Source: Candidatus Latescibacterota bacterium | Lineage (GTDB): Bacteria; Latescibacterota; UBA2968; SICM01 | Assembly: GCA_965217865.1 (NCBI GenBank) | Contig: CBDCJO010000002.1 | Location: 4,064,001-4,128,000, forward strand | Direction of reading: 5' to 3' | Length of the DNA stretch: 64,000 bases | In this document: positions 1-64,000 of the stretch, piece by piece | Layout of the letters: each line of letters starts with the position of its first letter | Numbering within the stretch: the stretch's first letter is position 1 | Made by a program: the position numbers and the translations under genes | Notes under the pieces: model-generated | Database searches by the model: none | Told to the model about the DNA's origin: nothing | What the model saw: only the letters and a program-made list of their open reading frames with translations

Positions 1-133
1 CCCCTTTTGGGCCATCCCATAGCCCTATTCTAAATATAGCCCTGGCTAATCTGTTTGTCAACGAGATTTTAAGGCTCTCAACCGATTTCCGATAGGCCTC
101 GCGACCGAGTGGGGGCATGAACGAGGGTGAAAA

Positions 134-955
134 ATGGAAGATCAGAATCAGGATACGGACTTGAAAGGTATGACGATCCTCGTCGTGGATGACGAACCCG
201 ATGTTTGCGGGGGAATCGCGGAGTTTCTCGTGGACCACGGGTTCGACGCGGCCGTGGCGGTGGGGGGGGCGGAAGCGATTTCAATCTTGGAGGGTGCCAC
301 GTATGATCTGGTTGTCTCGGACATCCGGATGCCCGCGCTGGACGGGATGGCGCTTTTGCGGAAGGTCAAGCACTCCTGGCCTGCCGCCCAAGTCATTTTG
401 ATGACGGCATACGCTTCAAAAGAGACCGCTATCGAAGCCGTTCGGCTCGGAGCTTACGATTATATCGAAAAGCCGTTCGACGTCGCAGACCTGTTGAACG
501 CGATCACGAACTGTCTCACGAGCATCGCGTTGAAGCGTCAGAATGAGCTTCTGCTTGAGCAACTTCGAGAACACCAGCGCTTCCTGGAGAAGCGGGTGGA
601 GGAGAAGACAAACCAGGTTCTGGAGCACGAATTGCGGTTGGCCCGGGTAGAAACCCTACGGCAGCTCCTCACTACCCTGGCACATTATATCAACAACGCA
701 AACGGGGCCATCTGGAGCTATGCGGATTTCTGCAAGGAGACCGGCAAGGAATTCAAACCCGATGGACAACGCCTCGTCGATATCTGCTTGAAGGAAGGGG
801 GAAAGGTGACCGCCGTCATCCAGAGCCTGGAGGAGGTCGCAGAGCAGATGGACTTCAAGATGGTTCCCTATATCTCCGGGTCCGAACGCACGATGTTCGA
901 TATCCAGGAAAGAATCGAAAAGAAAATCGCGGAGTTGGAGTCGCATAAAAACTAG
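134..955 (+). CDS. Response regulator: receiver domain, coiled coil and HisKA-like H-box, no ATPase domain
   Basis: ILVVDDE...SDIRMP...KPF receiver motifs; LAHYINN H-box-like segment near the C-terminus. Confidence 0.85.
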   Translation: MEDQNQDTDLKGMTILVVDDEPDVCGGIAEFLVDHGFDAAVAVGGAEAISILEGATYDLVVSDIRMPALDGMALLRKVKHSWPAAQVILMTAYASKETAIEAVRLGAYDYIEKPFDVADLLNAITNCLTSIALKRQNELLLEQLREHQRFLEKRVEEKTNQVLEHELRLARVETLRQLLTTLAHYINNANGAIWSYADFCKETGKEFKPDGQRLVDICLKEGGKVTAVIQSLEEVAEQMDFKMVPYISGSERTMFDIQERIEKKIAELESHKN

Positions 956-1111
956 GGGTCGGAGGCCAGAGGTCAGGGGTCGGAGGTCAGGTGTCGGAGG
1001 CCAGAGGTCAGGTGTCGGAGGCCAGGGGGAATTGAAGATTGAAGTAAGACCCTTCCGCCTAGCCCCACCGGAATACAGAATACAGAAGTCAGAAGAAGAG
1101 CTAAATTCAAC
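953..1111. repeat. Intergenic mosaic: GAGGTCA/GGGGTCG/GAGGCCA heptamers, GAAGATT unit and module A
   Basis: Tandem 7-mers at 956-1024; module A (GACCCTTCCGCC..CCCCACCGGAATACAGAATACAGAAGTCAGAAGAAG..TAAATTCAAC) at 1047-1111 recurs elsewhere in the window. Confidence 0.9.
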
Positions 1112-1115
1112 TTAA

Positions 1116-2594
<1,479 letters not shown>

Positions 2595-2692
2595 TGGATG
2601 CAGCCCAAATCGATTATGCCTCAAGAATTAAGGCATTCTGCCGATTCATGTTGTAAGGCTGCCGATCGCGGCCTTTTCGCATTCCCGCCCAA

Positions 2693-2724
2693 GCCCCGGA
2701 AGCTTTCTTCCGGGGCCTTTTTTT
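2693..2724 (+). terminator. Rho-independent terminator of proS
   Basis: GCCCCGGAAG-cttt-CTTCCGGGGC hairpin followed by a T run. Confidence 0.85.
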
Positions 2725-2782
2725 ATTTTTTATTCTACAAAGGCCTTCCCGGAAGTGCCCACGCGGGCAGTTGGGAAAGGGC

Positions 2783-2811
2783 TTGACAACCGTGGGGCTA
2801 TGTCATACATT
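2783..2811 (+). promoter_or_regulatory. Sigma70-type promoter for tRNA-Arg
   Basis: TTGACA-17 bp-TACATT about 60 bp upstream of the tRNA. Confidence 0.6.
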
Positions 2812-2872
2812 TGGGGGCGTAACTTATTATAACCCTTAGGTATAACCCTTAGGTTTTTCGGCTCAGGTGAAT

Positions 2873-2946
2873 GCGCCCATAGCTCAATTGGATAGAGCAC
2901 CTGACTACGGATCAGAAGGTTGGGGGTTCGACTCCCTCTGGGCGCG
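2873..2946 (+). tRNA. tRNA-Arg(ACG), CCA not encoded
   Basis: Acceptor GCGCCCA/TGGGCGC, D arm AGCTCAATTGGATAGAGC, anticodon loop CT-ACG-GA, T arm GGTTCGACTCC. Confidence 0.96.
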
Positions 2947-2960
2947 CTTTATAATGAGAT

Positions 2961-2994
2961 GGGTTACGAAAATCACTCGTAACCCTATTTTTTT
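2961..2994 (+). terminator. Terminator after tRNA-Arg
   Basis: GGGTTACGA/TCGTAACCC stem plus T tract. Confidence 0.8.
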
Positions 2995-3026
2995 GGTCCA
3001 GCGTTTACTTCATTTGGACTTCCGAT

Positions 3027-3350
3027 ATGAAGAACACGACCGATCTCAACAGCTACACCCACCTGCGGAATGAGGTACTGCATCTGCTTCAGGAAGGCAT
3101 GGACCGGGCAAAACGGGCGTTGAGCAGGAGACCCTGCGAACCTACCGGAGGATCGGGCAGCTTCTTCACGATCACATCCTGCCGCACCGGGACCGTGCCG
3201 GCTACGGGGAAGGCGTCGTGGTCCAGCTTGCCCGGGATGTCGGTATTAGCAAGAGTCTGCTGTATCAGATCCTGGCTTTCTATCGGTCTGACTCAATTTT
3301 CCACACGTGTGGAAAATTGGGTTGGAGTCACTACCGAATTCTACTGAGCT
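3027..3350 (+). pseudogene. DUF1016/YhcG-like N-terminal fragment, frameshifted and truncated
   Basis: Frame 3218 reads QLARDVG..LLYQILAFY...KLGWSHYRILL, the WSHY motif of DUF1016; the sequence switches to a TPR-gene copy at about 3350. Confidence 0.7.
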
Positions 3351-3534
3351 CGTCGTCCCTTCCGAAAAGGCCGAGTCCTTTCAAGGTTTCCAGGACTTGC
3401 TCAACCTGATGAAGCCTCTCCTCTCCCGAGATTGGTTCAGCCAGCGCCTCTCTGAGCAGCGCTTCATCCTGGAACTCCTGATTGCCGTTCAATTCCCGGA
3501 TCAGATCGTCGATGTCCAAGCTGTTCTCAGCCAA
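3331..3534 (-). pseudogene. Truncated third TPR paralog (N-terminus only)
   Basis: Near-identical to the first 61 aa of ORF 4112..4777, including the upstream leader (about 3351-3572 matches about 4594-4815). Confidence 0.85.
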
Positions 3535-3602
3535 CCTGCTTCCTATTTCGAAGGTTCAAACCTGTGGGAAAGTATTTCTTTAATCATCAAGTTCTATCCA
3601 GA

Positions 3603-4777
3603 TTAACCACGAGACTCTCGACGTGGTCGATCCGCCATAGCGCCAAGTTTTCGAAAACCCGACAAGGCAGTCTCGAAAGAGGATCGGGCTTGGTCAACGT
3701 CTCCTTTGGCCGCATGCATCTTCCCCATGTCCCGATAGGCCTCAGCCTCAGTCTGAGGATCGTTGTATTCTTTATTCAGACGAAGGGCGTCCTGAAACAT
3801 CTGCTCTGCCTTGGACCAATCCTTCCGAAGTGTGAAAACCCTCCCCATAAGTCGATAAGCATCCCCTTCCATCTGTCGGTCTCCTAGTTTCTTGCAGAGC
3901 TTTAAACCCCGTTCACAGAGGGAGGCTGCGGTCGAGCTGTCCTCCCATTCCAGCATCATCTCCGCGCGCGCCCAGTAGATTTTTGCCATCACCTCTAAGA
4001 AACCGAATTCCTGTGCGATCCCAAACCCGCGATCGAAACAATCCATTGCCGCGTCCCAGTTTCGACTGTCGACATAGGTCATGCCCAGGTTTTGATAAGT
4101 GCCTGCCACCATTAGGTCGTTGCCCTCATTCTGATACATACTGAGACAATCCTGATACCGTTCGACTGCTTCCGCGAAGTTCCCCTGGATGGTGGCCAAA
4201 ACAGCCAGGTTATGGGTGACACCGGAGACAATCCCCGAAATTTCAGCCTGTTGGCAATGGCCAATGACTCCTCGTAAGCTCTAGTCGCCGCCTCATAGTC
4301 ACCCCTCTGGTGAGAGATGTTCCCTCGACTCAATATCACTCGCGCCTGCCAATCCGCATCACCCAATTTCTGCCATGCTCTCAAACTTCGGTCAAGGTAA
4401 TCCAGTGCCTTATCCCAACGATTCCAATGCTTGCATACTAATCCCAAACCGAATAAAAGTTCTGCAATCTTAGGTTTGTCATCAAGTCGCCCGGCAAGAT
4501 CTAATGCCGCTTGGTAAATCTTATGGGCTTTTTCCAAATGTGAGACTCGAAAGTATGTTCGACCAAGGGTCAACAGAAGGTGCAAATCTCGTTTGTCGTC
4601 CCTTCCGAAAAGGCCGAGTCCTTTCAAGGTCTCCAGGACCTGCTCAACCTGGTGAAGCCTCTCCTCACCCGGGATCGGTTCAGCCAGCGCTTCTCTGAGC
4701 AGCGCTTCATCCTGAAACTCCTGAATTCCATTCAGCTCTCGGATCAGATCATCGATATCCAAGCTGTTCTCAGCCAA
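3603..4777 (-). CDS. TPR-repeat protein split by a frameshift near 4200-4240
   Basis: ORFs 4112..4777 and 3603..4199 together align end to end with paralog 4888..6084. Confidence 0.8.
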
Positions 4778-4887
4778 CCTGCTTCCTTTTTCGAAGGTTC
4801 AAACCTGTGGGAAAGCCTGATCCCAAAAAAATAGGAGAATGTCAATAGACATCTCCCGCTTCAGATATCTTTGTATTCCTTGAAACA

Positions 4888-6084
4888 TCAGGTTTTGTCG
4901 AGATCCACGAGGAGACCTTCGACTTCAGCAACATCCCCCTTCGCCCTCAATTTCCGAAAACCGGACAAAGCAGTCTCGAAAGATGACCGGGCATCCATAA
5001 TATTCACTCTCGTCGCATGCATCTTTCCAATATCCCGGTGAATCTTTGCGCGGATAACGGGATTGGAATACTTTTCGTTAAGACGGAGAGCCTCCAGGAA
5101 CAGGCTCTTGGCAGTGGTCCACTGCTTTCGCAGGGTGAAAACCCCGCCTAGAAGCCGATACGTATCTACCTCACCCAGACGATCCCCCGTCTTCCGGTAG
5201 ATCTCCAAAGCCCGTACACAAAGAGAGGCCGCCAACGAGCTGTCCTCCCAACCCAGCATCAACTCAGCCCTGCTCCGATAGATGTTCGCCATCATACCCA
5301 GCTGCCCCTTCTCCTGCGCGATCCTGAAGGCACGCTCATAGAAATCCAGGGCCGCATCCCAGTCCCGCTTGCCTGCGTAAGTAATCCCCAAATCCAGGTA
5401 GGTTTGTCCCAGGCACCTTTCATCTTCATTTTCCTGGTACGTCGCCAAACAGGCCTGGTAGCTGATCAGCGCTCCATCGAAATCCCCCAGGATCGTTGCC
5501 AGGCCTCCCATGTGCTTGCTGGCATCGGCGACGGTCTGCCGGTCTCCCGCTCTTTCCCCTAAGTCCAACCCCCTCTCATAGGCTTCTGTTGCAGCCTGGT
5601 AGTCCCCCCTTTGCTGGAAAATAACCCCCTGAATCAACACAGCACCCGCCTCGCCACGCTCGTCTCCCAATTCCCGGTAGATCTTCAGGCTCCTTCCGAC
5701 ATATTCCTGGGCCTCTTCCCAACGGCCCCAACGAGAGAGAAGTGAACCCATCCGCCAATACAACTCGGCCCGGCAGCCATCATCTTTAAGCCGCTCGGCG
5801 AGGTCCAGCGCCTTCTCGTAGGACTCATATGCCTTCTCCAGGTGGGAGAGCCTATCGTAAGTGCGACCCAGTACCAGCAGCAGATTGAGGTTCAGTGGGT
5901 CGTCCTTTTCCAATAGGCCGATCTTTTTGAAGGTCTCCAGGACATTCTCAACCCGCCGGAGGCGCTCTTCTGCGGATACGGGTTCCGTTAACGCGGTTTC
6001 GAGAAGGTCCTCGTCCCGCACAATATCCTGAAGACTGGTCAGGTCCTGGACCAGGGCGTCCACATCCGGGCTTTCCGTCGGCAA
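4888..6084 (-). CDS. TPR-repeat protein with novel N-terminal helical domain
   Basis: 398 aa; repeated G..Y...G.Y..A...Y..AL TPR units; AAGGAG RBS before the TTG start. Confidence 0.9.
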   Translation of the reverse strand: MPTESPDVDALVQDLTSLQDIVRDEDLLETALTEPVSAEERLRRVENVLETFKKIGLLEKDDPLNLNLLLVLGRTYDRLSHLEKAYESYEKALDLAERLKDDGCRAELYWRMGSLLSRWGRWEEAQEYVGRSLKIYRELGDERGEAGAVLIQGVIFQQRGDYQAATEAYERGLDLGERAGDRQTVADASKHMGGLATILGDFDGALISYQACLATYQENEDERCLGQTYLDLGITYAGKRDWDAALDFYERAFRIAQEKGQLGMMANIYRSRAELMLGWEDSSLAASLCVRALEIYRKTGDRLGEVDTYRLLGGVFTLRKQWTTAKSLFLEALRLNEKYSNPVIRAKIHRDIGKMHATRVNIMDARSSFETALSGFRKLRAKGDVAEVEGLLVDLDKT

Positions 6085-6308
6085 TATCTACTCCTTAAGG
6101 TTGATTATCTCCTATTTCTTGAAACCGGGTAAAAGGAGTGTGCCGGTTAATATATATAAACCGGAATTTAGATCAAGAATTATCGCACTCGGTTGCCGTA
6201 AGGATCTTTGACCATCTTTACCGGCCAATCACGATTTGTTCTCGCTTGACCTCCGGCTTCCAGCAGGCTAAATTGGATTCCTGAATTAATTTATCCTCAA
6301 GTAAAATC

Positions 6309-7730
6309 ATGAGTGCTACGGATCATCGGCTTCATGGTGTGCCCATGTCTGTCAGCGTGATAGTCATCGATGGCAATTCCCAACTGTGCCGCCGGCTCGA
6401 AACCTTTTTAGACGGCCACGGACACCGGGTGCGGACGGCAACCTCCGGAGAAGAAGGCCTCGCGCTGTGTAGCCGGGAGATGCCTGCCCTCGTGCTCCTC
6501 GACCTGCACCTCCCTGGAATCGACGGGATGGAGACACTGCGTCGGATCAAAGAGATGGACCGCAACTGTCGCGTAGTCATGATTACGCATTATGACACCG
6601 CTCGATCCGCCGTGAAGGCTATGAAACTCGGTGCCGAAGACTACATCACCAAACCCGTCCCCCTCGAAGAGCTCCGCGCGCTCGTGGAAAAACTGGACGG
6701 GACACGGTCGAAAGATGAGTTTCTGAGAGGAAAGGGGCTCGACGAGATCGTAGGAGATAGTGCTGCGATTCACCATCTCTTCGAAATGGTCCGCCGAATC
6801 TCCAGGACCTCCGCAACCGTCCTGATCACCGGGGAGAGCGGAACGGGTAAGGAACTGGTCGCCCGGGCGATTCATCTGAACAGCGAGCGGGCAAAACGGC
6901 CGTTCCTGTCTATCAACTGTGCCTCCATCCCGGCCAACCTCCTGGAATCAGAAATGTTCGGCTATGAGAAAGGGGCGTTTACCGATGCGAAAACACAAAA
7001 AAAGGGGCTGATCGAGGTTGCGGGGTGGGGGACCCTTTTTCTGGATGAGATCGGACTGATGTCCCTTGATCTGCAGAGCAAAATACTCACGGTCCTGGAG
7101 ACCCTTCGATTCCGTCGGTTGGGGGGAATTGAGGAACGTTCAGCACACGTCCGATTTATCGCGGCAACCAATAAAGATCTTGAAAAGGCAATAAAGACCG
7201 GAGAATTCAGGGAGGACCTCTACTATCGCTTGAATGTCATCCCCATTCAACTCCCTCCCCTTCGCGAGCGACGGGATGACATCCTCCTTCTTGCCGGACA
7301 TTTTCTCGACCAGTACAGCCGTCTCCACAATATGAACAATCGGGAATTGTCCCCGGAGGCCAAAGCACTCCTGATGACATATCCCTGGTCAGGAAACGTG
7401 CGTGAGCTGAAGAATGTCCTTGAACGGGCGGTGCTTCTGTCAGACGGACCGACCATCGATGCCGCCGACCTGTTCATCTATCGCTCTCCCCATCTTGCGG
7501 AACCCATCAAGCAGGCCTCGATAGAGGTTCCTGAGACAGGCCTGATCAACATCTCCTTCCCACCATGGGGTCTCCCACTCGAGGACCTGGAACGGCAGGT
7601 GATAGAGGAGGCATTGACCCATGCGTGTGGTAATGTCTCAGGCGCGGCCAGACTCTTACACCTGAGCAGGGACACCCTTCGCTACCGAATGCATAAGCAC
7701 GGAATCAGAATCTCAATCAGTAAAAAATAA
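6309..7730 (+). CDS. Sigma54-dependent response regulator (REC-AAA+-Fis HTH); start probably 6345
   Basis: GESGTGKE, GAFTDA, FREDLYYRLNV, WSGNVREL, C-terminal HTH LRYRMHKHGI. Confidence 0.95.
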   Translation: MSATDHRLHGVPMSVSVIVIDGNSQLCRRLETFLDGHGHRVRTATSGEEGLALCSREMPALVLLDLHLPGIDGMETLRRIKEMDRNCRVVMITHYDTARSAVKAMKLGAEDYITKPVPLEELRALVEKLDGTRSKDEFLRGKGLDEIVGDSAAIHHLFEMVRRISRTSATVLITGESGTGKELVARAIHLNSERAKRPFLSINCASIPANLLESEMFGYEKGAFTDAKTQKKGLIEVAGWGTLFLDEIGLMSLDLQSKILTVLETLRFRRLGGIEERSAHVRFIAATNKDLEKAIKTGEFREDLYYRLNVIPIQLPPLRERRDDILLLAGHFLDQYSRLHNMNNRELSPEAKALLMTYPWSGNVRELKNVLERAVLLSDGPTIDAADLFIYRSPHLAEPIKQASIEVPETGLINISFPPWGLPLEDLERQVIEEALTHACGNVSGAARLLHLSRDTLRYRMHKHGIRISISKK

Positions 7731-7765
7731 TTGGGCGATATCCCCCAATTAGCGATTTCCCCCAC
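7729..7765. promoter_or_regulatory. Putative enhancer (UAS) for a sigma54 activator
   Basis: AATTGGG-CGATATCC-CCCAATT dyad plus a second GCGATTTCCCCCA copy, about 140-170 bp upstream of a -24/-12 promoter. Confidence 0.5.
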
Positions 7766-7898
7766 CCATATATATCCGTTGCATGTGGATATATATCGAT
7801 CTTTTTCGATTATAATTTTAATTTATTAGACTGAAAGACAATTGGTTACATTCTTTTCGGATTTATGAGATAGCAAGATCGCCCGTCTCAAATTCAGA

Positions 7899-7914
7899 CG
7901 GCACATCCCTTGCA
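7899..7914 (+). promoter_or_regulatory. Sigma54 (-24/-12) promoter
   Basis: CGGCAC-ATCCC-TTGCA with exact GG-N10-GC spacing. Confidence 0.75.
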
Positions 7915-8039
7915 TCAATTTGGGGTTGGCAGGCCAAACCCTCCCCCCATTGCCTTTGCGTCTTCCTGAAAACTCAGAGCACCCATTCCCTTACGGCACA
8001 ATCTAAATAGTAGCAATATAGCAGCTTTGGAGATATGCT

Positions 8040-9041
8040 ATGCGAAGGAAGATATTGGAGGGTGACGGGATCGTTGGTCGAAGTGAGCTGATAACGACCA
8101 CTCAGCAGATGATGAATAAAATCGCTCCTTCCGATGCCACCGTCCTGATCACAGGAGAGAGCGGAACAGGCAAAGAGCTGGTCGCTCGTGCCATCCACGC
8201 CCGCAGCTCCCGAAGTGATCGCGAGTTTATACCCGTGGATTGCGGAGCTTTATGCGCCCAGATCATGGAGAGTGAACTGTTCGGACACGTCCGTGGGGCG
8301 TTCACCGGAGCCTTAGCAGAAAAACCCGGCCTGGTGGAGTCTGCCAGGGGGGGTACCCTGTTCCTGGACGAGATCGGAAATCTGGATGCGTCCCCCCAGC
8401 AGAAGATCCTCCGTTTTCTGGAATGCGGCGAGTACCGACCGCTTGGAGGGGTGACGCTTCGTCGGTCTGACGTCCGCGTCATCTCGGCCACTAATAGGGA
8501 CCTTCGTCAAGACGTTCGGGATGGGCGCTTCAGGGAGGATCTTTTCTATCGCCTGAATCACTTTCACATCTCCCTCCCGCCCCTGCGTGAACGAAAGGGG
8601 GACATCCTGCTTTTGATCGATCACTTCCTTGACAAAGTGGCAAAAAAAATTGGCCTTCCCCATCCGGAGATCGGGCCGACCACTATGGAGGCACTGATGA
8701 GTTATACTTGGCCCGGCAACATCCGGGAGCTCGCCCATACAATCGAACATATGGCCCTCATGGCCGAAGGGCCTTGCCTGGGTTATCAGGACCTGCCGGA
8801 AGACGTCCGAAACGAAGTTCCTCGCGACGGCGACCGAGACCAGGTCACTCGCCACTATCGGGAAGCCCGGAAGCAGACCCTCGACGCCTTTAACGCAGCG
8901 TATGTCTCCGGCGCCCTCCGGAGAAATTTGGGAAACGTGACTTTCGCGGCCAGGGAAAGCGGTCTCCGCAGGCAGTCGTTCCAGGGCCTGATGAAACGTT
9001 ACAGCATCCTGTCGAAGGACTTCCGGCCAAGCCTATTCTGA
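8040..9041 (+). CDS. Sigma54 enhancer-binding protein lacking an N-terminal input domain
   Basis: Begins directly at the AAA+ domain; GESGTGKE, GAFTGA, WPGNIREL, HTH. Confidence 0.92.
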   Translation: MRRKILEGDGIVGRSELITTTQQMMNKIAPSDATVLITGESGTGKELVARAIHARSSRSDREFIPVDCGALCAQIMESELFGHVRGAFTGALAEKPGLVESARGGTLFLDEIGNLDASPQQKILRFLECGEYRPLGGVTLRRSDVRVISATNRDLRQDVRDGRFREDLFYRLNHFHISLPPLRERKGDILLLIDHFLDKVAKKIGLPHPEIGPTTMEALMSYTWPGNIRELAHTIEHMALMAEGPCLGYQDLPEDVRNEVPRDGDRDQVTRHYREARKQTLDAFNAAYVSGALRRNLGNVTFAARESGLRRQSFQGLMKRYSILSKDFRPSLF

Positions 9042-9060
9042 AACTTTCTATGGATCTCTA

Positions 9061-9745
9061 TTACCATCCCCCAGTACTGTAGGTTTCGGCCATTTCCTCA
9101 AGTAACCACTTTTCTCCATAATATTTATCATCCAACGTGTAACCAGAAAACCCCGGAACGCCTATCGTGACCGTCGTAATGGCGATCTTTTTCCCGTCGA
9201 CCTCCCGAAACGCGACCGATACCTCCTCGATCACACCTCCCGAGATATGGTAGGCCTTCAACGCATCGTAATCCAGGTGATTTCCGATCAGAACCAGCGT
9301 CAACCTGGCCGGCGGGCGGAATCCGAGTCCCTTCGGCCAGAATTCGACCCCCACATCCTCCAAGGGTGTATCCCGACGACACCCTCATGAGGATTTCCAC
9401 ACTCCCGGCACTTTCGGCGATCGACCCTTCCTCCACCTCGAACCGAGCCGACCTGACCTGGAGTTGGTTTAGACGGGCATACTGTCTGAAGTAGACCGAT
9501 AGTTTTCTTCTGGATTCCTCGGACGAATACCAGCTCGAGGCCTTCCGGGTCTGGATCCCGCCGGTGGCGGTTTTAGCCGCCCGCGGAAGACTCTTTGAGG
9601 AATCGATCGTTCTTTGCGAGAAGGTGATCCCTAGCGGTCCGTTGTTCGAAATCCCTTGTCCCTCCACCCGAACCTCAGACCTCGTCCCCGGACCCAGGGG
9701 GACTTGAGAAATGTCCCCGCAACCGACCGCCAGGGCGATTCCCAC
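9061..9745 (-). CDS. Hypothetical lipoprotein, frameshifted near 9365; true start uncertain
   Basis: Lipobox LAVG-C; ORF 9128..9745 (..SSGYTL) continues naturally into 9061..9363 (EDVGVEFWPKGL). Confidence 0.6.
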
Positions 9746-9789
9746 CGCTACAAGCCCCCCAAGGATGGGGGCAGTCCCCTGGTTTACGC

Positions 9790-9996
9790 GCCTTCGATCT
9801 TCAATTCCCCTGACCTCCGGTTTTGACTTTTCCCGACCCTAATCCCCGACCTCTGACCCCTGGTGAATTTAGGTCTTCTTCTGACTTCTGTATTCTCCGA
9901 CTTCTCTGACCCCTGACTTCTGACCTCTGATCCATGCCTTTGCTTTCCTGCTACTGCTACTGCCTCTTCCCTTCTCACGTCTGACGTCTCACGTTT
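9790..9996. repeat. Intergenic heptamer/module mosaic
   Basis: TGACCTC/TGACCCC/TGACTTC, CTACTG and CTCACGT units; partial module A at 9862-9896. Confidence 0.85.
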
Positions 9997-10696
9997 CCCG
10001 ATCCGTCGGCACCGCTTCTAGAATAAGCTTCCTCAAATCGTCCAATCGATAGGGTTTGCGAAGGAAGCCGAACGGCTTCAATGTCTCCAGGTCCTCCTCA
10101 TTGTAGGTCGCCGATACAACCACGATCGGCAATCCCGGGTACCCGGCCTTTACTTGTGGCAGAAACTCCCGTCCGCTCAGGACCGGCATCGAACAGTCGC
10201 TGATCACCAGGTCAGCCCCTTCCCGCTTGAGGATCTCGAGGGCCTGAGCCCCGTCCCCCGCCTCGATCCCCTGGAGACCCAGCCGCTCGACCACGGTCAC
10301 CATCGTCTTGCGCAGCTCGATCGCGTCTTCAACGATAAGGACCTTCCGTTTCTTCTCAACCAGCTCGGCCGCCACCTGCAGGACCGCATCGATCTTGAAC
10401 GGCTTGGCGATAAAGGCGTTGAAACCCGCCGCGAGGGCAGCCTGGGGATCGAAGTCCCCCGAAATGGCCACGACGGGTAAGAGAGGATGGCCTTCCCGAA
10501 CCCTCTCCAGGAGTTCAAGGCCGCTTATGCCCGGCATGTCGATATCCGTGATAACCAGATCCACGGACTCCCTTGAAAACAGATCCCACCCCTCTTCCCC
10601 GCTGGAAGCCTTGAAAACAGTATACTCGGTTTCGAGCAGATGCTCAAGGAGATCCAGCACCGTCAGGGTGTCATCTACGATAAGAATAACCGGCAT
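9989..10696 (-). CDS. Dual-receiver response regulator
   Basis: Two REC domains (ILIVDD..TDIDMP..KPF; VLIVED..SDCSMP..KPY). Confidence 0.92.
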   Translation of the reverse strand: MPVILIVDDTLTVLDLLEHLLETEYTVFKASSGEEGWDLFSRESVDLVITDIDMPGISGLELLERVREGHPLLPVVAISGDFDPQAALAAGFNAFIAKPFKIDAVLQVAAELVEKKRKVLIVEDAIELRKTMVTVVERLGLQGIEAGDGAQALEILKREGADLVISDCSMPVLSGREFLPQVKAGYPGLPIVVVSATYNEEDLETLKPFGFLRKPYRLDDLRKLILEAVPTDRET

Positions 10697-10734
10697 CGTT
10701 CACCTCCCTGCCCACTTGGTCATAGCGGGCAAGT

Positions 10735-11405
10735 TCAGACCATGAGTTTAATGATCGTCCCCCCGATCTTAACCAGGTCTTCGTTCTTCAATATTACGGA
10801 TCCCCCGATTCGCTCTCCATTCACGAAGGTTCCGTTGGTGCTGCCCAGGTCTCTAACCCTGAATTCCCCGCCCTCATATCCAATCCTTATATGTCTACCC
10901 GAAACCTGGTCGTCGTCCAACACTATGTCGCTTGATGCGTCCCTCCCGAGAAATCGTTCCTGTTGTGAGATAAGGTACTCTTTGGAGCTCTCCCCTTCAA
11001 GAAAAATCAGTTTCGCCAGGGGTCCCCTATTCCCCAGAATCCCGGAACCACAAAATCTACAGAAGGGACTCGTGCCTGTTTTGATTTCACCCCCGCAATA
11101 TACGCATTGTGTCACGACTGGCACCACGGCCTCTGGTATCTTGTTCTGGTATCCCGAATCAAATTTTCGAGCTCGCCATCCCCAGGCCGCTCCTGGAGGA
11201 CCTTCTCCCACGCCGCCACAGCCTGTGGAAAATCACCTTTTTTGAAGTAGACCATCCCCAGCTTGTACTGGACATCGGAAATATTAAGGGTTTTCTGAGT
11301 GCCGATTGCGCCGCCCCCATCGGAGGGTGACATTCGCTCTCCGCATTCAGAACAGTATCGATCTTCGATCTCAAAGATCGCGCCGCATTCAGGACAGTTC
11401 TTCAT
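10735..11405 (-). CDS. Zn-ribbon/TPR/Zn-ribbon/FHA protein, frameshifted near 11140
   Basis: CPEC..CSEC and TPR in 11112..11405; CVYC..CRFC and FHA motifs LGR..VSGRH..DLGSTNGTFVNG in 10735..11211. Confidence 0.8.
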
Positions 11406-11427
11406 TCAACTCCTCGGCTGCCTGCTT

Positions 11428-11705
11428 CCGTCTGACGTTTCACGGTTTCCCCTTACCTGTGACCCCTGACCGTCATTGAATATTGAATATCGGAGAATTG
11501 AATATTTGAACAACCAGGTACTTTCTCGTGGCTTATTGATCTCGCTTCAATATTCTTCAATATTCAATCTTCAATTTCCTCCAGCCCCTGCCTTTCCTGC
11601 TACTGCCTTTTCCCGCTCTCACGTTTCCCGATCCCTGACCTTCGACCACTAGCTACCGGTTTTGACTTCCCTGACCTCTGAGCTCTGGCCTCCGACCCCT
11701 GCCTT
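11428..11705. repeat. Mosaic containing module B (inverted ATTGAA heptamer arrays around a ~45-bp core, 11473-11578)
   Basis: Module B recurs at 38712-38828 and, inverted, at 63751-63852. Confidence 0.85.
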
Positions 11706-12740
11706 TACAGTTTCCATGGGGACAAACACCTTAAAGCTTGTCCCCTCCCCTTCCCTTGAGGAAACCAGAATGTTCCCGCCCCACTCCCGGACGATCGTCC
11801 GGGCGATGGACAGACCCAAGCCGGTTCCTTTCTCCTCTCCCTTGGTCGTAAAGAAAGCCTGAAAAACCTGCTCCAGGTGAGCGCCGGGAATGCCCGGACC
11901 ATCATCCCGCACCTCGACGAAAACAAATTCCCCCCCCTGGATCCCTTCCTCCATCTCCACGGCCAGCTCATGATCCCGCCCGGCCTCTGTTTCCAAATCG
12001 ATGGCCCCTCGTACGGAACTCCTCCCGGTGACCAGCCAGATCCTTCCACATCTCTCTACGGCGTCCACCGCGTTGAGGATAAGGTTCATAAGGACCTGCT
12101 CGACATGGCTCGGGTCGACCACCACTTGCGGGATATCAGTCTCGAGATCCAGATGGACCTCCATGCTCCGCACAATCGACCTCACGAACACCTTCAGATC
12201 CGATAGAAGGGCGTTGAGGTCCACCGGACTGGCATGCCAGCGATGATGCCTTGCAAACCGGAGGACATTCTCGGACAATTGATTCAGGTATTCGCTCGAC
12301 TGCCGCAGGAGGTCCAGATTTTGTTTCTGGGGCTTTTCCCCCTGGAGCATCATCAGCTCCAGGTTGGTGAGGATCACTGTGAGGGGGTTCTTGATCTCAT
12401 GAACAATCGAGGCCGCCATCTGTCCCATGCCGGCCAGTCGTTCGGATCGGATCAACATCTGCTGGGTATTCAGTTGGTCGGCTTGAGCCTCCTTGAGTTC
12501 CTCCAGGCGATTCTTCAGAGCCCTGTTTTTCTCCCTCAGCTCCTGGTAAGCGATCTCGCGTTCACGCCCCGAGGCTAGGAGATGTTCCTCAACCTGAAGA
12601 TAGATCGCCTCCAGTTCGTCCAGAAGCATGCCCCTTTCTTGCTTCATAGCCTCGACCTGGGCGATCAGGTCCGCGCTCTCAACAACATCCATATATAATA
12701 CGGTCCGGGGAGAATTTTCCGGATGCCCTTCCAATCCCAA
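11649..12740 (-). CDS. Cytoplasmic sensor histidine kinase (coiled coil-HisKA-HATPase)
   Basis: HEIKNPL, NLILNAVDA, DDGPGI, FFTTK, GTGLGL; C-terminal tail encoded by repeat DNA. Confidence 0.92.
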   Translation of the reverse strand: MGLEGHPENSPRTVLYMDVVESADLIAQVEAMKQERGMLLDELEAIYLQVEEHLLASGREREIAYQELREKNRALKNRLEELKEAQADQLNTQQMLIRSERLAGMGQMAASIVHEIKNPLTVILTNLELMMLQGEKPQKQNLDLLRQSSEYLNQLSENVLRFARHHRWHASPVDLNALLSDLKVFVRSIVRSMEVHLDLETDIPQVVVDPSHVEQVLMNLILNAVDAVERCGRIWLVTGRSSVRGAIDLETEAGRDHELAVEMEEGIQGGEFVFVEVRDDGPGIPGAHLEQVFQAFFTTKGEEKGTGLGLSIARTIVREWGGNILVSSREGEGTSFKVFVPMETVKAGVGGQSSEVREVKTGS

Positions 12741-12901
12741 CTGTCCAAATTATTGATAATTAAGGTGAATTCATCAGGCGGGGATGTGACCCAACTCACA
12801 ACCTTCAAAAACCTTTGTTGAATATACTGAACATGGGTTCATCGATCAACCATAAACTTCATACTTTAAACTTCATCATGGAGGGCGTCAAACGCAAAAC
12901 C

Positions 12902-15900
12902 TTACGCCTCGGCCAGGTACTGCATGGCCTCGACGTCCCTCTTTAATCCCTTCGCAATCTTCAGCTCCTCCTTGGCCTTGATTTTGTCAAACCAGGCGAT
13001 CGATCGGTCCACCTCCTCACTGGCCTGTATCAGATCCCCCATGTCCTTGAGCATCCTGGCATATTCCAGATGCGCCTTACCGGAATACAGGGCGTGGTTC
13101 AGTTTTTCGTTCGTGGAAATGCTTTTTTCAAAGCAAGTCCGTGCGTCTTCCCATTTCCGCTCAGCGGCCGCCGCCTGCCCGAGGGTCTTGTACACATCCG
13201 CAATCTCAATCGGCTTGTTCAGTCTCTTAAAGATCTCCAGGGCCGTCAGACATGCCCTTTTGCATCCCTTCAAATCGGATGCCTCAAGCATCACCTCTGC
13301 GAGGTTGACGTAGCACTTCGCCTCCATGGAGATGTTTCTCGTTTTCCTGCAAATCGTGAGGGCCCTCCGATAGGCGTCCCGGGCACCTTTCCACTCTTTT
13401 TTTCCGGAGAGGGACCAACCTTGATTCAGGTAGACCAGGGCAAGTCCGGGCCGGTCCCCCAGCTCTTTATAGATCTTTCGGCTTTTTTCGTAAAGATCCA
13501 TCGCCCGGACCCCCTGACCGCGAATGCTGGCCATAATTCCCGAATTCAAGTAGATCTTGGCGATCTGGTCTCCGTATCCTTCTTTTTTGGCGATGCGGAG
13601 GCCGCGGGTGTAGTAGGACTGAGCGCTTTTCCAATCGCCTTGTTCAAACGGGATGTGGGCCGCCCTCACGAGTACCTCGCACAGGGCTTTCCCGTCTCCC
13701 ACTTTCTTAAAGTTTTCAGCGCTCCTGCGGAATCCCTCGGTCGCCAGGTCAAATCTTCCCATGCGAAATTGGATAATGCTCATCCACTGTTGGACCTCCC
13801 CCAAAATCCGGGGATGGTCTCCCGCTTCCGCAAGCCTTTCGGCTCGACTCAGCCGTTCCATGGCCGCGGGGATATCCCCCAGACGGTCGTCTAAAGATCC
13901 GATTTTGTAGATCAGGAACGGTTCATCTTCGCCGGAATCATCGACCTCACCGGCCTTGGGCAGGATCTCCAGGGCTTTCCGGTAACAGTCCCGGGCTTCA
14001 CGGAAAGCGAACAGCCCTTCCGCCCGGTCACCCGCGCGGATCAGATAGGGAAGGGCCTTGTCAGCAGCCCCGCCGTAGAAGAAGTGCCGGGCGAGATCCA
14101 CAACCGGTTCCTTACCCTCGGGGAGGGCCTTTTCCTTCAAGTAATTTCCGTAGGCCGCGTGATACTCCCGTCGCAGTTCAGGATTGATCTCGTCGTAGAG
14201 GATCTCGCGGATCTTCGCGTGGGTGAAAACATAGGCCTCCCCCTCGGAGCGAATAAGCTGGTGCTGCCGTTCGAGCCGGTTGAGGGCCTGAAGCACCCTG
14301 ACTCTTTTTTGCTCCGCCACGCTGGAGAGTATACCTGAGGCGAATCGCTCACCCCCAACCGACGCAATCTGAAGAAGCTCTCGGTGGTCCTCCTTGAGAC
14401 GGTCGATCCGCCTTACGATCACGTCATACACCCGATCCGGAATATCCGCCCGCGTAATCGTCCGTTTCTCGCGCCAGGCCCCTCTCCGGTCGAAGATGAC
14501 CCCTTCATCCCTGAGCAATTTGAGGACCTCGATTACAAAAAAGGGGTTTCCTCCCGTCTCGTGGAAAAGGGATTCGCGAAAGTCAGGCGAGAACATCGAA
14601 CGCCGAAAAATAAATCGGACCATCAGGTTGACAGCCTCCATACCCAGGCCTTGCAGATCTACCTTTTGGAGGACACCCTCCCGGCTCATCTGGTGCGTGG
14701 CATTCACCAGGGGGTGAGGCGTCCCCTCCTGTTCCGGTAAAAGATCCTCCGTCCGGAAGGTCCCCACGATCAGCAGGGGCTGCTCCTGGACATTCCGCGA
14801 TAAATAATAGAAGAGATCGATACTCCCGCTATCCCCCCATTGGAGGTCCTCGAGAAGGATGATAACGGGCTTCTCCCTGGCCAGAAACAAAAGCAGCTTC
14901 AATATCGCCTCAAAGAGCTCTTCCTTGGACGCCGCCATCTTTTCCGCCGGGTTTACGACGTCCGATATCCGTCTTGTGCGGATCACAGTCATCAGACGTG
15001 AAGTCAACCGCTCGAGCTCAGGGGTTTCATCCCGGATGAACGCCGTCAGACCATCGCCGTCCAGATCTACCCGGCCCTCCAGACAATGTCCCAGGGCCTC
15101 GATGAACGGCAGGTATGGCTCCCGGCCCTCGCTGTAAATACAGGAACCTTGAAGCACAGTACAGCCCCCCCGACCGGCGAATTTTATCGCCTCGGTGGCC
15201 AACCGCGATTTCCCGATCCCCGCCTCGCCAGAAATCAGGATCGCGCCCCCTCGGCCGTCAAGCGTGTTCTTCACCCGGACTTTTAGGAGATCCAATTCCT
15301 TCTCTCTTCCCACAAGTCGGCATTCGAATCGCAGAGGTTTCTTCCTTAAAGGTGGCTCAGTGGGGTGATCCCCTTCCGAAACCCGCTCTTCTTCTACCTG
15401 CCTTCCTTCAAGAAGGGCTTGAATCTCCTCTCGCATCACCCTTGCGGAGGGGTACCGACGCTTGGGTTCTTTGGCCATCGCTTTTAGAATCATCTTCTCT
15501 ACAGCCAGCGGGAGGTCCCGCCGCAGCCGGCTGGGCGGCGTCGGATCTTCCTCCATCTGTTTGTAGATTACTGTAACAGCGTTCAGGCCCTCAAACGGAA
15601 GCTGTCCTGTCAACAGTTCGAAGATCAAGATACCCAGGGCGTAGAGGTCCGTCCGGCCGTCGAGACGTTCTCCCATAATCTGTTCGGGAGCCATATATTC
15701 CGGTGTCCCGATGGCCTCTCCGGTCAGGGTAAGCGTTTGGGTCCCTGTAGATCGGACGATGCCGAAGTCGAGGACCTTGACGTGCCCCCCGGGGGTAATC
15801 CATATATTGTCCGGTTTTATGTCGCGGTGGAGCAGCCCGCTTGCGCTGGCGGCCTCCAGAACCCCCAGGATCTGGATCACGATCTTCATCCCCTCTCTCC

Positions 15901-16216
15901 ATCCGGGCGGCTTTCCGCCCCGGATCATCTGACGAAGAGAGCTCCCCTTCAGCAGTTCCATCACGAAATAGCAGGATCCCCCGTGCTCCCCCACGTCGTG
16001 AATAACCACGACATTCGGATGGTTCAGCCCCGCAGCTGCCCTGGCCTCACGAAAAAAGCGTTCGATCTCTTCGGGAGCCCGGTCTGTTTCTGAAGAGAGG
16101 AACTTGATGGCCACATCCCGGTCCAACGCCTTATCGTGTGCGCGATAGACGGTACCCATGGCCCCCCTGCCGATGAGCTCCTTTATCTCATAGTGTTTAA
16201 TCGTCTGTCCGATCAT
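12902..16216 (-). CDS. Hanks Ser/Thr kinase-AAA ATPase-TPR protein
   Basis: GRGAMGTVY, HRDIKPDN, DFG, GTPEYMAPE; Walker A GEAGIGKS; GGNPFF; C-terminal TPRs. Confidence 0.95.
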   Translation of the reverse strand: MIGQTIKHYEIKELIGRGAMGTVYRAHDKALDRDVAIKFLSSETDRAPEEIERFFREARAAAGLNHPNVVVIHDVGEHGGSCYFVMELLKGSSLRQMIRGGKPPGWREGMKIVIQILGVLEAASASGLLHRDIKPDNIWITPGGHVKVLDFGIVRSTGTQTLTLTGEAIGTPEYMAPEQIMGERLDGRTDLYALGILIFELLTGQLPFEGLNAVTVIYKQMEEDPTPPSRLRRDLPLAVEKMILKAMAKEPKRRYPSARVMREEIQALLEGRQVEEERVSEGDHPTEPPLRKKPLRFECRLVGREKELDLLKVRVKNTLDGRGGAILISGEAGIGKSRLATEAIKFAGRGGCTVLQGSCIYSEGREPYLPFIEALGHCLEGRVDLDGDGLTAFIRDETPELERLTSRLMTVIRTRRISDVVNPAEKMAASKEELFEAILKLLLFLAREKPVIILLEDLQWGDSGSIDLFYYLSRNVQEQPLLIVGTFRTEDLLPEQEGTPHPLVNATHQMSREGVLQKVDLQGLGMEAVNLMVRFIFRRSMFSPDFRESLFHETGGNPFFVIEVLKLLRDEGVIFDRRGAWREKRTITRADIPDRVYDVIVRRIDRLKEDHRELLQIASVGGERFASGILSSVAEQKRVRVLQALNRLERQHQLIRSEGEAYVFTHAKIREILYDEINPELRREYHAAYGNYLKEKALPEGKEPVVDLARHFFYGGAADKALPYLIRAGDRAEGLFAFREARDCYRKALEILPKAGEVDDSGEDEPFLIYKIGSLDDRLGDIPAAMERLSRAERLAEAGDHPRILGEVQQWMSIIQFRMGRFDLATEGFRRSAENFKKVGDGKALCEVLVRAAHIPFEQGDWKSAQSYYTRGLRIAKKEGYGDQIAKIYLNSGIMASIRGQGVRAMDLYEKSRKIYKELGDRPGLALVYLNQGWSLSGKKEWKGARDAYRRALTICRKTRNISMEAKCYVNLAEVMLEASDLKGCKRACLTALEIFKRLNKPIEIADVYKTLGQAAAAERKWEDARTCFEKSISTNEKLNHALYSGKAHLEYARMLKDMGDLIQASEEVDRSIAWFDKIKAKEELKIAKGLKRDVEAMQYLAEA

Positions 16217-16244
16217 ATCGCTGCCCGTACCGTCTTCTCATGTC

Positions 16245-16530
16245 CCGCTACCGCCAATGCCGCTGCTACTGGCTTTGCCGTCTCACGTCCTGACGTCTGA
16301 CGTTTCACAGTTTTTCTCTCCCCGACCCCTGACCTCTGGCCTCCGGCCCCTGCCTCCTGCCACTGCTACTGCTTTTCCTCGTCTCACGTCTCACGCCTGA
16401 GTTGAATTAGGCCTTCTTCCGTATTCTGTCTTCTGTATTCTGTATTCCGGTGGGGATCGGCGGAAGGGCTTTCACGTTTCGCGGATTTTCTTTTCCCTGA
16501 CCCCTGACCTCTGGCCTCCGGCCCCTGCCT
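16245..16530. repeat. Intergenic mosaic with module A (16401-16468)
   Basis: Duplicated GACCCCTGACCTCTGGCCTCCGGCCCCTGCCT; CTCACGT and CTACTG arrays. Confidence 0.88.
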
Positions 16531-17475
16531 TTAATACCCCTTTCGTTTATCTATAACACAGAGCAACTCTTCTCCGCGTAATAGCCGTCTCAGATTTTCA
16601 CAGAACAACTCGATGGTCCGCTCCTGGCGATTTGGCGATCCGCCGGCGACGTGCGGGGTGATCAACACGTTCTCCATAGCCCAGAGCCGATGGCCGTGGG
16701 GCAGCGGTTCCTGGGGGGTCACATCCAGTCCTGCCCCGCCGATCTCCCCCTGTTCCAGAGCATCCACCAGGGCTTCCTCATCCACAATTTTTCCCCGGGT
16801 CACATTGATAAGCAGCGCGTGATTCCGCATCTTTCGAAAAGCGTCCCGATCGAACAACCCCTCGGTCTCAGGAGTCAACGGCGCACAGATCGAGATAACG
16901 TCCGAATCAGCCAGGAGATCGTGGAAACCGTCCATCCTTCGGCAGGATTCGACAGAGTCAGGTACCTCAACCGGTTCCGGATCCACCGCGATAATCCTCA
17001 TCCCGAAACCCCTCGCACGCGTGGCAAGCTCCCGACCCGTGCCGCCCAACCCCACGATCCCCATCGTCCTGTCGATCAGTTCCCAGGCCGCATTCCTGAT
17101 CCCCTTTTGCTCGTTCCAGTCCGGCGACCGGACCGCCCGCGCGATCCCGCGCGTCAAGCCCAGCAGCAGCGCCATCGCATGTTCGGCGAGGTGTACCCCC
17201 ACGAGGCCCTTGGCGCTCGTCAGGATGATCCCGCTCTCCACGAACTCGGGATAGAGCAGACCGTCAACCCCCGCACCCCAGGACTGCGTCCAGCGCAGCC
17301 TCTCCGCTCTCCGAAACATCTCCCGGCTCACACTTCCAAAAACCACCTCTGCTTCCGGCATCGCGGATAGGGCTTCCTCCTCCGAGCCCGCCTGGACCAC
17401 CTCCACCTCTTCCGAAACCGCCCGGATCATCGCGACGTGGCGGTCTTCCAACTTCATATTGACGAGAATTTTCAT
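16531..17475 (-). CDS. D-2-hydroxyacid dehydrogenase
   Basis: GIVGLGGTG, LINVTRG, GLDV..EPL, ITPHVAG. Confidence 0.93.
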   Translation of the reverse strand: MKILVNMKLEDRHVAMIRAVSEEVEVVQAGSEEEALSAMPEAEVVFGSVSREMFRRAERLRWTQSWGAGVDGLLYPEFVESGIILTSAKGLVGVHLAEHAMALLLGLTRGIARAVRSPDWNEQKGIRNAAWELIDRTMGIVGLGGTGRELATRARGFGMRIIAVDPEPVEVPDSVESCRRMDGFHDLLADSDVISICAPLTPETEGLFDRDAFRKMRNHALLINVTRGKIVDEEALVDALEQGEIGGAGLDVTPQEPLPHGHRLWAMENVLITPHVAGGSPNRQERTIELFCENLRRLLRGEELLCVIDKRKGY

Positions 17476-17532
17476 GTCTGACCCTTAATCGAATTCCGAC
17501 TATCCGTCACCAACATTCTCAAAGATGCCCTC

Positions 17533-17661
17533 GTAAGGGCACGGCATGCCGTGCCCTTACACCAATTTTGTCGAACCACCCATTTCCGTAGGGGCGAGGC
17601 GGTGCCTCGCCCGGTGATTCGTCCAGATCCTATCGACGGGCGACCCTCGGGTCGCCCCTAC
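17533..17661. repeat. REP-like three-hairpin cluster (module D), copy 1
   Basis: GTAAGGGCACGGCATGCCGTGCCCTTAC, GTAGGGGCGAGGC..GCCTCGCCC, GGGCGACC..GGTCGCCCCTAC. Confidence 0.85.
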
Positions 17662-17676
17662 GCCAATCATAATGTG

Positions 17677-17966
17677 TTTGCATTTTACATTTTGTATTTT
17701 TCATTTTACATTTCCCCTTCCCTTTAGGGAAGGGGCTAGGGGTTAGGTCTGACCCCCGATCGATTTTTTTTATTCGTCAAAACTATCCTGAATTGAAGAG
17801 ACCTTTCGATCTTCATTCGTCAACCTTCGATCTTCTATTTCTCCGACCCCTGCCTTTGCCTTTCCTGTCACTGCCTCTGCTACTGCTTTTGCTCTTCCTG
17901 CCACTGCCACTGCTACTGCTACTTGCCTTTCCCTGACCTCCGACCTCTGGCCCCTGACCTCTGCTT
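17677..17966. repeat. Heptamer mosaic (CATTTT, TTCGATC, CTACTG, TGACCTC) with CCCCTTCCC..GGGAAGGGG hairpin
   Basis: Read directly from the sequence. Confidence 0.8.
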
Positions 17967-19193
17967 CTAATAAACCACCCTCTCAAAATACGTCCCGGTA
18001 TATCCGAAAATCCTTTTGAACCGTTCGATATCCTCAGGACTCCCGATCGCTTTTGCGAGGTTGTCGCTCAACTTCACCGTCTTCTGCCCGTTCGATTCCA
18101 CCAGCTTTATGACGAGGGAAAGCGGTGCGAAGCCCAGATCGTTCGTGAGGTTCGTCCCCCAGCCGAAACCCATCTTGATGCGATCTTCGAAATAAGCCGC
18201 AATCCTCATTATCTTATCCGCATCCAGCCCGTCGCTGAAAACCACGAGCTTTTCCCTTGGATCGATCCCGTGCCGCCGGTAGAATGAAATCGCCTCCTCC
18301 CCGAATTTGATCGGGTCCCCTGAATCCTGCCGAAGGCCTTTCCACAACACCGCCTGATCCGCGGTCACGTCCTGGAAAAAGAATTTCGAACCGTAGGTGT
18401 CGGTTAAGGCCACGGACAATCCCCAGCCGTAGTAATCCCACCAGTCTTCTAAAATGCGATTGTGGGAGGCGCGGATCTCCTCTTCGCTGCGGCCAGTCAC
18501 CCCGGAAAGGGCCATAAACATCTCGTGGGCCATCGTCCCGATCGGCGCGAACCCTTCCCCGAGCGCAATCTCGACATTCGAGGTGCCTTGAAATTGTTCC
18601 GACAGCCCGTCCGCAAGGCGTCGGACGACCTCCCAATGCCACATGGTGCTAAAACGCCTCCTGGTTCCGAAATCGGATATCGGAATCTCGGAGTCTTTTA
18701 GAACCCGAATCTTTTCCTCAAGCCGGGCCCTCCCTTCGGCGTACATCACTTCCCTTTCCGAGGGCGCCAATTTCTCAACGAGCCCCCGGTAATATAATTC
18801 ATTTATGATCGACAGCGCCATCGCTTCCCAGTAGATCGCTTCACACCACCGACCCGTAAATTCCAATCGATAGGTGTGGCCGATCCGTTCGAGGTCATAT
18901 TCCGGAAGCCGGAGATTTTCCAGGAAAGCGATATAGTCCGGATGAAAGATCGTGGAATCAGAGATTCGGACGCCCTTGAGAGCCCGCAATTCTTCCGCCG
19001 AGAACCTGAGTCCCCTTACACGATCTAACTCCTCTCGAAGCTCGTCCTCATCGATGGCCTCGTCAAGCCGTACATTTTCAGTCCTGTTCTTGAACGCGTA
19101 TTTGACCGTGACCCGGGGATATCGGAAATAAACGATCTGACCCATCGTGAATTTATAAAAATCGTTATCCAGTAATGATTCAATGATAGCCAC
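17967..19193 (-). CDS. pncB: Nicotinate phosphoribosyltransferase
   Basis: SLLDNDFYKFTM, DFGTRRR, GTMAHE, LTDTYG, RQDSGDP, FSDGLD, FGWGTNLTND, KLSDN. Confidence 0.96.
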   Translation of the reverse strand: MAIIESLLDNDFYKFTMGQIVYFRYPRVTVKYAFKNRTENVRLDEAIDEDELREELDRVRGLRFSAEELRALKGVRISDSTIFHPDYIAFLENLRLPEYDLERIGHTYRLEFTGRWCEAIYWEAMALSIINELYYRGLVEKLAPSEREVMYAEGRARLEEKIRVLKDSEIPISDFGTRRRFSTMWHWEVVRRLADGLSEQFQGTSNVEIALGEGFAPIGTMAHEMFMALSGVTGRSEEEIRASHNRILEDWWDYYGWGLSVALTDTYGSKFFFQDVTADQAVLWKGLRQDSGDPIKFGEEAISFYRRHGIDPREKLVVFSDGLDADKIMRIAAYFEDRIKMGFGWGTNLTNDLGFAPLSLVIKLVESNGQKTVKLSDNLAKAIGSPEDIERFKRIFGYTGTYFERVVY

Positions 19194-19304
19194 GTCAACG
19201 ACCCTCAGCGCACGTGTCTTGAAGGAATAATGACCCTAAGCCCCTCTCCTACTGCATCTGCAATTTCCTCCAACGCTCTATGATATTTTGGAACGCCGTC
19301 GTGC

Positions 19305-19745
19305 TCCCTCACCCCACCTCGGCAGCTCGGCACCCCTCTCCCGAGTGCCGGGAGAGGGGAAGTTCGAAATGATCTAATTGTTTAATGATTGTCATCGTCC
19401 CCTTCTCCTGCGGAGCCTGTCCTGAGCTCGTCGAAGGACGGGAGAAGGGGATACAGGGGATGAGGGCGTTGAACCGACCCATCTGTGTTTTCACTCTGAA
19501 ATAGATGGAAGGTGAATCACGGTTATTCTCCCTCACCACCCTCATATAGGCCTTTCCCGCTTCCCGCTTCGGGAAGGGGGCGCAGGGGCTTAGGTCTGAC
19601 ACTTTGCCGAATTTCATATGTTCGTCACTGGTTCTCCGTCCTTTGCATTTTCCATTTTTCACTTTACATTTCCCTCCCCCCGACCCCTGACTACCGGTTT
19701 TGACTTCCCCCCGACCCCTGGCCTCCGACCTCCGACACCCGATCT
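19305..19745. repeat. CCCCTCTCCC..GGGAGAGGG palindrome family (three copies) plus heptamer arrays
   Basis: Hairpins near 19335-19360, 19398-19450 and 19550-19580; CATTTTC and GACCCCT arrays. Confidence 0.8.
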
Positions 19746-20833
19746 CCAATTCCCGGCCAGAATTCGATCGGATCAGTGGACTTTACGATGTGCATCCCCG
19801 CTTTCTCGAACTTACGATGCGCTTCCTCGGTTTGCGGCGTAAAATCCAACCCGATCTCTCCCTTTTCATCCCGGACAACCACGGATGACATACAGTCTTT
19901 CAGGATGTAGATCTTTTTTGCGAGCCCCGGATCTCTCTTCGATATCTGTTGAAGCAGGTCTTCGATCGAGCTCTTCACGCAGTGACTCGCCGCTTGCCCT
20001 GCGACGACCACTGCGTCCGCGGCCAAAAGCTCCTCCCAGAACCTGGTGTTTTCCTCTGCCAGGGGATGGCCGTCCCATCCCATCAGTACCTCTGGACGGA
20101 GGATTGAATAATTCTCCGTCAGCGGATGCCCCCCCTTTACCTCGGTCCTGGATTGAGCGCAGCGGAGGAACGCGTGAAAGATCCGGGCTTCGTGGATCAC
20201 CCCCGCCAGGCCATACCCACCGCTTCCCAAAAGGCAATGAGGCGGCCAGAGATAGAGGGTATATTTGTTTTCCCTCGCAAGTTCATCGCAATAGAATTTT
20301 GTCTGTTCGCAAAGCCAGGCATAGTCGCCTTTGCATAACCACCCGGCCATCGCGGGATTCGGCCTGACCTTTTTATGAAGGATGTTTCCGGACGGATCGA
20401 TATTCGCCAGGTCTCCATCCTCGATTCGAATCATCGTATGGGGTGCGAGTGCGCAATCGTTTTCATCGACGAAGAACCAGGGGAAAAAGATCTGATAGGC
20501 GAAGTGGGTGTCCAGAGTCGCGGTAATATCCGATATCGTCCCTGCGTTTCGATAGATAAACTCGGAGATTCGTTTGCTGTCATCCATCGCCCCCGAACCG
20601 CTCCGGCCCCCCACATAAAGCGCCCCTTGAGGGAAACAGAAATCCTTCTGAACATCGATCAGAAGAAGATGCAGCCTGAATGAATCAGACCCGGACGCCG
20701 CGACCTCATACCTCCGACGCCATTCCTCCGCACTACGGAACAGATCGAGATGATCAGGTCCATATTCCCATCGTTCGGCATTCTCGGGATCATAATACGG
20801 AGGGAGAGGGAGTTCCCTTTCCGGCATGCCCAT
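19691..20833 (-). CDS. pncA: Nicotinamidase / isochorismatase-family cysteine hydrolase
   Basis: LIDVQKDFC, TLDTH, WPPHC, GQAASHCV; lies upstream of pncB on the same strand. Confidence 0.8.
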   Translation of the reverse strand: MGMPERELPLPPYYDPENAERWEYGPDHLDLFRSAEEWRRRYEVAASGSDSFRLHLLLIDVQKDFCFPQGALYVGGRSGSGAMDDSKRISEFIYRNAGTISDITATLDTHFAYQIFFPWFFVDENDCALAPHTMIRIEDGDLANIDPSGNILHKKVRPNPAMAGWLCKGDYAWLCEQTKFYCDELARENKYTLYLWPPHCLLGSGGYGLAGVIHEARIFHAFLRCAQSRTEVKGGHPLTENYSILRPEVLMGWDGHPLAEENTRFWEELLAADAVVVAGQAASHCVKSSIEDLLQQISKRDPGLAKKIYILKDCMSSVVVRDEKGEIGLDFTPQTEEAHRKFEKAGMHIVKSTDPIEFWPGIGDRVSEVGGQGSGGSQNR

Positions 20834-20888
20834 CGAAATCTCCTTTGCTGAATCGGGGACGACACGTTCTATCGCAATTATTCAGATC

Positions 20889-20917
20889 TTGACAAAATCG
20901 TAACCTTATAATATATT
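20889..20917 (+). promoter_or_regulatory. Sigma70 promoter for the RHH-nadA operon
   Basis: TTGACA-17-TATATT in an AT-rich divergent spacer; GGAGG RBS near 20997. Confidence 0.7.
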
Positions 20918-21011
20918 GTATGTGTTCTGTTAAATTTTTATAGGTCCTCTATGCTTAATTTATTTAATATTTATATAACCATCTCATTCCGGGATAGGAG
21001 GAAATATTTGG

Positions 21012-21224
21012 ATGCCTGCTGAAAAAACCCGAGTCGAAAAATCCAAAGTAAGGACCTACTCAGCGACGGACACAGATTACGAAATGCTTAAGATTATCGC
21101 AAGATACCACGGAAACAGCAAGAGCGCGATGATAATGGGCCTTGTAAAAAAAGAGTTCTGGCGAGTCTTTCCAAGTGGAACGGACGCGATTCGACCTGAG
21201 GAGGGTGCGAGGATAACATCATGA
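21012..21224 (+). CDS. Small ribbon-helix-helix-like DNA-binding protein
   Basis: Strong RBS; beta VRTYSAT, helix DTDYEMLKIIARYHG, helix SKSAMIMGLVKKE; ATGA overlap with nadA. Confidence 0.75.
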   Translation: MPAEKTRVEKSKVRTYSATDTDYEMLKIIARYHGNSKSAMIMGLVKKEFWRVFPSGTDAIRPEEGARITS

Positions 21225-22216
21225 GCCAAATCTTAACGGAAAATCCTGCTTCGATACCCTACTCCCCATTCGGGCTCTCCCTCTCTCAGGAGGGATTGAT
21301 CGAGGAGATCAACCGCCTTCGGACTGAAAAAAAGGCAATGATCCTTGCCCACAACTATCAGGTCCCGGAGGTACAGGACATCGCTGATTTCACCGGCGAC
21401 TCCCTTGGACTCTCAATCGAAGCCACCAGGACGGATGCAGAGATCATCGTGTTTTGCGGCGTCCACTTTATGGCCGAGTCCACGAAAGTCCTCAACGTCG
21501 AAAAGAGGGTATTTCTCCCCCATCTTGGGGCGGGGTGCGCCCTGGCGGATTCCATCACACCGGAAAGCCTGGACGATTGGAAGGAACGTTACCCCGGATA
21601 TACGGTCGTGACATACATCAACTCGTCCGCAGAGGTAAAGGCCGAATCCGACATCTGTTGTACATCGGCAAACGCCGTGGCCGTGGTCAGAAGCCTGGAA
21701 AACGACAAAGTTCTGTTCACGCCGGACCGGAATTTAGGGCGGTGGGTCAAGGATCAAGTTCCGGAGAAGGATATCGCGATCTACGATGGGGTCTGCCCCA
21801 CACACGACGTCCTCAGGGGGGCGAACGTTCTGAAGACCAGGGAGGCCTTCCCGGAGGCGGTGATCATCGCCCACCCCGAATGCCGGGAAGACATCGTGGA
21901 TCTTGCGGATGAGGTCTGCTCCACCACCGGCATGATGTCTGCGATAGAGCGGCATCCTGAAGCGAAATCATTCATCATTGCCACGGAGAACGGGATCATC
22001 CATCAGATGAAGAAGCGCTTTCCGGACAAGGAGTTCATTCTTGCCGACGGCTGCATCGGATGTCGCCTCCACTGCCCTTACATGAAGGTGACCGGCCTGG
22101 AGGACGTCTATCTCTCGCTCGAGGATGAGCGCTTCGAGATCCGGGTCGATCCCGAAGTACTCCGGGGAGCCAAGGAATCGCTCGACAGGATGATGGCCGT
22201 TCCACGGGATAACTGA
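21221..22216 (+). CDS. nadA: Quinolinate synthase
   Basis: ILAHNYQ, GDSLGL, FCGVHFMAE, YINSSAEVKA, CCTSANA, AHPEC, CPYMK. Confidence 0.97.
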   Translation: MSQILTENPASIPYSPFGLSLSQEGLIEEINRLRTEKKAMILAHNYQVPEVQDIADFTGDSLGLSIEATRTDAEIIVFCGVHFMAESTKVLNVEKRVFLPHLGAGCALADSITPESLDDWKERYPGYTVVTYINSSAEVKAESDICCTSANAVAVVRSLENDKVLFTPDRNLGRWVKDQVPEKDIAIYDGVCPTHDVLRGANVLKTREAFPEAVIIAHPECREDIVDLADEVCSTTGMMSAIERHPEAKSFIIATENGIIHQMKKRFPDKEFILADGCIGCRLHCPYMKVTGLEDVYLSLEDERFEIRVDPEVLRGAKESLDRMMAVPRDN

Positions 22217-22240
22217 AACAGACTCTGGTAGGACACATCA

Positions 22241-22292
22241 AAACGGGCAGAGACGGTCTGGATATTCAATGACCGGCGTCTCTGCCCTTTTT
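22241..22292 (+). terminator. Terminator after nadA
   Basis: GGGCAGAGACG/CGTCTCTGCCC stem followed by TTTTT. Confidence 0.7.
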
Positions 22293-22400
22293 GTTTCACT
22301 GCCCCGATTGCGATTCCGGGAGTCCATCCACTAGGTCCAGGCATATCTCAAATCGCAAGGTGATTTGTCGGGATGCGACGCGTATCTGAAACCGATCCGG

Positions 22401-22540
22401 AAGATGTCATCCCGAGCGCAATACTACCCAAGTTCAGACCTTTGCCCGGACCTTGTGCGCGAAGGATCTCTGCCTCGCTTTTCCTGCCACTGCCACTGCT
22501 ACTGCTTTCCCTGACCTCTGACCCCTCCCTGATCCCTGGC
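22401..22540. repeat. Module C (GATGTCATCCYGAGCGCAATACTACCCAAGTTCAGACC..GTGCGCGAAGGATCTC) plus short-unit arrays
   Basis: Near-identical copies at 26250-26346 and, inverted, 63871-63966. Confidence 0.88.
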
Positions 22541-22543
22541 TTT

Positions 22544-23041
22544 TCACCCCGCTTTCCTCAGCAGAATCTGGAAGATCATAACGTGCGTTACGATCAAGGC
22601 TGGAACAACCAGGAGAGGGATAAAAACCACTCCACCCAGTTGGCCTGCATCTACATGCCGGACACCCTGTGACACTGCATACAGTGCGTCCAGACTTCCT
22701 TCCAGATTGAAGATCCAGACTGCTGGAACTGCGATCGACCATCTAAACTTAAGTGCTACAGCCGCGAGCAGCGCCAGGACAGACGCCAGAAGGTCGCCAT
22801 AGGCTGCCGGTACGGCAAAATCGTGCGTAACGTCGGGTGAAACGACACCAGGTATAAGAAAAGCCAGTCCAATGTATCGAAATGCGTGGGGAAGCACGAG
22901 TGGGATCAGCGCATCATGTCGGGAAAGGTTCGCCAAGGCCGGCATGACATACCATCGAGCGATCAGACCGTAGGTCAGCATCCCAATCGCTATGCTTACC
23001 ACGATCTTCATCATATCCTGTCCCAGGACTTCTGAAGCCAT
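22544..23041 (-). CDS. Hypothetical integral membrane protein
   Basis: 165 aa, 5-6 hydrophobic segments, HAFRYIGLAF and AYGDL motifs; GAGGGG RBS. Confidence 0.8.
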   Translation of the reverse strand: MASEVLGQDMMKIVVSIAIGMLTYGLIARWYVMPALANLSRHDALIPLVLPHAFRYIGLAFLIPGVVSPDVTHDFAVPAAYGDLLASVLALLAAVALKFRWSIAVPAVWIFNLEGSLDALYAVSQGVRHVDAGQLGGVVFIPLLVVPALIVTHVMIFQILLRKAG

Positions 23042-23149
23042 AAATGCCCCCCTCTAATCTCTTTGGTCTACGTAGGATGTAAGAATCTGGCAAACTGTAT
23101 GCACTTGTATTTCAGCAAGAAATATAAGATACATCCTGTGGCGTCGCAA

Positions 23150-23530
23150 TCTTCATTTCCACTGCCACTACCGGTTTTGACTTCCCTGACCCTCGGACCT
23201 CCGACCTCTGGCCCCTGCTTTTCCTGCCACTGCAACTGCCTTTTACTCTCTCACACCTGTCTGAGTTGGCTGCGAAGCCGCCGTATCGAAGGTCTAGCTT
23301 CTGAGCTGACTTTGGCCTTCTTCTGTATTCTGTATTCTGTATTCCGGTGGGTAAAGGGAGGAAGGGCCTTCTGCCCTCGGACCTCCGATCCCCGACTTCC
23401 GTCTCGCGGCTCCCTGACCTCCCGCCAACTGAAATTGAATTTAGGTGTTCTTCTGACTCCTGTCTTCTGTCTTCTATATTCTATATTCTGTATTCCGGTG
23501 GGGGTGGGCGGAAGGGTCTCCATTTTCCCC
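23150..23530. repeat. Mosaic with two module A copies (about 23302-23366 and 23434-23519)
   Basis: TTCTGTA arrays ending in CCGGTGGG..GGAAGGG. Confidence 0.85.
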
Positions 23531-23595
23531 TTGACGTTCCCTCGAATTCATCCGTACACTGTCCCGGCGCAATCCCGCGGGATAGTTAGAGAGCG

Positions 23596-23772
23596 ATGAC
23601 GATTCGAAAAGCGATAGATTCGGACTCCGACGCCATATGCGGTTTCTTTGCATTTTTCATTTTTCATTTTCCATTTCCATGGGGCTTCTCGATCGTGGGG
23701 ACCCTGCCGAAGGCGTTCAATCATCCTGAACTTGGGCTTGTTGATCTCTTCGTCATGCACAGGTTGATCTGA
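23596..23772 (+). pseudogene. GNAT acetyltransferase relic: N- and C-termini joined in frame by a CATTTT array
   Basis: 58-aa ORF MTIRKAIDSDSDAI-CGFFAFFIFHFPFPW-GFSIVGTLPKAFNHPELGLVDLFVMHRLI*; TTGACG-18-TACACT promoter at 23531-23560. Confidence 0.75.
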
Positions 23773-23914
23773 TCGGAACCTGCCATCATCTGAACTGGCT
23801 TTTTCTCTTCCGCAGATTGTTAAGGACGCCTGGGCACGACGAGCGCTTTCCCGTCTCACGTTTCACGTCTTACGTCCTGGCCCTGACTTTCCATTTTCCA
23901 TTCCCATTTCCCTC

Positions 23915-24481
23915 ATGAACACACGTAAAGTTACTTGGATCACTGCTGGCATCCTGTTTGCGGCCGCGAGCATTTGGATTCACTACGAAGTGAAAGTCAA
24001 GATGCTCCACCGGGGTGGTGGTTCCGTTCGCCAGCTTGGAACCATTAAAGTCGACGAGATGGCACCGGATTTCTCGGCTCGCGATTTGAAAGGCCGTGAT
24101 GTTGTGCTGTCGGCATTTCGCGACCGAAAGGTTGTGCTGTTGGATTTTTGGGCGACCTGGTGTGGCCAGTGTCGGAGGGCGATGCCTTCACTCCAAACGC
24201 TTCACGATGAATCCAAAGACCGGGGGGTAGAACTCCTCAGCGTGAACCTGGGTGAAGAACATGCGAAAGTGCAGCATTTCATCCAAAGAAATGACTACAC
24301 GTTCCGGGTAGTTCTCGATGAAGATAGCACCATCGGTGGTAAATTCGGCATACGTTCAATCCCCTCCATGGTGGTAGTGGACAAAGGCGGCCTGGTGCAG
24401 TGGATCCACGTTGGATACCAGAAAGAATTGAAAGAGTTACGGAGCCTGTTGGATAGGCTGACGAAAGAAGGGGGAACATGA
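23915..24481 (+). CDS. TlpA-family thiol-disulfide oxidoreductase
   Basis: N-terminal TM; APDF; DFWATWCGQC; IPSMVVVD. Confidence 0.92.
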   Translation: MNTRKVTWITAGILFAAASIWIHYEVKVKMLHRGGGSVRQLGTIKVDEMAPDFSARDLKGRDVVLSAFRDRKVVLLDFWATWCGQCRRAMPSLQTLHDESKDRGVELLSVNLGEEHAKVQHFIQRNDYTFRVVLDEDSTIGGKFGIRSIPSMVVVDKGGLVQWIHVGYQKELKELRSLLDRLTKEGGT

Positions 24482-25389
24482 TCGTTATTCGCACAGACAA
24501 TTTGTGCAAAACCTATAAGGGGAAAACCACAGCGTTAGATGGACTGAACCTCGAAGTGCAGTCAGGCGAAGTGTTTGGTTTTCTTGGTCCAAACGGCGCC
24601 GGCAAAACGACCACCATCCATCTTCTGTTGAACTTTATAAGGCCTAGCAAGGGTACGGCGTTTTTGTTTGAACAACCCGTCACCTGCACAGAGACTCATC
24701 ACAGGCTCGGATACCTGCCCGAATCAGTGAACCTGCACGACTATTATCGTGGGGGGCGGCTCCTGGAGTTTTACGCCGGTTTGCTGGGTATGCCATCTGC
24801 AGCCCGTTCGCCGCGGGTGGAGGAATTATTAAAGCTAATGGACTTGCAGGAGGCCAGAGACAAGCCCATCTCTAAATATTCAAAGGGTATGCTTCAACGC
24901 ATTGGCCTTGCCCAGGCGATGCTCAACGACCCTGAATTGCTCATCCTCGATGAACCCACCTCCAGCCTCGACCCGCTCGGGCGCAGGGAATTTCGCGATA
25001 TTCTACTGGAACTCAGGCGTCGGGGTAAAACCGTCTTCATCAGTTCGCATATTTTGTCCGAAGTGGAGTCGGTGTGTGACCGCGTGGCCATTCTGCAAAA
25101 CGGACAACTGCGCCGGGTGGGAACGTTACAGGAATTGTCCAGCGCCACAGGTGCCAGAATTATTGTAAAGAGCCTGCCCGCCGAATTGGTGGAGACGTTA
25201 GCCGCCACAACAGTTCGTGTGACCTTCGAGCAGGGGCAAGTAACGATCCATTGTCAGGATGAGACGCTGCGCCGGGATGCCGAGCAGCTGCTGGCTCAAC
25301 ATCACGTGGACATTGAGCGAATTGAACCCGAAACGCAATCACTGGAAGATATTTTCATGTCTGCCATGGACCAAGAGGATAATCCATGA
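24478..25389 (+). CDS. ABC transporter ATP-binding protein
   Basis: GPNGAGKTT, YSKGMLQR, LILDEP, SSH. Confidence 0.95.
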   Translation: MIVIRTDNLCKTYKGKTTALDGLNLEVQSGEVFGFLGPNGAGKTTTIHLLLNFIRPSKGTAFLFEQPVTCTETHHRLGYLPESVNLHDYYRGGRLLEFYAGLLGMPSAARSPRVEELLKLMDLQEARDKPISKYSKGMLQRIGLAQAMLNDPELLILDEPTSSLDPLGRREFRDILLELRRRGKTVFISSHILSEVESVCDRVAILQNGQLRRVGTLQELSSATGARIIVKSLPAELVETLAATTVRVTFEQGQVTIHCQDETLRRDAEQLLAQHHVDIERIEPETQSLEDIFMSAMDQEDNP

Positions 25390-26174
25390 AAACGGTTCTA
25401 CTCATTGCCATTGATACGATCCGCGAACTGCTGCACCACCGCTTGCTTCTGGCGATGGTGCTGGTATCCCTTGGATTGATCTTTATTTCTTCTGTCCTAT
25501 TCAGTGCAACCAGGAAACAAATTGCCCACCAGGGCTATGACAATTTGAGTGAAGCCAAACAGCGAGAAATGCGCAAAGCCCTAGAAATGGCTGGTTCTGT
25601 CTATCAGGCCGGTTTTTACCAAGTCGCCTCACTCGGCGGTTCCCTTATCGCGCTGTTCATCTTCTGTACAGCTGTTTCTTCGGAAATCCGTAAAGGAACA
25701 ATCCGCGTTACCCTGTCCAAGCCTGTGTCCCGTACGCAATTCCTTCTGGGCAAATATTTTGGCGGTGTCATAGTCATGGTCGGCTATTCAGCAGTTGCCA
25801 GGGTCGCTATGGACCTTTTCGCGCAATATCACCAGATGGAATTAAGCCCCGCGATTAAATTCCATTCCTGGATGATGTTGTGTGAACACCTGATGGTGGG
25901 CTCCGTGGGCATGCTGCTGTCGCTGTTTGTTCATCCGCTTATTGCTGCCATCCTGGCATATTTTGCCAGCGCGAGTTTGCTTTCGCCCCCTAATCCCCTC
26001 TATTTTATCCTGCCCAGCTATGACCGCTACAATCTCTTTCTTAGTATCTTGAAAAGGAGTTCAAGTCTGATGGATGTGAAGGACGTCGTTTTGCTCTCTC
26101 TCTACACTATCGATTTCATTGCGATCGTCCTTCTGTTTGCGCTTTGGCGTTTCCGCTCGAAAGAGCTTGTATAG
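25386..26174 (+). CDS. ABC-2 type permease
   Basis: Six TM segments; EIRKGTIRVTLSKPVSRTQFLLGK motif. Confidence 0.9.
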   Translation: MKTVLLIAIDTIRELLHHRLLLAMVLVSLGLIFISSVLFSATRKQIAHQGYDNLSEAKQREMRKALEMAGSVYQAGFYQVASLGGSLIALFIFCTAVSSEIRKGTIRVTLSKPVSRTQFLLGKYFGGVIVMVGYSAVARVAMDLFAQYHQMELSPAIKFHSWMMLCEHLMVGSVGMLLSLFVHPLIAAILAYFASASLLSPPNPLYFILPSYDRYNLFLSILKRSSSLMDVKDVVLLSLYTIDFIAIVLLFALWRFRSKELV

Positions 26175-26249
26175 CCAACGATTCTGCTTAGATTCCGAGA
26201 GGGCCCTGCGGCCTCAAAAGATCGTGAAGCGTAAAACAGTCTTCTTCAT

Positions 26250-26430
26250 TTCCTATGAGATGGGAATCCTGAGTAAAGATGTCATCCTGAGCGCAATACT
26301 ACCCAAGTTCAGACCTGCCCCGGTCCTTGTGCGCGAAGGATCTCTGTTTCGCTTTTCCTGCCACTGCCATTGCTACTGCTTTTCCCTGACCCCTGACCTC
26401 CGGCCTCTGACCCCTGACTTTTTCATTTCC
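26250..26430. repeat. Module C copy plus CCACTG and TGACCCC arrays
   Basis: Matches 22401-22540. Confidence 0.88.
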
Positions 26431-26435
26431 ATGCC

Positions 26436-26612
26436 ATGTCCGATCTATTAAAATCTTTGACAAAGGTTCATGACGCCAGGACCCTCCGCGCATCCTCCTG
26501 GGAGACAAACGGGAGGAACGCCGACCGCTGGACCATTGACGGGGGAGAGACCCGGATCCTTGCGGACCTTCAGGGGCCAGGATGCATCACGCACATCTGG
26601 ATGACCCAGGGG
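26436..26612 (+). pseudogene. DUF2961 (GH172-like) N-terminal fragment
   Basis: RASSWETNGRNAD..GETRILADLQGPGCITHIWMT, then an abrupt switch to ankyrin-gene sequence. Confidence 0.75.
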
Positions 26613-26896
26613 GAAAGCCCAGACCGTCGTCGCCCGCGAGTATGGGTTCCCGAGCTGGCCGAAGCTCAAGGCGTTCGTGGAAGCGGACAAACACCGGGGC
26701 GTCATGCCCGACGAGCTGGATGATGTGCAGTCTGCGTTTATTCATGCCGTACGCTCCGAAGATGTTGAAACCGTACGCGAGTTGCTTGGTCAACAACCCC
26801 AATTGGCCACCCTCCGCATCTGCAACGAGGCGGTCGATGAGGATGACCCCCGGTCAACCACGCCACTGCACATGTCCTCGTTTATACCCGGCAACG

Positions 26897-28461
26897 TATC
26901 TTTTGTCTGAGATCGCCCGAAAAAACGGGGGCAAGGTCGAAGCAAGATCCTGGTTGCCTGTAGGGTTGAGAAGGGATACATATTTTGGGATATCCCTGAC
27001 CTCACAGGAGGAGTAAAGATGGAGCAACTGTCCTCAAACAGTGACCCGGTCAAGAAGCGCAGGAGCTTGTCCCCGGAACAGAAGTATGAGATTTTCCTTG
27101 AAGCCAGCCGGGGAGATGTTCCCATTGCACAGGTGCTGCGGAAATGGGGCATTCATTCCTCGGATCTAAAGCGTATTCGTGAGTCGGTCAAGTCCGGGGC
27201 CCTCAAGGAGTTCAAGGGTCGCCGGAGCCGCAAGCCGATGGTATCGGCTGAGGAGGTGGAGCAGCTGCGCAAAGAGCGGGCACGCCTGGAGCAAACGATC
27301 ATTGAGCAATCTGTGGAACTTTCCCTGCTAAAAAAAAGTGTGAATGGGATCTGACAGGCCCGATCAAGGGCCACCGGGTGCAAGCTGAGGTCAAACGCGA
27401 GATCCTCTTAATGGTCCATCGGGCCAAGGAGAAAGGGGTGAAACTCACCCGTTCTTGCGAGATCCTACAGCTTCCCCTCCAGCGGTATTGTGCCTGGAGC
27501 CGGCGAGATCGAGAAGAGAAGCTGGATGGGGTGTCGGACCCGCTTTTGGATGGGAAGCCCGGGCCCGCCCCTGATAAGGCCCCACACGGATTGCTGAGGG
27601 AGGAGAAAGAGCAAATCCCGGCCCTCTTAAGGGATGAGACCTATGCCGATCTGCCTCCCCATCAGCTGGCGGTGGTAGCCTCAGAGAAGGGGGTAGTGCA
27701 GGCCTCGGCCTCCAGCTTCTACCGACAGGCCAGGAAAGAACGTCTGGCACGCAGGAAACAGGTGAGGACGCCGGTCAAGCAGAGCAAGCCCCAGGTCAAA
27801 CCTGAAGGTCCTAATCAGGTCTGGAGCTGGGACCTGACCTACATCCCATTTTTCGGTTTGTTCCTGTATTTTACCGCCATTCTCGACGTGTATTCCAGGA
27901 AGATCGTAGGATGGAAGCTCTCCTTCAACGCGACCGTGGAGCAGGTCAAACAGGCCTGGGATCAAGCCCTTGCCAACGAAGGACTGCTGGACCTGGACAC
28001 TGGGCCCATAAGCTTGACAGCCCTCTCAGATCACGGATCTCAGATGAAGGCCAAATCGATGGCCCAATTCTTCAAGGACCTGGGCATCTCGCAGCTGTTT
28101 GCCCGATATCAAACACCCACGGACAACGCCTGGATCGAAGCCTTTTTCCGGACATTCAAATACGACTGGCTGCGCTTCCAGGACATCTTCACATTCCATC
28201 AACTGGAAGGCCTGATTGATTCCTTCATTCACAGCTACAACGCCGAACGCTATCACGGGGCAATACAGTATGTCACGCCTCTTCAGAGGCATAAAGGCCA
28301 GCATCAAAAGATTCTTCACCACCGACAAGGTCGAAAGGAGGAGGCTCGGCAGCGCCGCATAGAAATCAATCGGCAAAGAACATCCCAGACCATCCACAAG
28401 GCTGCCTGAATCTTGCTTGGACCTTTATCTACTTTTCTCTTGTTATCTCAGAATAGATACA
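26897..28461 (+). mobile_element. IS3-family insertion sequence, intact copy (1565 bp) with a 4-bp AACG target duplication
   Basis: Imperfect terminal IRs TATCTTTTGTCTGAGAT / ATCTCAGAATAGATACA; AACG at 26893-26896 and 28462-28465; second copy at 44371. Confidence 0.93.
27019..28409 (+). CDS. IS3-family transposase OrfA (27019-27354) and OrfB (27378-28409) with a probable -1 frameshift
   Basis: HTH OrfA; DDE OrfB (WSWDLTY, SDHGSQ, DNAWIEAFFRTFK); A8G slippery site at 27330-27338 followed by a GGCCC..GGGCC hairpin; OrfB is in the -1 frame. Confidence 0.92.
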
Positions 28462-29526
28462 AACGAAGAATTGGTTGCGCTACTGCTTGAGGCCGGCGCA
28501 GAGGTGGATGCGCTAGGCTATCAGGGATTCTGGCGCACGCCGCTGTCGCTCGCTGCGTGGGAGGGCACAGTTGGCTGCGTGCGCCTCTTGCTCGAAGCCG
28601 GTGCCGACCCCAATCCGATCACATCCATCGGCATCTCGCCTCTACACAACTCCGTGTGTCACCGTTCACACGAGAAGACCAAGCTACTGCTGGAGTACGG
28701 CGCCCAGCCGACTCTGTACGTCGCCGTCGCGCTAGGGATGGCCGATCGCGTGCACGGTCTGCTTGAGCAGGAACCAGGACTCGTCAACGTACCCGGTGAG
28801 AGCAACCTTCTGCCCATGACCGTGGCGGCAGAGTTCGGACAGAGAGACGTAGCCGAAGTGTTGATCCAGCACGGCGCCGAGGTCACACTGACTCAAGCCT
28901 GTGGCCTGGGCATACTGGATCGTGTCAAGACATTGGTCGAGAAGAATCGGGACGCGGTTAACCAGGTTGAAGAGGCGGATGCACCGCTGATCGCGGCGTC
29001 GCGTAACGGACATGCCGATATTGTGCGTTATCTGCTCGAGCAAGGGGTGGACGTCAATCTGGCTGCGAAGGAACAGGTTCACGACATCCAAGCCATCAAT
29101 CAGGCGAGCATGGCCGGTACTGCCTCGGCGGACGTGATCAATCTGCTTGCTGAAGCCGGTGCCGACGTCTGCCACGTGTATCGTGGAAATACACCGTTGA
29201 TGAGGGCCTTGGGACGCAATGAGACAGCAGTTCAGGCGTTGGTGAAACATGGCGGATTGGGACGGTTTTATGTCGTCGGCCAGTGGAGCGGTCACCTCGA
29301 CCGGATTGAACCCTTGCTTGAACTCGGCGCCGATGTGAACGAGACCGACGAAAAGGGCAGGACGGCGCTGGATCACGCCATCAACAATCGTGACGTGACG
29401 GAAGACCCCGGTCACATAAAACGCTTCACACAGATGATCGAGCTATTGCAAAAGCACGGCGGCAGGCGTGGTGACAGCAGCCCATAGCTGAAATTTTCAA
29501 TCTTCAATCTTCAATCTTCAGTTTCC

Positions 29527-31071
29527 ATGGAGGTCGTTGTGAGCGATCAACTCCCGCCTAATCCCTCTCTGCATCACCTCAAGTACCAGGCCCGCAACCT
29601 TCAGCACGCCCACACCGCCGGGGATGAGGACGCACTGACCCGGGTCCAAAGGCGTCTGCCCGGCTACGCCGGCCGGCTGTCTCTGGCCAAAGCGCAGACC
29701 GTCGTCGCGCGCGAGTATGGGTTCCCGAGCTGGCCGAAATTGAAGGCTTTCGTGGAAGCGGACAAGCCCCGCGGCCTCATGCCCGACGCACTCAACGATG
29801 AGCAGTCGGCGTTTATTCATGCCGTACTCGCCGATGATGTCGAAGCCGTGCGCAGGCTGCTTGGTCAACAACCCGAATTGGCCAACCTCCGCATCGCCGG
29901 CGACAGCATCCGACTCAAAGGCGTCGTCGATGAGAATGATCCCCGTTCAAGCACGCCACTGCACAACGCCGGGGTCCGCGGGCGCGAAAATTTGATTTCT
30001 TTACTGCTTGAGGCCGGGGCCCAGGTCGATGCGCTGGGCTACGACCACAACCATGGCGTGTGTACACCGCTGCAGCTCGCGGCGTGGGAGGGCACGCTTG
30101 GCTCCGTTCGCCTCTTGCTGGAAGCCGGCGCCGACCCCAATGCAATCACATCCGGGGGCGGCACGCCTCTGAGCACGGCCATGTGGCACAATGCGATGGA
30201 TAAGATCAAGCTGCTGCTGGATCACGGCGCCGACCCGGACCTGCACGTGGCCGTGGGGCTCGGTATGGTCGATCGCGTGCGCGCCCGCCTCGAAGAAGAA
30301 CCGGGGCTGGTCAACTTACCCGGTGGCTATAACGACCTGACTCCCCTGAGTGTAGCAGCGGAGTTCGGGCAGAGAGACGTAGCCGAAGTGCTGATCCACC
30401 ATGGCGCCGAGGTCACACTGATTCAAGCCTGTGGTCTGGGAATGCTGGACCGCGTCAAGACAGAGGTCAAGAAAAATCCGGCCTCGGTCAACCAGGTGAC
30501 GCAGTATCCCCCCTGGCACTCTGAGGCACCGCTGTTCGCGGCGTCGAGCAACGGACATGCCGATGTCGTGCGTTATCTGCTCGCGAACGGAGCTGACGTA
30601 AACCTGACCCTGGGGGAAGGTCATACCGAGTACCAGCCAATCGACTCGGCTACGACGGCAGACGTGATTGATCTTTTCGCTAATGCTGGTGCCGACGTCT
30701 GCCACGTGAATCGCGGATTTACACCGCTGATGCGAGTATTGGCGGACTACGAGAAGAGCCAGGGTTCGGCAGGCTCATCCAAATTGGCACGGCGCGATGA
30801 AGCGGGAACTAAGGCGTATGTGAAACATGGCGGGTTGGGACGGTTTTATGTGGTGGGGCAGTGGGAAGGCCACATCGTTCGGATTGAACCCCTGCTCGAA
30901 CTCGGCGCCGATGTAAACGAGACCGACGGAAACGGCAAGACCGCGCTGGATCATGCCATTAAGAATCGTGACAGGTCGGGACAACAGCTGACATTGCATA
31001 GGCCGACTTTGCGCGGTCCCCGCTTGGCCTACCCCCAATCACACATTCACAGAGATTTTGTTTCCAATTAA
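29527..31071 (+). CDS. Ankyrin-repeat protein (probable start GTG 29539); native C-terminus replaced after about 30972
   Basis: TPLH/TPL..AA..G ankyrin units; N-terminal AQTVVAREYGFPSW domain; diverges from its paralog after NRD. Confidence 0.88.
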   Translation: MEVVVSDQLPPNPSLHHLKYQARNLQHAHTAGDEDALTRVQRRLPGYAGRLSLAKAQTVVAREYGFPSWPKLKAFVEADKPRGLMPDALNDEQSAFIHAVLADDVEAVRRLLGQQPELANLRIAGDSIRLKGVVDENDPRSSTPLHNAGVRGRENLISLLLEAGAQVDALGYDHNHGVCTPLQLAAWEGTLGSVRLLLEAGADPNAITSGGGTPLSTAMWHNAMDKIKLLLDHGADPDLHVAVGLGMVDRVRARLEEEPGLVNLPGGYNDLTPLSVAAEFGQRDVAEVLIHHGAEVTLIQACGLGMLDRVKTEVKKNPASVNQVTQYPPWHSEAPLFAASSNGHADVVRYLLANGADVNLTLGEGHTEYQPIDSATTADVIDLFANAGADVCHVNRGFTPLMRVLADYEKSQGSAGSSKLARRDEAGTKAYVKHGGLGRFYVVGQWEGHIVRIEPLLELGADVNETDGNGKTALDHAIKNRDRSGQQLTLHRPTLRGPRLAYPQSHIHRDFVSN

Positions 31072-31126
31072 ATCTCGTAAATACAGTATATTATGCATGA
31101 TCTTACAATACTTCTTGGTTTTTTTA

Positions 31127-31199
31127 TTGACAAAATCCAGTCACCATGTTTACAATATAGGGACCAAATATTGACAATGTTGTATGGTTATGTTGACAA
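31127..31199 (+). promoter_or_regulatory. Array of four TTKACAA boxes at exact 22-bp spacing
   Basis: Boxes start at 31127, 31149, 31171 and 31193. Confidence 0.7.
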
Positions 31200-31202
31200 A
31201 CT

Positions 31203-32309
31203 ATGCTGGATGTAGGGAACTTTACAATGTCCAAGCCCACAAAACGTGGTCGTGATATTCGAAATTTCATTATTCAAACAACACCTGACCATCCACGAGA
31301 CGTCGTAAAGGTCGTTGCCAATCGATTCAAAATATCTAGACAAGCAGTAAATAGGTATTTCAAAGAGCTCTTGGATGAGGGAAAAATCAATGCTCAAGGG
31401 AATACCAGGCAGCGAGAGTACTTCCTCAGAACACAACACGATATTCAATTCTCGATACCCTTAAAGGGACTTGAGGAAGACCAGCTGTGGCGTACCGAAG
31501 TCGCGCAGGTCTTGGAAAGTTTTCCAAGAAACGTGATTGATATCTGGCATTACGTCTTCACAGAGATGGTTAATAACGCAATCGATCATTCGGAAGGCCA
31601 CGAATTAACTGTGGCATTGAAGGTGAACCCGGTAACAACTGAGATTTATGTGCACGACAATGGTATCGGAATATTTCGCAAGATTAAAGAAGAATGCAAT
31701 CTTGAAGATGAGCGACATGCCGTCCTGGAGTTGGCAAAAGGAAAGCTTACAACTGATCCGGATAACCACACGGGAGAGGGCATCTTTTTTACATCGCGGA
31801 TGCTGGACGATTTTGCAATCCTGTCCGGTGACGTTTATTTTTCACACGAATTTGGGCAAGAGGAAGACTGGATCTTAGAAAGAGAACCACCGAGAATTGG
31901 CACGTCGGTGTTCATGTACTTAACGAACAATAGTAAACGAACCGATCAGGAAATATTTGATCAGTTTGCTTCTGAGGAGGAGGACTACGGTTTTTCCAAG
32001 ACTGTAGTCCCGGTTCGACTCGTTCGCCATGGTGTCGAAAAATTGGTATCCAGATCTCAGGCGAAGCGGTTGCTGGCAAGGGTCGATCGTTTTAATACGG
32101 TCATTCTTGATTTTCAAGATGTCGATTCGATCGGAAGGGCTTTTGCCGATGAGATATTTCGTGTCTTCGAAAAAAACAACCCGAGCATTCTACTCATGAC
32201 CATCAATACTGTTCCTCACGTGGAGAAAACGATCACATACGCTCGCGAAAATAGTCACGTGGGATTGCCACACTCTCGTGATTCGTCGTTCGTGATCCGA
32301 GATTCGTAA
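31203..32309 (+). CDS. HTH-HATPase_c-STAS-like (DUF4325) protein; start probably 31227
   Basis: ISRQAVNRY HTH; EMVNNAIDH, DNGIGI, GEGIFFT; SRSQAKR..VILDF..IGRAFADEIF. Confidence 0.85.
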   Translation: MLDVGNFTMSKPTKRGRDIRNFIIQTTPDHPRDVVKVVANRFKISRQAVNRYFKELLDEGKINAQGNTRQREYFLRTQHDIQFSIPLKGLEEDQLWRTEVAQVLESFPRNVIDIWHYVFTEMVNNAIDHSEGHELTVALKVNPVTTEIYVHDNGIGIFRKIKEECNLEDERHAVLELAKGKLTTDPDNHTGEGIFFTSRMLDDFAILSGDVYFSHEFGQEEDWILEREPPRIGTSVFMYLTNNSKRTDQEIFDQFASEEEDYGFSKTVVPVRLVRHGVEKLVSRSQAKRLLARVDRFNTVILDFQDVDSIGRAFADEIFRVFEKNNPSILLMTINTVPHVEKTITYARENSHVGLPHSRDSSFVIRDS

Positions 32310-32482
32310 TTCGCGCAGCTTGTTATCGTGCTGAACCCAATGGCCTTTTGTGGCCAAAATTTGTGGGACCGGTCTCCAGACCGGGAACTGGCTCTGTAGG
32401 GCCATGAACTCCTGGTTTTCCGATCTCCGAATCACGATCCACGATCCACGGCTTCTCCGATCCCCGAATCACGATCCCGAGC
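32276..32482. repeat. Inverted TCGTGAT / ATCACGA heptamer arrays flanking a ~110-bp core
   Basis: Left array at 32276-32312 overlaps the stop of the DUF4325 gene; right array at about 32420-32482. Confidence 0.75.
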
Positions 32483-32572
32483 ACCGGCTTTTCCGATCCC
32501 TGGGCTTGACTTTCCTGCCACTGCCAGGGCTTCTGTCTTTTACTTTCTCACGTCTCACTTTTGGAGGCTTTA

Positions 32573-33568
32573 ATGATGAAGATCGGCACCACAATCAGGC
32601 CCGACTGGCTGGAACATCCGGGAGATTTCACCTTCCTGAAGCAGATCGGCGTCGACTGTGTGAACATCACGATGGACATCTGTCCTGGATTTAAAGAATC
32701 CGGTGGTCGTCTGAATCGGGAAGGACTGGAGCGCATCGTTGAGATCGTCGATAGCGCCGGCCTGAAAGTCGAGCGCGCGAATGCCCAGAGCAAATTCCTG
32801 GAGGCCGTCTATCTGGATAAGGAGGGGGCCGATCAAGAGATCGACAATCTTGTCTACAACATCGAGCTCTGCGGGGAGTTCAAGTTTCCGGTCGTGGGCA
32901 TCCAGTGTTTCCAGGCAAACCAGCTTGCGGGCTTCCTTGAAACGAACTATCATTGGGTCGAGGGGCGGGGCGGTTATCGTAACCTGAAGGTGGAACTTTC
33001 CGACCTGCTCGATCGGCCCGCTCCCCCGGGCGTGCCCACCCACGAAGAGCTTTGGGAACGGACGGTCAGGATTTACCGGACGGCCGTACCCGTTGCGGAG
33101 CAGTTCGACATCAAGATCGCGATGCACGGCAACGACCCGCCTGTGCCCTCACTCTCCGGAGTGCCTCAGATCCTTTACGACTTCGCCGCGTTCGACCGGC
33201 TCTTCAAAGAGGTACCTTCGGCCAACTGCGGGATGACATTCTGTGTGGGAACCCGGTACGAATCCGGTGAGGATGTTCTAAAAGGGATTAAAAAATTCGG
33301 CGGACAGGGTAGGATCTTCCACGTCCACTTCAGGAACGTGCAGGGCAGGATTCCCGAAATCAAGGAGTATCAGGAAGTGATCCCGGACACCGGCGATCTC
33401 AACATGGCCCGCGTCGCCAGGGCCCTTCAAGAAGTGGGCTATGAGGGTGTGATCGACCACGATCACATCATGAAGCTGACCACCGACGGTCCGGCGGGAA
33501 GAGAATACATCGCTTACTGCGTTGGCCACATGAGGGGAATTTTACAGTCGCTTGAGGATCGTGGCTAA
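32573..33568 (+). CDS. Mannonate dehydratase (UxuA)-like protein
   Basis: GGAGG RBS; IAMHGNDPP, MTFCVG, IFHVHFRNVQG, GDLNM, DHDH. Confidence 0.8.
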   Translation: MMKIGTTIRPDWLEHPGDFTFLKQIGVDCVNITMDICPGFKESGGRLNREGLERIVEIVDSAGLKVERANAQSKFLEAVYLDKEGADQEIDNLVYNIELCGEFKFPVVGIQCFQANQLAGFLETNYHWVEGRGGYRNLKVELSDLLDRPAPPGVPTHEELWERTVRIYRTAVPVAEQFDIKIAMHGNDPPVPSLSGVPQILYDFAAFDRLFKEVPSANCGMTFCVGTRYESGEDVLKGIKKFGGQGRIFHVHFRNVQGRIPEIKEYQEVIPDTGDLNMARVARALQEVGYEGVIDHDHIMKLTTDGPAGREYIAYCVGHMRGILQSLEDRG

Positions 33569-33583
33569 TCCTATGGGATCGTT

Positions 33584-33779
33584 TGGGAGGGTCCGCGGCC
33601 TCGCGGGCCGTAATCGGTTAACCGAGGCCGATAGCGCCTCACCCCTATTCAAACCCGTTCAACATTAAAATTCATCAAATTCCCCTGAAAACCGCCAAAC
33701 CTTTGACCCCAGGGGATTCTGAAAACCCTTCCCTTAACGATAGGAATGTTAGCGGACACCGAGGCCGGCGTCCCTCCCA
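33584..33779. repeat. Long-range inverted repeat pair (REP doublet/MITE-like)
   Basis: TGGGAGGGTCCGCGGCCTCG.. and ..CGAGGCCGGCGTCCCTCCCA. Confidence 0.55.
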
Positions 33780-33885
33780 TCTAATCGGCCAGTTTCCGGG
33801 ATGGCTCGCGCCATCGCATTGTTCCCATTCTGTATTCTAACTTCTGTATTCTGTCTTCCTTTTGCAATTTCATAGGAAACCAACC

Positions 33886-35187
33886 ATGGGAAGTGACGAC
33901 TTACAGAATCTCCTCGACCGCGCCAACCGATATCTTGTCGGCGGATGTACGGGAATGTTCCGCATGCCGGATGACGTCGTCACCGTGTTCCACGACGGGG
34001 AGGGCAGCCGCCTCTTCGACGTGACCGGGCGGGAGTACATCGACTACGTCATGGGTTCCGGTCCTCTGATCCTGGGACACGCCCATCCCGCAGTCGTCGA
34101 CGCCGTGCGGCACCAGGTCGGCCTCGGAACCACCTTTTTCGGCCTCCACGCCCCGGTCATCCGCCTGGCGGAGCGCCTGGTCGAGGCCGTACCCTGCGCA
34201 GAGCGTGTCCGCTTCACCTCATCCGGGAGCGACGGCACCTTCTCCGCCCTCCGCCTGGCCCGGGCTTACACAGGCCGCGAAAAAATACTCAAATTTGAAG
34301 GGGGATGGCACGGCGGACACGACTACGCCCAGCAGAGCGCCTACCCCCCCATGCCTGGGGACGGGCCGGTCTCCATACCCGACTGCGACGGCATTCCCAA
34401 AACCGTGTCCGAGACCGTGCTCGTGGCTCCTTTCAACGACGCTGGCATCGCGGCCGAAGTCATAAACAACTGTGCTCAGGATCTCGCTGCCGTGATCGTG
34501 GAGCCCCTCCAGCGTGCCATCCGTCCGGTTTCCGGTTTCCTCCAGGCCCTGCGTGAAGCCACCGAAGCCCACAATGTTGTCCTCATCTTCGACGAAATCG
34601 TCACCGGTTTTCGCATAGCCTGGGGCGGCGCCCAGGAACGTTACGGCGTAGTTCCCGACATGGCCGTCTACGGCAAATCCATCAGCGGAGGATTTCCCAT
34701 GGCCGCGATTTGCGGCCGCGCGGACATTATGGACTGTGCCGATCCCAGGCGGAGGGGCAACGACAGTTATGCGTTCATCAGCAGCACCGCAAACGGCAAC
34801 CCGATCGGAACTACCGCCGGCCTGGTCTGCCTTGACGAACTCGGGAAAGAAGGGGTCTACCCCCGCCTCTACGCGATTCCCAATCAACTCAAAGACGGTC
34901 TGGAAAGCCTGGGCCGTGAGCGGGGTCTCCCCCTCCGGGTCTTCGGCGAAGGCCCCGTATTGCAGCCCTTTTTCACCGATATCGAAATCCGCAACTATGC
35001 CGACACCCTCAAGGCCGACGCCAAGGCCGCATCGCAATTCGGCCGTGAAATGATCAAGCGCGGCATCTACGTCACCCCGGGCGGCAAGCTCTACCTCTCG
35101 CTTGCCCACTCCGAATCCGATGTCGATCGCACACTCGAAGCCGCAAAAAGCGCGCTCGGGGAGGTCCGGGTAGAAGGAGTAAGCTGA
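33886..35187 (+). CDS. Class III aminotransferase (glutamate-1-semialdehyde aminomutase-like)
   Basis: YIDYVMGSGPLILGH, FEGGWHG, IFDEIVTGFR, YGKSISGGFP. Confidence 0.88.
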   Translation: MGSDDLQNLLDRANRYLVGGCTGMFRMPDDVVTVFHDGEGSRLFDVTGREYIDYVMGSGPLILGHAHPAVVDAVRHQVGLGTTFFGLHAPVIRLAERLVEAVPCAERVRFTSSGSDGTFSALRLARAYTGREKILKFEGGWHGGHDYAQQSAYPPMPGDGPVSIPDCDGIPKTVSETVLVAPFNDAGIAAEVINNCAQDLAAVIVEPLQRAIRPVSGFLQALREATEAHNVVLIFDEIVTGFRIAWGGAQERYGVVPDMAVYGKSISGGFPMAAICGRADIMDCADPRRRGNDSYAFISSTANGNPIGTTAGLVCLDELGKEGVYPRLYAIPNQLKDGLESLGRERGLPLRVFGEGPVLQPFFTDIEIRNYADTLKADAKAASQFGREMIKRGIYVTPGGKLYLSLAHSESDVDRTLEAAKSALGEVRVEGVS

Positions 35188-36155
35188 TGGACCTCTTTTT
35201 GGACAAAACAACCGTTGTCGGCGCCGGGCTCATGGGGAGCCAGATCGGGCTCGTCCTCGCCCTGGGCAGCAGGGAGACAGTCCTGATCAGCCGACATCAG
35301 GAAAGCCTGGACACGGCCCTGGAAAACCTCGGACGTTATGTCACCGACCTCCACCGACACGATGGGCTCCGCGACGAATCTCCCGAATCCGTCCTGGGCC
35401 GCATCCGGACCACCACCGACATGGAATCTGCCGTAGCAGATGCGGACTTCGTCGTCGAATCCATCCCCGAGGACCTGGAGGCCAAACAGGCGCTCTTCGA
35501 GCAGCTTGACGCGATTACCCCTCCTGAAACCCTCCTGGCGAGCAACACCTCGGGCCTGCCCATCACGCAGCTGGCCGCCCACGCCAAGCACAAAGGCCGG
35601 ATTGCAGGATCTCACTTCGTCCAGCCGGGCCATATCGTGCCCGTCGTGGAGGTCGTTCGCGGGGAGGAGACCTCGGACGCGGCGATGGACAGGATCGCGG
35701 CCATCTGGGAAAGCCTCGGCAGGCTGCCCCTCCGTATCAACCGGGACGTGCCCGGCTTTTTGATCAACCGCCTTCAGCACGCCCTCATCCGGGAGGCCGT
35801 AGACCTCCTGGCATCCGGCGTGGCCAATGCGGAGGATATCGACCTGGCCGTGCGGCTGGGCCTTGCCCCCCGCTTTACCACGGCCGGTCCCCTGGAACAG
35901 CGGGACATCAACGGCTTGAACATGCACGTCCGGGTGGCGGAACACCTCTGGAAAACCCTGGGTGGATGGGAAGGTCCCCTTGCTTACCTCCAGGACATGG
36001 TCGCCCGGGGAGAAACCGGTCTGGAATCCAGCAAGGGTTACTATGACTGGTCCAACCGCGACCCCAAAGCCGTACGGGCGGAGAAAGACGAACAACTCCT
36101 CCGCAGAACCCGACAAGTCATGACCGACTGGGAAACGGAACGGAAAAGGGGTTGA
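35187..36155 (+). CDS. 3-hydroxyacyl-CoA dehydrogenase family protein
   Basis: VVGAGLMG, VESIPEDL..K, ASNTSGL, HFVQP, PGFLINRL. Confidence 0.92.
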   Translation: MDLFLDKTTVVGAGLMGSQIGLVLALGSRETVLISRHQESLDTALENLGRYVTDLHRHDGLRDESPESVLGRIRTTTDMESAVADADFVVESIPEDLEAKQALFEQLDAITPPETLLASNTSGLPITQLAAHAKHKGRIAGSHFVQPGHIVPVVEVVRGEETSDAAMDRIAAIWESLGRLPLRINRDVPGFLINRLQHALIREAVDLLASGVANAEDIDLAVRLGLAPRFTTAGPLEQRDINGLNMHVRVAEHLWKTLGGWEGPLAYLQDMVARGETGLESSKGYYDWSNRDPKAVRAEKDEQLLRRTRQVMTDWETERKRG

Positions 36156-36189
36156 TTCTAAAAAACCAACCCTGATTTGGATTTACCTC

Positions 36190-36319
36190 GTAGGGGCACG
36201 GCATGCCGTGCCCCTACACCAATTTTGTCCTCCCACCCCATTCCCGTAGGGGCGAGGCAATGCCTCGCCCAATGATTCATCCATACCATCCATGGCCGAC
36301 CACATCGGGTCGCCCCTAC
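36190..36319. repeat. REP-like module D, copy 2
   Basis: GTAGGGGCACGGCATGCCGTGCCCCTAC plus two further hairpins. Confidence 0.85.
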
Positions 36320-36374
36320 ACCCCTCCCTGTTTTTCGTCAAGAACATCCTTAATCAACATCGCTGTAAAAAACC

Positions 36375-36408
36375 AAAAGGCCCCGGAAATGTTCGGGGCC
36401 TTTATTTT
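36375..36408. terminator. Bidirectional terminator between convergent genes
   Basis: AAAAGGCCCCG-N-CGGGGCCTTTATTTT. Confidence 0.75.
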
Positions 36409-36569
36409 ATGCGTGAAAAAAAGGGCGACTTTAACCTCGCCCCAATGGATTTTCAATCTTCAATCTTCAATTCTCTGACCTCCTACCCCTAACTTCCGAC
36501 CTCAGACGAATTTAGGTCTTCTTCTGACTTCTGTATTCTGTATTCCGGTCGGGATGGGTGGAGGAGTGG

Positions 36570-38628
36570 CTATATCTCCTTCCCAAACGCCCCCGCAAAA
36601 AGAAAGAAGTCGTCAAAATCGATCTTGTTGTTCCCGTCCAGGTCGAAACGGACGTTATCACCAGTCGGCTCCTGACTGAACGCGGCTGCAAACAGGAAGA
36701 AATCCTCCAGATCCACTTTGCCGGTCCCGTCGAAATCGGGAGATGTCCCCACGGCATAAACGACCCCGGACAGGCGAAGGTTCGTGGGATCCCCCGCGTT
36801 GTGATCGATCAGGAGGCTGGCCGACTTCGTTCCCCGGAGATGTCGGAGAAAATATCACCGTGATCGTCTCGGACCCTCCCGAAGCGATCGTGACCTGAGT
36901 CGTCGAGACCTCGTACTCGGAAGCGTGTGTCCCTTCCACGGTGATCCCGGTGATGGAGAGGTCCTCGGTGCCCGGATTGTTAATCGTGAAAGATCCCTGG
37001 TCGGTTGTCTCCGCCTCCACACCGTCGAACGACACGACGTCGGCCTGAAGGCCGAGGACCGGTCCGCCCTCTGCGACGGCGGTCAGGTCGACAATGAGCT
37101 GGTCCCCGGCGTTGTGATCCACGTGAACAATGATTGACTTATTCCCGATAGAAGCAGGATCGAATGTAATCGTTATGGTCTCCGACCCCCCGGGTGCGAT
37201 CGTGGCCGATGCCGGGGAGACATCGAATTCCGAAACATCGGCCCCCTCCAGGGTGATCGCTGTGATGGATAGATCCGAGACGCCCGGGTTCGTGATCGTC
37301 CCCTGAACGGCGTTCTCACCCACCTTGATGGTCTCCAATGCCAGGGTGGAGGCAGACAGGCTGATCTCCGGGCCGACCTCCACGGCGAACCCGGTTACGT
37401 CGATCCCCTTGGACCCGGCATCGGATTCCACAAACAGGACAGCCGACCGGACCCCTTTCCTGCTGGGGGAAAAAATCACGGTGATCGTCTCGATGCCCCC
37501 GGGGTCGATCGTGGGCAGCGTCTCCTGCCCCTGGTAATCCCTTCTTCCCGCACCACTGAACGTAAACTCCGTGAGGGTCAGGGGCCCGGTTCCGATGTTC
37601 GAGACCTCCAAGGTCTGCCCGGAACTCCCCCCGACCCCCGTCGTGTCGAAGGCCAGGGATGTGACCATCAGGGCAAGAATCCCATCGGGCCCCACGCGGC
37701 GGACGCGGTGGTTCGCCGTGTCGGAGAAATAGATATTTATGCCGTCCGCATCCACGGCCGCCTTGCTGGGAAAGTTCAACTTCGCCTTGTTTGCCGGACC
37801 CCCGTCCCCCGAATATCCACCTTCGACATTCTGGAGTCTATCCCACTCCGTCCCCGTCCCCGCGAGTATCTTGATCCTCCCGAGGCCCACACGGCGGATG
37901 CGTTGGTTTCCTGTGTCGACGATGTAGACGTTTCCTCTGGAATCTGCAGCTACTCCCTCCGGCCACCACAGGGAGGCATCCGTGGGCTTAACGTCATCCC
38001 GGATCAAAGCCCGATCACCCCGCCCGCCCGCAAAGGTCGTGATGCTCCCGGCGCTCACGAGGCGGATGCGGTGATTTCTCGTGTCCGCGATGAACAGGTC
38101 ACCGCTTGCATCAACGACCACGTCGGACGGAAATGCCAACCTGGCCTCTGTAGCCGGCCCTCCGTCCCCGTCGAAACCTCTCTCGCCCGTACCCGCGATG
38201 GTCTCGATGATCCCGTCGAGGCCCACGCGGCGGACGCGCTGATTCGAGTAGTCGGCGATGTATATATTTCCCTTTGAGTCCACGGCCACGTCCCTCGGAA
38301 TATTTAAGAGGGCCTGTGTCGCCGGTCCCTCGTCCCCTGAAAAACCCGGATCTCCGGTTCCCGCAATGGTCGTGATGATCCCGTCGAGGCCCACGCGGCG
38401 GATGACGTGATTTCCCGTGTCGGCAATATAGATGACCCCCTTTTCATCAATGAAAATGCCTTCGGGTTCCATTAACTTGGCCTCGTTTGCGGGACCTCCA
38501 TCCCCTGAATATGCACCCGATACCGAACCCGCAAAGGTCGTGATTTTATCCGATGCCTCAACAGCAGCCAGGTTTCCCGGTTGCTGAAGGCAGAGCACAC
38601 AGATAATAACCATGCATAGACGTGACAT
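36570..38628 (-). CDS. Secreted NHL-repeat / Ig-like (choice-of-anchor D-like) / EF-hand-dockerin-like protein, paralog 1; frameshift near 36830
   Basis: Signal peptide MSRLCM..; GDGGPA..L..P..VAVD..GNIYIAD repeats; three Ig-like repeats; tail in ORF 36570..36752. Confidence 0.85.
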
Positions 38629-38684
38629 AACGACTTTCCTCAGAATATCCGATTTGGGCACCGGAACAGATGCGGTCAGATCGT

Positions 38685-39070
38685 TTGGCTTTTTCCTGCC
38701 ACTGCCACTATTCATTGAACATTGAATATCGGAAAATTGAATATTTGAACAACTCACGACTTTCTTATGTTCCAATGGATCTCCCTTGATCTTCAATCTT
38801 CATTCTTCAATCGTCGATCTTCAATTTCTCTGGCCTCCGACCCCTGCCTTTGCTTTCCCACCACTGCCACTGCCCCCTGCTACTGCTTTCCCCTGGCCCC
38901 CGACTTTTGATCCCTATTCCCGTCTCCCGACTGAGTTGAATTAGGTCTTCTTCTGACTCCTGTCTTCTGTATTCTATATTCCGGTGGGGATAGGCGGAAG
39001 GGTCTTCCTTCAATCGTCCATCGTCTATGGTCCATCGTCTTCATTTGCATTTTCCATTTTCCATTTCCCT
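38685..39070. repeat. Mosaic: module B (38712-38828), module A (38931-39005), CCATCGT and CCATTTT arrays
   Basis: Read directly; matches the other copies. Confidence 0.88.
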
Positions 39071-39096
39071 TATTAGGGCTCATGGCAGAGGAGTGA

Positions 39097-41361
39097 CTAT
39101 AGTGTCTTCCCGAATGCCCCTGCGAAGAGGAAGAAGTCGTCAAAATCGATCTTGTTGTTCCCGTCCAGGTCGAAACGGGCGTTATCACCTGTCGGTTCCT
39201 GACTGAATGCGACCGCAAACAGGAAGAAATCCTCCAGATCTACTTTGCCGGTCCCGTCGAAATCCGGAGATGTTCCCACGGCATAAACCACCCCGGACAG
39301 GCGGACCGTCGTGGGATCCCCCGCGTTGTGATCGATCAGGAGGCTGGCCGACTTGGTCCCCGGAGATGTCGGAGAAAATATCACGGTTATCGTCTCGGAT
39401 CCTCCCGAAGCGATCGTGAGCGCAGTCGTCGAGACCTCGTACACAGACGCGTGCGTCCCTTCCACAGTGATGCCCGTGATGGAGAGGTCCTCGGTGCCGG
39501 GGTTGTTAATCGTTAACGATCCCTGATCAATTGTCTCCGCCTCCACGCCGTCGAACGACACGACTTCGGACGGAAGCCCCAGGACCGGTCCGCCTTCTGC
39601 GACCGCGGTCAGGTCGACAATGAGCTGGTCCCCGGCGTTGTGATCCACGTGAACGGTGATTGACTTATTCCCGATAGAAGCAGGATCGAATGTAATCGTT
39701 ATGGTCTCCGACCCCCCGGGTGCGATCGTGGCCGCGGTAGGGGAGACCTCGAATTCCGAAACATCGGCCCCTTCCAGGGTGACCCCGGTGACGGACAGAT
39801 CCGAGACGCCCGGGTTCGTGATTGTGATCGTCCCCTGAACGGCGTTCTCACCGATTTTGACGGTCTCCAATGCCAGGGTGGAGGCAGACAGGCTGATCTC
39901 CGGGCCGCCCTCCACGGCGAACCCGGTTACGTCGATCCCCTTGGACCCGGCATCGGATTCCACAAACAGGACGGCCGACCGGGCCCCTTTTCTGCTGGGG
40001 GAAAAAATCACAGTGACCGTCTCGATGCCCCCGGGGTCGATCGTGGGCAGCGTCTCCTGCCCCTGGTAATCCCTTCTTCCCGCACCACTGAACGTAAACT
40101 CCGTGAGGGTCAGGGGCCCGGTTCCGATGTTCGAGACCTCCAGGGTCTGTTCCGAACTCCCCCCGACCCCCGTCGTGTCGAACGTCAGGGATGTGAAGGT
40201 CAGCGCGAGGATCCCGTCGGGCCCCACGCGGCGGATGCGGTGATTTTGAACGTCGGAGAAATAGACGTTTATGCCGTCGACATCCACGCCCCACGGCACG
40301 TTCAGCTGGGCCTGGTTCGCCGGACCTCCGTCCCCCGAATATCCCCCTAAGACATCGCCGTCCGGATTTTTCTCGAACCCCGAACCCGCAACCGTATCGA
40401 TGATCCTGCTTCCGTTCACAACTCGGATGCGTTGATTGAAGGTGTCGGCGATGTAGACGTTTCCTTTGGAATCCGCGGCCACCCCATGCGGCCACCAAAA
40501 GGCTGCTTCCGTCGCCCGGACGCCGGTCCTGAGTTGCGCCCTGTCTCCCCGTCCGCCGGCAAAGGTCGTGATGACCCCGGTGATGTCCACAACGCGGACG
40601 CGGTGATTTCTATAGTCGCAGAAGTAGATGTCCGCCCCGTCTATGAAGATGTCGGTCGGGGAATTCAGCTTGGCCTCTGTAGCCGATCCCCCGTCCCCCC
40701 CGAAATCTCTCTCGCCCGTACCCGCGATGGTCGTGATGACCCCCGAGAACGCGTTCACTTTGCGAAGGCGGTGATTTTCCTGGTCTCCGATGTACACGTT
40801 CCCCGTTCTATCCACGGCCACCCCTTGCGGCCTGTCCAGTTCGGCCTCTGTGGCGAGTCCCCCGTCCCCGGAAAAACCACCCACCAAAGCTCCTCCACTC
40901 CCTACTTGGGGTTCGGTTCCCGAACCCGCAAAGGTCGTGATGATCCCGTCAGGATCCACAACGCGGATGCGGTTATTGAGGCTGTCGGCGATGTATATGT
41001 TCCCCTTTGAATCCACGGCCACGTCGGCCGGATAATTTAAGAGGGCCTCTGTCGCCGGTCCCCCGTCCCCGGAAAAACCCTCATCTCCGTTTCCGGCAAT
41101 GGTCTCGATGATCCCGTCCAGGCCCACGCGGCGGATGCGCTGGTTACCGTAGTCGGCGATGTAGAGAACCCCCCTTTCATCCAGGAACAGGCCCCTCGGA
41201 GTCGTTAACTTGGCCTCATTGGCCGGACCCCCGTCCCCTGAAAATCCCCCCGTCACCGAACCTGCAAAAGTCGTGATTTTATCCGTGCCCTCAACCGCGG
41301 CCAGATTTCCCGGTTCCTGAAGGCAGAGCACAAAGACAATAACCATGCACAGACGTGACAT
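39097..41361 (-). CDS. NHL/Ig/EF-hand protein, paralog 2 (intact)
   Basis: Continuous ORF; ATG at 41361 after an AGGAAAG RBS; ends DFDDFFLFAGAFGKTL. Confidence 0.92.
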   Translation of the reverse strand: MSRLCMVIVFVLCLQEPGNLAAVEGTDKITTFAGSVTGGFSGDGGPANEAKLTTPRGLFLDERGVLYIADYGNQRIRRVGLDGIIETIAGNGDEGFSGDGGPATEALLNYPADVAVDSKGNIYIADSLNNRIRVVDPDGIITTFAGSGTEPQVGSGGALVGGFSGDGGLATEAELDRPQGVAVDRTGNVYIGDQENHRLRKVNAFSGVITTIAGTGERDFGGDGGSATEAKLNSPTDIFIDGADIYFCDYRNHRVRVVDITGVITTFAGGRGDRAQLRTGVRATEAAFWWPHGVAADSKGNVYIADTFNQRIRVVNGSRIIDTVAGSGFEKNPDGDVLGGYSGDGGPANQAQLNVPWGVDVDGINVYFSDVQNHRIRRVGPDGILALTFTSLTFDTTGVGGSSEQTLEVSNIGTGPLTLTEFTFSGAGRRDYQGQETLPTIDPGGIETVTVIFSPSRKGARSAVLFVESDAGSKGIDVTGFAVEGGPEISLSASTLALETVKIGENAVQGTITITNPGVSDLSVTGVTLEGADVSEFEVSPTAATIAPGGSETITITFDPASIGNKSITVHVDHNAGDQLIVDLTAVAEGGPVLGLPSEVVSFDGVEAETIDQGSLTINNPGTEDLSITGITVEGTHASVYEVSTTALTIASGGSETITVIFSPTSPGTKSASLLIDHNAGDPTTVRLSGVVYAVGTSPDFDGTGKVDLEDFFLFAVAFSQEPTGDNARFDLDGNNKIDFDDFFLFAGAFGKTL

Positions 41362-41611
41362 AACGACTTTCCTCCGAATATCCGATTTGGGCACCGAAAC
41401 CGATGCGGTCAGATCGTTTGGCTTTTTCCTGCCACTGCCACAGCTACTTCCTTTTGCCGTCTCACGTTTCACGTTTGGTGTTCTGTTTCCATTTTCCATT
41501 TTGCACCTTGCATTTCCTTCCCCTGACCTCCGTCCATCGTCTCCGGTCTGCGGTTAATTTTGCATTTTCCATTTTCCATTTCCCTTATTAGGCCTAATGG
41601 CAGAGGAGTGA

Positions 41612-43786
41612 CTATAGTGTCTTCCCGAAAGCCCCCGCAAAAAGAAAGAAGTCATCAAAATCGATCTTGTTGTTCCCCCGTCCAGGTCGAAACGGACGTT
41701 ATCACCAGTCGGCTCCTGACTGAACGCGGCTGCAAACAGGAAGAAATCCTCCAGATCCACTTGGCCGGTCCCGTCGAAATCCGGAGATGTCCCCACGGCA
41801 TAAACCACCCCGGACAGGCGGACCGTCGTCGGATCCCCCGCGTTGTGATCGATCAGGAGGCTGGCCGACTTGGTCCCCGGAGATGTCGGAGAAAATATCA
41901 CCGTTATCGCCTCGGACCCTCCCGAAGCGATCGTGACCTGAGTCGTCGAGACTTCGTACTCAGAAGCGTGCGTCCCTTCCACTGTGATCGCGGTGATGGA
42001 GAGGTCCTCGGTGCCCGGGTTGTTAATCGTGAAAGATCCCTGATCAATTGTTTCCGCCTCCACACCGTCGAACGACACGACGTCGGCCTGAAGGCCGAGG
42101 ACCGGTCCGCCTTCTGCGACAGCGGCCAAGTCGACGGTGAGTTGATCCCCGGCGTTGTGATCCACGAGCATAGTGATTGACTTATTCCCGATAGAAGCAG
42201 GATCGAATGTAATCGTTATGGTCTCCGATCCCCCGGGTGCGATCGTGGCCGAGGTGGGGGAGACCTCGAATTCCGAAACATCGGCCCCTTCCAGGGTGAT
42301 CCCGGTGATGGACAGATTCGAGACGCCCGGGTTCGTGATCGTCCCCTGAACAGCGTTCTCACCCACCTTGATGGTCTCCAACGTCAGGGTGGAAACCGAC
42401 AGGCTGATCTCCGGACCGCCCTCCACGGCGAACCCGGTTACGTCGATCCCCTTGGACCCGGCATCGGATTCCACAAACAGGACGGCCGACCGGGCCCCTT
42501 TTCTGCTGGGGTTAAAAATCACTGTGATCGTCTCGATGCCCCCGGGGTCAATCGTGGGCAGCGTCTCCTGCCCCTGGTAATCCCTTCTTCCAGAACCGCT
42601 GAACGTGAACTCCGTGATGGTCAGGGGCCCGGTTCCGATGTTCGAGACCTCCAGGGTATGTTCGGAACTCCCCCCGACCCCCGTCGTGTCGAAGGCCAGG
42701 GATGTGACCATCAGCGCGAGGATCCCGTCGGGCCCCACACGGCGGACGCGGTGATTTAGATAGTCGGAAAAATAGACGTTTATGCCGTCTGCATCCACGG
42801 CCACGCCGTAGGGTCGGTTCAGCTCGGCCTGGTTCGCCGGACCCCCGTCCCCCGAATCTCCGCCTATGACTTGGTCTAATGCATCTTTCTCGAATTTTGA
42901 ACCCGCAAGGGTATCGATGATCCTGCTTGAGTTCACAACTCGGATGCGGTGATTGCCTGTGTCGGCGATGTAGACGTTTCCTTTGGAATCCGTGGCCACC
43001 CCGGAGGGATACCACAGGGCGGCGTCTGTAGCCGACACGTTGGTCCTGAGTTGCGCCCGGTCTCCCCGTCCGCCGGCAAGGGTCGTGATGACCCCGGTGA
43101 CGTCTATAAGGCGGATGCGGTTATTTATCCCGTCCGCGATGTAGAAATCCCCCCCGTCTATGTCGATGTCGTTCGGCTGGTACAGCCAGGCCTCTGTAGC
43201 CGGTCCCCCGTCCCCCCCGCACGTTCCCCGATCTATCCACGGCCACCCCCTTCGGCCAGAACAGTTTGGCCTCCGTAGCCGGTCCCCCGTCCCCGGAAAA
43301 ACCACCCATCAAACCTCCTCCACTCCCTACATGGGGTTCGGTTGCTGAACCCGCAAAGGTCGTGATGATCCCGTCAGGATCCACAACGCGGATCCGCTGA
43401 TTGTTGGAGTCGACGATGTACACGTTCCCTTTTGAATCCACGGCCACACCGAACGGGTCGTTAAGGCTGGCCTCCGTAGCGAGCTCCTCGTCCCCTGAAA
43501 AATCCGCATCTCCGTTTCCGGCAATGGTCTCGATGATCCCGTCCAGGCCCACGCGGCGGATGCGGTAGTTTCTTGTGTCGCAAATGTAGAGGACCCCCCT
43601 TTCATCCAGGAACAGGCCCCCCGGATTCGTTAACTTGGCCTCATTGGCCGGACCCCCGTCCCCTGCAAATCCGGGCGAATCCGAACCTGCAAAGGTCGTG
43701 ATTTTATCCGTGCCCTCAACCGCGGCCAGATTTCCCGGTTCCTGAAGGCAGAGCACACAGACAATAGCCATGCATAGACGTGACAT
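41612..43786 (-). pseudogene. NHL/Ig/EF-hand protein, paralog 3; 92-bp deletion near 43220 and +2 C near 41675
   Basis: Alignment to paralog 2: the equivalent of 40703-40794 is missing; TTCCCCCG versus TTCCCG. Confidence 0.8.
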
Positions 43787-44103
43787 AACGACTTTCCTCC
43801 GAATATCCGATTTGGGCACCGGAACCGATGCGGTCAGATCGAAATCGCTTTCTTAATACCATCACACCAGTGCCGGGATTGGTCCCGGAGAACAGTTCCT
43901 CATATAAAAACGTAAAGCCGCATCTATCCGGATGCGGCTGGTTGCGGTTCCCCCGTATATTTTACGAGTTTCCATCGCCTCCCTCCCAGGGAGAGTGTTT
44001 TAAACTCAATCGACTTTAGAAAAATTACGGGAGGATGTATGGGAATGTCAAGCGAAATCCGATTTGTGTGTTCGTCAAAACTCTCCTGAATCGGATTGCC
44101 CTC

Positions 44104-44234
44104 GTAGGGGCACGGCATGCCGTGCCCCTACACCAATTTCATCTGCCCACCGATTTCCGTAGGGGCGAGGCGGTGCCTCGCCCGATGATTCGTCCAAATC
44201 CCATCGCCGGGCGACCACATAGGTTCCCCCTAAC
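44104..44234. repeat. REP-like module D, copy 3
   Basis: Same three-hairpin order as 17533 and 36190. Confidence 0.85.
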
Positions 44235-44370
44235 GCCTGACCTCCGATTCCCGTCTCACGTTTGACGTTTGACGTTTGACTGATTTTCAATCTCCTTTGA
44301 CCCCTGGCTTTTCCCTAACCTCTTACCTCCAGCCCCTGTCTTTTGCATTTTCCTTTACTGACACCTGTTC

Positions 44371-45891
44371 TATCTTTTGTCTGAGATCGCCCGAAAAAAC
44401 GGGGGCAAGGTCGAAGCAAGATCCTGGTTGCCTGTAGGGTTGAGAAGGGATACATATTTTGGGATATCCCTGACCTCACAGGAGGAGTAAAGATGGAGCA
44501 ACTGTCCTCAAACAGTGACCCGGTCAAGAAGCGCAGGAGCTTGTCCCCGGAACAGAAGTATGAGATTTTCCTTGAAGCCAGCCGGGGAGATGTTCCCATT
44601 GCACAGGTGCTGCGGAAATGGGGCATTCATTCCTCGGATCTAAAGCGTATTCGTGAGTCGGTCAAGTCCGGGGCCCTCAAGGAGTTCAAGGGTCGCCGGA
44701 GCCGCAAGCCGATGGTATCGGCTGAGGAGGTGGAGCAGCTGCGCAAAGAGCGGGCACGCCTGGAGCAAACGATCATTGAGCAATCTGTGGAACTTTCCCT
44801 GCTAAAAAAAAGTGTGAATGGGATCTGACAGGCCCGATCAAGGGCCACCGGGTGCAAGCTGAGGTCAAACGCGAGATCCTCTTAATGGTCCATCGGGCCA
44901 AGGAGAAAGGGGTGAAACTCACCCGTTCTTGCGAGATCCTACAGCTTCCCCTCCAGCGGTATTGTGCCTGGAGCCGGCGAGATCGAGAAGAGAAGCTGGA
45001 TGGGGTGTCGGACCCGCTTTTGGATGGGAAGCCCGGGCCCGCCCCTGATGAGGCCCCACACGGATGAGACCTATGCCGATCTGCCTCCCCATCAGCTGGC
45101 GGTGGTAGCCTCAGAGAAGGGGGTAGTGCAGGCCTCGGCCTCCAGCTTCTACCGACAGGCCAGGAAAGAACGTCTGGCACGCAGGAAACAGGTGAGGACG
45201 CCGGTCAAGCAGAGCAAGCCCCAGGTCAAACCTGAAGGTCCTAATCAGGTCTGGAGCTGGGACCTGACCTACATCCCATTTTTCGGTTTGTTCCTGTATT
45301 TTACCGCCATTCTCGACGTGTATTCCAGGAAAATCGTAGGATGGAAGCTCTCCTTCAACGCGACCGTGGAGCAGGTCAAACAGGCCTGGGATCAAGCCCT
45401 TGCCAACGAAGGACTGCTGGACCTGGACACTGGGCCCATAAGCTTGACAGCCCTCTCAGATCACGGATCTCAGATGAAGGCCAAATCGATGGCCCAATTC
45501 TTCAAGGACCTGGGCATCTCGCAGCTGTTTGCCCGATATCAAACACCCACGGACAACGCCTGGATCGAAGCCTTTTTCCGGACATTCAAATACGACTGGC
45601 TGCGCTTCCAGGACATCTTCACATTCCATCAACTGGAAGGCCTGATTGATTCCTTCATTCACAGCTACAACGCCGAACGCTATCACGGGGCAATACAGTA
45701 TGTCACGCCTCTTCAGAGGCATAAAGGCCAGCATCAAAAGATTCTTCACCACCGACAAGGTCGAAAGGAGGAGGCTCGGCAGCGCCGCATAGAAATCAAT
45801 CGGCAAAGAACATCCCAGACCATCCACAAGGCTGCCTGAATCTTGCTTGGACCTTTATCTGCTTTTCTCTTGTTATCTCAGAATAGATACA
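44371..45891 (+). mobile_element. IS3-family element, copy 2 (1521 bp); 44-bp deletion in orfB; no target duplication
   Basis: Near-identical to 26897-28461; deletion between GGAT repeats near 45062; flanks GTTC and GTCG differ. Confidence 0.93.
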
Positions 45892-46140
45892 GTCGGCAAC
45901 GCATGGGAGTTTGATCGGTTCAGTCCGATGGATGCGATACCGGCCACGGTCAATCTCACCACCTACTCGGGTGGTTCGACCGATTTCATCGAAACGCCGC
46001 TTCAGATGGTGGTTAAGGAAGTAGAGGAGGGACGCCTGACGCCCAGGATCGGGCGTGTGTTTCAACTGGATGCCATCGTTGAAGCGCACCGCTGCATGGA
46101 AGACAACGCAGCCGGTGGCAAGATCGTCGTCCTCACCTGA
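45892..46140 (+). pseudogene. C-terminal remnant of a zinc-binding alcohol dehydrogenase / quinone oxidoreductase
   Basis: ..IGRVFQLDAIVEAHRCMEDNAAGGKIVVLT*; the 5' part is missing at the IS end. Confidence 0.75.
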
Positions 46141-46362
46141 AGAAAGGAAATCATGCCTACCAACCGGCGCGCTCCGCCACCTCTTAAGGGGTATACGATT
46201 CTGCCAGCCTTAACCACCCGACACAATTACTTGGAAGTGTTTGACAAAACCGGTTAGTTGATTACCTTTGGGCCATTGATCTTAAAATAAGCCAATAGCG
46301 GCTATTCGAAGTGTCTGAAGCGACCAAAGCAATGTTCATCGCCTAACAGGAAGGAGGCACTC

Positions 46363-46791
46363 ATGGCTTCAGAAGTCGTTGTGCGATCCGTGTCTGGGGA
46401 GCGGTTCACCCAGGAGGCCGAAACCGGAAGACACAAACTCCTGGGGGATGAGCCGGAATCCTTTGGCGGCTCCGATCGCGGCCCCGGGCCCTACGAATAC
46501 TTGCTTATCGCGCTTGGAACGTGAACGTCCATCACACTCCGCATGTATGCGGAGCGGAAAGGATTCGCACTGGAGAGCGTTGAGGTACGGCTCAGTCACG
46601 GGAGGATTCACACAAAGGACTGTGAGGATTGCGAGACTAAAGAGGGAATGCTCGATGAGATCCAGAGCCGGATCCGTATGAGTGGGGATCTCGACGCCGC
46701 CCAGCGCACCCGGCTGTTAGAGATCGCTACCCGTTGCCCGGTACATCGGACGCTCACTTCCGAGATCAAAATTCGAACGATGGAAGATTGA
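46363..46791 (+). CDS. OsmC/YhfA-family protein, probable selenoprotein (TGA at 46522-46524)
   Basis: [53 protein letters not shown]; TGA is codon 54, in frame. Confidence 0.82.
46537..46554 (+). promoter_or_regulatory. Putative bacterial SECIS hairpin
   Basis: CTCCGCA-TGTA-TGCGGAG beginning 12 nt after the TGA. Confidence 0.65.
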
Positions 46792-46900
46792 CTTCCGTCA
46801 AACGTCAAACGTGAGACGGGGAAGACCCTTCCGCCCATCCCCACGGGAATACAGAATACAGAGTCAGGAAACCGGGGGGTAGGGTGTCAAAGGTAAGGGG
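46792..46900. repeat. Mosaic: AACGTCA array plus partial module A (46822-46868)
   Basis: Read directly. Confidence 0.8.
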
Positions 46901-46951
46901 AAACGTCGCTCCCCAAAGCAATAGTTCACGACGCAGGATCAGGGAGGCAGC

Positions 46952-48070
46952 ATGAGCAAACGAGTGGCAATCGTCGCCGGCGGCAGAACCCCCTTCGTCA
47001 AAGCGGGCAAAACCTTCAAGGATCTGGGCCCTCTCAGGTTGGCCTGTCATGCAGTGAGCGGCCTGATCGAGCGGCACGGCATCGACCCGGACAGCATCGA
47101 GGCCATCGCTTACGGGGTGGTCGTACCGGATCCGCGGCGACCGAACCTGGCACGCGAGATCGTTTTCGAGACCGGCCTTCCGACGCGTATTGAGGCGCAG
47201 ACCATCTCCTCTTACTGCATCACGGGCTTGCGCACGCTCACGGTAATCGCCGATGCGATCGCCAGCGGGCGGATCGAGGTTGGCCTCGCAGGAGGCGTCG
47301 ACTCTCTTTCACACTCCGATCCGGAGACGCTTCAAGAGCCCACCACGGGGCTCTCGATGGGTGAGCATACGGAGATCACACGCGGGGAATGGGAGATTCC
47401 CCGGGAGCGGCAGGATGAAATCGCCCTCGCCAGCCATCGAAATGCCATCGCCGCCCGGGATCGTCTTGTCGAGGAGATCCTCCCGCTCCTCGGCGAAGAG
47501 CGCGACACCGGTCCGCGAGAGGGCACCTCCCTGGAGGCCCTCGCCGCGCTGAAGCCGGTGTTCGATGAGAACGGCACGATCACAGCAGGCAACGCCTCGC
47601 CGCTCACCGACGGAGCCACCGCTGTCCTTCTCATGAGTGAGCAGCGAGCCCGCCTCGAAGCTCGGGAGCCGCTGGCCTTTATCCGCGACATGGAGTACGG
47701 CGCGATCGATCCAGAGGAGGGGCTGCTCATGGCACCGGCGGTGGTGGTGCCGCGTCTCCTCGGCCGAAACTCGCTTACGCTCCCACAGATCGATCTCATC
47801 GAGATCCATGAGGCCTTTGCAGCCCAAGTGCTGGCCAACGCCGTGGCCTGGGAGCGAGGGTGGAAGGCTGAACCCACGGCACCCGTCGACTGGGACCGGG
47901 TCAATGTCTCAGGCAGCTCCATCGCAGTGGGTCATCCCTGGTCGGCTACAGGCGGACGCATCGTCACGACCCTCGCCAACGAGATGGCCCGTCGGGACGC
48001 GCGAAACGGGCTTGTGAGCATCTGTGCCGCTGGCGCCATGGCCGGAGCGTTCCTCTTGGAGCGGAGTTGA
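46952..48070 (+). CDS. Thiolase family protein (acetyl-CoA C-acyltransferase)
   Basis: GGRTPF, SSYCITG, TITAGNASPLTDGA, IHEAFA, GHPWSATG, CAAG. Confidence 0.92.
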   Translation: MSKRVAIVAGGRTPFVKAGKTFKDLGPLRLACHAVSGLIERHGIDPDSIEAIAYGVVVPDPRRPNLAREIVFETGLPTRIEAQTISSYCITGLRTLTVIADAIASGRIEVGLAGGVDSLSHSDPETLQEPTTGLSMGEHTEITRGEWEIPRERQDEIALASHRNAIAARDRLVEEILPLLGEERDTGPREGTSLEALAALKPVFDENGTITAGNASPLTDGATAVLLMSEQRARLEAREPLAFIRDMEYGAIDPEEGLLMAPAVVVPRLLGRNSLTLPQIDLIEIHEAFAAQVLANAVAWERGWKAEPTAPVDWDRVNVSGSSIAVGHPWSATGGRIVTTLANEMARRDARNGLVSICAAGAMAGAFLLERS

Positions 48071-48275
48071 GCCTCTCGATGCAACCGCACAGCCGTCGGA
48101 GAGCTTCTCTTGAAGATTTCGATTTTGTCCTATAACTGCAATCGTGGCTTATTGCTGGAAGGAAAGCGTCTTGGCCGCTTAAAAAGAAGAAGTGGTTGAC
48201 CCAAAGGAGTGTACTCTCAAGCTCCTGTCGGCAATTAATTTGTATTCACAACCCCCCCAAAAAAGGAGGACCCTC

Positions 48276-48566
48276 ATGGCTGTTAATGTCATTGTCGAGT
48301 TCCAGGCTAAGTCAGAAGCAGCGAGCCAGTTCAAGGGCCTGCTAATAGAAGCATTGCCAGATACCCGTGCTTACGATGGCTGTCAAGGCCTTGACGAATA
48401 CCACAATTTGGATGACGAAGGAAACATCGTGTTGGTCGAAAAGTGGGAATCTAGACAGCACTATGAGAAATATCTTGCGTGGCGTACTGAGAGCGGCATG
48501 ATGGACCAGGTGAGTGAGATGCTGGCTAGGGAGCCGAGCATCCGATACTACGAGAAAGTCAGTTAG
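48276..48566 (+). CDS. Antibiotic-biosynthesis monooxygenase (ABM) domain protein
   Basis: [25 protein letters not shown]..WR. Confidence 0.85.
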   Translation: MAVNVIVEFQAKSEAASQFKGLLIEALPDTRAYDGCQGLDEYHNLDDEGNIVLVEKWESRQHYEKYLAWRTESGMMDQVSEMLAREPSIRYYEKVS

Positions 48567-48745
48567 TGTGCTTTTGATGCCCAACATTAAATGACTCAAA
48601 CGCTAAGAGACTTATTGCTTTACCTTTGTCCGGCCATGTCGTTAGCCACAATTGCCCACCACCTAAAACAATTAGACGGGCAACGACTCTTGCGGCTGTC
48701 GTCATTCATGGATAGAAATTGACGGAACAATGAAAGGAGAAAGAG

Positions 48746-49429
48746 ATGGCACTTGATCAAGGAACCGTTCTCTCGGTGAACGTGGGAGGCATCCGTCAGT
48801 TCGATTACAACGGCAAACCGGCGGTGAGCGCGATCTGGAAATCGCCCGTCAAGGGCCGGATCGCTGCAAGGGGAGTGAATTTGGAGGGCGACGACCAGGC
48901 CGACCGGGAGGTGCATGGGGGTCCCGACAAGGCGGTATACGCATACGCAGTGGAGGACACGCGATGGTGGGAAGAAGACCTCGGTTGCTCGCTCGAGTAC
49001 GGCCAGTTCGGGGAGAACCTAACGACAGAAGGCATCGATGTGACCAGCGCCCTGGTCGGAGAGCGCTGGGAGATCGGAAGCATGGTGCTGGAAGTGTCGG
49101 AGCCACGCGTTCCCTGCTGGCGGCTGGGAGTGCGGATGGAGGACAAGCGTTTTCCCCGCCGCTTCACGGAGGTCGGGCGGCCGGGGACCTACTTCCGGAT
49201 CGCCGTGGAGGGGGATGTGGGTGCCGGAGATGAAATCCGGGTTGTGGAGCGACCCGACCACGACCTGTCGATCGGTGATGTGTTTCGCATCTACACGAAG
49301 GATCGAGATGAGATGGAGCGGTTGCTCTCGGTGCCGCAGATATCCTCAAGCTGGCAGCAATGGGCGGAAAAGGGACTTGAGAAGCGTCAAGGGCGAAGCG
49401 CGGATCCGGCCGACCCGGGGTGTTGTTAG
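48746..49429 (+). CDS. MOSC domain protein (YiiM-like)
   Basis: SAIWKSPV, GDDQADREVHGGPDKAVY, FGENLT, PRVPCWRL. Confidence 0.92.
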   Translation: MALDQGTVLSVNVGGIRQFDYNGKPAVSAIWKSPVKGRIAARGVNLEGDDQADREVHGGPDKAVYAYAVEDTRWWEEDLGCSLEYGQFGENLTTEGIDVTSALVGERWEIGSMVLEVSEPRVPCWRLGVRMEDKRFPRRFTEVGRPGTYFRIAVEGDVGAGDEIRVVERPDHDLSIGDVFRIYTKDRDEMERLLSVPQISSSWQQWAEKGLEKRQGRSADPADPGCC

Positions 49430-49476
49430 GGACCAATCTCATGGCAGTCCTCGTAACCAATTAAAAGATAACGACC

Positions 49477-50562
49477 ATGGCTAAGCCAAGAATCCTCGTT
49501 ACTGCGGCCGCCGGTCGTACTGGCTCACCCGCGGTGCTCCAACTGCTCGAGAAGGGATTTCCCGTACGCGCCTTCGTGAGGCGCAAGGACGCGCGGGCGA
49601 CCGTCCTAGAGCGGGCAGGCGCTGAGATATTCGTCGGTGACATGTTCGATTATCGGGACCTCCGAAAATCGTTGGTCGAAGTTCAACGCGCGTATCACTG
49701 CCCGCCCCTTTCGTCCAATCTTCTGCACAACACGATGCTGTTCGCTGTCGCGGCGCAAGAAGCCAAACTCGAAGTCGTGGCGTTGATGAGTCAGTGGAAT
49801 CCGCACCCCACCCACCCGTCGATCATCACGCGCGAACACTGGATCGCGAACCAGGTCTACCGCTGGATGCCGTCCGTGGACGTTATCCACGTCAACCCGG
49901 GCTTGTTCGCGTTCGCCTATCTCCTCGGTCTGCCAGCGATCGTCCACTTTGGCATGTTGATGGCGCCGTTTGGCGACGGCCTGAATGCGCCTCCCTCGAA
50001 TGAGGACATTGCGCACGTCGCGACAGGTGCGCTGTCCGATCCCACCGACCATATCGGCAAGAGCTATCGCCCGACCGGTCCCGAACTGATTTCACCGAAG
50101 GACATTGCCGGAATCCTGGGCAAAGTTCTCGGGCGCAAGGTCACTTACAAAGACGTGCCGTTCAAAGCGTTTAACAAGGCGGCCATCGCCCAAGGTTTTC
50201 CGCTTTCTGACATCGCTCCCCTGCGCTACTACACCGAGGAGATCAGAGAAGGCGCGTTTGCCGTCGGAGCACCGACCGATCACGTCCTCCAAGTCAGCGG
50301 AATCGCGCCTGAGGACTTCGAGTCGATCGCGCGTCGATATATCCAGAACCCGTCACTGATTCATCCGGCGCTTAAGGTCGGGTCGAAACTGAGAGCGATC
50401 GGATTCCTCCTCAGGATGCTTGATACCAGGCCGGCGGACCTTGACGCCTGGGAGCGTGACCGCGGCTACCCGCTCTTGAGCAATCCGGTTCTGTCGCAGG
50501 ACAGCGCCGAATGGCGTGCGACTGCCGAGCGACAGCAACTCAATCTTCTTCCCGACGCGTAA
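49477..50562 (+). CDS. NmrA-family NAD(P)-binding protein
   Basis: ILVTAAAGRTG Rossmann start; EDIA.VA..L; TGPELIS. Confidence 0.88.
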   Translation: MAKPRILVTAAAGRTGSPAVLQLLEKGFPVRAFVRRKDARATVLERAGAEIFVGDMFDYRDLRKSLVEVQRAYHCPPLSSNLLHNTMLFAVAAQEAKLEVVALMSQWNPHPTHPSIITREHWIANQVYRWMPSVDVIHVNPGLFAFAYLLGLPAIVHFGMLMAPFGDGLNAPPSNEDIAHVATGALSDPTDHIGKSYRPTGPELISPKDIAGILGKVLGRKVTYKDVPFKAFNKAAIAQGFPLSDIAPLRYYTEEIREGAFAVGAPTDHVLQVSGIAPEDFESIARRYIQNPSLIHPALKVGSKLRAIGFLLRMLDTRPADLDAWERDRGYPLLSNPVLSQDSAEWRATAERQQLNLLPDA

Positions 50563-50639
50563 TCCGTGGAACCGGTTCGGGAACGAGGGGGACGGTGTTG
50601 CCAAGAGCCTCGCAGCCGGTGCAAAAACCCTAAATAAAA

Positions 50640-51479
50640 ATGAGCGACGCCAAGAACCCCCCGAGCCCGATCGAAAACCGAGATGACAGCGGCTACCGGT
50701 ACGAGAACTTCCGGGCGGCCCTGCTCCTGAACGACGCGCGGTTCTCGCCCGACGCCCTGCAGCTGGGCCAGGTCTTGCCCGACCGGATGCTGGTCAGCCC
50801 GGACGGCGAGGAGATCTCCTTGCGGAATGTTTCAGACGGGCGGCCGATCGTGTTGGTTACGGGTTCGCTGACCTGCCCGCTCACAATCAGCACCCTGCCG
50901 ATGTTCACCGAATTGTACCGGCGTTACCACGATCGCGTGGCTTTCGCTTTCATCTACACCCGGGAGGCCCATCCCGGAGAGAACGTCGGACAACCGGCCA
51001 CGCTACCAGAGAAAGTCGAACATGCGCGTCTATTGAAGGAGATCCACGGCCTGGACTGGCCGGTTCTTGTCGACGATCTGGATGGCACCCTGCACGGAAT
51101 GCTGGATACCAAGCAGAATTCTGTTCACATCCTCGGATCTGACGGAAGGATCATGTTCCGGGCGCTGTTTGCGGGCGACAGCGCCGTGGAGAAGGCGATC
51201 GTGGCCATTGCCGGGGGCGGGGAGCCGCACAAAAACCAAGCCCGCGGCAAACTGGCTGGTCCCATGAAGTCCGTCGGCTATATCGACGAAACCCTGCGAC
51301 AGGCAGGCTCACAGGCGTACCGCGATGTCATCAAGGCGGTACCTCCGATGGCGATGATGGCGATTATGTCCAGGGCCTTTCCCTTCTTGCCGAGAGTCAG
51401 CCGTGGATGGGCCGCGGCAGGTACTCTAATGGTCGGAGGGGCCGTGGTCCTATGGGGGCTCGCCAGGCTTTTTCTCTAG
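50640..51479 (+). CDS. Deiodinase-like thioredoxin-fold protein with C-terminal TM
   Basis: VTGSLTCP, FIYTREAHPGE, VLVDDLDG. Confidence 0.8.
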   Translation: MSDAKNPPSPIENRDDSGYRYENFRAALLLNDARFSPDALQLGQVLPDRMLVSPDGEEISLRNVSDGRPIVLVTGSLTCPLTISTLPMFTELYRRYHDRVAFAFIYTREAHPGENVGQPATLPEKVEHARLLKEIHGLDWPVLVDDLDGTLHGMLDTKQNSVHILGSDGRIMFRALFAGDSAVEKAIVAIAGGGEPHKNQARGKLAGPMKSVGYIDETLRQAGSQAYRDVIKAVPPMAMMAIMSRAFPFLPRVSRGWAAAGTLMVGGAVVLWGLARLFL

Positions 51480-51669
51480 CCTCAGAGAGTCCGCGGCGCT
51501 GCCACACCCCAACCTCATCTTATCTATGGCGCATATCTTGCCCCGTTGTTGAATCCCACGGCCTCGTTAACGCACCTAAACCATCGGTTTTGGTAAGTTA
51601 GATTACCCCGACTTCGATTATGTCTCCAAAAGCAAGAGCTGAATCAGATCTGACTCAAGGGGGAGAGCG

Positions 51670-51963
51670 ATGGAGGAGCTGAACGCCGTAGTAACTCAGA
51701 AGATTGCGGTGGCGCCGGACCTGATAGTATTGCAGGTGACGCCCCGGGATTGGGATCTGCCCGAATTCGAGGCGGGCCAATTTGCGGTGCTCGGACTGCC
51801 ACCCGACGCGCCCCGGGCAACCTGGTCAGATCAGGAGGACGAAATTACCAACCCCGACAGGCTGATAAGGCGTGCGTATTCCATCGCATCTTCGTCAGTT
51901 GCCCGGGAGTATATGGAGTTTTATGTGACGATGGTCCGTTCGGGGGCTCTGACCCCGAGGCTG
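51670..51963 (+). pseudogene. Ferredoxin-NADP reductase N-terminal fragment
   Basis: FEAGQFAVLGL, RRAYSIASS, GALTPRL; the NADP domain is absent. Confidence 0.8.
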
Positions 51964-52732
51964 TGCAGCCGCGGGAACTATTATACCACCGCTTCAAAAC
52001 TTGCAACTGTTAGGTGAACTTAGATCTGAAACCTGGAGACTCGGTTATAACCTTTATGTGGGAAATGGTTCTACCACTAATGAGAACAATTTGGATTTGA
52101 ATGCTAATAAAAGTGTTGGAGCCCGGCTCTGGATAGAACCGACCCAGCAGAACTTGGCGATCGGCGCTTCTTTTTTTACGGAAAAGGGTGTCTTTGGAAT
52201 CAGGCCTCACGTGGATATGAAAGCAATGATGACAAAGGCTCTGTCTTTGGGGCTGACCCCGAACAAGATTGTGCCTATCCTGCCCACGGTTACAGAATCC
52301 GAAACCCGGCGTACTTGGGGTGTAGATGTCCGGTATGTTAAGCACAATTTTGAGCTTCGGGGAGAATTCGCCAAAAGTAGCATCTCAGATCTTTCCTTGT
52401 TGGATGCCTCAACTATTTCTGATACAACTCAAACTTACACATTTAACCGCTCAAATTTTTCAAAGAAGTTTTATTACGTTAATTTGAACTATACCTTTCT
52501 GGAGAAACTCACACCGTATTTTGAAATTAATGTATTTGAGGACCCTAGACATTTCGTGTTTCGAAATAAACTGCGAAGGTTAACGTTCGGGGGCGCTTTC
52601 AGGCCCCATTCTAATGTGGCAATAAAGGCGGAGTTTCACAATCACTTTTTTGGGGAGAAATTTAATAAGAAGCCTGGAAATTTCAAGAACTTCCAGATGT
52701 ATTGGACAGCGATATCCGTCTTTTTCAATTAA
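51964..52732 (+). pseudogene. Outer-membrane beta-barrel (porin-like), 5'-truncated
   Basis: Alternating beta strands ending AISVFFN; no start or signal peptide; low GC from the junction onward. Confidence 0.65.
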
Positions 52733-52746
52733 GGGTGGTTCGGTCG

Positions 52747-53235
52747 ATGAATATGTGCAAACTATCCATTCTTTTGGTATCTGTTTTTCTGATGCTGAGT
52801 AATGTGAGACTCTACGCTCAAATCGTGGTGGTCGTGAATAGTAATAACCAGATAGATTCTCTTAGGTTGAGTGAATTGAGACGTATCTACCGGGCGGAGG
52901 TAACTGTGTGGGAATACGAAGAGGAAAAAGGATCAGATATTATACTCATCGATCATAAATACAAAACCAGAGCGGCCCGCCAATTCTATAAAAAGGTTGT
53001 GGGCTTATCGCAAGCAAGAATCCGTTTGGAGTGGATAGGCAGGTTGTTGAATGGAGAGCTTCAGAACTTACCCATTAAGCTGGTTTCAGAGATCGAGGTC
53101 TTGAAATATATCTCGCAACACGCTGGCGCAATTGGGTTCGTTCGCGTTGGCCAATTCAATTTATCAATAGGTTCGGTTAAGGCCGTAAAAATTGATGGAA
53201 AAGATTTTGAGAGTAAGGAGTATCCTATTCGATAA
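52747..53235 (+). CDS. Small periplasmic PBP / phosphate-binding-like protein
   Basis: Signal peptide; IVVVVNSNN..L..IY; VLKYISQHAGAIGFV. Confidence 0.8.
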   Translation: MNMCKLSILLVSVFLMLSNVRLYAQIVVVVNSNNQIDSLRLSELRRIYRAEVTVWEYEEEKGSDIILIDHKYKTRAARQFYKKVVGLSQARIRLEWIGRLLNGELQNLPIKLVSEIEVLKYISQHAGAIGFVRVGQFNLSIGSVKAVKIDGKDFESKEYPIR

Positions 53236-53345
53236 ACTCGAATGTCGAGTATTTGCGGGAACATGGTTAAATTATTCCTGCCGAAACGGACGATTGGCAA
53301 TTGAGTCTCTCTGGACATCTCGTAATACCTAGGCTGAGGCAAATT

Positions 53346-55598
53346 ATGATACAAGGATTCAAGAATCTGCCGATACGACTGAAGATATCCAGTATTGCTA
53401 CAGTGGTACTTCTGTTGATTTCCTCTTTTGTGTTCCTCTACTTTCCACTAAAACAAAAGGCGCAGGTAACAAGGGCTTTGCAAAACAAAGCAGAGAGCAC
53501 AGCCCAAATGATAGCTAGCGGTGTATCGCTGGCCTTGGGAGAAGGGGATTTGGACTTTGTTCATCAGCTTTTCATTCTTGCGAGGAAGGACTCAGCCATC
53601 GTCTACCTTGGGGTATTGGATGAAAATGGGTCTCAACTCATTTCCTATAACCCCTATAACGTTCTAATACCCTCAAGGTTTGAAGCGGATGCTGGCACCT
53701 TTGAACACAACCAAGTATTACACACAAGAGTCCCTTTACCGATTGAGGAGGGTATACAAGGAAACTTAATCGTTGGCTTCTCACTGGAAGATCGAGATCA
53801 AGAGATCGCCCAAATCCGCTTGGTAGGATTTTTGCTCAGCGCAGCAATCTTTTTGTTAGGCCTATTAATGTCTAGTTACTTGAGCCGACTGATAACCACC
53901 CCCATACAAAGGCTTGTTAAGAGTGTAAATCAGATTGGATCTGGAGGACATTACAGTAACGTAATTGAAAAAGACAGTACAGATGAAATGGGAATACTCA
54001 TAGATGCCTTCAACGATATGAGTGCAAAGATCGAAACGCGTACCATGGAACTGCAACGGTCAGAGGTGCAGATGGAGGCTGTATTAGATACCGTTGGCGA
54101 AGGGATTATCGCAGTAGATGAGAGCTTAAACATTGTTATGGTCAATCAAGAGGCGGTCAATATTTGGAGATGTGGCCATAATGAATTGATCGGTGAAAAT
54201 CTACAGATGCTGATAAAACAGGAGAATCGTGATAAAATAGGTAATGGCTTGGTGCCAGATTTGAATGGGGCCTCTTCGATGCTGGGACAGTGGATGGAAC
54301 TTGAAGGACTTAGAAAGGATGGGTCAGAGTTTCCATTAGAGATCAATATTTCCCAAACAAAGATCGGTGAGCGCCTCCTCTTTACGGCAGCAGTAAGAGA
54401 CATTACCTCGCGGAAGCAGGCCGAGGAGCGCATCCTAGCGCAGGAGAGGCTGGCTTCGGTAGGTCAGCTTGCGGCAGGGATCGCACACGATTTCAACAAT
54501 ATGCTGACAGTTATGACGGGCTTTGCCGAGATTCTGAGGATGCGCTCCGATATATCTGATTACGTCAAGGGGCGTCTTGAGGTGATGATTCAACAGGGCA
54601 AACGTGCAGCACAACTGATAAGCCAAATCCTGGATTTCAGTCGCAAGACCGTTGCCGAGCGACAACCTACGGACTTGGAGCCATTCTTGAAGGAGGCCGT
54701 GAACCTATTTGATCGCACGATGCCAGAAACCATTCAAGTGGTGACCGAAGTTAGGAGAGGAAACTATATCGTCAACGCGAACATGACCCAGCTCCAGCAG
54801 GCCATCACCAATCTGGCGGTTAACGCCAGAGATGCGATGCCAGAGGGTGGAGAACTTCGAATCGGGCTCTCTCTCCTGCGTCTGGAGCCCGGCGACTCCG
54901 TGCCGATTGGATCCTCCACTTCCAGCATTGCTGCTCCTGACGTGGAGCCTGGCAATTGGGTGGTGTTAAAGGTATCTGATACCGGTGTAGGGATGCCGCC
55001 GGAAGTAGTAGCGCGCATCTACGAGCCGTTCTTCACGACCAAACAACCCGGAAAGGGGACCGGTCTTGGACTGGCCCAGATTTACGGCATCGTGAAGCAG
55101 CACGACGGGTATATCGACGTGGAGAGCGAAGTAGGAAAGGGTACATTCTTCACAATCTACCTACCCCAAGCTATAGAGGAGGTCACCCATGTGGAGGAAC
55201 AGGAAACAACCCTCTCGAGAGGTCTCGGGGAGACGATCCTGATGGTGGAGGACGATCCTCAGGTTGGAACGGTGGTCAAGGAAATGCTGGAGCAATTGAA
55301 CTACCGGGTGGTCACGGCATCGAACGGCCGAGAAGCACTTGAGGTTTACGATACGCAACGCGACCAAATCGGGCTTGTGCTTACGGACGTGGTGATGCCG
55401 GACATGGGCGGCCTGGATCTGTTTGAGGCGCTGATAGAGAAAGACCCGAAAGTTCTGGTGGTGGTGATGACGGGGTATCCTTTGGGAGAGGTGGGCCCGA
55501 TTCAGCTACCCGAAGGTGTCAAAGCATTTTTGCAGAAGCCCCTTAGCCTTAACCAGGTGAGCAAGACGCTGAACAATGTACTGGCCAGAGAACGGTAG
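53346..55598 (+). CDS. Hybrid sensor kinase (TM-periplasmic-HAMP-PAS-HisKA-HATPase-REC)
   Basis: DEMGIL..FNDM, RKDGSEFP, AHDFNNML, NARDAM, GTGLGL, VEDD..TDVVMP. Confidence 0.94.
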   Translation: MIQGFKNLPIRLKISSIATVVLLLISSFVFLYFPLKQKAQVTRALQNKAESTAQMIASGVSLALGEGDLDFVHQLFILARKDSAIVYLGVLDENGSQLISYNPYNVLIPSRFEADAGTFEHNQVLHTRVPLPIEEGIQGNLIVGFSLEDRDQEIAQIRLVGFLLSAAIFLLGLLMSSYLSRLITTPIQRLVKSVNQIGSGGHYSNVIEKDSTDEMGILIDAFNDMSAKIETRTMELQRSEVQMEAVLDTVGEGIIAVDESLNIVMVNQEAVNIWRCGHNELIGENLQMLIKQENRDKIGNGLVPDLNGASSMLGQWMELEGLRKDGSEFPLEINISQTKIGERLLFTAAVRDITSRKQAEERILAQERLASVGQLAAGIAHDFNNMLTVMTGFAEILRMRSDISDYVKGRLEVMIQQGKRAAQLISQILDFSRKTVAERQPTDLEPFLKEAVNLFDRTMPETIQVVTEVRRGNYIVNANMTQLQQAITNLAVNARDAMPEGGELRIGLSLLRLEPGDSVPIGSSTSSIAAPDVEPGNWVVLKVSDTGVGMPPEVVARIYEPFFTTKQPGKGTGLGLAQIYGIVKQHDGYIDVESEVGKGTFFTIYLPQAIEEVTHVEEQETTLSRGLGETILMVEDDPQVGTVVKEMLEQLNYRVVTASNGREALEVYDTQRDQIGLVLTDVVMPDMGGLDLFEALIEKDPKVLVVVMTGYPLGEVGPIQLPEGVKAFLQKPLSLNQVSKTLNNVLARER

Positions 55599-55815
55599 CC
55601 ACTCAAGGGCATCAGGTATCCACCGCGAAGCCGTGGAGTCTTAACCCGTGATGGAGGGAAACCACCGTTAAAATTAATCGTTAAATGCCCTTCTATATCT
55701 CCTTCGTTAGGATTTCGAGCTGTGGAGTCAAATTCTACCACGCTCACAGATACACAGCCATAATGAATCAGAATAATGGCCAACAGAGCAGTTGTGAGGA
55801 TTTTTATGAGGTCTT

Positions 55816-55872
55816 ATGCGGGTATTGATTGTTGATGATGAGTTTTGTTACATTTCCTTATTGAACTGGTGA
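55816..55872 (+). pseudogene. Response regulator 5' remnant
   Basis: GAGG RBS then MRVLIVDDE, followed by unrelated sequence and a stop. Confidence 0.5.
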
Positions 55873-55944
55873 ACTTTTAAAGTGGCTACCTTTGTCGAGT
55901 CGGGCATCACCTTCGAGTTTTCGCTTTCATCTCCGAGCCCTGCT

Positions 55945-57900
55945 CTACGCACTTCCCTCTTTGCGCTTCTTTAGAGCCGCCTCGATGCGCGGAATCCAGT
56001 CCTCCGCCTCCCGGGCCAGTGCCATGACAGGAAAAGGGTCCTCGTCGCTCGGTTCGACCTGTGGAAAGAGCAGCTTTTCGGGCCCCAGCACCGGACCCTT
56101 CATATCCAGTACGATCCCCCGCATTGCGGCCAGTGTTCTTCGCGCACGTCGGGACGTCCCGACCTCGCAGTCCCTGATCTTTTCCTCCACCGTGTCCAGG
56201 AAGCCAGGCAATCCTTGCCAGAACGACCGATGGTCTCGAAGTCTTTGCACGCATCCCTCCCAGAACGCCACATCCCTTTTCTGAACCCATTCTTCCAGTG
56301 TACTTCCCCCTGATTTGATGGGCCAGTTGCGTCCCTGCCATGTCCCCGAGACTTTGTGAACAACCTCAACCAGCTCCATCAAAAGATCCGTCATCTCCTC
56401 CGGGACCAGAGGATCGAAAAATTTCTGGTGGAGAGCCTTGCGAAAGTCTTCCATGCTTAGTTCCCTGTCCCAGGTGAATAGATTGAAACCAAACTGTGTG
56501 GCGCGGAAGCATAGCTCCTGCCCGTCGTAAGGCACGTCGTAATCGTGCCACAGGTTTGTCGTCTGGTACCAGCCGGGATCGCATTCGCTCACCACCCCCA
56601 CCATCCCGTCTGCAGCCGCTTCCTGACATTTCTCACTTATGTCCTCAAAGGACATCCGGTTGGCCGGAACCCACACTACGGCATTCGAAAAGTAGTGCTT
56701 GGGTGGAACTTTCGTGCCTCCTCGGGCAGGCATCCCGCCGGGCTGGGGCCGGCAGACCCACACCGTGAATCTCGGATCATCCATGCGGGAGATCTTCTCC
56801 AGATAGTTTACGTCCGTAGAGGCATTGCGGTATCCCAGCGTGATGGAGAGCTCCAGGTCGGGCTTGATCTTCCAGAGGCGTTCGAACAACTCCTCCAGAT
56901 AGCTTGCGAGCGATTCGCAGAACTGGCGGCTGCCGTCCTCGTCGATGACCCTCAAACAGAGTTCGCAGTCACAGCCCCCGTCCTCACCCCTGACCTCGAG
57001 CGCAAGACCTTCCACCCCCGGAAACGTCTCGAGGATTTCCGTCACATACTTTGTCGCGTACTCCCTGGATGCAGGGAAACTCGGACACCGGGATCGTACC
57101 TCCGGGTCTTCCCTGGTGCTGTGTGTATAATGCCATTCAAAAAGCCCAGTGTGCAGGTGAAGCTTGATCCCGCGTTTCCGAGCGTACGCGATGAGCTCTC
57201 GAATGGCATTATTGTTCATGGGACTGTCGCCGTAGCCCCAGGTGTAATCGCGTTTCCGTTCAGAATCCGTCTGTTCTGCCCAGAAGGAATCGGGGACGGA
57301 TTTCGAACGGTACATTCCCGAAATCCAGAACCACTGCCTGTTGAGCCCTGATGCCGCGAAATTGTCGATGACTCCCTTCCACCCCTCCGGGCTGTTCTTG
57401 GCCGCATTACCCCAGCAGGTCAGATTGTAAGCCGATCGATACCCGAAGTCCGGAACCTTCGAGAGCTCCTTTCCTTCAAGCACCAGACTCCGGCCTTCAG
57501 GGAGCCAGGCCCGATCAATCAGGTGTTGAACGCCGTACCGGACCCCGGCTTCAGTCCCTCCGACCACCGCCAGAACAGGCCTCCCGTTCCAAACTGCGCC
57601 CCTTAGGGCGAAGCCCTCCTCTCCCAGCCACTCGAGATTCAGATCCAGGTCCGACTCAAGCTCCTTTAGTATGGGATGTGTTTCAGGCTTGCCGAGCACA
57701 AGCAGCCCACACGACATTTTCCCGATCCGATCGGTCTCCTTTGCCGGAATACGGCGCGCCATTTCTCGACCTACAGCGTCCTGAAAGGTACTGACCGCAT
57801 CCTCGCAACTCCCGTCCCCCGGGGGAACCACGATGCAGGACACAGTCCCGTCGTCAAGGACCATCAGATTAAATTGCCTGGACCTGTAATTCGTCGCCAT
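55945..57900 (-). CDS. Hypothetical glycoside-hydrolase-like protein (GH20/GH67-type N-domain plus barrel)
   Basis: LGEEGF.LR..VVGGTEAGVRYGV..P.FGYR; CDCELC motif; GAGGAGG RBS. Confidence 0.7.
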   Translation of the reverse strand: MATNYRSRQFNLMVLDDGTVSCIVVPPGDGSCEDAVSTFQDAVGREMARRIPAKETDRIGKMSCGLLVLGKPETHPILKELESDLDLNLEWLGEEGFALRGAVWNGRPVLAVVGGTEAGVRYGVQHLIDRAWLPEGRSLVLEGKELSKVPDFGYRSAYNLTCWGNAAKNSPEGWKGVIDNFAASGLNRQWFWISGMYRSKSVPDSFWAEQTDSERKRDYTWGYGDSPMNNNAIRELIAYARKRGIKLHLHTGLFEWHYTHSTREDPEVRSRCPSFPASREYATKYVTEILETFPGVEGLALEVRGEDGGCDCELCLRVIDEDGSRQFCESLASYLEELFERLWKIKPDLELSITLGYRNASTDVNYLEKISRMDDPRFTVWVCRPQPGGMPARGGTKVPPKHYFSNAVVWVPANRMSFEDISEKCQEAAADGMVGVVSECDPGWYQTTNLWHDYDVPYDGQELCFRATQFGFNLFTWDRELSMEDFRKALHQKFFDPLVPEEMTDLLMELVEVVHKVSGTWQGRNWPIKSGGSTLEEWVQKRDVAFWEGCVQRLRDHRSFWQGLPGFLDTVEEKIRDCEVGTSRRARRTLAAMRGIVLDMKGPVLGPEKLLFPQVEPSDEDPFPVMALAREAEDWIPRIEAALKKRKEGSA

Positions 57901-58292
57901 CGCATCCTCTCCTCTTCAGTGTCTGTCTCCTACTCTTCCCCGATCCCTGCTCCATACATCGCAAACATCACGAACATACAAAATCCTTGCCTTCGGTAAA
58001 GGGTTTTGGCCAAGTCGTTCTTGAACATAACGCAAATTCGTTCACGTTCCAAGCAGGTGGGAAAAGCTCCCGGTGAAAATGATTCTTCACAGCTGTATCA
58101 AATCAATGTTATGTGGGTTGATAAGGGGTAGGACGACGTCATGAGGTGGTATAATTTACACATAGATCGAAAATCCCGGGACCCTTTCAGTCTTGATTTC
58201 TATAAAAGATTCCTTATATTCCTGTGTGTTGAAATGCGTTTGAGTTCTGAAATGGATTCAACTTCCTCTGGATCAGAAGAATAAGCCTATTG

Positions 58293-58365
58293 GGCCCGTT
58301 CGTCCAGAGGCCTAGGACGCAGGCCTCTCACGCCTGTAACACGGGTTCGAATCCCGTACGGGCCA
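58293..58365 (+). tRNA. tRNA-Glu(CTC)
   Basis: Acceptor GGCCCGT/ACGGGCC; anticodon arm CAGGC-CT-CTC-AC-GCCTG; T arm ACGGGTTCGAATCCCGT. Confidence 0.95.
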
Positions 58366-58381
58366 AAAAGAATATGTGTAA

Positions 58382-58412
58382 GAAAAGGGGAACCCCCAGG
58401 GGTTCCCCTTTC
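58382..58412. terminator. Terminator after tRNA-Glu
   Basis: AAAGGGGAACCCC-CA-GGGGTTCCCCTTT. Confidence 0.8.
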
Positions 58413-58583
58413 AATTTGGTCTAAACGACCAAACGTTTCGCCCGGATCCCTCTTCTTGCTATGCCTTCGAAAGAATCTTCCCCCCCTTTACCTTTCTGGC
58501 CTTTTTCCGACGAAGCAGTTTCCGACGCTGCCGTAATCCTCTCCGCTTAATCTTGGTTCTCACAGTGATCCCTCCAGTTTTTT

Positions 58584-59445
58584 TCAGTGACCGTCTGCCA
58601 ATTGCAGGCTGTTCCATATATCGTCCGCAGGTTTGAGCACTGCGCCTTGATCTTCGGACTCCGTTGAGATTACCACAATGACCGCCCCGGGAGCGAGCCC
58701 CGAGCGCCGTAAGCGATGCACTTTTCCACCGGCGGCCTGCGGAGTGTCAAAACCCTCGATCACGACCCGGGTCAAACCGGATCCCGAGGTCGGCAGGGTT
58801 CGGGGCCCGTATCCCGACTTCCTCAGGCGCTGCGCCATCCTTTGGGCTTCCCGTTTATCTCGATAATCACCGACCTGGACGGCGAACCGATGCTCGATCG
58901 GGGGGGAGACCGACCGAGCATCGGAGGCCGCTGGCTCCTCAAGCGATCGATCGGATCGGTTGATGGAGCTTTGCCCGTGCCCCTCTCTGGGGGAGGATGG
59001 GAGGGGGTTAGGCTGTTTGACCAATCCCACGGATTTAACCGCTGGAATTTGACGATCCCCTGAAGGAATTTCTGGATGATATGCCGCGAGGAGACTTGTC
59101 TTCGGGTTTGGTTTCTTTCCCCCCATCTTCACCCGTTCCTCGGATGGACGGCTGGGCGATGGGCGAGTGGGAGGCGTCCTCTCGAAAAGGCCGATCTGCC
59201 AGAGCACTCCGATCAGGACAAGCGTTATCAATATCAGGTAGAGGAGAAGCTTTGCGGTCAGCCCCAACAGGGATGGACCCTTTTCGTCCTCGGATGGGGC
59301 TTCACCCTGATCTTCCTCCTCTTCCTCCGAAAGGAACAAACCCCTTACTTTCCCCAGGAGGTCGGTTGCGGGCTTCAATTTCTTTTTGAACTTCTCAAAA
59401 CGGGTAAGTTCTTTATGTTCGGATCCATAAGCATAGTAGGTATAG
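58584..59445 (-). CDS. Tyr cluster, TM helix and SPOR domain; probable C-terminal part of the Wzc gene
   Basis: Frame is open upstream of 59378 (YTYYAYGSEHKELTRFEKFKKK); FAVQVGDYRD..A..MA.RL..G SPOR motif. Confidence 0.7.
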
Positions 59446-61584
59446 TTAGCGGAGATCCTGGAAATCCTCGCTTACATCGGCTCGGAGGCCGTTGAGGATG
59501 ACGCCCAGGACCGGGATGTTGACGTTGTCCATCTGAAGCTTTGCCCGTCGCAAAGCCCCACGGGATATCTGGCCGATTTTGTAGACCAGAAGGACTCCGT
59601 CCAGTTTCGTTCCGAGCACGGTTGCATCTGTGGCCTGGAGGATCGGAGGGGAGTCGAACAGGACGATGTCGTATTCCTCTCGTACCTGTGCAATAAACGC
59701 GTCCATCCGTTGGGAGTCGGTGATCTCAGCCGGGTTGGGGGGGATAGCACCGCTAGTGATGATGTTCAAGTTGTCCATCCCCGGGGTCAGCATGATGTCC
59801 TCCATCCCGATCCCGCCGGTCATGATGTCGGTCACCGTGCGAACGACGTCCTTCCAATCGTAATTTCCGAGTATGACATCCGTGAGCCCCGGCTCTCTAT
59901 CAAGGCCGAAAGTCCTGTAGATCGTAGGCCGCCTGAGGTCGCAATCCACGAGTAGAACGCGATTTCCCGCCTGCGCCATGGCGAGGGCGAGGTTTGCGAT
60001 CGAGACGCTCTTTCCCTCCTGGTTGGAGGCGCTTGTTACGGAGATGGCCTTGGCCCCACGCTCGACGTTGACGAACTGAATATTGGTGCGGAGCGCACGG
60101 TAGCTTTCCGCCAGAGTGGATTGCGGGTCGAAGTGGGCTGCCAGCCGGGAGCGCCTATCGAGTGTCTCGTTATCGCTAGCGGGCACCCCTTTTCGGATGA
60201 GAGATTCCTTGACATCGTCGATGTCGATCTGCGGGATGATACCGACCACGGATACACCAAGATATTCCTCGACATCCTCGATTGTTCCGATGGAGGTGTC
60301 CATCGTCTCGGCGATGAAGGCGAAAACGACTCCCAGAATCAGGCCCATGATGGTCCCGACCGCCGAAGTCGTGGTGGGATCGGAGGGGTTGGTGGGTGAA
60401 CCCGGCCTCAGGGCCCTCTGGATGATTTCGACCTCCTGGATCTCTTCCTTGCTTCTGATTTCCGCTTCCTGTGCCCGCTGCTCATAAAAGACAAGGAGTT
60501 CGTTCTTAAGCGAGAGCGCCTGTTCTAAACCGGCGAACTGGAGACCTATTTCCGGGAGTCGGTGATACTCCTTCTTGAGGTCATTCACCTTGGACTGCTG
60601 GATCAGCTCCCGTCGGCGGAGGGCTTCCCGCCGATTCCGGAGCGACTGGACCATGTTCCTGATGAGTTCATTCTTCCTGATGTCGATCTCATGCACCTGC
60701 GGGTGCTGGTTCGTAAACTCGATGAGAAGGGTATTTCGCTGCGCGTTGAGGTCATTCAACTGGGAGTTGAACTTGGCAAAGACCCCGCCCCCCTCGCTTG
60801 GGAGAATCGTCGCAAGGGTGGTTTCGGAGACGGCATCCGGGCTCCCCAGGTTTTTCAACACCTGGCCGATATTCTCGATGGCCGATTGTGTCACACCGAG
60901 GAGCTCTTCCGCACTGTTCAGCTGGCCCAGGACCTGTCCGGTCTGCGTGTCCACGTCCATCATGTTCTCCCGCTGCCGGAACTCTTTAATCCTCCGGGCG
61001 AGGTGGGCCACGCTGTCCCTCACGCTATCGCGCTGACTGAGGATGAATTCACGGGTTTTGAATGCCTGCCTGTTGGTGGTCTCCCGGTTATAGTCCCGAT
61101 AGGCAGCGGCTACTGCGTTTGCCAGGTTCCGTGCGGAATCGGCGTTGGCCGAAGTCGCGTTGATGTTGATGATGCTTGTCAGGCCATCGATACTGGTGGC
61201 GACTTTATTCTTAATCCCGAGGATTGCCGTGATCCGCTTCTCCTCCCTTACCGATGAGGTTAAGGCCTCCGTGGTATCCAGCCTCCCGGTCCGGATGGCC
61301 ACGCGCTCGAGGACCTCGTAGCTGGTGATGATCTCCTTCTGTGTGTCCAGATCGTCGATTCCACTGTAGTAGCTGACCGAGGTGCCGAAGCCGAACGGAT
61401 TTTCAGCCACTTCACTGATCTGGAAGCGCACCTTGGCGTCTGCCTTGAAGATGGGAGCCGGCTTGGAGGCCAACGAAGCGACCAAGCTGAACAGGCCCAG
61501 CATCAAGCCTGCGAAAACGATAATCGTCTTCCGCTTGCGTACGATGCGCCAGTAGTCTCGAAGGTTGACGTCGTATTGAGGCAT
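59446..61584 (-). CDS. wzc: Polysaccharide co-polymerase / tyrosine autokinase (Wzc/GumC family)
   Basis: VNLRDYWRIV, Wzz-like TMs, AESYRALRTN, QEGKS, VDCDLRRP, FDSPP. Confidence 0.9.
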   Translation of the reverse strand: MPQYDVNLRDYWRIVRKRKTIIVFAGLMLGLFSLVASLASKPAPIFKADAKVRFQISEVAENPFGFGTSVSYYSGIDDLDTQKEIITSYEVLERVAIRTGRLDTTEALTSSVREEKRITAILGIKNKVATSIDGLTSIININATSANADSARNLANAVAAAYRDYNRETTNRQAFKTREFILSQRDSVRDSVAHLARRIKEFRQRENMMDVDTQTGQVLGQLNSAEELLGVTQSAIENIGQVLKNLGSPDAVSETTLATILPSEGGGVFAKFNSQLNDLNAQRNTLLIEFTNQHPQVHEIDIRKNELIRNMVQSLRNRREALRRRELIQQSKVNDLKKEYHRLPEIGLQFAGLEQALSLKNELLVFYEQRAQEAEIRSKEEIQEVEIIQRALRPGSPTNPSDPTTTSAVGTIMGLILGVVFAFIAETMDTSIGTIEDVEEYLGVSVVGIIPQIDIDDVKESLIRKGVPASDNETLDRRSRLAAHFDPQSTLAESYRALRTNIQFVNVERGAKAISVTSASNQEGKSVSIANLALAMAQAGNRVLLVDCDLRRPTIYRTFGLDREPGLTDVILGNYDWKDVVRTVTDIMTGGIGMEDIMLTPGMDNLNIITSGAIPPNPAEITDSQRMDAFIAQVREEYDIVLFDSPPILQATDATVLGTKLDGVLLVYKIGQISRGALRRAKLQMDNVNIPVLGVILNGLRADVSEDFQDLR

Positions 61585-61679
61585 AGTGGAAATGAAAGGT
61601 GAAAAGTGAATAATGCAAATTGCAAAATGAAACTGCGTGTTCAGGACCCGATATTACAGTTTGATTTCCGCAACAATCA

Positions 61680-62799
61680 CTAATCCTCGTTTTTGGGATC
61701 CGCCGGTTTCGGTGCGGATGGAACACCGGTCGAGACCCCCGCTGCACCGAGGCCCGTCCCCGCCGGCACGGAGAGGGTCTGGCCCGGTTGGAAAGATACG
61801 CCCCCAGGGCCCTCGACGATTGGGATGATACCCGCCCCTGATGTGTAGGCGGAAACGATCGTCGCCGGGAGGAACAGGGCATCCAGGATAGGCTCGACGA
61901 GGGATATGACGTGGTTCACGTCGGCCAGAACCTCTCGACCCACGTGGACGACGTCCCCTTGCTCGAGCACCATGTTCTGAGAGGGATCGCCTCTGTAAAG
62001 CTTCCGGGCGTTGACGGAGTAGATCGTCGGGTTATGCGGATTTTCACCCGTCCGGATGACGTGGACCCGACCCTCCGAGCACAAAGACTCGCCGGTCACC
62101 GTGGCCCGCCCCGGCGATAAACAGGATATCACCGTGTTCCACGATGACGTTCTGAGAGTTGTCCCCTTCGGTGAGAGCTTTTCGAAGGTTGAGAGCGTAG
62201 GTCCTTCCCCCCCGTGTCAGGCGGACTTCTTCGAGGCGAGCGTCGGGTTCGGCCCCTCCTGCATCCAGGATCTTCGACAGGGCCCTGGTGCGTCCCTGCA
62301 GGGGGTAGATGCCGCTGCCTCTCTTTTGGCCCCCCACGGCACCTACGGGTATGGAGATGGCTCCGAGGAGAAGCACCCGCTTGCTCACGTATTGTTCGAC
62401 CTTGACCCCGATCCCTGGGGATCGTATGTAGCGGGACATATCCCGGTTCAGGACCTTTTTTAACTGCGAAGGCGTCAATCCCTCGGCCTGGATGTCGAAG
62501 AGGATAGAGAAGGATATCTCGCCTTCCGGACCTACCTCCATCTTTTCAGTGACATTCTCACCGACCCGATGCAGGGTGACTTCGAGGATGTCACCGAATC
62601 CGATGATGTATTCCGGAACTCCGGCCACGAGCTTGAAAGGGAGGTTTTTGGGGTCTGAGTGTATAATATGGCCTCTCGAACCCCGAATCACGTCGGTTGT
62701 GTCAACCGGGATGGTCTCCTCGATCGCCAGGACGGTCATTGGCAGTCCTATTGTCATCGAAGTCGATAAGAGGAAGATATACAATCTGTTATTATTCAT
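61680..62799 (-). CDS. wza: Polysaccharide export protein (Wza/SLBB); broken near 62070, apparently by a deletion
   Basis: EYIIGFGDIL, AEGLTPSQL, SLBB repeats; the second SLBB jumps from VFVLG to RVHVIR with a frame change. Confidence 0.75.
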
Positions 62800-62861
62800 T
62801 TTGAAATTCCCGCTTTAGGAGTCTAAACTGTTCACAATTTTAACCTGTCTGTCTAGTTTTG

Positions 62862-62908
62862 GTCTAATATAGACTATTATACGTGCCCTGTCAAGTCTAA
62901 AATAGACT
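62862..62908 (-). promoter_or_regulatory. wza promoter (TTGACA-17-TATATT) with two GTCTA-N3-TAGAC palindromes
   Basis: -35 at 62894-62889, -10 at 62871-62866; palindromes at 62862-62874 and 62895-62907. Confidence 0.7.
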
Positions 62909-63015
62909 ATTTTAAACAAATATTACCTGATAATTTTCCTGCAAACGGCTATAATCCTTTTTAATCAATTATAATCAATATATTATATATGGTCCATTTC
63001 AGACCATTATGGATT

Positions 63016-63489
63016 TCAGCCGGACATCCCCAGTTCATAAATTTTTTCAAATTCTTTCTTGGTAACGGGTTGTACTGATAACCGCTGTCCTTTTTGGACG
63101 AGCTTCATATCCCGGAGTTCCAGGGTGTTTTTCATTTCCCCTAGGGTCACGAATCTTTTAAGCTTCTTCTTCCATTTGATTTCCACCATCATCCATCTCG
63201 GGTGGTCTGAAGATGACTTCGGGTCATAGTATTTGGATTTCGGATCCCACGCGGTGTGATCCGGGTAGGCCTCTTTCGTGATCTCAGCGATTCCGGGAAT
63301 TCCAGTCTTCTCGCAACTCGAGTGATAGAACAGCACAAGGTCCTTTTCCTTCATGTCGTCTCGCATATAGTTGCGGGCCTGGTAGTTTCTGACACCCTCC
63401 CAATATGTGGTAGCATTAGGTGAGGCCTTGAGATCGTCGAAAGAAAATACTCCGGGTTCAGATTTCATCAGCCAATATCTTCCGGCCAC
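63016..63489 (-). CDS. EVE domain protein
   Basis: YWLMKSEP, WEGVRNYQARN, FYHS, RLSVQPV. Confidence 0.95.
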   Translation of the reverse strand: MAGRYWLMKSEPGVFSFDDLKASPNATTYWEGVRNYQARNYMRDDMKEKDLVLFYHSSCEKTGIPGIAEITKEAYPDHTAWDPKSKYYDPKSSSDHPRWMMVEIKWKKKLKRFVTLGEMKNTLELRDMKLVQKGQRLSVQPVTKKEFEKIYELGMSG

Positions 63490-63504
63490 ATAGACCTCCT
63501 TAAT

Positions 63505-63985
63505 TAAGAAAATGAAAAATGAAAAAGTCAGGGGTCAGGGAAAGCAGCAGCAGTTCCAGGGAAAATCTCACGTCGGCGTTCCAAATATTATAACGTCTTG
63601 GGGGAAATGCAAGGTGTAAAATGGAAAAAGTCAGGGGTCGGAGGTCAGAGGTTAGAGGTTAGAGGTCGGGGAAATTCAAGATCCAACTGAGCCAGTAGCA
63701 GTAGCAATTGGCAGTGGCAGGAAGGCCAAAGTCAGGAGTCGGAGATCGAGGAAATTGAAGATTGAAGATTGAAAATTGAAGACTATTGAAAAGAAATCAA
63801 AATAAGGCGACAAGAAAGTCCTTGGTTGTTCCAAATATTCAATATTTAATGAATAGTGGCAGGGAAGGCCAAAGACCCTTTGCGCACAAGGTCTGGGGCA
63901 AGTCTGAACTTGGGTGGTATCGCGCTCAGGATGACATCTTTACCCAGGAATCCCATCTCATAGGAACGGAGGTCGGGGAAGGCGC
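63505..63985. repeat. Large mosaic: heptamer arrays, module B (63751-63852) and module C (63871-63966), inverted orientation
   Basis: Reverse complements match 11473-11578 and 26250-26346. Confidence 0.88.
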
Positions 63986-64000
63986 AATCCCTCTGGGGCG

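Follow-up and report, generated by a model that had tools for sequence, protein, structure and literature searches.

The question raised by this locus is how an array of 7-nt repeats came to stand in the middle of a gene. The stretch of DNA analysed (64,000 nucleotides of a Candidatus Latescibacterota genome, referred to here as the window) contains a 58-aa open reading frame (ORF) at positions 23596–23772 of the forward strand, in which the repeats separate two short segments resembling the ends of a GNAT acetyltransferase. A preliminary description of the window had taken this arrangement as evidence that such arrays are written into DNA at deletion or repair junctions rather than growing by slippage.

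The ORF, confirmed with the termini quoted in that description, consists of a 5′ GNAT remnant, a heptamer filler and a 3′ GNAT remnant (Table 1). A Pfam scan of the ORF itself gave no match. A search of 1.84 billion representatives with the ORF returned 37 matches, nearly all on residues 29–57; of the 12 that were scanned, eight contained GNAT domains and four contained no domain. The longer matches of a second protein search all contained PF00583 (50 of 50), and the 43 of these with lengths of 150–185 aa were used as the family profile. Residues 30–57 align with profile nodes 133–160 at 51.5 bits, a circular score since the homologues were retrieved by that part of the ORF. Independent evidence is given by residues 1–14, which align with nodes 2–15 at 5.6–5.7 bits, a score reached by none of 2000 shuffles. 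The middle of the ORF has no score on the profile, and nodes 17–132 are absent. By these alignments the two halves belong to one GNAT family, as had been proposed, and both ends of the relic derive from proteins of about 161 aa (PF00583; YncA-like or RimI-like in the source labels).

Table 1. Features of the relic and its surroundings (window coordinates).
Feature	Position	Strand	Basis
5′ GNAT remnant: codons 1–14 and the first two bases (TG) at the conserved Trp	23596..23639	+	Profile and homologue comparison
43-nt filler: 7-nt leader CGGTTTC, four TTT(G/T/C)CAT units, tail TTCCATGG; pyrimidine strand on the C-skewed strand	23640..23682	+	
3′ remnant of the same GNAT family, to the stop codon	23683..23772	+	Profile nodes 133–160
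Sigma-70-like promoter match TTGACG, 18 nt, TACACT	23531..23560	+	9/12 consensus match; predicted only
Neighbouring TTCTGTA heptamer array, polarity as in the relic array	23321..23344	+	Repeat finding
Neighbouring TCTTCTG/TTCTATA heptamer array, polarity as in the relic array	23449..23495	+	Repeat finding
Neighbouring composite array, TTTCACG/CGTCTCA then TTTCCAT, polarity as in the relic array; ends just before the tlpA-like start	23847..23912	+	
Intact thioredoxin-fold (AhpC-TSA/Redoxin) gene, downstream, heading an ABC-2 transporter operon; context, outside the relic	23915..24481	+	
165-aa hydrophobic gene, upstream and divergent, with no Pfam match; context	22544..23041	−	

The relic retains the N-terminal strand–helix motif xIRxAxxxDxxAIW and, at its C-terminus, the GFxIVGTLPxAFxH...VD block, which corresponds to the invariant GFxIVGTLPK...H..LGLVD block of the family. 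The full-length fold and the central acetyl-CoA-binding motif (G-K-G-x-G) are missing, and the protein cannot work like the family from which it is derived. The distance from the conserved Trp to the conserved Gly is 117 residues in 36 of the 43 homologues that have both motifs (50 examined) and 45 nt in the relic, which means that 349 nt have been replaced by 43 nt. The loss amounts to 116 codons plus one base rather than the 110–115 codons given previously. The missing middle was sought elsewhere in the genome and is absent, and no F/H/P-rich stretch is present at the position of the array in intact homologues. Without its acetyl-CoA-binding middle, the 58-aa product most likely has no function.

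The filler itself points to its origin. Tandem Repeats Finder reports a period-7 array at 23647–23676 (4.3 copies, 91% matches). The array, placed at 23641–23680 in the preliminary description, does fill the breakpoint exactly, although the whole foreign stretch is slightly wider (23640–23682). No base of the filler is unexplained and there are no leftover bases at either junction. A near-copy, 41 of 43 nt identical and including the non-repeat 7-nt leader, lies 165 kb away at G000:C2:4253015-4253057. The flanks of the two copies have background identity only (10/30 and 5/30). Among the 30 arrays of the same unit type and length they are the closest pair, with two mismatches (the next pair has four and the mode is seven), and they agree in the order of their units as well as in their ends. 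The leader CGGTTTC occurs at a frequency of 1.3e-4 per intergenic position; GGTTTC is found upstream of five of 123 arrays, and the leader is one of a small family located after a dispersed GGGCGCGAC motif. In the dispersed repeat that holds the twin, what comes after this motif is either a stretch of about 107 nt with no array or an array preceded by this leader or a similar one. The composite repeat, in which fixed motifs on the left and on the right flank the 107 nt or the heptamer array, is present at G000:C2:4252997-4253075 and at about a dozen other loci.

The existence of a twin with unrelated flanks is incompatible with growth in place and speaks against writing without a template. Polymerase slippage is the standing proposal for the excess of heptamers in bacteria (as cited in PMC4692102 and PMC4679880), and at this locus an ordinary deletion could have left a short seed that then expanded. 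Slippage cannot, however, yield a 7-nt non-repeat leader and a tail that are both common to a distant locus, and the homologues have no such seed at either break. The 41/43 match largely refutes this explanation, to which we attach hardly any probability, and the earlier judgement that slippage within GNAT sequence did not give rise to the array holds. We infer instead that the filler was made by templated copying, with the twin locus or a sibling of it as the probable donor. Two further readings of the twin were dropped. It was at one point considered to be a second replacement event, but it is one of several array-bearing forms of the GGGCGCGAC repeat, so that the direction of copying is not fixed. 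The co-terminality of filler and twin was likewise discarded as proof of a discrete mobile unit, since any junction ends homology. Terminal inverted repeats or a target-site duplication of the MITE/REP type were not visible by eye at the relic, where a deletion would remove one side; the genome has 19 Y1-transposase matches, for which no link to the arrays was seen here.

The junction is real DNA and not an assembly error, since contigs from other studies carry it. Support across it is provided by a single contig from run X9 (study P4) that spans 23477–23752, and thus both junctions, with 14 substitutions and one gap (at 23590). The X1 and X3 contigs agree with the window at every base but end within the array, and the source sample may be X1. 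X1/X2 (one sample) also contain a second organism, roughly 92% identical, whose 1,422-nt contig carries the same 5′ remnant as far as 23639 and the same array and 3′ remnant from 23646 onwards, with 82 nt where the window has six. The right junction is therefore common to both organisms, and the left side has changed at least once. In this relative the distance from start to stop is 253 nt and is out of frame. The array is in frame in the window, as originally noted, but its frame looks incidental given that the 82 nt break it in the relative.

A different reading is that purifying selection maintains a small protein, either the whole 58-aa product or its C-terminal part, the gene being shortened rather than dead. 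The promoter-like site and the start codon are retained, and the frame is apparently kept in the X9 allele, in which the sole gap precedes the ORF. Among the coding differences listed for the relatives (in lists cut short and end-trimmed), seven are synonymous and one is non-synonymous (P of about 4–7e-4 under neutrality). This ratio is unexpected for a long-dead pseudogene; it counts against a plain pseudogene reading and is left unexplained. The region is mosaic between strains, and recombination in such a region could supply synonymous changes. The small-protein reading must also contend with the missing catalytic core, the out-of-frame relative and the absence of any other protein of such shape among 5.8 billion, where the two candidates returned were the relic itself and a 99-aa GNAT fragment. 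We regard it as highly improbable. The differences listed among relatives at 23697–23726 and at 23601 are nearly all synonymous, and the codon position at 23709 is found in three states.

A close intact allele was sought in several ways. A metagenome scan, which was swamped, gave none (five distant loci were found), a DNA search of the phylum genomes matched only arrays, and a degenerate pattern had no matches. For P0020, 31 genomes yielded no match at E<=1e-15. These searches gave no second copy of the relic either. The GNAT family profile matched 12 of 168 phylum genomes. As no intact allele close enough at the DNA level was found, no clear microhomology is demonstrable at either junction.

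To place the relic in context, the arrays of the whole genome were collected. Period-7 arrays number 491, compared with six to 105 for the other periods among 4–12, and the first 2 Mb of C2 contain 142 period-7 arrays compared with none in a shuffle. By location, 384 of the 491 are intergenic, 50 overlap ORF calls and 57 lie inside them (from our own simple gene caller). Many unrelated heptamer unit types coexist, and the unit family of the filler recurs patchily, in 17 of 168 phylum genomes. Arrays are present in frame inside three intact genes (C2:746221-746271, 748042-748130 and 3991026-3991134), which encode two paralogous proteins and a histidine-kinase ATPase region. At two pairs of paralogous loci the flanks are shared but different heptamer types lie between them (C1:135317-135463 versus C1:138027-138178, and C2:1187457-1187490 versus C2:3329997-3330041), which indicates that modules have been swapped in place.

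The broader proposal that arrays are generally written at deletion or repair junctions is weakened by counts at junctions and relic ends. Of 61 junctions defined by paralogues (at least 85% identity to a coding reference), one carries an array, at a gene end, and the looser set of 161 has none; the 61 include some empty sites of insertion elements, and by hand count only 22 have any array within 5 kb. The filler at 52 of these junctions is 15 nt or shorter. Ends of gene fragments lie within 25 nt of an array in 10 of 712 cases, against a background of 1.33%; on reading, five of the 10 are repeat tails in ORF calls and five are real (three from a DUF1016-type family). A first count of such ends, 53 of 1365, had looked enriched, but most were repeat tails inside over-long ORF calls and filtering reduced it to 10 of 712. 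For relic ends no more than 2 kb from an array, with tails still included, 10 were found against 6.4 expected at 25 nt and 20 against 10.8 at 50 nt. A protein-level test of array flanks against the genome's own proteins found collinear matches on both sides in six of 428 clusters, a lower bound given that it missed the GNAT relic, the positive control. Short or diverged relics, this one among them, escape both the junction test and the relic-end test, which therefore bound the general claim and do not refute it; for the filler itself, a template exists.

A scan of the genome for other relics bridged by arrays found one more, a case that speaks for the preliminary proposal. At C2:5016087-5016570, a DUF1016-type gene with five intact paralogues is a patchwork of gene scraps joined by arrays, and 110 coding nt have been replaced by 80 nt made up of a scrap of the same family and an array. 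The C-terminal part of proteins of this family is presumably nuclease-like. Further DUF1016_N-type scraps adjoin arrays at C2:2297460-2297705 and 2353903-2354141, and positions 3107–3370 of the window match DUF1016_N, which is related to the family of the second relic.

The arrays have a marked strand polarity. Genome-wide, in 274 of 321 clusters (85%), the purine-rich strand of an array coincides with the strand on which third codon positions have an excess of G. The agreement is present in all four contexts of flanking-gene orientation (86/103, 113/129, 53/60 and 22/29) and in all 25 skew blocks with two or more clusters. On C2 245 of 278 clusters agree, whereas the highest count given by 548 circular shifts is 192. 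For single heptamers remote from arrays the agreement is 50–57%, so composition does not explain the polarity. The unit family AATATTC is unbiased (6/12). In a second genome, G069, the agreement extends to 47 of 58 solo clusters, taken from 34 regions that were selected around arrays and are not independent. The relic array and its twin both conform, although the agreement of one array is weak evidence. Within the window, where arrays extend from 1070 to 63780, the polarity reverses at about 5 kb and 45 kb, close to the points at which the local skew changes sign. GGGNAGGG also mostly follows the same skew sign on C2. GC skew marks the direction of the replication fork, and probably does so here, in which case the polarity would tie the arrays to the fork. 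Along C2, the skew reverses dozens of times, which points to heavy rearrangement or to joins made in assembly; it is therefore only a proxy for fork direction, and it may record older fork directions in rearranged blocks.

Two explanations invoke the repair of a broken end. In the first, a break in the GNAT gene would have been resected and joined by Ku/LigD non-homologous end joining, with capture of a loose fragment of a repeat module. The ku and ligD genes are adjacent in the genome (C2:1.099-1.102 Mb), the filler is templated with no evident microhomology, and in Sinorhizobium this pathway can capture DNA at chromosomal breaks with end deletions (PMC6379672). Blunt capture predicts random orientation, however, whereas most array clusters are polarised (a class-level argument that one locus cannot decide), and the fillers at most paralog-defined junctions are very short. 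We consider capture of this kind to be unlikely.

In the second, a dedicated enzyme (a reverse transcriptase with a short RNA template, a primase-polymerase or a protein-templated polymerase) would write arrays on broken or stalled ends, as the preliminary description implies, and the resemblance between twins would come from fixed motifs at which the writer starts and stops. The exact filling of the break is in line with this, as are the roughly 12 arrays with an identical CATTTCCATGG tail and the patchy distribution of the unit family, and the polarity would suit a fork-bound writer. The genome has three matches to reverse-transcriptase domains (C2:487638, 451254 and 814892), in stretches rich in insertion sequences. 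The match of the twin in unit order as well as ends, the coexistence of many unrelated unit types and the lack of enrichment at junctions and relic ends all argue against a writer, and no candidate enzyme or template is tied to the arrays in this genome. This version is decidedly unlikely.

The surroundings of the relic bear on a further possibility, that a PF05635 four-helix-bundle cassette flanked by inverted heptamer arms entered the GNAT gene and was later deleted along with adjoining GNAT sequence, leaving its right arm as the array. PF05635 is present at four loci in the genome (five matches), and inverted pairs of arrays are found in relatives. At one locus (L016:1360-1845; G000:C2:3991568) the PF05635 gene follows a purine-rich GTGAGAC run and has a transposase-like ORF just downstream; the copy at C2:1734300 is split in two. 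Such a cassette resembles the relic in its 7-nt kind of array, but the relic locus has neither the cassette gene nor an inverted partner arm. The window has no PF05635 match, and no arm of opposite polarity lies near the relic, all clusters from 10 to 44 kb having their pyrimidine strand on the plus strand. Only 12 purine-then-pyrimidine pairs within 3 kb occur among 322 clusters, the arrays here being mostly solo, and the twin belongs to another dispersed repeat and has no PF05635 match next to it. PF13366 was also sought and not found. A related known case is the 23S rRNA IVS (PMC4990558). We judge a cassette origin to be improbable.

Other features of the neighbourhood are given for context. 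The promoter sequence reported upstream of the ORF is present, but its role is putative: it is a 9/12 match, and three promoter-like sites were found in 23040–23920 compared with 0.7 in shuffles. No GNAT gene was seen at 37 loci with relatives of the downstream operon, several of which stop at the tlpA start. The upstream gene has 82% DNA identity to a gene in G027, from another family, suggesting recent transfer. A two-ORF insertion sequence (HTH_Tnp_1 and rve; 27019–28409) lies between a 77-aa ORF (26677–26910) and an ankyrin-repeat ORF (28417–29487) and may split one gene.

The explanation that we favour, and hold to be probable, is that the locus is a GNAT pseudogene carrying a templated 43-nt patch, laid down by a replication-linked template switch or a similar illegitimate recombination, with the loss of the middle simultaneous or later. 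The 349 nt of the GNAT middle would have been replaced by a near-copy of a heptamer module from elsewhere in the genome, and the copying would have taken place at the replication fork through a switch of template. Loss of the middle in the same event and later erosion from the left side of the inserted module are about equally probable. The twin, the swaps of modules between shared flanks, the second relic, the in-frame arrays and the polarity count for a templated patch. Counting against it are the lack of clear microhomology, the use of skew as a proxy, the presence of Ku/LigD, the synonymous excess (among the differences listed) and a result from Xanthomonas, in which the GGGAATC heptamers are reported to have no leading or lagging preference (PMC4692102).

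Cyanobacterial STRR sequences are among the dispersed heptamer repeats of bacteria. Dispersed heptamer arrays in print also include Xanthomonas GGGAATC and Nostoc GGGGA(C/T)T (PMC4692102) and Beggiatoaceae TAACTGA (PMC4679880). The excess of heptamers, their intergenic location and the slippage proposal are already in print. The known arrays resemble those described here in their 7-nt unit, in being short and imperfect, in their hundreds of mostly intergenic copies, occasionally in frame in genes, and in their rapid variation between relatives. Here, by contrast, coding sequence has given way to an array for which a near-identical copy can be traced, and unlike the Xanthomonas arrays (PMC4692102) those here are polarised with GC skew, a proxy for fork direction. 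Orientation has been reported in PMC4679880, where arrays are oriented to start codons and eight Microcystis sets lie in one chromosomal orientation, a point left open there.

Two other known systems offer partial parallels. Filler DNA and templated insertions, from eukaryotic polymerase-theta end joining and template switching (bioRxiv 10.1101/2022.03.14.484287) and from bacterial end-joining capture (PMC6379672), are alike in combining a deletion junction with a short stretch copied from elsewhere; what sets the present case apart is that its filler belongs to a dispersed repeat family, with the copy 165 kb distant, and that such filler is lacking at most junctions of the genome. KOPS (PMC3384302) are alike in that their orientation tracks strand skew along the chromosome, but they are single short motifs with a known protein reader, whereas the present arrays are tandem, comprise many unit types and have no known reader. 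A literature search, with most subscription papers outside its reach, found no array replacing coding sequence from a traceable template and no skew-linked polarity.

Taken alone, the locus is a small pseudogene, and heptamer arrays have been described before. What makes the site rare is that the pre-array state is known from protein homology, so that local slippage is excluded and a template can be named. If the polarity holds against measured fork direction, the accumulation of 7-nt repeats becomes testable in terms of strand, polymerase and donor. A wider possibility, which we put forward tentatively and think doubtful, is that a fork-coupled, strand-specific process of copy-and-paste or writing uses heptamer arrays as joints, moving modules, stitching gene scraps together and replacing hundreds of coding bases. 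If this were true, the GNAT relic would be a dated footprint of the process with a traceable donor, and the polarity of the arrays would be a readable record of fork direction.
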